Source: Gracilinanus agilis (taxonomy: Eukaryota). From it: a DNA stretch of 64,000 nucleotides. The stretch lies in contig NC_058132.1 in the NCBI RefSeq assembly GCF_016433145.1, positions 85,812,946-85,876,945 on the forward strand. Reading direction: 5' to 3'. Positions 1 through 64,000 of the stretch are shown here, one piece after another (position 1 is the first letter of the stretch; each line of letters begins with the position of its first letter). Made by a program: the position numbers and the translations under genes. The notes beneath the pieces were generated by a model. That model was not told the DNA's origin and did no database searches. It saw only the letters and a program-made list of their open reading frames with translations.

Positions 1-889
1 AATCTCCATTTCAAAAATATTTCAAAAGCTGCCTTTAGGAATGATCAATTGGACTCCTAAATACATCAGAATATTTTCTTGACAGTAGAAATCAGTAGAA
101 TGGAATTGTAGAAGTCAAATATTTGGAGTTGTTTTGTTTTTTTTTTGTAAAATATATTCTAAATAGAAGTTGAATCCTCAGTACTGGAGGAAGGAAAGTG
201 TGTGGGAAGAGAGCTAACAATTATCTAGTTAATAGTATATGCAAATAGTGAAGTTGTGAGTTTGTGCTACCACTGGGTGTGAGCATGTGTTGTGAGTGGG
301 CATGTCATTTGGGTGTGAATGCCTGTGCAATTTCAGAATACATTTCAGGCCTCTGAGTATGGATCCTTAGAGGGGTCAAGCTGCCACCTTGAGCAAACCT
401 CCATTTAGGGAACATAAGAGTGATTAATAAGTAAGGGATGTAAAGGTGAGCATTACCAGGCTCTGAGATGAAGCTATGTTTGATACTAATGCCAATCCCT
501 ATGGCATTATTCCAGTATTTGGAACCTTTGAGTCTACAATTCTGATATCTGATTGGCACCATTTGGAACCCCCACATGGAGAAAGAGAACCACCCAGCAT
601 GATAAATGAATAGGCTCAGAGCCAGAGAAAGAGTGTGTCAAGTAATGACTATCATTCATCCTGACTTCTTTCCTCTCTTGTATCTTCCTTTTGCACTCAA
701 CATAATTAAAAAAGAAAATTTTATCGTCCTTAGCATTCATGACTAGCCTTGGATTGTTCTTGGCTTCAATGTTTTTGACACTATTTTTTCTGGCCTCTGA
801 CACTTTTATATCTTTTAATCATGCTATACATTTAAGAAGAATGTATATTTTAGATTGAAGGATGTCTTGTAGGTTCTCTTCAAAGAAGT

Positions 890-1250
890 GAATAATGCTA
901 TTGCTCAAGCTGGTTTCATCATATACCCAGAGGCAACCAGAAAGAACATTTCATGGCTAACTTGTCAGTGTTCTTTATAAGTGTAAACCAACAAATCACC
1001 ATGAAGACAGTTGTAGGTTTTAGAGGATGAAGAAATAGAGAAATCTGTGAAAAAAGAGCTTGACAAGATTGTCTAAACTAAGTCAATGTGTGCTTTGATA
1101 TTTGGTGACTTCAGTATGAGGAAGAACACAGGAGAAAATGGTGGGGAAAATGTGTTGAAAATGGTTCATTTAGGGATAAGAAATAGAAGAAGCCAACTTT
1201 TTGTATTCAAATCAATTAAATAAAGATTTCTCAAGTACCTACTAGAGTTG
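890..1250 (+). mobile_element. Decayed RTE-clade LINE, endonuclease region
   Basis: Degenerate translation resembles the RTE APE domain (GFIIYPEATR, EDEEIEK, LIFGDF). Boundaries approximate. Confidence 0.55.
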
Positions 1251-1302
1251 ACACCATGCTTTATACACTAAGGCACTATGTGGAAGTAGCTTTTTGTACT
1301 TG

Positions 1303-1307
<5 letters not shown>

Positions 1308-1351
<44 letters not shown>

Positions 1352-1370
1352 TAATAATAATAATAATAGA
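1308..1370. repeat. (AAT)n microsatellite
   Basis: Direct reading; accounts for the poly-Leu ORF 1268-1495. Confidence 0.95.
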
Positions 1371-1384
1371 TAACATTTATATTT

Positions 1385-1600
1385 TATGTGAAGCACTGTG
1401 GTAAGCACTATCTCATTGTATCCTCCCCATAGGCCTGAGAGGTAGATACTGTTACCTACATAGGTACCATTTAATAGATGAGGAAACTGAGACAAAAAGA
1501 GGTTAAGAGACTACCCAGGACTCCATAGCTAGTATTTGAACTCAGGTTTTCCTGACTCCTAGCTTGGCTCTCTTCCCACTGTACCACTTAGCTGCCTCCA
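1385..1600 (-). mobile_element. MIR/CORE-SINE
   Basis: gatgaggaaactgagac core, gtatttgaactcagg, ccactgtaccacttagctgcc end. Confidence 0.75.
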
Positions 1601-2829
1601 TATTATAAAAACTTTCTTCAAAAAAAATATTGGAAGATGTTGGACATGGTAAGAATAAAATATCATAAAAAATAAAATGGGCTGTTTTAAGAGAGGAAAT
1701 GACTGATTGCCAATTGAGCACTTATTTTGAAATGAGCTCTCTATTTTAAGTCAAGTCAAGACAATAAGCATGAAGCACTTACTATGTGCTAGGCATTGTG
1801 TTACATACTGGGTGTACTGAGAGAGGCAAAAAACAGTGTTGCCCTCAAGTAGCTTATATTCTAATGGAAGAGATAACATTCAGACAAGTGTGTTCTATCT
1901 ATACAAAATAAAACCAGGTTAAGTTGGGGGTCATTCCAGAAAGAAGGTACTAGCACTGAAGGAGACCTCTTGCAGGTGGTGGATTTGAGATGAGCTTTGA
2001 AGAAAACCAGGAAACAGAGCTGAATAGGGAGAGAATTTCAGGCTCAGGGGACAGCCAGAGAAAAGACACAGATTCTGGAGAGGGAGTGTTGGGCATTCAG
2101 CCAGCATTTATTAAGCACCCACTATGTGTCAGGCACTGTGGTAGATGCTGAGTATACTGCGCCCCCCACCCCCCAAAAAGGCAAGGAAAAAGAAAACAAT
2201 CACTGATCTCCAGGAACTCACAATATAATAAGGAAGACAACATACATTCAACAATGTGCAAACGATATATTCAATAAATTGAGTGCAGTCTCAGAGGAAA
2301 CATGATATCATGAACTGGTCAAAGATGAAAATAAACACCAAATTATTTTAAAAAATGATTAATGATAAGGAGGTGAGGAATTGTAACAGTTCAAATTCAA
2401 TCTGAAAAGACTAAAAAGAAAGGAATGGATAATATAAAAAATGTAGATGCCAATTGTCACCGTTTTGTAGAGAACAAATGGAAACGCAGTTGCCAGAGTA
2501 ACAACACAGAAAGAGCCCAGAAATCATCTCACCAGCAAAGAGTTCGTTTCTTTGATATCACCAAGAATGATACTTAACTCTGATAGATCTCTGAGTCCTC
2601 AATTGTAAAATAAGGGGGCTAGACTAGATGAACTCTAAAGTTTTTTCCAGCTTTAAAATCTATAGTTCTATATAAATATTCCTCTGTAATGATGCAGAGT
2701 GTGATCCTTCCATATTTGCCTATCTTATGTGGCTTTTTTTAATTTTTTAATTTTTTAGAAAAATTTTCCATCCTATGTGGCTTTTATCCACACCCTTCCA
2801 TAAATCCTCTACTTGGCATCTACCCAACA

Positions 2830-3100
2830 TGTTGGAATCGTAGCTCTAGATCTTTGCATGACTGTTGACTGGTCTTCATCTAACTACATGACTAACCCAC
2901 TTTTTTTCTAGTGATTTGTTTCTCTGATAACTCCTTTTATGCCACTCCTGTTGGACAATTCTAAATTTGTAATGTGTTATAAGCCTCTGATATTTACGTA
3001 GGATATGCTTCTCCATTGCCCTTTTGGGGATCCTCAGATTTAATTCTTTGAAACTATGGTATTCCATGATTTGCTGCCAAAAAAATAACACCAAATAATG
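2830..3100 (-). mobile_element. Decayed RTE-clade LINE, 3' end of the RT ORF
   Basis: ORF 2876-3094 ends ...KKWVSHVVR, resembling the RTE C-terminal WAGHVAR motif. Confidence 0.6.
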
Positions 3101-3829
3101 AGTCTCTATTTCAAAGAAAAGTTTATTAGTATAACTTTGTTCAATGGCTAACTATAATACATAATACTGCAAAGATCCAAAAGGTGCAAAACCCAATTTC
3201 TATGTGAGATCCTAAGGGGAATTATCCTTTGGATGAGAGTACCAGCTTCCCATTCCCAGATTCAATGTTCTGGTGCCAGCCTTGTGGCCTCCTAGCCCTT
3301 ACCTCTTGTAGCCCCTAGTAGTGAGAGTGGAACCCAGTAAAATCAAAGCCATAGTCTAGATAAAGCCAAACACATAGCTCACTCCCCAAAATCCCTGCTT
3401 CTACCCCTCCCTGCTGTACTTTGTAGAAACTGCATGTCCTTTGAAGAAACTACTGATGCAAGAATTCTGTGAGAAGAACATACAGTATTCTGTGAGAAGC
3501 TGGGTCACACACTGACATGTTGAATTATCACCTATAGAAAACTGTTCAGAGCCACCTAGGTAATTTAAACCCATTGTTTTCATCCTGTTAATCATTGACT
3601 TCCATTGTGAGTGACCTAATCCCTCTGCCTGATTCAACCCTCTATAAGTATCTACCTGAAATCAATAAACTTGCCACTTGCTTGCCATCAGCCCTCCTGA
3701 GTCCATTGCCATTCTTACCCCTTGTGACCCCCCAACCAGGTGGTTCCTGGTGGTCCTGACAGCCTCTTAAGATTTTCTCAACATAAAAGTACTCATTGGA
3801 AGCTTTTCTTTCTTGGCGTTTAAACCCAA

Positions 3830-5060
3830 TCTTGGAAACCTGTCATAATGTATATGTTCTACTGTTGCCCAGTATATTGAGACATTCAATTCACAATGTT
3901 ACACAGTACAGTGTTATTTAAGAAGAAGAGACTTAACAATTGCCTGCATCAGAAAAAAAAAAGCCTAATATGGGAGATGATGAACATTAGTTCATATTTC
4001 TTCTTTGGAGAACTTTGTTCACATCTTTTGATGACACTTATTAAAGATAACTTCATTATTAGTCATTGCTATCAGTTCTAGTGTATTTTGGGTGTCAGAT
4101 ATTTTATTAGAAATGCTTATTCAGTTTTTCTCAAGCAACATCTTTCTTGTGACTGCACTTATTTATTTGTGTAAAAATTTTGTTCTTGTAGGATGTAAAT
4201 AGTCTGTTTTATCTCATAGTATTTTTTCATGTCACAACTGGTGAGTAAATCTGCTATTCAGAGTTGTGAGAGATGTGCCCTTATTTTTTCATTTTGTGTC
4301 TTTTTAATATTTAGTTCATTCACCCGATGGTAATTTCTGTGGTATATAGTATAAACTGCTCTGCTAAATCCATTTTCCTGTCAGACATCTATCCAAATTT
4401 TTTTCTAGCATTTCTTGTTGAATAGAAAGTACTTTTCCAGCTTAAGAAACACAGGAAGGAGAAAAGTAGCTCTTGGAAAGCAAATGTGAATCTTTTCCTT
4501 TTTGAACTCTTTAGGGTATGAGGCTTAATAATGGTATCATTAAGTCAAAGAGTATGCACAGCTTAGTGACTTTGGGGGCATAATTCCAAATTGTTATTCA
4601 TCCTATTTTAATTAACAAACAAGGGGATGAAATATAATGTAAGTGTAGGCTTCAAATAACACTTGGTATGCGATCCATGTGATATTTGAGACACAGTGGT
4701 AAAAAAGTAGCCTGCTCCTGAGCCAACTAAGCTTACAGAAAGATATGGTGTCAGTATATTAATTTTCTTTTCCGTATAGCAAATATGCATGGTCAAGCAA
4801 AACTTGGACATTTGCATTGTACAAAAATATGTGTGTCTGCAGTTTGGTCCCATCATCTCTCTGTCATAAAGTCTTCATCATGAGTTCTCTGGATTATGTG
4901 GTTGGTCATTTCATTGCTCAGGGTTCTTAAGCCCTTCAAAATTGTTTTTCTTTATAGTGTTGTTGTTTCTGTATCAATGTTCTTCTGGTTCTATATCAGT
5001 TCATAGAAGTCTTCCTAGATTTGTCATTTCTTACAGGAAAGTAGTATTCCATTACATTAG
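3830..5060 (-). mobile_element. Old L1 fragments (ORF2 and 3' end)
   Basis: T-rich antisense L1 texture and a marsupial L1 3'-end-like block at 4880-5055 (tagtattccattacat). Approximate. Confidence 0.5.
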
Positions 5061-5561
5061 CTGAGTACCAGGCAAGACAGCCCCTCTGCCCTGGTTTCTC
5101 TTCTGGTCTTACTTACTTCAAGAAGGCAGCACCAGTGTTGTTCCTAGGCATGCCAGAGGATGCTAAAAAACAAAACAAAACCTTTCTCTTCGATACAAGG
5201 GAAATACTTCCCTGATGTCTCTATCATGAAACAAGCAACAGAAATTTGTGAAGCACCCACTAAGTGGTAGGGGTACAAATGCAAAAGTGAGACAGTCTCT
5301 AGCAGTACCATAAAACATCCAGTTTTCTCAAGAGCTCTTTCTCCTTTTCTGTAGAAGAATAAACTGTAAGAGAATTATTGAATTATCTTACTTATTATTC
5401 AGTTCTCTTACAATTTATATTCTCTTACAATATATATTTGATATGTGTGTGTGTGTACATATATATAATACTGGTTTTTAAGGGCCATCCTAGTAGCACA
5501 CATTTGACAGTTTAGGTTCCGTGTGGACAGTATTGCTTATACCAGGGAGAATGGCTTAGAG

Positions 5562-5727
5562 CAGGAGTCGGCAACGTATGGCTCTTTCTGCAGGAGCCAT
5601 AAAGGCCATTTTTTTCCAGGCGCTGTTACAGGAGCGGCACTGTGAGCACTATACGGCTCTCATGAAATTACATTTTAAAAAATGTGGCGTTTATGGCTCT
5701 CCCGGCCAAAAAGGTTGCCGACCCCTG
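5562..5727. mobile_element. Non-autonomous hAT (Charlie-like) MITE, 166 bp, intact ends
   Basis: TIRs CAGGAGTCGGCAAC / GTTGCCGACCCCTG (13/14 match); perfect 8-bp TSD GCTTAGAG at 5554-5561 and 5728-5735. Confidence 0.92.
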
Positions 5728-6256
5728 GCTTAGAGTGTATGGCCCAGTGGTGATAATTGACTGGCTTCTGACTGCCTGCCAGATGAATCTAGTTGTCCAT
5801 TAATGTAGTAGGCTGGGTCCAGCGATTTCTTGTGCTTTAGTATGAGGAAGAGGTTAGCTTCCTTCAGGTCTCCTGATGTGTGGACAGGAAACCTCCGAGA
5901 CTCTGAGAGAAAGTCCAAAGCACAGTGTCTAGTCCTTTAAAAGTTTTGCCAGTATGAATCAGACATTTACCATTTATGGTAGAGCCCCATGGGGATTTCC
6001 AGTACTTCATTATCTTTTTGACACCCAAGATCCGGAAATTGAGGAGAATTTAGAGTTCTATAAGAACTGGAACCCATGAGAACAGACCAATGTAAAAATG
6101 CTATCTTAGCCTTGTATTAACCAAAGTGTGGAGGCTGATTTAACACATAATGGCTGAGCACACGCAGCCTTTGTACTGGGACCTGAGCTCTGACTCGGGC
6201 CACTTGCCTGACTCTGGGGCTGAGGCCTAGGTCTCTCCTGCTCCCTTTTCTCCCAG

Positions 6257-9200
6257 GCCCTGGCTCAGAGCTCTTCTTGCTACACCCTCACTCTGGAGAG
6301 CTGAGCACAGCCGGACCCCTGAGCCGTTTGGAGAGACCCCACTATGTGCTGACAGTGAATGCTCAGGACCAGGGAAGCCCTCCCAGAAGCACCAGTCTCC
6401 AGCTGCTCCTGCAGGTACCTGAGCCACCAGAGTTCCCCAAACCTCAGACCTCAAAGCTTCCATTTCCCCAATTCCAAATCCCCTTTTGCCAACCTCAAAC
6501 CTTCCGTCCCCCAATTTCAAATCCCAATTTCTTCATCATTTCTAGTTCCTCCTAACTTCCCCAATGTGTCATTCTTAACCTCATGCCTACCTCATCTCAG
6601 CTCCAGATCTTCCCAAACAACTGTCTCCAAACTCGATGTCCCAGTTTTGCATCTCTCTCTCTTTAAACCCCTTGGGGGCCCCTCTACCCTTAAATCACCT
6701 TCTCTCTTCCCAACCTTACATGCCTCCATCCCCAAACACCCAGCACAAAATCACCTCTCTTGGCAGGTGCTGCCCCGGACCAGATCCCCGGTGGCCCCCG
6801 ATGCCTCAGCAGCCCCAGCAGTGCTGACACTAACAGCAGGAGAGGGGCTTCAGCCAGGCTCCCTGCTGGGATCCGTGGCACTGCCAGGGGCCCCCCAAGG
6901 GGTGCTTACCTACACATTGGTGGGCGGAGGTGACCCTGAGGGCACTTTTGCCCTGGATGCAGCCACGGGCCAGCTGTACCTGGCCAGACCCCTGGACTTC
7001 GAGGCCGGGCCAGCGTGGAGGGCCCTGACGGTGAGGGCCGAGGAGGCGGATGGGGGTGCTCCAGCTTACCCGGCCGGGCCTCGGCTGCTGCGTGTGGAGC
7101 TGCGTGTGGAGGACGAGAATGAGCACGCGCCCGCCTTTTCCCGTGACCCATTAACCCTGGCGCTCCCCGAGAACCCACCCCCCGGCGCGGCCATCTATAC
7201 ATTCCAAGCTACGGACGCCGACGGGCCCGGCCCAAACAGCGACGTGCGCTACCGCCTGCTGCGCCAGTCCCCCCCGGCCCCTGCCCTGCACCTGGACCCC
7301 CGCACGGGAGCCCTCAGCGCCCCCCGGGGCCTAGACCGCGAGACCACCCCAGCCCTGCTCTTGCTGGTGGAGGCCACGGACCAGGCCCGCAATAGCAGCC
7401 TGCGCCGCAGCACGCGGGTCTCGGCGAGGGTCTTCGTGACGGACGAGAATGACAACGCACCGGCCTTCGTCTCGCCCCCTGCGGCCCTGCTGCCCGAGGA
7501 CCAGCCGGCGGGCTCCGTGGCCCTCTACGTGGTGGCCCGGGACCCGGACCTGGGGGAAGCCGCGCGCCTCTCCTACCAGCTCGCCGGTGGCAGCGGCGAC
7601 GGGCACTTTCACTTGCACCCGAGCAGCGGTGAGTGGCGGGTGAGCCGGGAGGGAGAGGCAGGGCCGGGCCGGGGACGAGGCTGTCACCTGAGAACCTGCC
7701 CTCCCTCGCAGGTGCGCTGTCTGTGGCTCGGCCCCTAGACCGGGAGCAGCGGGCAGAACACACCCTGACCGTGGTGGCCTCCGACCACGGCTCCCCTCCT
7801 CGATCGGCCACTCAGCTGCTGACCGTCAGCGTGCTTGATGTCAACGACGAGGCTCCCACCTTCCCCCAGGCGGCCTACCACGTCCGTGTGTCTGAGAACC
7901 GTCCGCCGGGCACCGCTGTGCTCACTCTGCGCGCCACCGACCCCGACTTGGGTACGGCGCGTGCGGGCAGAGGCACACGCGGGGGGACGGAAGCAGGGAG
8001 AGAGGGAGGCGCTGGGCAGTGGAGGACGGGGAGGAAGCGTGGTCGATGGGCCGGGGAATGGGGGACGACAAGGCGGAGACGGAGGGAATGGGACCTCCCG
8101 TGAGGACAGGTTCGGAAGCTAGAGATGAGAAAAGTCCTCTGGCCCCCCTTCCCAAACACACACGCATTGATGTCCTCTCCACCAAGGTGTGAATGGACGA
8201 GTGACCTACGGTGGCGTCTCTGGTGACACCTTCTCCCTGGACCCCAGTACCGGAGTCCTCACGACTCGACGGGTCCTGGACCGAGAAGAGCAGCAGGAGA
8301 TCAGCCTGACTGGTATGAAAACGGAGAGGGATGCTGGACACTTGCATGATGAGTGCGAGGTGTATTCGCGTGGCCCTGAGGCTATAGCAATCATGTCCCT
8401 TCGGGATAGGGAGTATCGCTTCCTTCACCCGAGGCCAGACTCACGGTGTCTGGTTTTCTCCTGGAAGGACTTCACAGGGTGTAGCCCCTGTCCCTGTTGG
8501 GCCGGGTCTCCGACCTGAAAGGGGCATTGAGGAGAGACTTCTTATAATGGCTAGAGGCCGGAGGCTATACAAGCCAAGAAACCGGGGTTCAAGCCTTGGG
8601 TATGCTGTTATCTCCCTCTCTGGGTCTCAGCTTGACCCTTTATCAAATGAGGTGACTGGACTAGCTCTAAGGCCCCTTCTGGCTCTAAAAGTTTTTGACT
8701 CATTTGGAACCAATTTGGGATGTCAAGTGGAAAGGCGGGTCCACGTTTCTTGGTCTGGTCAGAAATTTAGCACAGTTTTGGAGAAAGTACGTGGGAAGAA
8801 AGGACTCTTTTTTTTTTTTAATATTTTATTTTTTAGAAAAATTTTCCATGGTTACATGATTCATGTTTTTACTTTCCCCTTCACCCATAGCCAACGCCCA
8901 TTTCCACTGGTTTTAACACGTGACATCAGTCAAGACTTATTTCCATATTATTGATAGCTGCATTGGTGTGGTAGTTTCAAATCTACATCCCCAATCATGT
9001 CTGCATCAACCCATGTGTTCAAGCAGTTGTTTTTCTTCTGTGGTTCCATTCCTGTAGTGAAGAAAGGACTCTTGAGGATTCTAGATCACTGTCCCTCATA
9101 ACTTCCCACACTGAGTTATGGGGCCAGTCTGAAAAAACAGTGAAATTTCCCTGAAATATCATCCCTACTCCACTTTCCAAACACCCATTAATTAATTACT

Positions 9201-12200
9201 ACCTTCTAAACTAGCATACTGGGACACACATATGCTTCTGGTTTACACTTTACTCCTGCCCCCACCTCCACAAGGCATGCTCTGCTGGCACAAACCAAAG
9301 CTCTGATTATGGGCCCTTTACTAGGTCATGCTCAAATTCATAGAATTTTAGAGTTGGAAGAGACCTTAGCAGCCATCTAGTTTAATCCATACCCCCAAAA
9401 GGAATATACAATATAAAATAACTAAGAAGTCATCCTCTTGACAATGCAAAAACTTTCATCAAGGACCTATGTTCCTTTTTGATGCCTTGATCAATATTTG
9501 TAATGTCAAACAAGATTATCTTTGCTGTTACATCTTTGAAGGAATTTCATAAGATTTTCACTTATCTATGAGATCCTTTTTTGGTAGAGTTCCCTTAAGG
9601 CAATATTTTTTAAATGAAATCAAGTGCTTTTTAAAAATAGTCTACTAAAAAATATAGTGGAATCCCTTTTTTCTTTATATATTTTAGTTGGATGTGACTG
9701 TTAAGATATGATCTGCTATGAAAAAATTATTTGCAGAAGCCTGCCTATTTTCTTCTCACATTTTTATCAAGGAAAATTTTATCAAAAAAAATTTAAAGAG
9801 ATGTTAAATTAGGAATATGAGGCAATAGTTTTTAATCCTCTTTTGGACACTTTTTAAAACAACAAGAAGGTCTAAGATTTTTTTCCAAGACTTTGGTACC
9901 CACTTTCAGATACCTTGAGAATGTTTCTCCCCATGCCTTTAAAGTTTTATTGCCTCTAGCACAAACCTCTAGATTTTGTGTAGCCTAAAGTGTGACACCC
10001 AAAATTTTTATCCAGGCTCTCTCTCTCCCTGGCCAGGGACTGACTTGCTTTTCCCCCTGCATCATTTTTTGACAGGTCACATAGTGGTATCTCCAAAAGA
10101 GTAGCCACATGGTTACAATCCAAACTCTCTCTCAAGGTCCTTGAGGAATCCATGATGAAGAAAGTGATAAACTCCTACTAATTACTGCTATAGTTCCTGG
10201 GCTCCTACCAGCATATTTTCCATTTTTAAAAAATCATTTTAGTTACAATGACACTATTGACTCTTAAACATGAAACATAAAACAATAAGGCAAAAGCAAG
10301 AATAATCAAAATATTTATAGAAAGTAAAAGCAGTAATAATCAAAATAAAGCCATCCACCCATAAGCCAGGGTCACATTCTTCCAGCAATGTACACAGTGT
10401 CTTGGGGAATAGAATGGAAATACATACACATATAGAAACTCAGCAGGGAGACACATGAGTGAGGAAAAGTGAAGTTGCCTCTCTGTTACTCTTGAGCCAT
10501 TAAAGTAGGTTTGGTTTTTTTAAAGCTCTAAAGGCTTTTTTTCTTTTCTTTTCTTTTCTTTTCTTTTCTTTTCTTTTCTTTTCTTTTCTTTTCTTTTCTT
10601 TTTTTTAAAGACAAAGCCATCCTTTACAGGGTACTAAAAAGTGTTATGCTTTTTCAGTAATCAGCAGTTTCCTTAAGCCAGAGAACTAATAAGCTCTCTT
10701 GGATCTGCTTGGGCCTCTGAACAATTTCTTCCTCTCCCTTTAGCTACAGAAAGCAATAGGTCTTTGCGGCCTTTTCTCTGTCAGCTCCCCAAGTACGAGG
10801 ATATTTTCCTTTGCTCCAGCACCTTTCAGCAAAGCTACATCTCTACTCACAGTAAAGCAGATACAAAGCATCTATTTCACCCAATGTTTCTTCCTCTCAA
10901 ACCAGAAAGGTTTTTCTCTCAGACAGTAGCAATAATAAAATATTCCATAAAATTCTGTTTTTGTTGCGCTTGAACACACAATAAAACCAACTCAATCAAC
11001 TCCTTTATTTGTCTCACTGGTAGGGCACTTTTCTTTTATCTGCAACATACTTTGATCTTCTAGTTGCATTGTTAGGGAGAATACCCAGATAGATATAATT
11101 CACTTCCTCTAGCATTATATCTTCTTATCAGTTACTGGACAGGAATATCATATTTAGAATGCCATTAGCTAAGTTCATGTTAAGAAGGTTCAAAAACTGT
11201 GATTCTTAAAATCCTCTGCCTTCTTTTCTGCTACTATTTCAATTTCATTACAGAATTTCTAATTTTCTTTATTTCATGACCAAAAGGTTAATCACCAAGT
11301 GGTCCTTCTGTTGGGGATGAGTTTTTCAATCTTTTTTTAGGCTGATCTTTGGAAAGCCAATATAGTCTAGTGCTGGGACTATCTTGCATGGTAGAACTTG
11401 TCAGAGTTTGCATCGTGCTGTCGTAGTCTTCCAAAGCCCAGGGCTACCTCCACACAATAGTGAGACTTTGTAGAGGTCCACACCCATAGTCACCCACAAA
11501 TTGCCAGAGATATGCTTCCAATCCATAAACCAATGAAGAACTGGGGATTCACACATAGATACCCACAGACATACATGCTGACTCAGAACTTTCAAGCTCC
11601 CAAGGTGTGTCACTTACTAATCACCCTTTACCTTAGCACCCCAAGAAAATGACAAAATAACTCTCCATCCATACTTCATTCTCTGAACTTTTTTCCCACA
11701 GCTCGTCTCTAATGATATTTCTTTCCATTGATTATTAACTAGATGTGTTCAAATTCTATTATAGCTTCAAGGAGGTAATTACTAGTTACAGGTAGCTGCA
11801 CATCCCTTCTGTGTTTCAGTGCTATTGTTTGCCTTTCAAGTTGGGCATTATCAGAGTTCATTAGAATCACAGAATCTTAGAGCTAAAAGGGACTTCAGCA
11901 GACATCAAGTTCAGCCTATACCTAAATAGAAAATCCCCCTCTTGTCTCCTTGACAAGTTGACAGTGAGCCCGTTTAAAGGCTGGCAGTAATGAGAAAGGA
12001 ACTTCCTGCTTACCAAAGCATCCCCATTACTCCTTTTGACAGTTAAGTCTGTTTCATTTCTTAAATGAAACAAATTTTGTTAGATAGCTTGTCTCGTGGT
12101 CTCATTTGATCCACAGAAGCATCTTGTAAGGAAGACGAGAACAAATATGATAATTCCCATTTTGAATATGCAGAATGAAGACCAGAGAGAGCAATGATTT

Positions 12201-14279
12201 TGCCTAAAGTCACACAACTCATTGACAGAGTCAGTAACAGAATTTAACTCTCCTGACTCCTAGAAAGCTTATTCCTTCCCTTAAAGATATACTATTCATC
12301 TAAACCCACAGTGAGTATTTATTAAGCATCTAATATTTGCCAGGCATTAGGCTAAGTCCTGGGAATAGGATCTTATTTTATTCTCACAACCACACTGGCA
12401 CATTATTATCCCCATTTTTTAGATGAGGAAACTGAAGCAGACAAGGGTTAAAATGTGGCTTGAGCTGGGTCACATATCTAGCAAGTGTCTGGGTTCACAC
12501 TCAAACTCATAACTGACACCAGGTCAAATGTACCACCTAGCTATTTAGGTATATGCTTGAGACTGTGTGTTTTTCGGTATGTGTGTACAGATTATGGGCT
12601 TAGTGTGGAACTGTGTCACAACTCAACAGCAGTGTGATTTATAATTGGTGCTGAGCATGTTACAGACACACATACGTGTGTGTGTGGGGGAGGGTGAATG
12701 GCTGGACACACTTGCATGTTTGTGTGTGTGTCCATATCAGTGACTTAGGAGTGGAGCGTTTTTCCAGCCTGGAGAGGATGGAATGTTACTAAGCATGGTA
12801 GAATCACATATCCAGGTGCATGCCTGGGCACATTTGTGCACCTGAGGGAGGTATATTCTTACCTGTATGGAAGTAGAGTTACTGAATATACTCTTGTGAT
12901 GGGGATTCACCAACTCTTCTCTTCCAGATTCTATCTATACATGTATGTGTGTACAGGTGCATGCTTAAGCAGGGTATGTCGTAGTACCAATTCTAGTTCC
13001 CAGATTAAGGTCTGTACTGAGTACAGCCTACACCTGTACGGGATGAACAGGATAGGGGCTCCCTGGCACTGCTTGGCTGCATCTGCCTGTATGTTGTGTA
13101 GCGGGGTACCTGCTTTGTGCGCATGTCTACACCTGGGGAACCCCGCTCTAGTTTGAATAGGATCTGTGCTGAGTACAGTATATATCTGCAGTGTATGCCC
13201 AAGATGGGGGCTCGCCACCCCTGCTGAGCCATGTCTCAGTGCATGTGACCGTGGAGGATGAAAACGACCACGCGCCAGCCTTTGGGAGCTCCCCCCTCTC
13301 CCTGGAGGTTCCTGAGGGCCAGGATCCCCAGACACTGACCGTGCTTCGGGCTTCAGACCCCGACGCTGGCCCCAATGGGCAGATTAACTATCAAATACTG
13401 AGTAAGTCACATCAAAACTTGGGACTTTCAGCCTTCCCTACAACAGGGGATCCCTACAACTTGCCCATGTAACTGTTTTCCTCCTCCTCCTCCTCACTAC
13501 CTGCCATATCCCCATTCCACAGGCCTCTGTTGCTCCTCTCCATTCCCATAGAAAACCTTCTCCCTCCATAAGACTCCTTTCCCCCTCCCCATCCCTACAG
13601 GTCCCCTCACTCCAGAGTAACTACATGCCACTCTTCTTATCTCTGCCACCCCTGGCTTCCCCCTCTTCTTCTCTTCTCCTCTCTCTGCCTCTCTTTTCCA
13701 TGTCCTTTTTTCTCTCTCTCTTTGTATTTGTTGTCTCTATACGGCCATCAATCTNNNNNNNNNNNNNNNNNNNNNNNNNNNNNNNNNNNNNNNNNNNNNN
13801 NNNNNNNNNNNNNNNNNNNNNNNNNNNNNNNNNNNNNNNNNNNNNNNNNNNNNNNNNNNNNNNNNNNNNNNNNNNNNNNNNNNNNNNNNNNNNNNNNNNN
13901 NNNNNNNNNNNNNNNNNNNNNNNNNNNNNNNNNNNNNNNNNNNNNNNNNNNNNNNNNNNNNNNNNNNNNNNNNNNNNNNNNNNNNNNNNNNNNNNNNNNN
14001 NNNNNNNNNNNNNNNNNNNNNNNNNNNNNNNNNNNNNNNNNNNNNNNNNNNNNNNNNNNNNNNNNNNNNNNNNNNNNNNNNNNNNNNNNNNNNNNNNNNN
14101 NNNNNNNNNNNNNNNNNNNNNNNNNNNNNNNNNNNNNNNNNNNNNNNNNNNNNNNNNNNNNNNNNNNNNNNNNNNNNNNNNNNNNNNNNNNNNNNNNNNN
14201 NNNNNNNNNNNNNNNNNNNNNNNNNNNNNNNNNNNNNNNNNNNNNNNNNNNNNNNNNNNNNNNNNNNNNNNNNNNNNNN

Positions 14280-14326
<47 letters not shown>

Positions 14327-17300
14327 ATTGGCCTAGCAGATGGTGACCCATCAGGAGCCTTCATCCTGGATACAGTATCGGGGACCCTGGGCACAGCACG
14401 ATCATTGGACCGGGAGGCAGAACCATCATTCCAGCTAGTGGTGGCAGCCAGGGACGGAGGCCAGCCTGCGCTGAGTGCCACAATGCTGGTGACTGTGACA
14501 GTCCTGGATGCCAATGATCACGCACCCAGCTTCACAGCACCATCCTATGCAGTGGAGGTGCCCGAGGATGCACCCATAGGCACCCTGTTGCTGCAGCTGG
14601 AAGCTCATGATCCTGATGATGGTGCCAATGGACGTGTGGCCTACTATCTGGGTGAAGGTGCAGCTGGTGCCTTCTTGCTGGAGCCTGGCTCAGGGGAACT
14701 GCGCACAGCTGTTCTGTTAGACCGTGAGCGGCAGGCACGCTACGGCTTTGTAGTACACGCCGTAGACGGAGCTGCGGCTGGGCCCCTCAGTGCCAGCGTG
14801 TCGGTCACTATTACTGTGCGTGATGTCAATGACCATGCGCCTGCCTTTCCCGCCAGCCCCCTCAGACTCCGACTACGCTCCACCCGCACGGCCCTGGGGC
14901 AGGGCTCCTCTGGCCCTCATGTTTTAGCCACTCTGAGAGCAGAGGACCGTGATGCCGGTGCCAATGCCTCGATCTTGTACCGACTGGCGGGGCCCGCACC
15001 TCCTGGTGCCTCTGTGGACTCATACACCGGTGAGATCCGCTTGGCACGTCCCCCTGCTGCCTTGGGCCCCCGTGACCGTGTACTCTTCATCGTGGCCACT
15101 GACCTGGGCCGCCCAGCTCGCTCTGCCACTGGTGTGGTGGTTGTGGGGTTACAAGGGGAAACTGAACGAGGCCCTCGATTTCCCCGGCCCAGCACTGAGG
15201 CTGCTCTGCCTGAGGATGCCCCACCAGGTGCGGAGAGGGGCCATGGAATGGAGGTGGGAATAGGGACCATTAAACACCCCCAGGGGCATGCATGCTTGTG
15301 TTTAGGGTAAGGGGGGACAGAAGATATTCCATACCCCGCCTCATGCACTCCCCAACCACTCAGCTCCTTGACTGAATCTAGCTTATGATGCTTTACTCTC
15401 TGATCCCTCAAAACATCTTCCCTGGAAGCTGACCCTGACCCCTGAGCGCCACCCATGAGCCCTTCCCCCCTCTTCCTAGGGACCCTCATTGTGTCCCCCC
15501 AGGCCACCCATGCTGGGGGCTCCACGGGCGCCATCACTTACAGTATCCTCAGTGGCAATGAACATGATCTTTTCTCCATTGAACCCAGCACAGGTAGAGT
15601 ACAGGCAGATTGGGGTTGGGGGAGGTACCTAAAGGGTTGGGGATCTATGTCTGACATCTAAGGGATTATTCTGAAGTCAGGGAGTAAGTCCCTGGGGTCA
15701 GGATGGGGCCAAGCTGTGGGAAGTAGGAAGGAATCTCTGAGATCAAGTAGGGGGATGTAGGGGTGTCTCCTAAAATCTGTGTCCCTTTGAGGTCTGTGGG
15801 TTCTATCCCAATAGGAGCGTGTAGTGGGTGGGGGTTTCTCTGGGATTACAAGAGTTATCATCATGAGGATGAACGTTGGGAGGCCTCCCTAACTTCTAAA
15901 GTTCTCACGATCCATCAGGGGCACTCTCGGTGAAGGCAGCAGGTGGACTGGACTTTGAGACCAGCCCAAGACTTCGGCTAGTTCTGCAAGCAGAGAGTGG
16001 TGGTTCCTTTGGCTTCACAGTGCTGACACTAAGCCTACAGGATGCTAATGACAACGCTCCACGATTCCTGAAACCACACTATGCAGCCTTTGTACCCGAG
16101 TCTCGACCTCTGTCTGGGCCTCTCCTGAAGGTGGGAGGCAGGGGTGGGGAAGAGGGAAGGGCTTGAGGTGGGTGAAAGTGGAAGAAAAGAAAGAGGAGGG
16201 CCCTTCATCACTGTCTTCCACAGATCATAGATGGGGTAGTCAGAGTTTCCTTTGTTTTCCATAGTTTCCACTTCAGACTCACAGGTTAGGGACCGGGCCT
16301 AAGATGAGACCAGGGCCCTATTCTGTTCTCCTTCCATCCCCAGGTAGAGGCAGATGACTTAGACCAGGGCCCAGGAGGACAAGTCACTTATAGCCTCGCT
16401 CCATCCCAGCCCACTCGTGGGCTGTTCCATATAGACCCAGCTATGGGTACTATTACTACCACCGCCATCTTGGACCGAGAGATCTGGGCAGAGACTCGGT
16501 GAGGACTCAGGTTTCCTTCCCAATCCACGGACTCTCTATTTCCCTTCCACCTTACCCAACCACTTGCCCCAAACCAGCACCCCAACCACTGTGCCCTCTG
16601 ATGTTATCATGTAATTATGTGTTCCTTGGTATCCCCCTGGGGTCCTCCCTGGGTTTCCCCCTATCCCAGTGCCTTTCCGGGATCCTCATGTTTCCTTAAG
16701 TTCTAGTTACTCTACGTGCTCTCACCTTTTCTATTTCCAAAGTCTTGTGATTCTTGACCTGGTGCTCTCTGATTCTGTGCCTCCAGCCTGGTGGTGATGG
16801 CCACAGACAGAGGCTCCCCACCCCTAGTGGGCTCAGCCACACTGACTGTGCTGGTCATTGATGCCAATGACAACCGGCCGACCATCCCCCAGCCGTGGGA
16901 GGTCCGAGTGTCAGAGGGTAAGTATGGCCCACATTCTGGGGATAGTGTCCTTGTCCGGAGGGTGAGTATCTCTAGCTGTGTCCTGTGGCCCACGTCTTTT
17001 GTCTATGTTAGCGTCCGTGTGGCTGTCCACATCTCTGTCCTATGTCTCATGAATGCTGTAGATGCACTGCTGGGCTCAGAGATTGCTCGGGTGACGGGGA
17101 ACGATGTGGACTCAGGACCTGCCCTGTGGTATGTGCTGAACCCGCCTGGGACCCAGGGCCCCTTCAGTGTGGGGCGCTATGGAGGCCGCATCTCACTCAC
17201 GGAGCCCCTTGACTTTGAGCACATGGACTGTTATCAGCTCCACCTGCTGGCCCGTGACGGGCAGCATGAGGGTAGTGCCAACCTCACCGTACAGGTAGAA

Positions 17301-20300
17301 GATGTCAACGACAATGCGCCCACCTTCTCTCAAAGTCTCTATCAGGTATGTTTTCACTCACCTCTCCTCTACGAGGATGCCTGGGGTCTTCCCCTTGTGC
17401 CCTCTGCTTCTTTAGAGACTCTCCTCTGCCCCAGAATCCCCCAAACAGAAACACCTCAGGGTAAGGATCCCTTGTGATCTCATTGCCACCAACTCCCAAC
17501 TCCTTCCCAGATTCAGTGTATGACTTTGAGCAAGTTCCTTCTACCTTTTCTCAGTTTCCTCATCTGTAAAAGGAGAGGGTTAGACTCAGTTGTCTCAAGT
17601 CTTCTAAAACTGAGTCTACAGCTTAGCTTAGTTGATGTTAGGGGCTCACTACCTTTATTTCTAAGCTCTTTGGTTTATCTTTTTACCCTAGGTGAGATTT
17701 TATAGCTGAGTTTCTAGGCAAGAAAGGTATTACCTTGCTTCAGCCCGCCCCCTTGTCTGAACCAGAGTTCCCTTTAATCCTGGGCAGAATCACTTGGTTC
17801 CTCTGTGCAGTGTCTTATGTTAATTAAATTGTGCCTTTTTTGTGAGCTCTCTGAGCTGATGGGGAAACAAGTTTGGTTTCAACATTTTTGAGGAGCTGTT
17901 TTCTTCTGAACACTTTTTTAAAGATGGTTTCATGCTAATCTCTTAAGGACTTAAATGTCTCTTTTTATCTGAAGCATGACTATCTAAAATTCTTAGAAAT
18001 GTGCGCCTTTGCTTTATCTCATGCTCCCTTTTCTTTTTCAGCCTCGATAACATACATTGAAGCTTTTCTATCTATTTTCTGGTTTCCTTATTTATTAAAT
18101 GGGAATTTTATTAATTTCAGAATTTACATATTATATAATTTATATAAAATATAAATGTTATAAACCCTGCTTCCCAGGCTTGTTGTGAGGATCACATGAG
18201 ATAACATAGGTAAAGCACTTTGCAAACTTGAAAGTGCTGTAAAATACTAGCTAACATTATTAAGTTTCTCCAATGGTCTCTGAATGCCTGAGTTTTTCCA
18301 CTAAACCTTATCATCTTGCTTCAGTTGTTGATAAGAACACGCAGGCTTTATGCTACCATTTGTTGCTTAATGTTGGTTTGGGAGCATTGCTCTGAACCAA
18401 ATGGAAATTTCCCTCTCTAGTTGTTTGACATATTTGTGGCCATCTAATCCACATGTGTAACAGAAGACAGTTTTGCCTCTTGGGTTAGATCTTTTTAAAA
18501 TTCAGTTGTATTGTACATTCTGGATTTCCTCCCTCTCCTCTCCCCCTCCCCCACACTGTGATTGTATCTCGATACTGATACTCATTTATCAGTCTGTTGT
18601 CATCTAACTGAGGATGAGGTCATTTTGAATTTTCCCAGGTTCTGTGACAGCCTCCATCTTTGGTGCCTCCTCTTCATTTCCTGATGCTGATAATTTGGCA
18701 TTTGGCCTCTCTCACAAACCAACCCTACCTTCCTCTTTTTGGGTATATTAATCACTCATGTGATTCACCCAAGTTACAGTTAAAACACAAGATTCACTTC
18801 TTCTATTTTGTTCATTCCTGTGCTTTTTACGGTGCTGGGGGTGCACCTGGAATCAACTTTTGTGACCTTTGCTGTCTCAGTCTTCTTTCACGAGTAGAAT
18901 GCTCTTGCTTACCACTCCAACCTTTGCACAAATTCCTTGTCAACTTTGTCCTCCAAATTGCATTATATCAGTGGAACTCCCTGTCTGCGTCTCCAGTTCG
19001 TACAAAAGAGGATATTCTAGAGTTCTTCAAGATTGGGTCTCCTCATTGGACTCCCTCTCCGCAACGGCACTCCTGCTGTGTATTTTGCATTCTTACTGTT
19101 CATCCCCTTGTGGAAATGTGGTGGCATCCATTGTGTCTCTAGAACTGTGAGAGTGCATATCTGTGGGTATGCCATGCCACTTTGTACCAAGCCTGAGAGA
19201 TACCAGAAGTGTTAGAGGCCTCCAAACAGCCTGGTTGGGCTCAGCACAAGAGCACTGACTCACGCTTAGGAAGAGAACCTTCCTGGGGACAGCTGTACCA
19301 GGCAGCCTGAGAAGGCAAATAGGCAGGAAAGGGCTAGGGTGAAAGCCAGGGTCCAGAAGACAGCAGGACCCTTTTGGGCACAAAGTCTCACAGAAGACTA
19401 AAAGGTACAAGGATTGGGAAGAAGGTGCTAGTGTCCGGGGCAAAATCCTGTGGCCCCTTGGAATATTAGCAACAGCTATCCCAAAGATGTGGTGGTCACC
19501 TTCTTACACAATGCATTCGTCAAATCTTATGGCCCCTGCCAGTCTGCTAATAAGCAGGCGGCTTGCTCCAGTCCTGTCTTACTCCACGGAGGGAACATTA
19601 GTCATGGCTTCCAGCCTAGGACAGGTGGGAACCCAGGGAGTAGTTCAGAGCCTGAAAGAGTCACAGTCAGGCTCATACCCATCCTTTCCCCCCAGGTGAC
19701 TTTGCCAGAGCACACAACCCCAGGCAGTGCAATCCTCACCATCTCTGCCACCGACCTTGATTCTGGGGACAACGGCCGCATCTCCTACCACCTAGTGTCT
19801 ACTGCAGAGGGCTTTGACATCGACCCCAGCAATGGTGCCGCTCCTCTTCCCCTCACCTTTCCTAGTTTCCCCTTGTCTCCTCCTTCTCAATGGACTCCTA
19901 TCTCTTCTCCAGTTGCCTCTGTCCCATTATTTTTTAAACCTTTACTTTCTGTTTTTGAATCAATACGGTGTAAAAGATGAACAGTAAAGGCTAGGTGATG
20001 AGGATTAAGTGACTTGCCTAGAGTCACAGAGCTGGGAGTGTCTGGGGTCACATTTGAACCCAGGACCTCCTGTCTCTGGGCCTGGCTCTCAATCCACTGA
20101 GCTACTTAGCTGCCCCCCCACCCCATTTTTTTCATTCATTCACGCATGCATGCATTCATTCATAAAACACTTAATAAGCAACTATTGTATATACTAGGGA
20201 AGATGCAAAGTTGATTCCTACCCTTGTGGATCTATTGGGAATATGACATTAATAATGACAGCATTTGTTTGTGCCCCTGTTGGCCTCCAGCCTTCACCCC

Positions 20301-23148
20301 TCACCCTCATCTTTTCCGTCTTGTTTCTCCCTCACCCACATCCTCCCCCCTAGTTGTGTCCTGATCATTGGCCTCCCTTCACCCCAAATCTCGGTTTCTA
20401 CCACCTGTTCTCCCCTGCTTCCCACTAATACTCCCATTGGCCTCCCTCCATTCCTGATCTAAGTTGCCTCCCCCCCACCATTTCCCCTTCTTCCCACTAA
20501 TCCCCATTTCCTCCACTTCAGGGACCCTGTTCATGATTCAGGCAGCCTCCCTGAGTCCAGGAGGTTTGGGCACAATGGACATGGTGCTGGAAGCACGAGA
20601 TCATGGAGTCCCAGGAAGGAGAGCGCAGGCCATAGTCCACATTCAGCTTCTGGATGAGAATGACTACACTCCAAGCTTTGTGCAGCCCCACTACCACATC
20701 AGCGTGGCCGAGGACTTGCCCCCAGGCTCCACGGTTTTAGTCCTAGAAGCTACAGATGCTGACCAAAGCCGACTCCACGCCACATTGGACTATACTATCA
20801 TCAGTGGCAACCGTGGACATGCCTTCCAGCTGGAAAGGCACTTGGCGGAAGGTGGTTCTGGTCCACAGGCCCTGGGCTATCTTGTGTTGCTGGAGCCACT
20901 GGACTTTGAGAGCGTCACCGAGTATAACCTAACCGTATGTGCAGCTGATAGGGGGAAGCCTCCCCGAAGCACGACCGTCCTCGTCGTCGTCACCGTGCAA
21001 GACGTCAATGACAATCCCCCCGTGTTTGCCCAGCCCCATTACCGTGTGGCTGTGCCAGAGGACACCCCCGTGGGCACCGAGCTGCTGCGTGTCGTGGCCT
21101 CTGATCCCGATCCTGGACCCCATGGTCTGGTCCGCTTCACGATCAGCTCTGGGGACCCTGCCCACCTCTTCGAGCTAGACGAAGGCTCAGGCGTCCTCCG
21201 GTTGGCCAGACAGCTGGACCGAGAGGCCCAGGCCCAGCATCAACTGGTGGTCGAAGCAGCCGACCCCCCTGGAGCCCACTTTGCACTGGTGCCAGTGACT
21301 GTGGAAGTACAAGATGTCAATGAGCACGGGCCTGCCTTTCCCCTGCTTAGCCTGAGCGCCAGCTTGCCCGAGAACCAGCCCCCAGGAACCCTGGTCACCA
21401 CCCTTCATGCCCTGGACAAAGACACGGGAGCCTTTGGGCGGCTCCACTACATGCTGCTGGAGCCGGGATTAGGGCCGGGCCTGGGAGCCAAACACTGGGA
21501 CCTGTTTGCGCTGAACGGCTCCTCGGGGGAGCTTCGGGCTCGGGTGCCTTTTGACTACGAGCACACGCGGAGCTTCCGCTTGCTTGTGGGCGCCGCAGAC
21601 GCGGGGAACCTCTCGGCCTCCGTCACCCTGTCTGTGCTGGTGACCGGCGAGGACGAGTACGATCCCGTCTTCCTGGCGCCTTCGTTCCACTTCCAGGTGC
21701 CCGAGGGTGCCCGGCGGGGCCACAGCCTAGGCCACATCCGGGCCACAGATGAGGACGGAGGCGCCGATGGCGTGATCCTGTACTCTCTTTCGGCTCCCTC
21801 CCCATATTTTGGGATCAACCAGACTACGGGCGCTCTGTACCTTCGGGTGGACAGCCAGGCGCCGGGCACGGGGTCCAGCGGAGCTGGCGGAGGAGGCCGA
21901 GCGAGGCGGGAGGCACCCCGTGAGTTACAGCTGGAGGTGGTGGCTCGAGGGCCCTTGCCTGGAGCCCGAAGTGCCGCAGTACCCGTGACCGTGGACATAA
22001 CCCACACGGCTCTAGGCCTGGCACCGGACCTCAACCTGTTGCTAGTGGGAGCCGTGGCAGCCTCCCTGGGGGTGGTGGTGGTGCTGGCACTAGCGGCCTT
22101 GGTGTTGGGGCTGGTGCGGGCCCGTGCGCACAAGGGGGAGGCAGCCCCCGTGCCCACTCTTCCACCTGCCCCCCTGAGCACCAGCTCCCTGCAAAAACCG
22201 GCCCGGGATGCCCCCAGCCCGCCACATTCTGAACACCTTTACCACCAGACGCTCCCTGGCTATGGGGGGCCCAGCACGGGGGGCCCCTACCCCCGCGGCG
22301 GCTCCCTGGACCCTTCCCACTCCAGCGGCCGGGGTTCTGCGGAGGCTGCTGAAGACGACGAGATCCGGATGATCAATGAGTTCCCCAGAGTGGCCAGCGT
22401 GGCTTCTTCGTTGGCCGCCCGAGGCCCCGACTCCGGCATCCAACAGGACGCAGATGCGGACGGTCTGAGCGACACCTCCTGCGAGCCTCCTCCCCCCGAC
22501 GCCTGGTACAAGGGCCGGAAGGCCGGGCTGCTGCTTCCGGGCCCTGGTCCGGGGCTCTATCGTGAGGAGGGCCCACCCGCCGCCAGCACTGCCGGGGCCT
22601 TCCTCGGGGGCTGTGGTCTGAGCCCGGCCCCCCCCGGAGACTATGGCTTCCCAGCGGATGGCAAACCCTGTGTGGCAGGGGCACTAACAGCTATCGTGGC
22701 TGGCGAAGAGGAGCTCCGGGGCAGCTACAACTGGGACTACCTGCTGAGCTGGTGTCCCCAATTCCAGCCATTGGCCAGTGTCTTCACTGAGATTGCCCGG
22801 CTCAAGGACGAGGCACGGCCTTGCCCGCCTGCACCCCGCATTGACCCACCACCCCTCATTACCGCTGTGGCCCACCCTGGGGCCAAGTCTGTACCCCCTA
22901 AGCCAGCTAGCTCCTCTTCAGGCCCAGGAGTCCGGGGTCCCTTCCTGCCTACCCACCGCTCCCCCATTAGCCACGAGGGATCCCTCTCCTCAGCTGCCAT
23001 GTCCCCCAGTTTTTCACCTTCGCTGTCACCGCTGGCTGCCCGCTCCCCTGTTGTCTCCCCTTTTGGGGTGGCACAGGGCCCCTCTGCCTCAGCCCTGAGT
23101 GCGGAGCCTGGCCTGGAGGCCCCTGATGAAGCAGAGCTACATATCTAG
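6257..23148 (+). CDS. DCHS1: Dachsous cadherin-related 1 (protocadherin-16), 3' portion, 13 exons; 5' exons lie upstream of the window
   Basis: Exons with GT-AG sites and consistent phases: 6257-6414, 6767-7628, 7712-7951, 8187-8312, 13192-13401, 14340-15227, 15480-15593, 15919-16130, 16344-16498, 16787-16917, 17062-17345, 19696-19834, 20522-23148 (TAG). Translation shows cadherin repeats (LDRE, DxNDNAP, DxD), RARREAP, a TM segment (LLVGAVAASLGVVVVLALAALVLGLV) and the Dachsous tail (EDDEIRMINEF, GSYNWDYLLSWCPQFQPLASVFTEIARLKDE ... ELHI). Confidence 0.97.
8815..9055 (-). mobile_element. L1 3' end with poly(A) tail (antisense)
   Basis: ttccatggttacatgattcatg ... caagcagttgtttttctt; closely similar to the copy starting near 50515. 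Confidence 0.8.
9430..9950 (-). mobile_element. Decayed RTE-clade LINE, reverse transcriptase region
   Basis: Minus-strand translation with stops: ...RIKNYCLIFL...RQAS...IADHILTVT...NIALRELYQKG...VKIL...FKDVTAKIILFD...QGIKK. This follows the RTE RT order (DIKNYRPICL; REQAGF; TADHIFT; GIKQG). Confidence 0.7.
10539..10606. repeat. (TTTTC)n microsatellite
   Basis: Direct reading. Confidence 0.95.
13755..14279. other. Assembly gap (525 N) in the DCHS1 intron 13402-14339
   Basis: Run of N. The flanking exons join in phase, so no coding exon needs to be hidden in it. Confidence 0.99.
14280..14324. repeat. (CT)n microsatellite abutting the gap and forming the polypyrimidine tract of the next DCHS1 exon
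   Basis: Direct reading. Confidence 0.95.
19930..20115 (-). mobile_element. SINE (SINE1_Mdo-like) in the last DCHS1 intron
   Basis: Same head (GGGGCAGCTAAGTAGCTCAGTGGATTGAGAGCCAGG on minus) and tail as the copy at 59000-59198. Confidence 0.8.
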
Positions 23149-24586
23149 ACTGGAAAGCTCCCAGGGCCCCTGCAGAGGCAAGCGGACACAGGATGAGCCC
23201 ACGGGCCTGTCTCCTAGAAGCCTCTGCCCACTTCCATCTCATCCCATCCCTAGGTTGGGGCAAAGAATTACTCCAGGGTCCGCTGATTCCCCCTGGTGGG
23301 GACAATGCCTGGCTCCCCAGAGATACCCCATCCTAGACAACAATGCAGTCACCAACCCTGACAGAGGGGCCCTAACAGGCCCAGCCTAGACTCCCCCAGG
23401 GCTCGGCATATATATCCTTCGGGGCCCAGGGCCCAGCCTATATACACCCTGCCCATTGGCCCTAGTGTATACAGCTCTGAGGCCCAGCATATACAAAGGC
23501 CCAGCCTCCATCCCCAGGTCTCCAGGAATCAGTATATGCACATCCCAGGTCCCCCGGGCCACCTCTGTTCCCCAGACCTGGGCTTATCATATCTATCCCC
23601 CAGAGCCCAAAGTTTATGCCAGTATGTAAACCTTTGTGACCACCCCCTTCTCTTAGATCTCTCCTCTTCACTCTGAAGCCCAACATGTACACAAACTCCC
23701 CAGATCTGTCCTCCAACTCTGTAAGATCTGGCACCAGACCTCCTTGGCCAGGAATCTTCCCAGGATTCACCTGATCACTCACCCTCTTTCCAAAGGGTCA
23801 GATACTCCTCCCGCCTCTGCCTGGAGGCTCTTTCTACCAGAAAGCCTTCAGCATCCCTCTCAAAATCGGGCCTGGCTTAACGACCATCCTCCCCCCCTTT
23901 CAGAACTGGCCCAGGGGCAACACTGGGCCTCACCTAGTATCTCCAAAGGCCTTTCCCTTCCCTTCCTCTGCCTGGCCCTGACATCTGCTACAACAGCTTG
24001 GTGCAGGTTTTCCCATCCTACAATCCTCCGCTCCCCGGAACTGAGCAGGGCAATATACTTCCCACAATCTGCCTCTGACGGCCCTCTTTCCTCTATCCCG
24101 GGTCCCGCCAGCATCCGCACTGTCCCTCCTCTCCCCCATCCTGCTTCTTGGAGCTCTGTGGTCTCCCTGCGCCCAGGAGAGGAAGGAGCAGGGCAGGCTG
24201 GGTCTCCTGGGGTCCGAAGTTCTCAGGCAGGTGAAAAGGAGGGCTCAGACGTGCGGGCGGGATGGGGCGGCCTCTCCAGGGAAGAGGTACTCAGAAGGGA
24301 TCCTTTCCTGGAAGGGTCATGGAGAGTAGGAGCGCTGCCCTCACCTTAGTCGGGGGCTGGGGGTGCATTCCGACCTGAAAGGGGCTCAGAGAAGGAGTTC
24401 TGTCCTGGGGGCTCAGAGAGGGGAAGACTCTGCCGGGGTAAGACTGTGAGATCTCTGCTCTGGGGGCTCAGCAGCTCCCAGAATTCCCCCTCCCAAGGCC
24501 CCGGACCCTTATTTATTGGGTGGGGGGAGCTCCAGCTGCCCTCGGACCCAGATCCAAAGTGCCAAATACTCTCACTCCGGAGCCTT

Positions 24587-24592
24587 AATAAA
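24587..24592 (+). terminator. Probable DCHS1 poly(A) signal
   Basis: First AATAAA I found after the DCHS1 stop; followed by a GT/T-rich element (tttgtttgggggtgttgtgtctgtg) ~30 nt downstream. Confidence 0.6.
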
Positions 24593-24639
24593 GAGACATT
24601 TGTACCTGGAGCTGCTTCCCTTTGTTTGGGGGTGTTGTG

Positions 24640-24868
24640 TCTGTGGGTGCGTGTGCAGAGGCGTGGAGAGGGTGTACGCAGGGATGGTGGGGGTGGGTGG
24701 TAGTTGTTGCTATTTGTGGAGCCCTGCCGAAGCTCGGGGTTGGCGCGTGTTTGCAGGGAGGGGCGTGGTCCCCCCGGTCCCTCCCCCATCCCGCCCACCT
24801 TTGGGGAGGTGTCTAGTCCCGGCGGGGTAGAGAAAGTGGGCGGTGCATCCAGTTCCCAGGTGCCGGTC
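24640..24868 (+). promoter_or_regulatory. TPP1 GC-rich promoter / 5' UTR
   Basis: CpG-rich, with GC boxes (ggggcgtgg, cccgccc, gtgggcgg) immediately upstream of the ATG at 24869. Confidence 0.55.
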
Positions 24869-27800
24869 ATGGGGCCGGAGGTTAGGTGAGAATGGGGTTA
24901 GGGGCCGGGCTGGGTCAGGGGCGCAGGGAGGATTGCCCCTCTCCAGTACCCCCAACACCGCTCACTCCACCAACTCCACTGTTCCACAGCGTGCCCGGGC
25001 CTCTCCTCCTGCTGCTCGTCGCCCTGTGTGCCTGTGCCCGAGGCCTCGGCCCGGAGCCCGACCAGCTTTTCCAGTGAGTGCCCGCCCCCAGCTTCGTCCA
25101 GCCTCCCTGCTCCCCTTGCTCCCCCGAGACCACCTCTTAGATGACCAGCTTCTTTATAGTGGCTGGTTTGAGGAAAGTGCTTTAGGGATAATTAATTGTT
25201 ATTACCGCGAGTGCCTGACCCCTTCCCCTCCCCGCCAGCAATAGCTTTTTCCCAAGCTCCAACCCTTCATTCACCCCTAGAATTGCCCCATCAGCCCTTC
25301 TAGCGATCGGTCCTAGACTCCGAACTTCCACTGCCTTCTCCCCATCCCCCCCACCCCCTCGAGTAACCCGTGGCTTGAATCCCTGACTACCGGGTCTTTT
25401 GGAAGTCCCGAACCCCAACAACCGTAGGTTCCTTTCTCACATCACGCCAGCTCCGGTATAAGCCTCTAAATCCGAAGGGGAGCCACAGTTTCACACGCCC
25501 TTCCCCCTCCCCCAGGCCGCCGCCCGGCTGGGTGTCCCTGGGCCGTGTGGGTCCGGATGAATCGCTGAGCCTGACGTTCGCCCTGAAACAGCAGAACCTG
25601 CAACAACTGCAAAAGCTGGTGCAGGATGTATCGGACCCTGGCTCTCCCCGATACGGTGTGTGATGGGGGAGGTGGGGACAAGGCTACGTGCAGATGGCTG
25701 GAGTACTTTTCCGAGGAAAGCTTTCGGGTGCCCTGGGGGTGATTACATAGAGTGGGAGAAGGGGCCGCGCTGGGTAGTTTAGGCTCTGTATTAATTAACC
25801 CCTTCTTTCTCCAATCCCAGGGTTCTCAGCTACCCCCCATCCACCCTCCCACACACATTACACAAAGCTTCTAAAAACGTCATTACTTAACGAATGGGCT
25901 TATTTCAGTCTTTCGTTTGAATCTGGCTAATGAAGTTTTTGAATGTGATAAACAGACTTTTCTCCTGGATAAATCCTCTGCTCTTTTGGTTTTAGTGACA
26001 TTTGGCTCTCTGGACCACCCCTTCCTTTATTTCAAACCCTCTCTGACCAGCCTCTTAAATGATGTGTTCTCCCTATATGCAGCTGATTCCCAAGCTTAGC
26101 AATCCAGCCCCAGCCTCTGCCGAGGGCCAGTCCCACATTTCCAAACGCTGGCTGAGTGAAAACTTTGTGGAAGAGGTGGTATTTGAGAAAAAGAATGGGT
26201 AGGATTTGGGACAGCTACCAATTTGAGGGTATGAGAAAGGATAGTTACAAATTCCAGAAAAAAAGCACATCATGAGCAAAGGCACAAAAAATGTGCATGA
26301 TCTGTTCGTGGCTGGATGAGACTGTGGTATCATGGAAAAAACATTGGATTTGTAGACCAAATATCCGTAAGGGGCCTAGAAAAGAATTGCCTTGATTGGA
26401 GCAGCTAGGTGGCTCAGGGAATAGAGTGCCAAGTGTGGAGTAGGGAAGTCCTGAATTCAGAAACTTCCTAGCTGTGTGACACTGGGCAAATCCCTTAATA
26501 CCAGTTGCCTAGCCTTTACTGCTTTTCTGCCTTGAAACTAATACTTAATATCGATTTTAAGACAGAAGGTAAAGATTTTTTTAAAAGAGAGATTTGCTTG
26601 ATTCTAAGACAGAAGGAATTTTTAAAAAAATTGTGTTGACAAGACTTAATGAACGGAAATAGTCAAAATTATCAGCCCCAACAAAGAGGTCTATGATAAG
26701 CTAGCATCTTCCAGGAACTGGGACACTTTCAACCCTCAGGGTTCTCACTTGAAAGCTAGGGCTAGCCTCCAAATGCTGTACTCATAAGAAATTTACTGAA
26801 AATAATTATGGGTTCCTTCAACCCACCCTGCCTCTCTTCCCACCAGGGAAGTACCTGACTCTGGAAGATGTTGCTGCATTGGTCCGACCATCGATATTCA
26901 CTCTTAGCACTGTCCACAAATGGCTTCAAGCAGCTGGAGCCCAAGATTGCCAAACAGTGATCACAGAGGACTTCCTGACCTGCCAGATGACTGTCCAGTG
27001 AGTGGGAGCCTGGGATGAAGGAGGGATAAGGGGCTAAAAAGATTCTCCCTGCATTCCTGCTTCTTCTAGTAATCTCTGACTCCCAGCTCTATGACTTCTG
27101 ACCCCCAGGCAAGCAGAGCAGCTCCTTCCTGGGGCAGAGTTCCATCGCTTTGTTGGGAGATTGGGGGGAGGCCGTGTTGTGAGGTCCCCACGTCCATACA
27201 GCCTCCCAGGGGCCCTGGCTGCCCATGTGGATTTTGGTAAATGGTTTGAGGGAGACTGGAAATCGGGAAGGGAGGGAAATGGAGTCCTGCCTAGAAATTA
27301 ATTCCTTTTCCTTCCAATGCATAGTGGGTGGTCTTCACCGGTTCCCTCGAGCTTCTTCCCTACAGCAACGGCCGGGGCCAAAGCTGGATGTAGAGGACTC
27401 CCTAGGCCTGCACCTGGGAGTGACCCCATCTGTGATTCGTGAGAGATACAATTTAACCGCACAAGATGTGGGCTCTGGGTCTTCCAACAATAGCCAGGCC
27501 TGTGCCCAGGTGAACCCCTTCCCCCTATATATGAAATAGAATCCCCACTCCATTGAGAAGAGAAATTGACCTCTTTCTCCTTATGTCATCAGACTGACCC
27601 TGACCTTTCCCTCCCTATTGTTCTGTCCCCCTTCTCCCTCTAGTTCCTGGAGCAATACTTCCATGATGCTGACCTGGAAGAGTTCATGAAGCTCTTTGGG
27701 AAGAGCTTCCCTCACAAAGTTTCTGTCAGTCGAGTAGTTGGGCAGCAGGGGCATGGCCGAGCTGGTCTGGAAGCCAGTCTAGATGTGCAGTACCTCATGA

Positions 27801-30009
27801 GTGCTGGAGCCAACATCTCCACCTGGGTGTACAGCAGCCCTGGTATGCCACTCCTCCCAAGAATCCACCAAACCCAAGGATTCTCAAATTCATCCCTCTC
27901 CCAGAGATCCAAAATTTGAGAGTCCTCCTAAGAACCCTCCAAAAAAAGATTAAGAGATTGCTTCCAGAAACCCCCAACCCTAAGGAAGCCTTCCTTCTTT
28001 GGGGGCATGAAAGGTAACTGATGTGGTTGGCCCCCTAGGGTGGAATTAAGGGAAAAAAAGGTGATCCTCCTATCTCTGGTTCCCCTACCTGGGGTAGAGG
28101 GGAAGGTGACTGGAATATTCCTGACCTTCAGGCAGGCATGAGGCCCAGGAGCCTTTCTTGCAGTGGCTTCTCCTACTCAGTAATGAGTCTTCATTACCTT
28201 TGGTACATACCGTGAGCTATGGGGATGATGAGGACTCACTCAGTACCGCCTACCTCAACCGTGTCAACGCTGAGCTCATGAAGGCTGCTGCCCGAGGCCT
28301 CACTCTGCTCTTTGCCTCTGGTACTGATTCTCAAGACCCCTCTTCCTGATATAAGACCCTTCCCCCTGCACCCCCAAACCATTAACTATGATCCAGGACA
28401 GTGGATTCTTAACCCTGATCTCTTCCTGTAGGAGCTTCCTACCCCAAGCCAGGATTTCCCATCCAATACCAACTCCATACATGACCTTTCAATCCTTATC
28501 TCTAAGCTCCCTGTCTTCAGGTCTCTTCTTTAGGGAATCCCTCATTTTTCTTCCCTTCCCAAAACTCCTGACTTCAGAGACTGACCCCTGACCTATTTCC
28601 GTTCCTTCTATCAGGGGACAGTGGTGCCGGGTGTTTCTCTGGCCCAAAAGGCCACACGTTCCGTCCCAGCTTCCCAGCTTCCAGGTAACAATGACCTTCC
28701 TTCCCCCGTCATTTAATTACTTCTCTCCCAAGCCTAAAGCTTCAAACTGTAACACATTCTTAATGGTGACTTTTGAGACCCCTATGACTAACCTATGGCT
28801 TGGGACCAGTGGGACTGGCTAACCTTGGGGCCCTGTTTGCTTCTGCTGACCCAATCCCCAAATGCTAACCCTGTGACCTCTGTCTACAGCCCCTATGTTA
28901 CAACAGTGGGTGGGACCTCCTTCCAGAATCCCTTCAAGGTTACAGAGGAGATCGTGGACTACATCAGTGGTGGTGGCTTCAGTAACGTCTTCCCAAGGCC
29001 TCAGTACCAGGTGTGAGAGTGAAAATAGCCCCTCCTAGGTCCTAGGAGAGCACATTCCTAAACCCTGAGGAAGGACATGTCCCTTCCTGGTATTCCTGGT
29101 CCGAGAGATAATTTGATCTGGGCCTGGGAGAGGGAGGCTGGCCTCTAGAGTTCACATAACTATTCCTTCTTCCTCTTCAGGATGAAGCTGTGTCCCACTT
29201 TTTGGGCTCTTCCACCCATCTGCCTCCATCCCATTACTACAATGCAAGTGGCCGGGCCTATCCTGATGTGGCTGCACTCTCTGATGGCTACTGGGTGGTT
29301 AGCAACCACATGCCCATCCCCTGGGTGTCTGGCACTTCGGTGAGACCCTTAGTCTCTGTCTTTCTCCAGACCTTCCCCTATCCCAATTCTTACCCTGTAA
29401 GTGTCCAGTAACTCACTGAGATCCCATGGCCTTTTCTCCTGACTGCTAACCCTATGACATGCTTTTTTTCTTTAGGTCACACACTTTCCCTACTATTCAT
29501 TCTGTCAAGCAGAAAGGCATGCTGCTTTCCCCTGCTATCTCTAGTTCACACGTATCCTTTCCCCTTCCACAGGCATCAACCCCTGTATTTGGGGGACTCC
29601 TGTCCCTAGTGAATGAGCATCGACTTCTGAATGGCCGCCCCCCTCTTGGCTTCCTCAATCCTCGACTCTACTCAATGCAGGGCAGTGGCCTTTTTGATGT
29701 GAGTATTTTTTGGGAGGAAGGGGAGCAGGGAGGAAAGAAGGATAAAAGTGAAGGGGGAAATGGGTGAGGCAGAGAAGCCAGTGTTTGTAGGGAATATGGG
29801 AGGGTTGTTAGGCATTTAGGGGGTTTTGGACAGATCCTAAGATCTGACCCCTTCCCTTTTACCCACAGGTAACTCGAGGCTGCCATATGGCTTGCCTAGA
29901 TGATGTAGTAGAGGGTCAAGGTTTTTGTTCCAAGACTGGCTGGGATCCAGTCACAGGTTGGGGAACTCCCAACTACCCTGCCCTGTTGAAAGCACTGCTA
30001 GACCCTTGA
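24869..30009 (+). CDS. TPP1: Tripeptidyl-peptidase 1 (CLN2, sedolisin S53 family), 13 exons, 569 aa
   Basis: Exons 24869-24885, 24990-25073, 25516-25655, 26847-26997, 27109-27236, 27325-27509, 27644-27842, 28132-28320, 28615-28684, 28890-29010, 29181-29339, 29573-29698, 29869-30009; total 1710 nt. Signal peptide, EASLD (catalytic Glu/Asp), SGDSG, GTSAS (catalytic Ser) and [11 protein letters not shown] are all intact. Confidence 0.97.
25157..25298 (+). repeat. 142-bp dispersed duplication, copy A (TPP1 intron 2)
   Basis: 136/142 identical to 48230-48371, no indels, same orientation. Confidence 0.95.
26398..26580 (+). mobile_element. SINE (SINE1_Mdo/MAR1-like) in TPP1 intron 3
   Basis: GCAGCTAGGTGGCTCAG head, cttcctagctgtgtgac core, and an aagacagaaggtaa tail shared with the other copies. 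Confidence 0.75.
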
Positions 30010-30365
30010 AACCTGATCTTACCTTGCTCTGGAAAAATGATACCCTGTAAGACACCCTGCTGTTTGTTTTTTTTTTTTTTTATCCTTGTCCCCAGACACA
30101 GTTGTCATTTTCCAATCTCTCATCCTTACTACTAACACCAGTGATTGACTTCTGCAACAATAATCCTATAACTTCCTCACCCAGTATTTTCAGGACTTAA
30201 TTCTTCCCCTTTAATGGTTCCTATTTCTTCAATTTCCCCTGCAAAGCTGTTGAAGCCAAATCTGCCTTAAGCAGTCAGAGGCAGGCAGATGTCCTCATCC
30301 ATTGAAGTGCTTCTCTTTCCCTCATGTACATTTACACTCTGCTAACCACTGTCTATTTGTACAAA

Positions 30366-30371
30366 AATAAA
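30366..30371 (+). terminator. Probable TPP1 poly(A) signal
   Basis: AATAAA ~360 nt after the stop codon, preceded by tatttgtac. Confidence 0.65.
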
Positions 30372-32339
30372 GCCCATGCTCTTGTTCCCTCCCACCTTTT
30401 GAGTTGCTTGAGAGCCAGAAGGGGGGGCATGGTTTCTCTAGTTTTCAGAGACCAAGGCTAGGGGCCCTGACCCATGGACCTACATACCCTACAGGTTAAT
30501 TTGTTAAATATCTGAAAGACTCAGTCATTTGTCTTATTTCAGAGAAGAAAATTGAGACTTAAAAAGGGGAGAGGATTTGCCCAAGTTCTTCTCAAAGTCA
30601 TACATATATACTCTAGCATATAGTCACCAAAACATGCTCACATAGAGGCACTCTGTCAGACAAGACCCTATGTCCCATCAAACTCTCAGGGATGTGAGTT
30701 AGGATCCACTGACTCTAGGTCCTCCCTTTCATTTAACTCATTCCCATAATGACATTACAGGGTAGATCAGTGGGTGCTGATCCTTACTTCCTTGACATTT
30801 GCTGGGTCAGAATGAGTCCTTGAGATCATCAAATAAAAATTTTTATTGCTTGTAACTCCAGGAAAGAAAAGAGCATAAATGGGGAAGCCTTGAACCTTTT
30901 ATCTTGCTTTTTAAAAACTTTTGACTAGGGCAGGCTGAAGCTAGGCTTGGTTGCAAGGAAATGGAAGGAGTGTCACCGATGCAATCATCTTTCTCCCTGT
31001 GAGTAGTAAATACACAATTTGAAAATTTTATTATCTGTGTAGAACCCTGGAGCACTGGAGGGAAATATACTAGCAAGAACAGTATACAAGTTTAAATGAG
31101 AGATGATCCCTAACCATATAGAGATTATAGTGGAATTAGACAAATATAATATCCACTTGTATGACAAGAGCATTAGAATCTTTAAAAGTCTCTATATCAT
31201 CTGTGATGAGTCATCCATCCTAAATAATTCACAATTTTATAGCACTTTACAATAACACTGTAAGGTAGGTAGTAGTATTTTACAAATAGGCTTAAACAGA
31301 ACTTGGTTTTCCTAGGACAAATAGCTAGTTGATATTGGAACTGGGATTAGAACCATTTCTCCTGCAAGTCCATCCAACACTTTCCCACCGCTTCCAGTTT
31401 TCACTGGAAGACCTCCAGGGAAGAGGTACTGACCACTACTGAAGGAAGCTGCTTCAGTCAGTTTGTGAGGGGAAATAAAGACTAAGTCTGAGGAGAAGAT
31501 ATTCTCAGGGAAAATGTCATACCCAGGCATAAATGAGAAAAAATGCCTCTGACTTCAGAGGTAGAAAGCCACCTCTAGAAGAAAGGAATTTTGGCCACTT
31601 AAAAAGAGACCATCTAAGAAATCCATGAAAGAAAAAGCAAAGATGGAGGGCGAACATTGCCCAGATAAAGAGATGTAATATTTGGGTGGGCAAGCCAATG
31701 AATTTAACATAAGAAGGTAAACGGTATTAGAGAAATGACAAAAGTAGAAGGAATTGGCAATTTCTGCATACTGAAGGAATGTCTAACATACATGTTACCG
31801 TTTTGTAAAAATGTAGATGATCAATAAAATAAAAATTCCATTAAAGAGTATTGTTGAATTTAGCAGCCATTTGTTGTCATCGGGTTTTTTTGTTTGTTTG
31901 TTTTTTATCACACAGATTGGCAGAGCACATACTGGGTAGGGGCACGAGATTTTTGAGTATTATATTTGGAAGGGGAGTGTCCTGAGGCTAGGGATCCCCA
32001 ATTCTTCCATAGTTCTTTCAGACTCCAAAGGCTATGGATTTCTAAGCGTCTTTGGCTGTAAAAGGACGTACCTCCATCTTCCCAGAGTTCAGTCATTGGC
32101 GTACTGCAGAAAGAAGCCTAAGAGGAGGTCATCTAGCCCTAACGAAGGCCCGCCGAGGTTAATTAAATACACAGTCGTCTACCACCCAATAAGCAACAGA
32201 TGAACTTGGAAAAAAAAACCGCTCTTGGGGGGCCTTGCGGTGGTTCGGCATCCCAAAGGGATATGAGGAGAGAGCCCAAGGCGGGTTCTCAATTCTCCTC
32301 AGAGTAACTGAAGCGCTTAGGAAAGTTCACAGTCAACTG

Positions 32340-32670
32340 AATGCAAACTGGATGGTTTCCATAGCAATCCAGATTTTTTTTTTTTTTAATTTTTAACGAA
32401 CCCTCTAGCCTCTGGCAGCTCTATGCTCTGGGTGGGAGGAGCGAAAAAAGCCGCGCCTAGTAAGAGCTAGTGGGAAACTCGGACAGGCCATTGGATACTG
32501 CGTCGCTATTGCGAGGGTAGGATGGGAGGGTGTGGCTTGAGCCGGAAGTAGGCGGAAGTCTCTTGAAGGGAGCGGAAAAACCGTGAGCGGAAACGGAAAC
32601 GGAAGTGGCTCTGTCCTCCTAGTTCTCGGTCCCGGGTCCCTTCCCTGTTCCCCGCCTCCTGCCCGGCGCC
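32340..32670 (+). promoter_or_regulatory. TAF10 CpG-island promoter with an ETS/GABP cluster and an RFX X-box
   Basis: CCGGAAGT 32542-32549, GCGGAAGT 32552-32559, CGGAAACGGAAACGGAAGTG 32588-32607; GTTTCCATAGCAAT 32355-32368. Confidence 0.7.
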
Positions 32671-34631
32671 ATGAGTGGCAGCGGCGCGGACCCCGAGGCG
32701 GTCCCGGCCCCTGCTCCTGCCCCGCCGGGCCCGGCCCCGACTCCCACCCCAACCCCTGCTCCAGCCCCGACCCCAGCACCGGCTCCCGCTCCCACCCCAG
32801 CCGAAAGCAAGGCCAGTCCCGCAGGAGGCGCCGGCCCCGGCCGGGGGGACACATCCGACCGCCGGGCCTCGGGTGAGCGGGGAGCGCGGGGGTAGCGAAC
32901 CAGGGCCCGTACAGGTTGAGGAGCCCTGGAGGGAACTGGGGCTCTCACGTGGGAGGCTCAGCTTGAGGCATCGGCATCTTGAAAAATCGTTCTGACAGAA
33001 GCAAAACTGCCCTACGATGGAGGGCTCCCCCTCCCTGGAAGTCTACAAAGGGAAGCTGGATGACCACGAGCCATCGTAGAAGAGATGCTTGCTCAGAGGG
33101 GACTGACTGGATAGCGACTGAGGTCTCCTGGAGCCCTTGAGTCTCTGAAAGATCTTCAAGGGGCGGGGTGGGTGGGACAGTGATCCTTAAGGGAGCAGGT
33201 GGAACGAGAGAATTCAGGGTGAGGAGCTGGAGAGGACCGAGTGTTACGGGCTTCCACATCAACCAGGACCACATCGTTAGGCGGGAGCAGGGCCTACTTT
33301 TGAACTCCACGCCGACCTTCTGGCCAAATATTCTACCCCTCCTACCCCCAATCTTCATTTGAAATTCCTGTTCTCTGTCCTTTACTAGTCCCAGTATCTG
33401 CAGCTGGGGGTACCGCCCCTCCTGAAGGTGCCATGTCTAATGGGGTTTATGTGCTACCCGGTGCTGCCAATGGAGAGGTCAAGCCTGTTGTGTCTAGCAC
33501 ACCCCTGGTGGACTTTCTCATGCAGTTGGAAGACTACACACCTACCGTATGTATTATCATTCTGCCATTTGCTAGTTAATTTTATTTAGCGAGGAGAATC
33601 ACATTTCCACATAGACTGTAAAATATTTGATGATCAGAACAAAAATCTTGTCTTCTCCACCTCAAATGGGCTATCTCCTATAGTAAAGCCAGATTCTCCC
33701 AGAGGTGCTAATTTCCTTTAAGGTTCATTTAAAGTGCTATACCTCCTATGTGAAACTTTTCCTGATTATTATCCCACAGCTCCCCAAAATGCCTTTTTTA
33801 AAATCTATAGATATGTATGCATACATACATTCTCCCCTCTCTCCTTAGATCATAAGCTCTTTGAAGTGGAGTAGTTTTGTTTTTGTCTTTGTATCCCAAG
33901 TGCCTAGCATTATGCCTGATAATAGTATATTCTTCATGACTGATTAAAGATTTGTTGCATTCTCAGATTCCAGATGCTGTTACTGGCTACTACCTGAACC
34001 GTGCTGGTTTTGAAGCTTCTGATCCCAGAATGTAAGTGATTTGGGATAGGAAAGCCAGTGTCCAACATCTAGTGGGCATCTCTGGCTCCTTCCTTTATAC
34101 CAAGGACCATCTTCTTTTAGAGGGAGGGCTAGTTTTATCTCCACATGCCAACTCCTTCTACCTTCCCAGTGTCCGGCTCATCTCCCTGGCAGCCCAGAAG
34201 TTCATCTCTGACATCGCCAATGATGCCCTACAGCACTGCAAGATGAAGGGCACTGCCTCAGGCAGTTCCAGAAGCAAGAGCAAAGTAAGTATATTAGTCC
34301 TAGGCTGGTCATATGATAAATGCTTTTCTTGGGGCTTAGTGGCATGTAGAACTTCAAAAACTTTTAACTGATGGAGCCTCCTTAATGATGTAAAAGCTGC
34401 AGGGATTATGAGCCCCATTTTATACACACAGAAACTCAGTTCAAATTGGTTAAGTGACTTGCCTCAGGACACGTTAGTATTAGTGCAAAAACCAAGACTA
34501 GCTCTGTGGCTCATACTGGCTCTTTCAACTTTCTTTCCTAGGACCGCAAGTATACTCTGACCATGGAAGACCTGACCCCTGCACTCAGCGAGTATGGCAT
34601 TAATGTCAAGAAGCCACATTATTTCACCTAA
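32671..34631 (+). CDS. TAF10: TATA-box binding protein associated factor 10, 5 exons, ~209 aa
   Basis: Exons 32671-32872, 33389-33546, 33967-34031, 34170-34284, 34542-34631. MSGSGADPEA start; histone-fold region [62 protein letters not shown]; C-terminus TLTMEDLTPALSEYGINVKKPHYFT*. The exon 2 acceptor is ambiguous among three in-frame AGs. Confidence 0.96.
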
Positions 34632-34727
34632 GCCCACCTCTTCCCCGGCTGGCCGGGATGTGTGGGTGTGTATACATTTATCCCATTTCCTGCCTCCCCA
34701 CCCACCCCCACACCAGCCTGTTTTCAT

Positions 34728-34741
34728 AATAAACCTTTATT
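34728..34741. terminator. Back-to-back poly(A) signals: TAF10 (+, 34728-34733) and ILK (-, 34736-34741)
   Basis: AATAAACCTTTATT lies between the convergent stop codons (34631 and 34995). Confidence 0.85.
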
Positions 34742-34994
34742 GTGACTGAGGCAGGCGGCTGCTCCTCCCACATTGGGGAGACAGTGGTGGGGCTTGGCGT
34801 GGTGTGAGACAAAGCTGAGCCTACCCCCACCCCACCTCCAAGGTTGGCAGATAGGGCTGGGGGAGGAGGGAGTAGCCCCTGAAGCTGGGTGGGGCTGAGT
34901 TGGCTGTACCGTTGCCAGGGGAGGGAAGGGCCCTGGGTTCTGCTGCTGATGGGAAGGGGGTATAGGTTCCCCCTCTCATCACCCCCATAAGGCT

Positions 34995-37900
34995 CTATTT
35001 GTCCTGCATCTTTTCCAGGATGGGCACAATCATATCAAACTTGGGCCTCTTGGCTGGGTCCTCATTCATGCAGATCTTCATGAGCTTACACACATGTGGG
35101 GAGATACCTGGAGGAATAGTGGGGCGAAGGCCTTCCAGGGCAACCTACAAGCAAGAATCCCCAGGTTCAGGACCCCTCTTCAACCCTTAAATCTGGCTCC
35201 ACCCTTCCCCCAACCCCCATATGTCCACTGCATCCTCCAGACCTTCATGCCAATTTCCATGTTGGAGAGGTCAGCAAATGGTACCTCCCTTGTCACTAGT
35301 TCCCACAACAGCACAGCAAAACTCCACATGTCTGCAGAACGACGATTAATTTCCTCTGGCTTCTTCTGCAGGGCTGGGTCAGGGGGAGAGGATTGGGTTG
35401 AAAACGGATTGTTTCTCTGTCACCCCACCATCACCTCCCAATCAAATCTCTTTTCTGCCTTCATCATCCCCTACCCTCAGGAGCCACCCAGGCAGGGGCA
35501 TACATGCGCCCTGGACACTGGAAGGAGAATTTCACATCAGCCATGCTGATACGGGCAGTCATATCCTCGTCAATCTGTGGGGGAAAGACAGAAGGCTGGT
35601 TGTAATAGGGATCTGTTCAAATGACAGCTGGATTAGCCACCTTGGGTGCATTCCAGACTCAAGTCTCACCATGACACTTCGGCTGTTGAGGGCATGCCGG
35701 GGTATGAGGGGCTCTAGTGTATGTAGGAAAGCCATGCCCCGTGCCATGTCCAGAGCAAACTTGACAGCTTGGGTCTGGTCAACAACAAAATCTAGGGGAA
35801 AGAAAGTCCAGAGAAGGAGAAAGGAGTTATTCTATGTGTGATCCCAGCAGCCCCTCTGCCTTAGGCCAGACAGTTGGTTTTAGGCTACTATTCCTGCCCC
35901 CACCCTCTAGTGTCCAAAAACTACTCCCAGCCTTTTCTGCGCATGAAGACACAACTCACTGGTCCCTTCATGAAGTACGTTGTAGAGGGAGCCATAAGGC
36001 ATCCAGTGGGTGATGAGAACAGGGTGAGGGGCAGGGGGTGCCTGGCAGGCTCCCAACACGGGCAGCACATTAGGGTGGGAGAAAATCCTGCAAAGACAAG
36101 ACAGAACTTGAATGCTGCTCTGTTCTTTTAAGATCCCCAACCTCCCCATGCACCCAAGTCCCCCACCTCAGCTTGGGATACTCCTCATTAAAGTCTCTGC
36201 TCTTCCTTGTACTCCAGTCACGGATCTTCAACATCTTGATGACGATATCATTCCCTTGCCATCGACCCTTCCACAGCTGGGTTGGGACAGGCAGGATCAG
36301 ATTAGGGATTGGGGCCAGGTAGGATAAAACAACAGAATTTGGAGCTGGAAGGGACCTCAGATCACCTAATCTTACCCCTTTGACTGTACAGATAAAACTA
36401 AGACCTAGAGAGATCAAGAAACTTACTCATACAGCAAATAATAAGTAGCAAAGCTGGACTCAAACCCAGGTTCTCTCCAAAATCAGTGCTTTTTTTCCAC
36501 TATGCAATGAGCTAAACAGAGGAATGATTAGAGGGGCAGGAGTGAAGCACAACAAGAGGGATTATTGGCATGGCTGGGAGTTTTAGGGTAGGCAGGACAG
36601 AGTTAGGAGGCCAAGGCTAAGGCAGTTAGGGGATCTGGGCTTGAAACTAAGGGGTTCTTAAGGGTCTACAGGTCACCTCTCCTGACTGGTTCTCGTTGAG
36701 TTTCACCACCAGGTTGAGCTGCTTGAAGTCGATGCCTGAGTGTTTATTCAGGGTGCCGTTCCCTGAGAGGAGTGGGGTGTTAGACAGGGGAGGTATATAG
36801 GGTCTGTTCCCTGAAGGGAGATGGGAGTGGGGGTAGGTGTCCAGGGGCAGCCCCTTAGAGGATAATGGAGTTGGGGGAGGTATGGAGAAGGCTTTTGATA
36901 GTGGAGGTGTTTTCAGGGTTGTCCACCAAGTAGTAGAATGTTAAGGGAGGCATGTAAAGAGTTGGGTGTAAAAAGAGTATTAAGCTACTGCAAACTCACG
37001 GGGCCGTGTGCGTGTTGTCCCTTTCCAGAATGTGTCTTTGTATGGGATACGGCCCATCGGCTGGCCCAGTTTCTCTGCCCGTTCTGAGAAAAGTAGAGGG
37101 GCACAATGATTAGGAAAACAGCCTGAATCTCTTCCCTCCCCTCATTACACAATCTCATAGAGAGAGGAAGATCTTGGGTATCAGAGGACTTGAAGCTCAC
37201 CTCGCAGGCTCTCTCGAAGTGGGGCTTTCGCTTTGTCCACTGGCATCTCCCCATACTTGTTACAAATGCTGATAAGTGCTCCACCAGCTACAAGGTCCTG
37301 GGGAAGGGAAGGACTGACCATAGCAGGCCATTTCCTGCCTCTACAATGAGCAATCTAAGTTCATACTGTTCACTTTCTCCTACAACTCCATTTGTATATT
37401 AGACATCTGATTCCCAGAAAAACGAGTAGAGGAGCACTCACCTCTGCCACTTGATCCTGACCCCAGAAGCAGGCATAATGAAGGGGGACATTCCCATGCT
37501 CGTTCACCGCATTTATGTCAGCCTTATATTGAAGCAACTGGGAATAAAGAGAAAGGACATCTGTCAACTGGATGATGAGAGGGAGTTCTTAATTTCTAAG
37601 TACTGGCAGGTAGATGTGCCAAGGCCAAACCCAGGATTCCTACTTTTCCTTTTCTAGCAACTCTAAACAATCCATCTCATCTAGACAATAAAAGGAAAGA
37701 GAGGAGAAAGATTGCTTACTTTCTGCACAATGTCCCGGTGCCCATGGCTGGCTGCTAGGTGGAGTGGGGTATCATCACCCCTGTTCATTACATTGATTCG
37801 GGCCCCTCTCATGATCAGCATTTCAACTACTGCTGTTCGGCCTTCTCGGCAGGCCCAGTGTAAAGGAGAGAAACCATGGTCATCCCTAGAAGGTGAAACA

Positions 37901-40900
37901 AGATCATGAACTCAGATTTCTATAGTCTTCAGTTTTCTGAAGTGCTTTGAGCCCTTAACCCTGTGAAGTGAATTGTAGAAATAGAATCATCCCCTTGCTC
38001 CAGATGAAAGGGCAGAGAAATCAATTGATTTAAAGTTATAGCAGTGTTATAGGGTTGAGGGATGGGATAATTAATGGTGTGACAATGGAAAACTGGCCTT
38101 GAGTGATAAAATGTCCATTTCTTGCTGACACTGGAATATATAACCCCGGACAAGTCACCTAACCTCTTTGATCCTGTTTCCTAATGTATAAAATGGGGAA
38201 GATAATAATGTTTTTGCACACAGAAAAACATTTTGTGAAACTAAAATTCTACATAAACACGAGGGTTTTTTTTTTTTAACGGGGATAGGGTTGAGGTTTA
38301 GTGGCAGAACAGAAAACTAGCAGAAATCAAACATCAGGATCTGTTGGCTAGAATAAGGGCCATTGTCATTAGAACTGGAGTATCTTGCAGAATTCTGGCA
38401 AAACTCTAGGGACTGAGGGGAAGTAGGAAGCTGATGGGGGTGGGGCCTGCCTCCAGCAGTGGGCCTCTGGTCAAATGGCCATAAAAGGAAATTCCCACAA
38501 GGTCTGGGGGTAGGAAGGCTACCCAAGCAAAGAGAGGAGGCAGGCCTGGGGTGGGGCAAGGGCTCTGGGAGGCCTGGGGACTGGCCAGCCTGAAGAGGAG
38601 AGGTGTGGTTGGGACTGAAGGGTTCGGGTCTTTTCCCAGGGGGGTGGAGCAAAGGCCCTGGCTAGTGCAGTTCTCCGGAAGCACTCCCCACCTCTAGCTT
38701 CTTTCAACTACAAATACAAGTTAATGAACCTGGAAGTTCTGAGACTGGCAGCCTATCTAAACCTTTAAAATGAGTCTAAACAACCAGCTTTTTAGCATTG
38801 GCTTCATGAATTTAAAGATAAGGAACTTATCACTTCCTATTGCATATTCTAAGCAATTCTAATTGCTTTTCCTTACATCAAACTTGATCCTTTTTTCACA
38901 TGACAACTCTTCCAAACCCCTCTGCCATGCAGACAAACCCTATAATAAATATTTAAGATAAGGTCCAACTAGGGCAAGGCAGAGGACTAGGCCCAGCTTC
39001 CCTATTCATCAATCTGCAAGGAGGTCATACCCTTAATCTCATCATCACTCAGTAAAATTCACTTCTATGATTTGGAACACTGAAATTCCTCTATGTTACC
39101 CTAATATCCTATCCTATATTTCTCTGTGCCTTTAATTTATCAAAGTGAACTTCTAATCATTGTGTTGTTGAATGGTTCTGGAGGAAGTCCTGTAACTGCT
39201 GCTTAGTATTAATTTTTTATATTATCCCAATTGGGTCGGGTCTAACTGACTCTACTTAATTCCTTAAGTCCTGTATTTCCCTGGCTGGTGACCTAGTCTC
39301 TGAGAAAATGAGGTCATTTGTGTGTTCCACCATTTTCCCTTTTTCTACAACTCAGAAACCCCTTTTCATCCTTTTGTTCTAAGCTAACCCTTCTAGCTTG
39401 TATCCCCTCCACTCCCTTACCCATTTATCTTTCCCTATCCCAACTCTTTAATCTTTCCTTATCTGGTTCATTCTTCCCCAGTATCTACAAAAATTATCCT
39501 TACCTAAATAAACATTCAGCTATGGCATTGGCTTGAGTGATCATTATTTCTCTTTCCTCCTTTTCATAATAAAACTCTAAAAAGTCATCTATACTCAATT
39601 CCTCTAAATTTCTCTCTTCAACTCATTCCAGAATGGCTTCTGATCCCACCACTAGACTGAAAATGTTCTCTCCAAGGTTACTAGAGATTCCTTAATTACT
39701 CAATCCAGTGGCCCTTCTGCAGTCATCATCTTTGATCACTCAAAAATGTTTGATGCTGTTGACCTTCCTCCTTAATATTTTCTCCTCCCTAGTTTCCTGA
39801 CATTTCTCTCTTGGTTCTGTGCCTGTATGTATTGCCATTATTTCTCAGTTTCCTTTGCTGAATCATCACCCAGGTTTGGCTGCCTAACCTCAGCTATTCC
39901 CCATAGCTTTGTCCTTGACCCTCTTTTCTTTCTCTAGATCCTTTCTTGGTGACTACATCATGTCCCACATGTTCAATTATCATCTTTTATACAGATGATA
40001 CCAAGATCATTATATCTAGACTTAATCTTTCTTCTGAGTTAAACTCAATCCTACATCACCAGCCATTTATTAGATGCTTCTAAGATGTTCCATAGGAATC
40101 TCAACCTAAACATGTCCAAAATGGAACTCTTCCCCAAACTCATTCACTTTGACTTCCTTATTTCTGTTCAGGATCTACCATCCTCTTAGTCATTTAGTTC
40201 AGACACTCTGGAGTCATTCTTGATTCTTCTCTCTCCCTCATCTACCATAGCAATCAATTTCCAAGTCTTTTAAGATTCTATATCCATAAACTCTCTCACA
40301 ACTGACTCCTCCTTTCCATTCACACAACCATCACCCTCCTTTAGGTCCTCTTGCCTACTACTGTAAAAGACTCCTAATTGGGTCTCTTTCATTCTATAGC
40401 TGCCAAACTGTTATTTCTAAAACTGGTGTGAATCTATCACTCCTCTGTTCAAGAAGTCTTTGTGATTCTGTTGGCTCTACTATATAAAATTCTTTTATTT
40501 GGTTTTTAAAACCTTCATCAATGATACTTCAGTATCCAGGCTGATTTCCCATTACTCCCCCTTGGGTACTTTATTTTCAGGCAAACTGTACTGTTTGTTG
40601 TTCTCTAAATTTGGCATATGATCTCTAGACTCTTATGCCCTTGCACATAGGTTTGTCTCCTTAGAACTGGGATGAACTTCTACCTCGCCTAGGCCTCCTA
40701 GAACTCCTGGCTTCTTTTCAGGCTTAGCTCAAGTGCTACTTGGAAAAAGAGACCATTCTTGATTACTCTCTAGTCATTAGTGTTAGTACCTTTTATATTT
40801 ACTTTGGATTAACATGTATACATGTTGTAGTTCCTCTTGCCCCCCCACAGAACATAAGCTCCTTGAAAGGAGAGATTGTTTTAATTTTATAACTGTACAG

Positions 40901-42074
40901 CCACTGCCCGGCACAGGATAAACTACTTAATACAATGTGTGTTGAATGAATGCCTCTGAAGGAGACCTGGGAAGCTGTTAGTATTTTTGGCTTCACTATC
41001 ACATTAATTCACATTTGACAGGTAATCCAATAAAACCTACAGATTTTGTCCCCAGGAATTTAGTTGCACATTCACAATCCCATTTTTGTGCAATTTTTAG
41101 CCGAAAACAAAGACTAGATGCTTGATCATTACTATGAAATTTCATCATATTAGATTTGGCCAAACAGAGCCGCAAAGAATGATTTTGGATCCTGACTCTG
41201 TTGTCTGGGGTTCTAGCTACCACTTCTAGTTTGCACTTGTCATCTGCAAATAGGATAGACATGCTGGGCCTCTACTCAGATCAATGATGAAAATGTTAAG
41301 CAGCACAAGTCAAAGACATGCTAGGTCATTCTACTGGAGACTTCCCTCCAAGCTGACAATGACAGTTCTCCTAGCCCCTCCATCACAATTTGATATCTTA
41401 TAGACAGCAAGAGAAACTATCATATGCTATACTGAAGTCCATTTGTACTCATCTACCACTATAGCAATTCTGGCAAAAGGGGATATATAGAATCATAGAT
41501 ATAAACCTTAGACATGAACATCTAGTCCATTGAGATCAGTATATGATCTCTTCTGAATTCCCTAGCACATTCATATTTTACTTTTCAAAGTTCTACATAT
41601 AGGGGGCTCATCTCCCTAACCGATCCACCTGAGGTCCTACTGGCAAGAATCAGGATCCTTATCTTAAACTGTACTAGGAACTCGGGTTCTGAAACTCTAT
41701 CCCAATGTTCTTACCAAACATACTATACTTCCAGTGTCTGTTCTCTATGGCCCACTTGTGGATGTCCTATCTATTTTTCTGCAGAACAAAAAACTCCATC
41801 TAACATCATCAGTCTCCTCCTTATGCCCCAGTCTTAGGAGAAGTTATGGTCACAGAAGCTAGAATCTACATGCAGGCAAAGGAGCAGAAGGGCTGAGGAC
41901 TAGATACCCATTATAATGCTAAGGTTTCCTTGAGCCTTGCCCTGCCCACCCACATCTCCCCCGATTTCTCCTGAAATCACCTCACCCTTGATTCAAGTCA
42001 TTTTCTGTGTTGTCCAGCCACAAACGCACAGCCACAGCATTGCCCTCTCGGCACTGGGTGAAAATGTCATCCAT
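34995..42074 (-). CDS. ILK: Integrin-linked (pseudo)kinase, 12 coding exons, 452 aa
   Basis: Minus-strand exons 41986-42074, 37720-37885, 37442-37537, 37201-37297, 37000-37083, 36677-36762, 36167-36276, 35960-36087, 35670-35791, 35475-35574, 35243-35373, 34995-35144; total 1359 nt. [30 protein letters not shown] start, ankyrin repeats, [24 protein letters not shown], ...PILEKMQDK*. Confidence 0.98.
39540..40800 (+). mobile_element. L2 LINE remnant in ILK intron
   Basis: L2-like CT-rich RT/3' region (catgtccaaaatggaactc; final tgtgtgttgaatgaatg tail near 40930). Approximate. Confidence 0.55.
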
Positions 42075-43183
42075 GATGGCAGCTCCTTGGGGCCCTACAT
42101 CAAGAACACAAAGAGAAAGTCACTAATCAACATGGGCAAAAGTTATCAGGGTTTACCCCCCAAAAGAAGGACTCCTCGTTATCCTCCTAATCTGACCTCC
42201 CACATTCGATCCTGGCTGGTTATCCCCCCAAGTCCTCTACTCTAGGTTGTGGATCATCGTCCTTGCCCCTTTCAATACCCCCAGGAGCAGATGGAGAGTG
42301 TGAAGGTTACAAAGAACCTCGAACTGGTTAGTCACCCTTCTCTTGGGATATTGTATACTGGTTGATAACTCTCCCTCCCCCTCCTCACCCTCCAGACAGA
42401 CATTCCCCCTTTTCAGGCAGCCCCCCTCCCAACTCTAAGTACCTGGATTCGAGGTAAAGTCACCCAAGAGACCCCAGAGTGAACGCTTTTATGTGTCTTC
42501 CCCACCCCCTCTTTAATTCCCTGCACTTATCTCCAAATAAGAGCCGCCCCCAGTGGAAAGCTAAGCCCCGACACCAAGTCCTCCCGGGCTCTGCCAGCAG
42601 AGCGCGACCCGGAGTGTCGGTCACTGGAGGGCTCCACGCAAGAAGTTTGCCCCCCAGGGGATAAATTCTCTTTTGGCACAGCAACTCACCCAACAGTTAA
42701 CTAAGAAGCTAAGCGCTCTGCGTGGGTGTCGGGAGTACCCACACAGGAAAAACCACTACTCCAACCATATTCGGTAGGGGAGGAAACCCCCCAGCAGCAA
42801 AAACAAAACACAGCAGAGCCAGGCCCGGGAGTAGATATACCTTTCCCCCCCCCTCCCCCCCGCAACCCCCTCCTCCCAGGCAGGCGGGGCGGGGGAGGAG
42901 CGGGGGAGCCTTCGGCTGCAGACTGCCCGGGGTCTCCCTGAACAGTAGCGGGACCCGGAGCCCAGGAAGGGTCGAGATCCGCCCGGGATCACAAAACTCC
43001 CCGGCGGCAGCACTGGGGCTAGACCCAGGACTCCGCCCGCCCTCTCTCCAGGCCCGGGGAGCACGAACAGCTTTGGGCGGCTCTCTTCCACCCTCTGACC
43101 TCAGTTTCCAACTCCATAAAATGGGCTCCTGGCCCCGCCCCCACCCCCCTCAACGGAGAGTCCAGGTCAGCAGAACGCCTTAC

Positions 43184-43310
43184 CCAGGCTCCAGGCGCCA
43201 GGTACAGTCTCTGTCGCCGCCGGCTCCGGGTACTGCCTCCTCCGCCAGCCCAGCCACACCCGCCTCGGAGCCCGACCTCGGCCTGGCCCCGCCCTTCGCC
43301 TCGCCGCGCC
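43184..43310 (-). other. ILK: Putative non-coding first exon of ILK (5' end approximate)
   Basis: Minus-strand donor G|GTAAGG at 43184/43183 inside the CpG island, plus a minus-strand acceptor (tgatgtag) at 42095 that leaves 20 nt of UTR before the ATG. The TSS cannot be read from sequence. Confidence 0.55.
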
Positions 43311-43448
43311 GCCGCTCTGGGCACGCATAGCCTCCTCTCGCTGGTCCCGAGAGGGGCGGAGCAGCCGCTCTGGGCGCGCAAAACCTACTCTCGCTGGTCT
43401 CCGGTCAGTAGAAGTTGCTGTGGCGACGCACGTGGTCCCGGATCCCCC
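43184..43448. promoter_or_regulatory. ILK/RRP8 bidirectional CpG-island promoter
   Basis: Head-to-head genes; GC boxes; X-box-like GTTGCTGTGGCGAC 43414-43427; E-box CACGTG 43429-43434; 36-bp direct repeat. Confidence 0.75.
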
Positions 43449-46400
43449 ATGTTCGAGGAGCCCGAGTGGGCCGAGGAGCCCCACGCCCCAGCCACCCGCC
43501 CTCCCCCTATCTCGCGCGCCCGGAGTGGGTCGGCGCCGCGCGCCAAGGTGAGCGTTTACGTGGAGCTATAGCGTGACACCCTCCCTCTTGTCCTGGGCCC
43601 CAGGGTTCGCAGGACCCCATGTGCGTGTGACTCGCTCCCGCTGTTGGCGTGACACCCCGCCTGGCTGTCGTGGGCCCCAGAGTTCACAGGGCTCTCGTGT
43701 ACGTGGGTCCGAGGGACTCGCCCCACTGTTCTCCGGAGACTCCGGATGTTCGGCCGGAGTATGAAGCGCGTTCCTCGGAGGCTGCTCTATCTAGTTCATC
43801 TCTGCCTACATCTATTCCGCGTCCCCGGGCTGCCGGGGCCGGTCCAGGGGGCCTCGGCCGAGCTAGATGGAGGGAGGAGGATAGCGTCTCTTCACATCTG
43901 GGTTCGGGCCTTGCCATCCATCTCTAACATAGAAGCTAACCATTGGCAGAGGTTCTCCGATATGTGGGGAGATACAAATGACTGCTCCTGCCTGGAATGA
44001 ACATTTTGCTGGAAGAGGCAGGGGTGAAACGAGAGAAGCATCCTAGAGAACGTAACTAGTGAGCTAAGCCTTAAGGTAAGAGAAGGAAGCTGCCCTAGAG
44101 TTCAGTAGGAGGAAGGAGTGCATTCTTACTCTGGGGTAGAGCTTGTGCTATGTGTTAATTCACTGAAGCAGGAAAGAGAAGACAGATACGACCACGACGC
44201 CAGTTTGACTGAAATGCAGTGTGTGTAAAGTGGGGTGAAATAAGGCTGTTTAAGATAGGTTGGAGTCAGATTGGTGGTGACTTTAGATGCTATGCTGAGA
44301 TGTTTGAATTTTATTCTAGAGGCAATAGAGAACCAAAGATTTTCGCCCAGCAAAGTGAGAGACAGGAAATATTTTGCCAGCTGTGTGGAAAATGAATGAG
44401 AAAAGAGAGACTTGGAGGCATATTTGTGAGGTTTTACAGTAGTCCAAGGGAGCAATGATGAGAACCTGAATTAGGTAGTGGTCCTTAGAGCAGACATGAC
44501 AGTTAATAGTCATGGAATATGATGAAATCACCTAGGGTTGTCAACATCCCTCCTCTATTTTTGAGTTTGGGAACTGTTCTTTTTGGTTTCAAGAAATATG
44601 GATAAATTTTTAATTAAATGACATCATGGTATATGGAGTATTTGGCCTATTTGAAAATTCTTGTCTGTGACAGAATAAAGAGAAAAGAGAAGTGGACCTA
44701 GGAATAAAGGGGACAATTATAGCCATGGGGCTGATGAAGTTGCCTAGGGAGAAAGTGTAGAAAGAGAAAGATTTGAGGGGCACTTATGGTTAGAGGACAA
44801 GACCTGGATCTTGGGGGTCTGGGGTGAAGGGCTGATTAGTAAGAGGAAATTAATGAGTACTATCCAGGAGTGGTAGACTTGACTAAGGAAGGTCTGAGGT
44901 TAAGGAAGACTGAGAAAAGGCAGCTAGGAGCTTTGAGGGGATAGTTTCAGAACTACTGAAAATGTAGGGTTTCCCAGAAAAGGAAGATGTAACTGGTAAG
45001 GAAGTAGAGGCAGTGAACGTAGTGGCATTGAAGAGATATAGAGAAGGTATTCATTTTAAATCAAGGTTTTATTTTAAAGATGGGAGGAGACTGGAACAGA
45101 TTTGCTGGCTAAGGGCAAGGCTCCAGGAGAAAGAGGGCAGGGGAAATTAAATAATCTCCCAGGCTTAGGTAAAGGGGCTGGCTTTGGAGAAAAGAAGCTG
45201 AAGGAGCACACGAGTTATGGATTCAGTAATAGTAAAGTCATGTCCTGAAGGAGTGGAAATTAGGAGCCTGGAAAGGTTTGGAATGACCACTCTGGATGTT
45301 GTGACAAAAAGAGTCAAATGAGGAAAGGAATAGAGACTAGCCTGTCGATATCATTAGAATCGGGAACTCCAAGGGAAAGAAACTCCCTCGACCAATGCAT
45401 ATTATACCTTCTTTGCTGCAGTTTTAGAAAGTTTCCTAGAGTATTGAAAGGTTAGAACTTGCCCAGGATCACCAAACCACTATGTCTCAGAGGTAGGAAT
45501 TGAACCCAGGTCTCTTCTGGCTTCCAGGCTTGCTCTCTGTTCACTCTGCCTGCTGCCTCTCACAGTAAAACATTGCCATGCCCATTAGAGGTGAGATCTC
45601 CACCATCATTTTGACAGCTCAGTAATAGAAGGGCAAAAGGTGGGTTGTAGAGATGACTCAGATTTGTAGGAACAACAGAAAGACACAGGGTCCAAAAGGA
45701 GACCATGATTCGTAGAATGGACTTGGGCTCTGGAGTCATGATTATGAAGGAAGGGAAATGAGGTGAGTAAAAGTAGGAATGGTCCTGGAAAAAAAACAGA
45801 GGGATTGAGGTTCTGGAGATTGTGCAAAAGTAGAAGATTAGGAGATCTGATATGAGGACCCACAAGTCCAAGACTGGCAAGATTACATCAGGCCCAAGGA
45901 AAGGGGCAAATTAGTGCTAAAAGATCTGCAGTGGGGCTGGAGACAGCTTGGAAAGATAGGGAAAGGCTTCCTGAAAGAGGATGCAGGTACTTGAACTTGG
46001 CTTTGAAGAATGACTAGGAAAGCAGCAGGTTAACAGTGAGCTGGGCAGGATGGTTATGACAACAGGCATTTCAGACTTAAGAGAAAGGTATGGGTACTAC
46101 CACCTGGGACATGTACAAAGCATATATCTGGCTGGAATATAATAATCACAATTTATATATCTGTAGTGCTGTAATGTTTACAAAGTACTTTCTTCCAATA
46201 GCCCTTTGCAAGCCTTTCTGTCCTCATTTTATAGATAAGGAAACAAACTCAAAAGGAAGGCAACCTGGTGGAGGAGAGTGAACAGTGAGTTTTGAAGCCA
46301 AAGCACCCGAGTTTGAATCTCAGCTTTGGAATTTCTTGCCTGTATGTAATGTGGGCCAGGATGCATCCCCTCTGTGAGCCTCAGTTTCTCTTCTGTAAAA

Positions 46401-49400
46401 TGAGGACAGTGGACATAGAACCTTATTCAAATCCTGCTTCTGTCTCCTAAGTTTGTGACCTCAGGCAAGTCACTAAGCCTCTCTAAGTCTCAGTTTCCCT
46501 ATCTTTAAAATCAGAGGACTAAACTAGACGGCCTGAGGTCCTTTTCAATTCTAAATCCACCATCCTCTGATTAGATGATGTCCAAAGAGTACTGTAGCTC
46601 TTGAACCATAATTCTGTGCCTGAGTCAGGGAAGAGGAAGTACTCATCCCTTCATGTCTCAGAACCATACTCATGTATGGAAAGTGTCATCAGCTCTAACC
46701 CACTGTTACTTTTTTTTTAAATTAAGGACTTTTTGAAGAACTTTATTAAGAACTTGTGTTCTAACAAAAAGAACCATGAGAAATGTATATGAAACAACAA
46801 ACTTAAGTATAGTTCTTTTTGATGTTATATATTCAGTGTTTTTAATGTTTCATTGATTCCAAGCCTGAGATCTCCCCAGACATGTTTCATATGATTTCCC
46901 CGCACACACTGTACATTCTGGCCAAACTGACCTGCTTTCTGTTACTTCTGCCTAGCATTCCATCTCCTACCTCTCTCTTGGCACAAGCTGCCTGCCTGAG
47001 TGCCTGAGATGTTTTTCCCCCTTGCCTCCATTTTTAGAAGCTCCTCTTAAGTGCCAGCTCCTTCCTGAAGCTTTTCTGGATCCAACCTCCCCCCTTCCTA
47101 GTTGTTAGTACTTCCACTTAAAAGATAACTTTGTATATACTTACCTTGTAAGTTGTATCCTTGTCCCCGTCTCACTCCCTAGGAGGATATAACCTTCTCA
47201 ATGGCAGGTGATCATTTCATTTTTTGTCTTTGTATCTCTGTTGATGACTGCAGGGCCCTGTACATAGTACGAGTTTGATAAATTATTCTTGTCAACCTGA
47301 ATCAGCAAGTATGGTCCCCAGTTTCTAGGGCTCCTACTTTTCTCAGTGGGAGCTGAGATAGACCAGGGCTAAGAGATGGGCAGTGGGCACAGGTGTTCCC
47401 CATTACACAATGGGAAGCTGATTTCCTTCTGTCCGTGAAGTCTTTGTCTTTTCCCCAGGGCCTTCACCGTCAAAGTCTTCAGGCTACACTACAGGCACTA
47501 CAGGCTGAGGCATTTTCATATCAGCTCATTAACCAAGGGGACAATGGCTCTGACTCAGAATCTGATTCTGGGGAGAAGAAGAGAAAAAAGAGGAAGAAGA
47601 CTCCCAAAAAGGCTCCACTTATGGAGGAAAACTCAAAGTTAATAGTCCAAGGAATAAAATCCAAGAAAGAGGAAAGCAAAGGTAAAGGGGCGTTTCCCAA
47701 TTAATCATTCATTCTTTCCTTTTCATTCCAGTAGTAATAATGGCACTATAATGGATCTGGGGCTTTATCAATATGAGTACTTCCTCCAGGTTGTACTCCA
47801 TTCATCTTCTCATCCTTTATGATGCACATATATGTTTTCTCATCAGTTTTTCAGAGAGGATCTACTCGGTGCATTGGAGGCCTTTCTCCAAAAGTTCACC
47901 CTATTGGCATTAAGTGGGGTATGGCGTCAAGCAATAAGAGAGTCATCTTGTCTTTGGCCTCTGCCCTGATCAGACTTCATTTAGAGTGTTATTATCAGGT
48001 CTGGGCACCATAATGTAAAAAGGACAGAAAAAGCTGGCAACGAGGAGAGTGGAGTGTCTTAAGACCATGCCAGATGAGGATACGTTTGAAGGAAATAGAG
48101 ATATTTATCCTGAAGAAGATAAAAGCAAGAAAGGTACATTGGTAGTCTTCTGAGTGGTTAGATTTGTCATTTAACCCCATAGGGTACAATCAGGAGTGGT
48201 TGGTGGAAGCTGATGAGAAGCAAATTTTCTAGTGGCTGGTTTGAGGAAAGTGCTTTAGGGATAATTAATTGTTATTGCTGTGAGTGCCTGACCCCTTCCC
48301 CTCCCCGACAGCAATAGTTTTTTCCCAAGCTCCAACCATTCATTCACCCCTAGAATTGCCCCATCAGCCCTCCAAAATTTTACCCCCTGCAGGCTCTGGA
48401 GTCCCAAAGAGTGGTGACCTGACCCCTGTGCTTCCCCAGAAAGACTCGGGCCTCCAGAGACCCACCCTTGGCCCAATGGAAGATGGGAGTGACACAGGGC
48501 CAAGGCTAAGCCGAAAACAATGGAGAAACCGTCAGAAAAACAAAAGGAGACAGAAGAATAAGTTTCTGCCCCCAAAGCCACTGGGTGCTCCAACTCCTGA
48601 GGAGGAGGAGACCCGCCCTGCACAGACAGGAGAGTGTGAGCCAGAGTTGGGAGCAGGGGAGCCAGGGGCATCTTTGGACCGTGGTGGGGTACTGCGGGCA
48701 AAGATGAAGCAGCGGCTTGAGGGAGCTCGTTTCCGCTTTCTCAATGAGCGGCTGTACTCTGTGACAAGCAGCACAGCAAGCCACATCTTTCAGGAAGACC
48801 CAGAAGCCTTTGAGCTCTACCATCGTGGCTTTCAGAACCAGCTAAAGCGATGGCCCCTGAAGCCTGTGGATCGAATTGTGAAGGACTTGAAACAGCGGTG
48901 AGCAAGGGAGGGACCCGTGTAAAGAGGCAAAGGAGGGTGACACAGATGGGGAAGGAATGTTGGAGAGAAATGGCAGGGGGCTTGTGAGAAGTGGGGTCTG
49001 AACAGACAGGGTGTGGCAGATGATGGCAAAAAACTGGGGTGTTATGGGAGGAAAGAGCAGGCCTGTCACATGGCTAACATTAGATGGGGGATGTGGTCCA
49101 GGAGCAGGTCAAGCCCCAGGTGGCTAGGACTGTTACTCAGCTAGGCTTGTGGCTATTGCCTCTCTGCAGCCCAGCATCCCTGGTTGTGGCAGATTTTGGC
49201 TGTGGGGACTGTCGCCTTGCCTCCAGTGTCAAGAACACTGTTCACTGCTTTGACTTGGCTGCACTTGACCCCCGTGTCACCGTCTGTGACATGGCCCAGG
49301 TGAGATCCCAGTGCTGTGAATCTTTACTTCATCATCCAAATTCTCACCTTCTACTAGAAGGGTTCTCCTCCCCTCCCAAAGCCCTCAACTGTCTTTAGAA

Positions 49401-52400
49401 ACCTTCACTTTCCCATAAATATTTTCAGCTTCATATTAGGTGTCACTTTCCCATGTCATCCCTCACTGCATCCTATAAACCCTCACCTCATTGGAGAGTC
49501 ATGTACGGCTTTATTTAACCCAAGAGTTCTTGACTTTTCTACATAAACCCTCATATCACCCATGAAGTCTTTACCTGTCTCTGGAAAGCATCAGTTCCTT
49601 CCTTAGTTGTTTTTGTTTCCCTGGAAATCCTTCCATATATAAGATCTCATCTCTTGGGAGCCCCAATTTCTTTTCTTGAGGGAGTCGTGTTTCTGCTTGA
49701 GGTAATAAGGCCTAAGTCTAGCATTCTCTCCCCTCCAGGTGCCCCTCAAGGATGAGTCTGTGGACATTGCTGTTTTCTGCCTTTCGTTGATGGGAACAAA
49801 CCTGAGTGACTTTCTGAAGGAGGCAAACCGAGTACTGAAACCAGGGTATGAGGTTGACTAGGAGCTGGGGTTCTGCATGCAGAATAATTTTGCTTTATCT
49901 ACTTCTCCCACTACATCCCACTCAGCCTTTCAGACTCTGACACAGCTCCCTCCATCATATATCATCCTGGCATCTAGTTCTCCCTGTACCTGAGCAGAAA
50001 TCTCCTCTTTACTGTTTCCTATATCTTCCTCTTGAATGGATCCTTGAGGCTGCCCTTTACATGTTTAGAAAGTGCTAGTTTCTAGAAAATGCTTTATTCC
50101 CTGAAAGAAGTCTAATCTCTGGCATTTCAGCTTCTACTTACTGCTTCTAGACCATACTTGAGGCTAAACAGAGCAAATCTGATCCCTTTTCTCCCTGATA
50201 GTCCTTCAAACATTTGAAGATAAGGATAATGTTCTTCTTCAAGTTAAACATTTCTGATTCTTTCTGCTGGTTATTTGTTGTTATTTCTAGTCCCCTCATT
50301 ATTCTGATCCCCCCTCCTCTGGATATATGTCAGTGAGCATATCAATGGCCTTCCTAAATTGTGTCACCTGAAAATGAACACATTAAAGTTGTGATCTAAT
50401 TAGTGCCCATCTGGACATTATCATAGTAATATAGATTTAGAATCAAGGACTGTAGAGAGGATCAAATTCAACCTTTTCTTTTTTATAGATAAGGGAATTA
50501 CCATGCCTTTTTTTTTTATTATTTGAAAATTTTTATTTAAGTAAGAGTATTTTTCCATGGTTACATGATTCATGTTCTTTCCCTCTCCTCTTCCCTCCCC
50601 CTCTCCTGTAGCCAACAAGCAGTTCCACTGGGTTTTACATGTGTCATTGATCAAGACCTATTTCCATATTATTAATATTTGCATTAGGGCGATTGCTTAG
50701 TCTACATCCCATCATGTCCCTATTGACCCCTGTGATCAAGCAGTTGTTTTTCTTGTTTCTACTTCCATAGTTCTTTCTCTGGGTGTGGATAGTGTTCTCT
50801 TTTTCATAAGTTCCTCAGAATTGTCCTGGATCATTTTTGCATTGCTCCTAGTAGAGAAGTTCATTACATTCAATTGTGCCACAGTGTATCAGTCTCTGTG
50901 TACAATGTTCTCCTGGTTCTGCTCCTTTCACTCTGCAACAAGTCCTGGAGGTCATTCCAGTTCACATGGAATCCCTCCAGTTCATGATTCCTTTGAGCAC
51001 AATAGTATTCCATGACCAACAGATACCACAATTTTTTTAGCCATTCCCCAATCGATGGACACCCCCTCATTTTCCAATTTTTTGCCACCACAAAGATCGT
51101 GGCTATAAATATTTTTGTACAAGTCTTTTTTTTCCCCTTATTATCTTCTTGGTTACATGCCTTTTTTTTAAAACCTTTACCTTCCTTCGTGGAATCAATA
51201 CTGGGTATTGGTTCTAAGGCAGAAGAATGGTAAAGTACATGCCTTTCTTAATGGAACTTACCATCACATTAGCTTTCTTGCCCACCATGTTCCAGTGTTG
51301 ACTCACATTGAGCTAGAAAATCATTAAAATGCCAAGGTCTTTTTTGCATGATTTCTTATCTACATTTTGCTGGTCCTCTATTTATATGGTGGATTTTTTG
51401 AACTCTTGAATGCATTATTCTACATTTCTCTCTTTAAATCTCATCTTATTGGTTTCCAAACATTTTTCTAGTTGATTGAGGTCTTTTGGGATCCTAATTT
51501 AGTAATTCAATGTGTTGGCCATCTTTACTTTTTTCATGTCATATAAATGTGTTACTATGTCTTTTATCCTAACTGACAAACAACCTTTCCATTTAGGCTC
51601 AGCTGCAGTTTAGAAATCTGTTTTTTAACTTCTAGAGTCTTAAATTTAACTCGTCACTTCTCTCCAGGGTTCCCATCAATAATAATCAATAGTCAATAAA
51701 CATTTAAGTGCCTGCCATGTGCCAGGCATTATGCTCAGCACTAGGGACACATATACAAAAAATATAGGCCTTGCCCTCAGGGATCTTACAGTTTTAACAG
51801 GGAAAGACAACACACAGAAGAAAATGAAAAGCTGGGGTGCAGGAAGGGGAGACAGTACATAGCATGGGACTGTGGTGGAGAAGCCAAGAAGACCAAGTGA
51901 AGGCAGCTTTGTCTAAAAGAGATCATTTCTTAAGCAACCAGTTCTCATGGGTGAGAAGTGGATCCTCAGTGGCAGATGCCCTCACTGTCTCCTTTTAAAA
52001 GAGAAAGTACCCCGGGATATTGGAGATGACTTCCCATCCAGCTCTAAATCTTTGATGCTTAACATAAATCAGGAGTGTTTCAGCTTGGTTTTTTGGTGGA
52101 GAAAAAGCTCTAGCAGATCGTCAGTCTGATAGTTGAAATCCCATACCACTCATATATTATATCTTGTGCCAAGCCCATAAGCTCTTTGCCAGAGTGCTCT
52201 GATAACAGTATTGCTTCTGTTTCTTCCTTTGTTATTCTTCATGCAGGTGCTTTCCACCATGTTTCTCTGATGCAATTTCTTAATTTGTGGTCATGATCAT
52301 ATAGAATGATAATTCACACATACAGACTCATCTATTTAGTTCATTTGAACATTCCCCTATCTTGTACTCCTCTGTTCTTTCCAGCCCTGTCCTAACTACC

Positions 52401-53008
52401 CTCCTCTTCTCCTTTCTTTCCCGACAGAGGCCTGTTGAAAGTGGCTGAGGTAGCCAGCCGGTTTGTGGATATGAGGGGTTTCTTGGGAGCTTTAGCTCAG
52501 TTGGGCTTCAAGCTTGTCTCCAAGGTAAGAGGGGTGCCCACTTTCTCCCAGCCCCTTCCCCTTGCCCCCCAAAAACTCATGCAAAAGCACTGGGGATGGA
52601 CTTTGTCCGTGTCCATCCTGACCCCTTGTCCCATGGGATAGAATTGTGGATGGGGAAAGTGTGTGAGAGGATAGTATTCACTGACTCAGTTGCCCAGCCC
52701 CTTTGTAGAAATTAGAGGAGATAGTGGGCCCCTGAGGATTTGGCAGCTAAGGAAGACAGCCCCTCATGGAAGTGATCAGTAATGATCCTTTCCCATCCTG
52801 TCCCCTTCCATCCGATCCCAACAGAGGGGGATATGGAGAAGCCCAAAGAAGAAGTTAATTCCTAGTTCCCTAGCTGTGGCTCCTCTCCTTCTAGGATCTG
52901 AGCAACAGCTACTTCTACCTGTTAAACTTCCACAAGATAGGGCCTCCCAAGGCTCAGGGTCCCCTTCGAGGCCTGACTTTGAGGCCATGTCTGTACAAGC
53001 GCCGATGA
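43449..53008 (+). CDS. RRP8: Ribosomal RNA-processing protein 8 (nucleomethylin, SAM-dependent rRNA methyltransferase), 7 exons, 424 aa
   Basis: Exons 43449-43547, 47459-47681, 48393-48897, 49170-49299, 49739-49845, 52428-52524, 52895-53008; total 1275 nt. MFEEPEWAE start, [44 protein letters not shown] (SAM motif I), [16 protein letters not shown]. Confidence 0.96.
44100..45300 (-). mobile_element. L2 LINE remnant in RRP8 intron 1
   Basis: Purine-rich antisense L2 texture (cagtagtccaagggagcaatgatgagaacctgaattaggtagtgg). Approximate. Confidence 0.5.
47900..48230 (+). mobile_element. L3/CR1 LINE remnant in RRP8 intron 2
   Basis: ORF 47819-48013 contains [23 protein letters not shown], matching the CR1 RT C-terminal motif ([21 protein letters not shown]). 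Confidence 0.75.
48230..48371 (+). repeat. 142-bp dispersed duplication, copy B (RRP8 intron 2)
   Basis: 136/142 identical to 25157-25298; ends 21 bp before RRP8 exon 3. Confidence 0.95.
50515..51130 (-). mobile_element. L1 3' fragment (ORF2 C-terminus, 3' UTR and tail)
   Basis: ORF 50870-51091 [22 protein letters not shown] is the L1 ORF2 C-terminal Cys-rich region. Confidence 0.88.
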
Positions 53009-53436
53009 CCCAATCTGGCTTCTTGATTCCTCTGCCCTGCCTGAGGCGTCAGGACTGAGCTTCAGCCACAACCCAGCTGTGAGGGCCCCTTGACAGTTCG
53101 GGAGCTTGTGCCCAGGAATGTTGTGATGGGATGTGGACCAGGGCAGCAGGCAAGCATTTGGAGTGAAGACTGAGCCAAATCATGAAAGACCTTGGCAACA
53201 GGGTGGGGAGTTTTCAGAGGGAAACCATAAATGTAAGTTCAAACCCTGACTGGGGCCATGGTGACCTGTGGGACTGGGCAACTTCATCATCTCCCTGGGA
53301 CTCCCACTCCTATGAAATATGAAATGGGCCATAGGTGAGGTCACACAAGGAGAGACCAGCCAGGTTCTAACTATAAAAGTGGGGGAGAGGGAGATGCATG
53401 CCAGCCCCTACCCAGCTTTCCATAGGTCACTGAAGA

Positions 53437-53442
53437 AATAAA
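53437..53442 (+). terminator. Probable RRP8 poly(A) signal
   Basis: AATAAA ~430 nt after the stop codon. Confidence 0.6.
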
Positions 53443-56400
53443 CTATGGTGGAGTTTGACTCCTGACTCATTTTGTGGCCACTGTCCTACTTCTTTCATGG
53501 CTCCCTTAAGATCCATGGTTTCAGCAAGTTTCAAACTGGGATGAAAGAGAGAATTAGTCCCTGGTGCAACGGCTAGTGTGAGTGAGATAAGAGGCCACTT
53601 TGTGGGCTAAATGAACAGGAAGTGTATGGGGAAGGTCCCTGACCCGCATCCCTGACCAAGAGTAAAAATAGCTGACCCAGAATCTGGAGAACTCTCAAGA
53701 GGGCACTAGGCCCAGTCAGAGGTGTGCTGTCACATCTCAGAGTATATTTTATAAATAGAAGAGGCAGAATCCAAGAACACTGTAGGTGCTTTAAAAAATT
53801 GTGCTGATTCCTTTTTTTTTTATATCACAATAATTTCTGACTATATCCCACTCCCTAACTTCTAGCAAAGGGATTAAGTAAAATCCACCATCACTTAAGG
53901 CACTCTGCCAACATTTCCATTTTTTGTAGCTACCCCCTTTCTACCAAAAGGAAAAAGGTATACCTCATCTAAATGTTTTCTTTTAATAATAGCTATTACA
54001 TTCATGTGTCACATTTTTTTAGTTATTACCTTATCAGTGAGCAAAGGCAGGTAGGTGGCATAGTGACTAGACTGCAGTGCCTAGAGTCAGAAAGACCCGA
54101 GTTCAAATTTGGCCTCATACATTACCTGTGGGACCCTGGACAAGTCTCTTACTCCTTACTTACCGCAGTTTCCTCATCTATAAAATAAGCTGGAGAAGGA
54201 AATAGCAAACCTCTCCAGGATCTTTGCCAAGAAAATCCGAAATGGGGTCACGAAGAGACAGACATGACTGAAGTGATTCAACAACAGTGGATACACACTT
54301 TGGTTTCAGTGTTTTGCTCCTACAGTAAAAGCCATGAATATTTTGGTATGCACAGATCCTTTCTATCTTTGAATTCCTTGGGGTAGATTCCTAGCAGTTG
54401 GTCCATTGGGTCAAAGGACATAAACAGTTGAGTTATTTGGGGGCATATGTCAACATTATTTTCTAGATTGGCTGAGCCTGGTCACAACTCCACTATCAGC
54501 AGTGCGCTTGTCTTCCTGCAGCCTTTCAGGATTCACTGTCTCCATCGTCGGTTACCATTGCATGAGGTGAAGCCTCAGAGCAGTCAGCATTTTCCTCTCT
54601 TTCATTGGCAATGGCTTAGAGCAGTGATGGAGAACCTTTTAGAGACTGTGTGCTGTGCCCAGCTGCAGCCCTAACTCCCCCTCCCCTGCCACTGCCTTAC
54701 CCCATACAGGGGAGGTAGAAAGCTCTCCCATTGGGCTGCTGGGCAAAGGGGCGCGTGAAGGGAGGAATGTCCCCGGTGCTCCTCTCCCCTGCAGCTCTGC
54801 CCCATGTGAGCCCCACACCTTACCCCAGAGAGAGGAAGCATTCCCATTGGGTTGCTGGGCAGAGGGATGGGGAGGTGTGGTGGAGAGGGGAAGGGAAGCA
54901 GCTCCGCCAAATCTCTGCCTTTCTAATAACGAACTCTGGTGGGTGACAGCACAGCGTGCCCTTTCTGGTACACATGCCATAGGTTCACCATCACAGGCTT
55001 AGGGCATTATTCATGTGGTTGTTAATAGTCTACCTTTTTTCTTTTTACCACTTATCTGTTTGGTAACAGAGTTGGCTTTTTGTGTCTAAATCTATATTGC
55101 TTGTTTCCCAGAACTGTTCATAATCCTGGTTTAAGGGTTCCTTCCTCACTCGGGCCCAAGCCACTCCAGATTCTGTTCCTTTTGCCCTGATGGTGCCAGC
55201 AGGAATGTCTTTTGGGCATGGTGTTCTTTCTCTACTCGGTATGAAAGGGGTGGATAAAGACATGACTGGGCTTCCTGATAGGATATTTTTAGGATATTTA
55301 GCCCAGGCCCAGTGGTTTTAGAGGAAGCTGTCAAAGAAAGGACTGCCAGTTATGATTTTTCCCTGCCCCTTTCTGGGGCTTCCTCACAAAACCATGCCAA
55401 GGACAAGAGTCTCTTAGCACTTCTCTTTGCTGTACATGTACCCAGGAGAACATAATTGGCTCCAATTTTCACCTTAATATAAATGATTTAGTCTATTATG
55501 CACAGAGATCTACTCTGGTTAACAGGCAACTAGGAAAGCATTTGGATTTTCTAGTGGTCTGTGCCATTGAGGGATATTGGAGGTGGAGAAGGGGCAGGGA
55601 TGAATGGATACTATGAAAAGGAATGATGACAACAGACCTTGGAGTAGTGTTGGAGTGGGAAGTGATCCTGTGATAACCCCACTCCTAATGTACTCTATTT
55701 CCTTTGGTGAGGTTGTTGGCCTTTGGTTGGGTTGAGTTGGGTAGCCTGTCTCTTCATTTCCATGCCTGCTCTGACAGGGGACAGACTCCCCCAGAGCCTA
55801 GGAAGGTCATCAGTGGCTCAGAGAAGGCTTGTAACAAATCCACTACCCATAGCTGTAACAATGGATTGTTAGATAGTATGAGAACACAAATCACAAACTG
55901 GACCACTTTGCAGCAACAAGGTGTGAAGAAGTCATGGTATAGGCATATGGTCAGATGGAAAGCCTCTTCTACCCTCTGAAGGCTGGAAATTAGGCAGGAA
56001 AATGCAATAGGAGATGAAAAATCAAACCTGTACTGAATAAGGAAATACCAGTGCCCATCAGCTTTCTTTTTCCTTTTGTCTAAAGGGACAGGCACAGCTG
56101 GAGATGAAAGTTGTGAGGTCAAAGGGAAGGTTGTTTGATCTATGAATCAGAAGTTTTACATAGCATGGAGATCGGGCTGACAGCAGATGATAGAAGTTGC
56201 CTATACAGTGATACCTCAGTTTTCATCCATAATCCCTCTGAAAACCACAAAATCCAAACTCAACGAAAATTGAGGCAATTACTTTCATTTGAGTCAATAG
56301 AAATCCAATTAACTCATTCTAGACACTCCAAAATACATACCAAAATAGATTTCATAGAAAATAAATATAGTGTTTAATACTAAAAAATAAGAAATTAATA

Positions 56401-56467
56401 TAGAATAAATATAAAAAGACTAATGTAAAGAATAAACGAGCACCTGAGTGGAACCCAGACCATCAGG

Positions 56468-56650
56468 ACGCACTATGAGGCTGCCTGCCTTTTGGCTGTC
56501 CTCAGCAGCAGTGACTCCCCCAACTCCTAGGACCTGAAGAAGATCCTAGACATAAGCTGGCCTCCATGCCGGGAAGGGCGGGGGGGGGGGGGGAGACACT
56601 TGTTGCTATCAGAAGAGTCCGATGATGACATGGGCTTTGGGCTCTTTGAC
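56468..56650 (+). pseudogene. RPLP2: Processed, internally deleted pseudogene of 60S acidic ribosomal protein P2
   Basis: Translates as THYEAACLLAVLSSSDSPNS*DLKKILD (cf. MRYVASYLLAALGGNSSPSAKDIKKILD), then after a frameshift KLASMPG, then SEESDDDMGFGLFD (56609-56650; identical to the P-protein C-terminus). Start codon is ACG, there is an in-frame TAG at 56528-56530, and no introns. Confidence 0.88.
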
Positions 56651-58624
56651 AGCATCCATCCAGATCCTTGAATGCAATTGTTTGGCTAGCCTCAGGATGA
56701 TGCTTACACAAAGAAACAATGCTGCACTGAACAGGAGAATGTGTGGGTTGCTCTTTGTTTTTGCAAAATTAGTGGGCAGGTCAACAAAATCTGAGGCGAC
56801 AGAGGAAAACCAAGACCAACAATAACTGATGTGTCAATAAAAACCGAGATGTCACTGTACTGGCACAAATAGAAGGTGGCACTACCTATGCATGTGTGAC
56901 CCAATGGGCTAAATGATTTGAAGGCCAGAGCCTTACTGACTGTAGAATCAACCATTACTGAATCTTCCCTTTCCCTTCTCCCCACAAGCTAGTCAGTTAA
57001 TAGGAACCTTAGAGACCATCTCATCCAATTTATAACTGAAGGGCAATCTATAGTCCCAATAAGTGGTCTGTCCAGCCTCTGGCTAAAGACTAGGAATGAG
57101 GAATCCACCACTTAGTTCTACTTCCAAGGGCCAATTCAAACAATTTTAATCCTTTTGCTATAGGTCAGCCTTTCTAATGCTAGAAATCTTCTATCACATG
57201 GTCTTTGATCCTTTCTGAGAAGCTAAAAATCATTACTTTGACCAATCCCCATCTTGTGGTTGCTAATCCTTCCCACCCTTCAAATCATCTTGGTCTCAGC
57301 CTTCTGAATTACAACTTATCCTTTTCATTATTAAAATATGGCACAGAAAACACAAATATTAATCTTTTTGGTTTCCATGTCACACTGTTAACACAAAATT
57401 AACAATTTTTTGTATGTGTAGTCCACTTAAATCTGACTTATCTAAATCTATTCTATACTTATGTAGTTGGCTATTTTATTTTAAACTTGTGTAGGACCTT
57501 ATAGTTATTCTTAATAAATTATTTTAAAAATTTGAGTCCAAGAATGAGAAGAAGTAGCCTGGTGATCAAACCATAAACTTGAATTTAAAAGACCATGCAA
57601 TGCAAATGTTTAATCAGTTTCAAATAGCATGCCTTTTGCTGTTGAAAAATCTTGCCCATGTGTGCATTTCTCAGCTTAAATATAAATCTTTAAGGGTTTG
57701 GGAAGGACACCTTAGAGCCAATGTTTGTCTTCCTCTGAACACTGCAACAGTATTAAGACCATACTAAGTGTTCCATAATTTGAAGGCCTCTAATTTTGAT
57801 ATTTAAAGGTGTGGTTATTGGATTCTTGAGATTCTCTAGTTTTATAATCTATACCAGTAAAGAGTTCTCTGAATGATGTAACGCACAAATCCTAGCAGAG
57901 AGTTTCATTCCAAGAAAAGATCATGTATGAAAAAAGTGCTTTGTAGAGAGAGGAAGTGGTGTTAGATTGTGGTTTTCTGTATGTGTGCAAAGAGCCAATA
58001 CAGCTAAGAACTAGAGAAGTAAGAAGTCCTCTAAAGTGTACCTGGGACTTTTTCTGCCATTAGAACCTCTGAGAAAAGGGCTACACTTGGCTTATAGTAT
58101 ATGCAGGCAAAGCTTAAAACTGTACTAAGACTTTTGGAAAATCTATGTAGAAGTAGAGGGGCCTCTCGTATAATATCCCTAATTTTACAATTAAAGAATC
58201 TGAGGTCCAGAGGAGGGGGTGGACTTAACAAAGGTCAAAGAATTTGAACTCATGACCCCCGACTTCCAATCCAGCACTTTTATATGCATTATTCTGTGTT
58301 CTATAGATGCCCTACGAAGAATGTAATGTTAGTGGATCATGTGATGGGGGCTGATGGCTAGAGTGCTAAAGCCAGTGCCCACTGACAGGCATCCCAGATC
58401 GGCTGAGGGTCTGCTACTTATTGTAGCCTGACCAGATTAAGCCAGACAAATTGAAAGGTAAATTGAGTCTTGCTAAACCAGAAGGAAGGCTTGTCCTTTG
58501 TAAAATTAAGGATAGGGACTAGACATATGATTTCATTAGTATAGAAGTTTCCAGGTGAGAAACACCCTCCCATCAATTCAGGTCAGCACCTTCTATGCAC
58601 CTTAGAGTTATGAGAGTTTCTGAG

Positions 58625-58717
58625 GGGGGCAGCTAGATAGGTGGCTCAGTGGATTGAGAACCAGGCCCAGAGATGGGAGGTCTTGGGTTCAAATATGATC
58701 CCAGATACTTCCTAGCT
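58625..58717 (+). mobile_element. 5' half of a SINE1_Mdo-like SINE
   Basis: ggcagctagataggtggctcagtggattgagaaccaggcccagagatgggaggtcttgggttcaaat; truncated after cttcctagct. Confidence 0.75.
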
Positions 58718-58845
58718 AGTTTCTGAGGATACTTGGAGGTTAAGTGACTTATCCAAGGTTAAGTCCAAGCCAGGATGTGCCAAGCTTTGAGGCCAGCTCG
58801 TCACTCTCCATTAAAAAAGAGGGTATATTGGCTTAGACTCTAAGC

Positions 58846-58979
58846 CAGTGGTTCCCAAACTTTTTTGGCCTGCCACCCCCTTTCCAGAAAAAATATTACT
58901 TAGCTCCCTGGAAATTAATTTTTAAAAAAAATTTAATAGCAATTAATAAGAAAGATAAATGCACCTGTGGCCATCACTG
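58846..58979. mobile_element. Non-autonomous hAT (Charlie/MER5-like) element, 134 bp
   Basis: Starts CAGTGGTTCCCAAACTTTTTT and ends CACTG; perfect 8-bp TSD CTCTAAGC at 58838-58845 and 58980-58987. The right TIR is reduced to 5 bp. Confidence 0.85.
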
Positions 58980-58999
58980 CTCTAAGCCAATATATCCTT

Positions 59000-59198
59000 T
59001 TTTTTTTTTTAACCCTTAACTTTTATGTTAGAATCAATACTGTGTTTTGGTTCCAAGGAAAAGAGCAGTAAGGGTAAGCAATAGGGTCAAATGACTTGCC
59101 CAGGGTCACCCAGCTAGGAAGTGTCTGAGGCTGGATTTGAACCCAGAACCTCCTGTCTCTAGGCCTGGCTCTCAATCCATTGAGCTACCCAGCTGCCC
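59000..59198 (-). mobile_element. Full-length tRNA-derived SINE (SINE1_Mdo-like)
   Basis: Minus strand begins GGGCAGCTGGGTAGCTCAATGGATTGAGAGCCAGGCCTAGAGAC, has a CORE-like body and an A tail; 13-bp TSD CCAATATATCCTT at 58987-58999 and 59200-59212. Confidence 0.88.
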
Positions 59199-59561
59199 AC
59201 CAATATATCCTTCTTGAACATCTAGAGATCTCTAGTTAGATGAAAGGGGTTTTAGGAAGAAAACGTGTCGGACATAGAGCTAGTCTATGATGCAATGATG
59301 CGGGGATATGCAGACAGACTGGAAAATGTTGAGTTAGGTTCCACCCCAGGACTGGTGGGACCTTGGAGCCGGAGGACACTCTTTGGTTCCCACTCTACAC
59401 CTCACTACACTTACTCCCTTCCCTACGCTGGCCTGAAGGACTAAAGAACTGTTCCCAGATGAGGGAAAGAGGCTGGCTGTGCGGCCACTCGCTCTTTTCC
59501 CTCTGCCTCAGTGGCTGCCTGCCCAGATACACACTCACAGAGACACGTGCCTTCAGCTGCC

Positions 59562-59567
59562 TTTATT
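59562..59567 (-). terminator. Probable DNHD1 poly(A) signal
   Basis: TTTATT on plus (AATAAA on minus), 12 nt after the TGA. Confidence 0.65.
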
Positions 59568-59579
59568 CCAGATGTGGGC

Positions 59580-62500
59580 TCAGCGTATCGGGGGGCTGCA
59601 CACGTACACCCTGCGCTGGGCACAGGTGGCGGGAGACAGCTTGGTGGGCAGGGACAGGTGGAACAGGAGGTGGTCTCTGTCTAGCCGGGAAGAGCCCAGG
59701 ACCCCTCCTAGGTACACAGGGCAGAGGTAAAGAGGCAGAGGAGAGGATGGCAATATGGGATCACGGTTGTACTGGGGCCAGACGCTGACTGGGGGCAGAG
59801 GGCTGGGCTTGCCGGAGTGGCCGTCTTGCAGGGCCTTGTCCTTGGGGTCCCATTCGGCGTGGTAGACCAGCAGGTCTGTTATTAGAAGGCCGCCCTCAGG
59901 AGCTATAGGCTGCAGTCCACATTCCACCTGGGGACCCAGTCATCATGGTTAGGACCGGGGGGCATCAGGGCAAGGGCAGAGCCCCCAAGGGACCAGGCTT
60001 ATGGACACACTCTCCCTCCAGGAGAGGGGATGGGGCATGTGATGCCTACCTGAAAGTGAAGGCTGATGGCTTCAATCCCTTGGCGAGCCTGGCCCGTGCT
60101 GAAGCTGGAGGGAGGGAAATGGCCCAAGCCAAGTCCCGGGGTGGTGCTCCCACCAAAGCTCTGACTAAGGCCCAGGCGGCTATAGAAGCAGTGACTGTAT
60201 ATGGAGGAACTGCTAGGACTGAGTCCAAGGCCTCCATCAGAATCGAAGGCAGGGCCTCCATCAGAATCGAGGGCAGGGCCTCCACTGGGGCCAGGACCAG
60301 GGCCGGGTCGAGACCCCACCAGGGGGCTGGGTGCATGGCCAATTCTGGAGCCATTGTGGGGGGTGGGACCAGCCCTGAATTGGGGGCCTGCACTGGGCCT
60401 GAATCCAGGATCTGCACTGGGGCTGCGGCTGTGTCCAGGACCGAGTTGGGGGCCTGTGCTGGGCCTGAATCCAGGATCTGCACTGGGGCTGCGGCTGTGT
60501 CCAGGACCAAGTTGGGGGCCTGTGCTGGGCCTGAATCCAGGATCTTCACTGGGGCTGTGGCTGTCTCCAGGACTGAATTGGGGGCCTGTGCTGGGCCAGG
60601 GTCCAGGACCTGCACTGGGGCTACGGCTGTGTCTAGGACCAAGTTGGGGGCCTGTGCTGGGCCAGGGTCCTGGACCTGCACTGGGGCTGCGGCTGTATCT
60701 AGGACCGAGTTGGGGGCCTGTGCTGGGCCAGGGTCCAGGATCTTCACTGGGGCTGCGGCTGGGTCCAGGACCGAGGTGGGGTCCTATGCTGGGCCAGGGT
60801 CCAGGATCTGCACTGGGGCTGCGGCTGTGTCCAGGACTGAATTGGGGACCTGTTCTGGGCCAGGGTCCAGGATCTGCACTGGGGCTGCGGCTGTGTCCAG
60901 GACTGAATTGGGGGCCTGTTCTGGGCCAGGGTCCAGGATCTGCACTGGGGCTGCGGCTGTGTCCAGGACTGAATTGGGGGCCTGTTCTGGGGCTGTGGCT
61001 GGATCCAGGACTGAGTTGGGGGCCTGAACTGGGGCTGGATCCAGGTCCAGGACTGAATTGGGAGCCTATTCTGGGCCAGCGTCCAGGGTCTGCACTGGGG
61101 CTGCGGCTGGGTCCAGGACTGAGTTGGGGGCCTATTCTGGGGCTGTGGCTGGATCCAGGACTGAGTTGGGAGCCTGAACTGGGGCTGGGTCCAGGTCCAG
61201 GACTGAATTGGGAGCCTATTCTGGGCCAGCGTCCAGGGTCTGCACTGGGGCTGTGGCTGGATCCAGGACTGAGTTGGGGGCCTGAACTGGGGCTGGGTCC
61301 AGGTCCAGGACTGAATTGGGAGCCTATTCTGGGCCAGCGTCCAGGATCTGCACTGGGGCTGCGGCTGGGTCCAGGACTGAGTTGGGGGCTGGGGCTGAGT
61401 CTAGTACTGAGTTGGGGGCCTATGCCAGGCCAGGGTCCAGGGTCTGCACTGGGGCTGAGGCTGGGTCCAGGACTGAATTGGGGGCCTGCACTGGGGCTGT
61501 GGCTGGGTCTGGTACTGAGATGGAGTCCTATGCTGGGCCAGCGTCCAGGATCTGCACTGGGGCTGCGGCTGGGTCCAGGACTGAATTGGGGGCCTATGCT
61601 GGGCCAGGGTCCAAAACTGAGTTGGGGGCCTACACTGGGGCTGGGGCCAAGTCTGGTACTGAGTTGGGGGCCTGCATTGGGGCTGGGTCCGGGTCCAGGA
61701 CTAAGTTGGGGGCCTGCACTGGGGCTGGGTCCGGGTCCAGGACTAAGTTGGGGGCCTGCACTGGGGCTGGGTCCAGAACTGAGTTGGGGCCCTGCACTGG
61801 GGCTGGGTCCAGGTCCAGGACTGAGTTGGGGGCCTGCCCTGGGGCTGGGTCCAGGACTGAGTTGGGGGTCTGCACTGTGGCTGGGTCCAGGTCCAGGACT
61901 GAGTTGGGGGCCTGCCCTGGGGCTGGGTCCAGGACTGAGTTGGGGGTCTGCACTGTGGCTGGGTCCAGGTCCAGGACTGAGTTGGGGGCCTGCATTGGCA
62001 GAGCCTTGTCTGGGGGATGGTTTAGGAGAGGCGGAGATGTAGCTAGGGCGCAACTGGAAACGAGGGTGGACACCAGGGACGGTGGCTGGGCAGACCCGAG
62101 GTTGGTGAGGGCCAGAGATGGCGTGTGTGCTTAGATTTCCAGTAAGGAAGGGACAGATCCAATTCTGGCTGGCCTCCCAGCGAATGGCCAGCAGTAACCC
62201 TCTGGGGTGACGGAAGGCCGACAGGTGAAAGGAGCGGTTGTACTGGTCAAGCCCTGCCCCTCCGAACTGCCCACACAGACTTAGGTATCTGGTTAGCAAC
62301 TGGCCCTTGCGCCATAGCTGGTGCAGCCAGAGCCAGGGTGGCTGGGGCCCAGCGGATGCGTGCTGCTTCCATGGTGGAGGGAGCCGGCCAGCCCAAAGAG
62401 CCACAGCCACTTTTTCACATCGTAGGGAGGAACAAGGAAGGTCCCCTGCCAGCCGCCTCTGCAGGCAGCAAAGGTCACTGTGCAGCTCTAGCAACAGCAA

Positions 62501-62877
62501 ACCCAGGGCTGTGCCCTCCTCCTCCAAGAAGCCTTCCACAGTCTGCAGCCCTTTAGAAGTGTTCCAACCTAGAGTCTTGCTATGGGAGCTCAAAGTCAGC
62601 ATGGCCTGCAGTGCTTTGAGCCTCCGGATGGCCTGGGACACTCGATGCTTCAGTCGATACTCTACCTTATGAAGGGCCTGGGCCTGGGCACTGGGCAGTC
62701 TTAAGGGTCCCCAGAGATCCTGGGCCTGCTGCAGAGAAGCCCAAAGGGACCGACTCTGTTTCTGAGAGAGCCAAGCCTGGGGCCCTTCAGTTAATCCACA
62801 GTTGCGAGGTTCAGATAGTGTAGTTATCAGGTGTGCTTGGGTCTCTATCTCTGATATTGCATCCAACTCCAGCAGCT
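59580..62877 (-). CDS. DNHD1: Dynein heavy chain domain 1, last two exons (60050-62877 and 59580-59927); upstream exons are beyond the window
   Basis: Acceptor ...tcaatcctctag at 62878. Conserved LWAGRLPPPW, PQPPWLWLHQLWRKGQLL, FHLSAFRHPRGLLLA. Donor LHFQ|gtaggc at 60050/60049, 122-bp intron, acceptor cag|GTG at 59927, then HAEWDP ... LYLCPVY ... LPTKLSPATCAQRRVYVCSPP. Phases agree (2828 = 2 + 942 x 3). Synteny next to RRP8 supports the call. Confidence 0.92.
60372..61996 (-). repeat. Coding mosaic minisatellite inside the penultimate DNHD1 exon (36/42/66-bp units; 78/108/150-bp higher-order units)
   Basis: Periods read directly: 66 bp (nine consecutive units at 60395-60988), 78 bp (61831 vs 61909), 108 bp (61213 vs 61321), 150 bp (61063 vs 61213). 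It encodes xGPQ(L/F)SPG...SPS(ADPGPWP) repeats. Confidence 0.97.
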
Positions 62878-63539
62878 CTAGAGGATTGAGAAGGTGAGGA
62901 TGGAGGGTGTCATCCCCCACACACCAAAGGGAGGGCTTTCCCCCATGCCCAGGGTCTCCCGCACAAGGGAAAGCCCTGCATCCGCAGACACCCACAGAGG
63001 AAATTGTGCACATACAGATATCAAAACTCCTCCTTTGCTATACTTGGGGGATGTCCACATACACACAGAAAGACTCCCTCTCTACCACATGCATGCACAC
63101 TCACGCAATCTCATAGTCACAAGGCAAACAGAATGGCTACTCCAGGCTCAAGATGTTCCATGTATCTTCAATCCAAAATGGTAGCTCATGGGATACAGAG
63201 GCCCACCTGATCTCCACCAAAAACCTGTGAGAGAATGGCTCAAAACAAATTTTGGAGCAACACAACCCACAAAGACAGGGTGAAATATTTCAGCCCAAAA
63301 TAACTTAGAAGGCTAGCACAAAAGACCTGTTGCACCAGGGTGGGAGTAGAGTACAAGCAGCATGCCAAGACAGGCCCCACTGAGGCAGCGAGCCTTGGGG
63401 GCAGTTGAATTGGCTGCAAAGGCTTCCAGAACTCGGGCCACAGACAGGGCGATTGGACAACTTCTCAGAAGGGGATTACAGAGGTCTCTTTGCTGGCTCT
63501 GAGTACAAGACATTGTATGACATTGTCCATACACAGATA

Positions 63540-64000
63540 CAGGTCACAGTCCCCTATCAGATTGGCTATTATCACAGAAAAGGAAAATGACAAAATTTGG
63601 AGGGGAATGTGAGAAAACCAAGACATTAATACACTGTGGAGGGAGCTGTAAACTGACCCATCCATTCTGGAGAGCAATTTGGACCTTTGGGCTATCCAAC
63701 AGTACATGCCCTTTGGCTCAGCAATATCACTACTAGCTTTGTATATCTAAAGAGCTAATAAACAAAAAGGGGAAGGACCTATATGTACAAAAATAAAGCA
63801 GCTTTTTGTGGGGGCAAAGAATTGGAAAGTGAGAGGATGCCCCTCAGCCAGGGAATGGCTGAGTTAAGTTATAGTGTGTGATTAGAGTGGAATACTATTG
63901 TTCTGTAAGAAATGATGAACAAGAGGAGCTCATAAAAATCTAGAAAGACTTAGACAAACTGAAGAAGAGTGAAGTAGAACCAGGAGAACATTGTATACAG
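63540..64000 (+). mobile_element. L1 ORF2 C-terminal fragment in a DNHD1 intron
   Basis: ggaatgtgagaaaaccaagacattaatacactg ... cattctggagagcaatttgg; gcaaagaattggaaagtgaga ... gggaatggctga; same motifs as the copy at 50870-51091. Confidence 0.8.

What the first reader, a model, noticed from the sequence alone, without database searches (positions are those of the whole stretch)
60050..62877. DNHD1 carries a ~660-aa in-frame Pro/Gly/Ser insertion built on a tandem repeat in its dynein C-terminal domain
Seen: the penultimate DNHD1 exon is 2,828 bp with no stop in 942 codons. Conserved DNHD1 sequence (FHLSAFRHPRGLLLAIRWEA, ending ~62171) is separated from the conserved exon end (SLHFQ|gtaggc, 60050) by ~700 codons. 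About 540 of these are repeats such as AGPQLSPGPGPSPS and TGPQFSPGHSRSPSADPGPWPR. Splice phases on both sides match, so simple splicing includes the whole array. Recalled, not searched: human DNHD1 has only ~40 aa between these two motifs, and DNHD1 variants cause sperm-flagellum defects in human and mouse. Inference: a lineage-specific, probably disordered module with dozens of Ser-Pro (proline-directed kinase) sites and periodic Trp. It appears inserted in a loop of the dynein C-terminal region, between the F.LSAF..P..LL helix and the GL...AEWD strand. It could act as a phospho-regulated or elastic tether in marsupial sperm axonemes. A link to didelphid sperm pairing is pure speculation.
Basis: partly seen in the sequence, partly recalled or inferred. 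Interest (0 to 1): 0.85.

Follow-up and report, generated by a model that had tools for sequence, protein, structure and literature searches.

The report
Coding minisatellite expansion in opossum DNHD1
In this opossum, the second-to-last exon of the sperm-flagellum dynein gene DNHD1 holds a 1.6-kb in-frame tandem repeat that would add about 540 floppy Pro/Ser/Gly residues to a surface loop; it looks like a tolerated repeat expansion, not a purpose-built module, and nobody has yet shown that it is translated.

Summary
It carries the Dynein_C domain, then about 694 residues, then a conserved exon end (..ARQGIEAISLHFQ|gtaggc). A 122-nt intron and a terminal exon with stop and AATAAA follow.

Thirty-one in-register units of 12, 14, 22 or 32 aa (61993-60371) make up 541 residues. 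The same interval, measured from FHLSAF to the QRRV motif near the C-terminus, is 139-144 residues in reptiles and amphibians and 151-178 in most of about 65 eutherian sequences. It is 348 in the Monodelphis NCBI model and 830 here. The sugar glider has only about 135 aa between the two insert-flanking motifs. So marsupials already had a 135-210-aa insert, and this species added about 480 aa by local repeat amplification.

AlphaFold2 of the Monodelphis orthologue puts the insert in a disordered loop between a helix and a short helix plus strand.

For translation: the frame matches both flanks, the array has no frameshift or stop over roughly 128 substitutions, and no credible internal splice sites were found. 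Against a sequence-specific function: differences among copies are split neutrally between synonymous and non-synonymous.

No RNA, protein or read data could be reached. The Ensembl and Dromiciops models splice differently here. Best reading: a translated, tolerated coding minisatellite in a permissive loop (about 0.57). The tether and phospho-switch ideas are untested.

The parts
60050..62877 (-). Penultimate DNHD1 exon, 2,828 bp: 2 bases completing a split codon plus 942 open codons
   Evidence: Translation; splice sites read; best donor in a crude position-weight-matrix scan
62165..62875 (-). Conserved Dynein_C part (exon residues 1-237, up to ..LLLAIRWEASQ)
   Evidence: Pfam PF18199 E=2.6e-09; 90% identical to Monodelphis and 79% to Petaurus DNHD1; profile match to DNAH6 chain 8j07_g5, E=5e-25
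61994..62164 (-). Non-repeat N-flank of the insert (residues 238-294), with the marsupial-conserved motif CPA.VPG.HPRFQLRP
   Evidence: 77% identical to Monodelphis without gaps; 53% to Petaurus, with the motif kept in the same frame
60371..61993 (-). Tandem array: 31 units (13 of 22 aa, 12 of 14 aa, 4 of 12 aa, 1 of 32 aa, 1 partial) of the types xGPQLSPGPGPSPS and xGPQFSPGHSRSPSADPGPWPR
   Evidence: No stop and no non-3n indel. Neutral synonymous/non-synonymous pattern.
60095..60370 (-). Non-repeat C-flank of the insert (residues 836-927). Includes a 24-bp repeat of 2.3 copies at 60229-60284 and the conserved FYSRLGLS..F motif.
   Evidence: Monodelphis has three copies of the 8-aa unit; the window has two.
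60050..60094 (-). Ancestral exon end GQARQGIEAISLHFQ. It is homologous to eutherian ..KRQELNSNPLHLR and to reptile ARAEKQDVDTYHLDQL.
   Evidence: AlphaFold2 predicts a short helix plus a strand here in the Monodelphis orthologue.
59928..60049 (-). Last intron, 122 nt (gtaggc...ccccag)
   Evidence: The junction position is shared with eutherians (HLR|VENG versus HFQ|VECG).
59580..59927 (-). Terminal coding exon (115 aa, VECGLQPIAPEGG..AEWD..SPPIR, stop at 59582-59580). AATAAA lies at 59567-59562.
   Evidence: 90% identical to Monodelphis
48284..49398 (+). Context: two exons with RRP8-type Methyltransf_8 matches, convergent with DNHD1
   Evidence: Pfam PF05148, E=4.9e-28 and 1e-14. The same neighbour lies beside the Petaurus DNHD1-like gene.

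Best explanation
This is the 3' end of an intact DNHD1 orthologue in an opossum other than the Monodelphis domestica reference. In the therian ancestor, the junction between a helix of the dynein C-terminal domain (..HPRGLLLAIRWEA) and the following short helix and strand (ARQGIEAISLHFQ-V) began to take on Ser/Pro/Gly-rich filler. Marsupials carried 135-210 residues of it. In this lineage a local GC-rich proto-repeat, present as 2-3 units in Monodelphis, was amplified to 31 units, probably by replication slippage or unequal exchange. That added about 480 residues and made a loop of about 694 residues inside a 2.8-kb exon.

I infer that the array is spliced into the mRNA and translated as a disordered loop on the surface of the C-terminal domain. 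Selection keeps only the reading frame, because the essential beta-rich end of the domain lies downstream. The amino-acid sequence of the units drifts freely.

Shown here: the anatomy, the comparative lengths, the predicted loop position, and the substitution and indel patterns. Inferred: inclusion in mRNA, translation, and lack of a specific function.
For: The gene is DNHD1: Pfam Dynein_C, best hits to DNHD1 of wombat, sugar glider, Dromiciops and Monodelphis, and convergent RRP8 synteny.

The interval grows stepwise across 80 sequences. FHLSAF to QRRV is 139-144 residues in reptiles and amphibians, 151-178 in most eutherians, 348 in Monodelphis (NCBI model) and 830 here.

The Petaurus model P0001 is a single contiguous 1,329-bp genomic ORF with only about 135 aa between the two motifs. 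Eutherian genomic ORF fragments show both motifs in one exon, with the same donor position.

The insert flanks keep the same frame and conserved motifs in the window, Monodelphis and Petaurus. The repeat unit is local only.

AlphaFold2 of Monodelphis residues 4287-4946 gives helix 309-324, then residues 326-530 without secondary structure at pLDDT 25-46, then helix 531-538 and strand 540-546, followed by a confident beta domain. The top fold matches are dynein motors. Composition places the insert on the disordered side of the Uversky boundary.

Unit trees suggest roughly 128 substitutions among copies, with no non-3n indel despite 57 homopolymer runs of 4 or more bases. P is at most about 0.006 at an indel-to-substitution ratio of 0.05. 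At about 100 events, P(no stop) is about 0.06.

The annotated donor is the strongest in the exon. The donor position used by the Ensembl models reads GGT|GTCCAC here and scores about -10. The strongest internal donor and acceptor candidates I compared do not form a frame-preserving pair that spares conserved sequence.

Among copies, 11 variants are synonymous and 30 non-synonymous, against a neutral expectation of about 0.26 synonymous. Variants by codon position are 9/7/9. A preprint notes that human DNHD1 has multiple disordered insertions in its motor domain (10.1101/2025.01.18.633724).
Against: No transcript, proteomic or read-level evidence could be reached.

The Ensembl models of Monodelphis and wombat splice ..VPG|VECG.., removing the whole insert. 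The NCBI Dromiciops model enters a 12-aa repeat in a different frame and leaves it through an internal donor. Annotators therefore disagree, and frame conservation may not hold in every marsupial.

A 2.8-kb internal exon is unusual for a vertebrate.

The indel argument depends on noisy tree lengths from short units and on an assumed neutral indel rate. The underlying 6-bp (X-Pro) periodicity biases slippage towards in-frame changes.

The selection test has low power: dN/dS down to roughly 0.45 is not excluded.
Confidence: 0.57

Rival explanations
1. The array is in the genome but is removed from most mature DNHD1 mRNA, either as an exitron or through an alternative donor upstream of about 62070. 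The protein would then keep a short loop or lose the segment.
For: The Ensembl models for Monodelphis (P0029) and wombat (P0002) join ..VPG to VECG.., and the NCBI Dromiciops model leaves the repeat through an internal donor. Very long internal exons are rare. Copies diverge neutrally at the amino-acid level.
Against: The VPG donor reads GGT|GTCCAC in the window and scores about -10 in the crude matrix. In Petaurus the protein reads VPGA, and every Ala codon starts GC, so no GT can follow the Gly codon there (inference from the genetic code; the DNA was not seen). That splice would also delete the ARQGIEAISLHFQ helix and strand, which is conserved from amphibians to mammals and confidently folded. 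Among the strongest internal donors and acceptors I compared, no frame-preserving pair spares conserved sequence. No frameshifting indel or stop has accumulated in the array, which is not expected for intronic DNA. The NCBI Monodelphis model keeps the whole exon.
Confidence: 0.2
2. The array is translated and adaptive. It would be a length-selected, proline-directed phospho-regulated or entropic-spring tether on the DNHD1 C-terminal domain, tuned to didelphid sperm biology.
For: There are 54 Ser-Pro sites and regular Trp/Arg positions. The frame is preserved. DNHD1 is needed for the sperm flagellum in human and mouse (PMC9916431). Reproductive proteins often evolve fast (general knowledge).
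Against: There is no excess of synonymous change and no codon-position bias among copies. The conserved Trp is replaced by Phe-Arg in the last three units. Monodelphis, also a didelphid, has only 2-3 units. No family or feature match was found for the array. No phosphorylation or expression data exist.
Confidence: 0.1
3. The array length is an assembly artefact, with copy number inflated or collapsed in a GC-rich minisatellite, or DNHD1 is decaying in this species.
For: GC-rich tandem arrays are hard to assemble. Only the last two exons of the gene lie in the window, so the rest of the gene was not checked.
Against: Copies are 69-100% identical, with a nested higher-order pattern, rather than being identical blocks. 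There are no Ns nearby. Both flanks are collinear with Monodelphis. The two visible exons are 90% identical to Monodelphis, with intact splice sites, stop and poly(A) signal.
Confidence: 0.08

Closest known systems
DNHD1 (dynein heavy chain domain-containing protein 1) of Monodelphis domestica, NCBI model of 4,946 aa
   Same: The gene, the exon, the insertion site and the frame are the same. The flank motifs match (CPAT.PG.xPRFQLRPSYIS....FSTGQARQGIEAISLHFQ). Proto-repeat units such as AGPQLSTGPGPSPS are present.
   Different: Monodelphis has about 210 aa at the site with 2-3 units. The window has about 694 aa with 31 units, a net gain of about 480 aa.
Disordered insertions of eutherian DNHD1, the 'orphan', probably non-motile dynein heavy chain
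   Same: A preprint reports multiple disordered insertions in the human DNHD1 motor domain (10.1101/2025.01.18.633724). Eutherians already carry about 32 Ser/Pro/Gly-rich residues at this exact site.
   Different: The eutherian insert here is about 20 times shorter and is not a tandem array.
Coding minisatellites (in-frame VNTRs in disordered parts of proteins, such as mucins, involucrin and many reproductive proteins); comparison from general knowledge
   Same: Head-to-tail GC-rich units whose length is a multiple of 3, a nested higher-order structure, local origin, an in-frame position inside an exon, and low-complexity Pro/Ser/Gly sequence.
   Different: The array sits inside a folded motor-domain module rather than in a tail or linker. 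Copy-number polymorphism, the usual hallmark, was not testable.
Exitrons (cryptic introns inside coding exons)
   Same: A long, internally repetitive stretch of a coding exon that some gene models treat as intron.
   Different: No convincing internal donor and acceptor pair in the same phase was found, and there is no RNA evidence.

Membership tests
DNHD1 orthologue (dynein heavy chain C-terminal domain) | Dynein_C domain recognisable by profile | tested here: met
   PF18199, E=2.6e-09, 37.2 bits against a cut-off of 25.7. Profile of orthologues against DNAH6 chain 8j07_g5, E=5e-25. Fold matches to dynein motors, probability 1.00.
DNHD1 orthologue (dynein heavy chain C-terminal domain) | Closest relatives are proteins annotated DNHD1, not other dynein heavy chains | tested here: met
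   Among 1.84 billion representatives, the named top hits are DNHD1 of Petaurus (76%) and wombat (73%), followed by eutherian, reptile and amphibian DNHD1. Identity to Monodelphis DNHD1 is 90%.
DNHD1 orthologue (dynein heavy chain C-terminal domain) | Conserved synteny with a convergent RRP8 gene | tested here: met
   Methyltransf_8 exons at 48284-49398 on the plus strand. The same neighbour lies beside the Petaurus DNHD1-like gene.
DNHD1 orthologue (dynein heavy chain C-terminal domain) | Whole gene intact (about 4,700 aa of upstream exons) | not testable with these tools
   Only the last two exons lie in the window.
Coding minisatellite / in-frame VNTR | Tandem head-to-tail units with a length that is a multiple of 3, in frame with both exon flanks | tested here: met
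   All TRF periods are multiples of 3. There are 31 in-register units. The frame is continuous from FHLSAF.. to ..SLHFQ.
Coding minisatellite / in-frame VNTR | Copy-number variation between individuals or close species | tested here: inconclusive
   Between species: 2-3 units in Monodelphis against 31 here. Within the species this was not testable.
Coding minisatellite / in-frame VNTR | Present in mature mRNA and in the protein | not testable with these tools
   Fragment searches found no marsupial transcripts. No paper mentions both DNHD1 and opossum.
Intrinsically disordered loop insertion | Predicted lack of structure, with an insertion point between secondary-structure elements | tested here: met
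   For the Monodelphis orthologue, residues 326-530 have pLDDT 25-46 and no DSSP elements, between H309-324 and H531-538/E540-546. The window's insert has mean hydropathy 0.408, below the boundary of 0.423. The window's own array was not folded.
Exitron | Internal GT..AG pair of credible strength, in the same phase, inside the exon | tested here: not met
   In a crude weight matrix built from remembered consensus frequencies, the best donor is the annotated one (4.8). Donors between the domain and the array score -2.2 or less. The best internal acceptor (60098) is in phase 2 and has no suitable partner. MaxEntScan was not available.
Proline-directed phospho-regulated module | Conserved Ser/Thr-Pro sites under purifying selection, with evidence of phosphorylation | tested here: inconclusive
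   54 Ser-Pro dipeptides exist, but there is no selection signal among copies. Phosphorylation was not testable.

The most novel reading that the evidence does not exclude
The 31-unit array is translated in testis. This opossum's DNHD1 then carries a Pro/Ser/Gly-rich tether of about 700 residues on its C-terminal domain. Array length is under selection and is regulated by proline-directed phosphorylation. It would be a lineage-specific structural adaptation of the sperm axoneme and an unusually large module tolerated inside a dynein motor domain.
Probability: 0.08. Interest if true: 0.6.

Novelty: new member of a known kind. Interest (0 to 1): 0.35.

Why it matters
If translated, this would be an unusually large disordered insertion inside a dynein heavy-chain C-terminal domain. 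It would show how much extra sequence that junction can carry, which is useful for dynein engineering and for reading DNHD1 variants in male infertility.

It also gives a clean stepwise series for loop growth by repeat amplification: 0 aa in reptiles, about 30 in eutherians, about 135-210 in other marsupials and about 694 here.

There is a practical point too. The Ensembl models for Monodelphis and wombat probably misannotate this exon, because they splice out a conserved helix and strand. Otherwise this is an ordinary coding minisatellite with no sign of a specific function.

Tried and rejected
1. Transcript evidence. I searched the 5.8-billion-protein collection with the Monodelphis C-terminal 232 aa and with the window exon. 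I was looking for spliced or unspliced marsupial fragments. Only eutherian fragments and the Petaurus model came back.

2. Orthologous DNA for dN/dS and splice-site comparison. The look-up of encoding contigs returned no DNA for Monodelphis (gene range too long) or Petaurus (file too large).

3. Family assignment of the repeat. Pfam found nothing beyond Dynein_C at E up to 1. The ESM Atlas gave only low-complexity look-alikes below 0.9, with recognition 748.

4. Literature. No paper holds both 'DNHD1' and 'opossum'.

5. A dispersed repeat or transposon origin is rejected, because the unit occurs only inside 60423-61990.

6. An antisense gene is rejected. The 613-aa plus-strand ORF (60201-62042) is explained by composition; that frame is simply stop-free in the array.

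7. The preceding exon was sought in 62878-64000 by tblastn and is not in the window.

8. Earlier scan notes contain nothing on DNHD1.
Full report
**Observation.** Read on the minus strand from 62875, the sequence is open for 942 codons down to 60050. The other two minus-strand frames contain stops. The exon is bounded by ..ctctag|AG at 62877 and CAG|gtaggc at 60050/60049.

A 122-nt intron follows. Then comes a terminal exon, 59927-59580 (VECGLQPIAPEGG..AEWD..SPPIR-stop), in phase, with AATAAA at 59567-59562. Pfam finds Dynein_C in exon residues 72-250. FHLSAFRHPRGLLLAIRWEA lies at residues 216-235, and the exon ends GQARQGIEAISLHFQ.

Tandem Repeats Finder reports overlapping arrays across 60375-61998, with periods from 18 to 204 bp, all multiples of 6. 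At the protein level I parsed 31 in-register units covering residues 295-835 (61993-60371). There are 13 units of 22 aa, 12 of 14 aa, 4 of 12 aa, one of 32 aa and a partial one. The unit is found only there in the 64-kb window. The insert is 24% Pro, 21% Ser and 16% Gly, with 54 Ser-Pro dipeptides and 12 Trp.

**What the gene is.** A scan of 1.84 billion representative proteins with the conserved 262 residues returned 17 hits. The named ones are all DNHD1: sugar glider (76% identity), wombat (73%), then eutherians, a lizard and amphibians. A second search added Dromiciops and two Monodelphis domestica models.

The window is 90% identical to Monodelphis in the conserved part and in the terminal exon, and 79% identical to sugar glider. 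It is therefore an opossum, but not the Monodelphis reference. Other notes of this scan also call this genome an opossum. RRP8-type methyltransferase exons lie convergently at 48284-49398, as they do next to the sugar-glider gene. Only the last two DNHD1 exons are in the window.

**Comparative anatomy of the site.** I measured the distance from FHLSAF to the C-terminal QRRV motif in 80 sequences.
- Lizards and amphibians: 139-144 residues.
- About 65 eutherians: mostly 151-178. A low-quality tenrec model reads 219 because it runs into the intron.
- The two Ensembl marsupial models: 156-158.
- Dromiciops: 220.
- The Monodelphis NCBI model: 348.
- The window: 830.

In reptiles the helix runs straight into ..ETARAEKQDVDTYHLDQLV. 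Eutherians have about 32 Ser/Pro/Gly-rich residues between RWEA and ..PLHLRV. The marsupial ..ARQGIEAISLHFQV is the counterpart of the reptile ARAEKQDVDTYHLDQLV.

Eutherian genomic ORF fragments (P0004, P0006, P0007) run from FHLSAF through ..PLHLR into the intron. Both motifs therefore share one exon, and the donor position is the same as here. The sugar-glider model P0001 is a single contiguous 1,329-bp ORF with about 135 aa at the site and no array. The Monodelphis NCBI model has about 210 aa at the site, including 2-3 units of the kind amplified here.

The non-repeat flanks of the insert are collinear and in the same frame in the window, Monodelphis and sugar glider. Identity to Monodelphis is 76-77%. 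Three motifs are kept across roughly 80 My of marsupial divergence (date from general knowledge): CPA.VPG.HPRFQLRP, FYSRLGLS..F and RQGIEAI.L.FQ.

The insert is therefore old in marsupials. What is specific to this lineage is about 480 extra residues from local repeat amplification.

**Structure.** I ran AlphaFold2 on Monodelphis residues 4287-4946 with a 38-sequence alignment.
- Confident helices run up to residue 324; this is the ..HPRGLLLAIRWEASQ helix.
- Residues 326-530 have no secondary structure, with pLDDT of 25-46.
- Helix 531-538 and strand 540-546 follow; this is ARQGIEAISLHFQVEC.
- A confident beta-rich domain comes next.

The top fold matches are dynein motor domains. The orthologue profile aligns over the whole domain with human DNAH6 in the axoneme structure 8j07. 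The window's insert falls on the disordered side of the charge-hydropathy boundary.

The nearer landmark on the downstream side is the ARQGIEAISLHFQV helix and strand, not the GL..AEWD strand.

**Is the array coding?** The open frame alone is weak evidence.
- An antisense frame is also stop-free across the array.
- Only 2.8% of single-base changes in the coding frame would create a stop. P(no stop) is therefore 0.43 to 0.06 for 30-100 events.

Stronger points are these.
- The frame joins two conserved coding flanks, in three marsupials with very different insert lengths.
- Unit trees imply roughly 128 substitutions, yet there is not one non-3n indel despite 57 homopolymer runs of 4-5 bases. 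P is at most about 0.006 at an indel-to-substitution ratio of 0.05. That ratio comes from general knowledge, and the tree lengths are noisy.
- In a crude donor and acceptor matrix built from remembered consensus frequencies, the annotated donor is the best in the exon.
- The donor implied by the Ensembl models reads GGT|GTCCAC here and scores about -10.
- Among the best internal donors and acceptors, none form an in-phase pair that spares conserved sequence.

**Is the sequence of the array constrained?** It is not detectably constrained. Among distinct single-base variants relative to unit consensus, 11 are synonymous and 30 non-synonymous, against an expected synonymous share of about 0.26. 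Variants fall 9/7/9 on the three codon positions in the 22-aa units. The two wrong frames give the same picture. Power is low, and dN/dS near 0.5 is not excluded.

**Discordant gene models.** The Ensembl models of Monodelphis (P0029) and wombat (P0002) join ..VPG directly to VECG... This drops the insert and also the conserved, confidently folded ARQGIEAISLHFQ segment. The sugar-glider protein reads VPGA at that point. Since Ala codons start GC, it cannot have a GT donor there; this is an inference from the genetic code, as the DNA was not seen. I regard these models as probable homology-projection artefacts, but I cannot prove it.

The NCBI Dromiciops model enters a 12-aa repeat (LNLALVLAPKVA-like) and leaves it by an internal donor. 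By eye this looks like the +1 frame of the same Pro/Gly repeat. That could be a real frameshift, an assembly indel or a true alternative splice. It is the main comparative evidence against universal frame conservation.

**Mechanism proposed.** A GC-rich minisatellite grew by slippage or unequal exchange inside a permissive disordered loop. The mRNA strand is about 42% C, derived from the GC content and skew.

Only in-frame alleles survive, because the downstream 130 residues complete the C-terminal domain. The units themselves drift. The likely product is a DNHD1 about 480 aa longer than in Monodelphis, with a floppy loop of about 694 residues.

This fits a report that DNHD1 carries several disordered insertions and has lost the AAA1 Walker B residues, so it may be non-motile (preprint 10.1101/2025.01.18.633724). 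DNHD1's role in sperm flagella in human and mouse is documented (PMC9916431). A tether or phospho-switch role is not excluded, but nothing here supports it.

**Limits.** I could reach no RNA, proteome or read data and no orthologous DNA. The array itself was not folded. The splice scoring is crude.

**Verdict.** The feature is a new member of a known kind, a lineage-specific coding minisatellite in a disordered loop. Interest is moderate to low until inclusion in mRNA is shown.

Noticed in passing
window 60229-60284 (-): A second small coding tandem repeat lies in the C-flank of the insert: a 24-bp unit in 2.3 copies (GGPALDSD / GGPAFDSD). Monodelphis has three copies of the corresponding 8-aa unit, so this one also varies between opossums.
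   Followed up: partly
P0029 (Monodelphis, Ensembl F7FRE2) and P0002 (wombat, Ensembl A0A4X2K2J9): Both models splice ..VPG|VECG.. and so omit the conserved ARQGIEAISLHFQ helix and strand, which every other tetrapod DNHD1 keeps. This is probably a misannotation of the penultimate exon.
   Followed up: partly
P0028 (Dromiciops gliroides, NCBI model), last ~230 residues: The model contains about five tandem 12-aa units (LNLALVLAPKVA-like). They look like the Pro/Gly repeat read in another frame, and the model then splices to the terminal exon. This suggests an independent or shared repeat at the same site, and either a frameshift, an assembly indel or an alternative donor.
   Followed up: no
window 60201-62042 (+): A 613-aa antisense ORF (Gly/Leu/Pro-rich) spans the whole array. 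It is a by-product of the repeat's composition and shows that an ORF here is not evidence of a gene.
   Followed up: yes
window 60250-62250: The plus strand is strongly G-rich (GC 0.64-0.66, GC skew +0.2 to +0.32) with many G4-G5 runs. This is typical of unstable GC-rich minisatellites. G-quadruplex potential on the DNHD1 template strand was not examined.
   Followed up: no
window 6841-7569, 21674-22721 and 32632-32874: Weak tblastn matches (23-37% identity) of the Monodelphis insert to other Pro/Gly-rich stretches in the window. They are probably unrelated low-complexity coding or GC-rich sequence.
   Followed up: no
window 13755-14279: A run of 525 N (assembly gap or masked stretch), far from the finding.
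   Followed up: no
P0083 (Tenrec ecaudatus, 'LOW QUALITY PROTEIN'): This is the only eutherian with a long interval (219). The excess comes from reading through the last intron (..PLHFRVRASPFRPR..), not from a repeat.
   Followed up: partly
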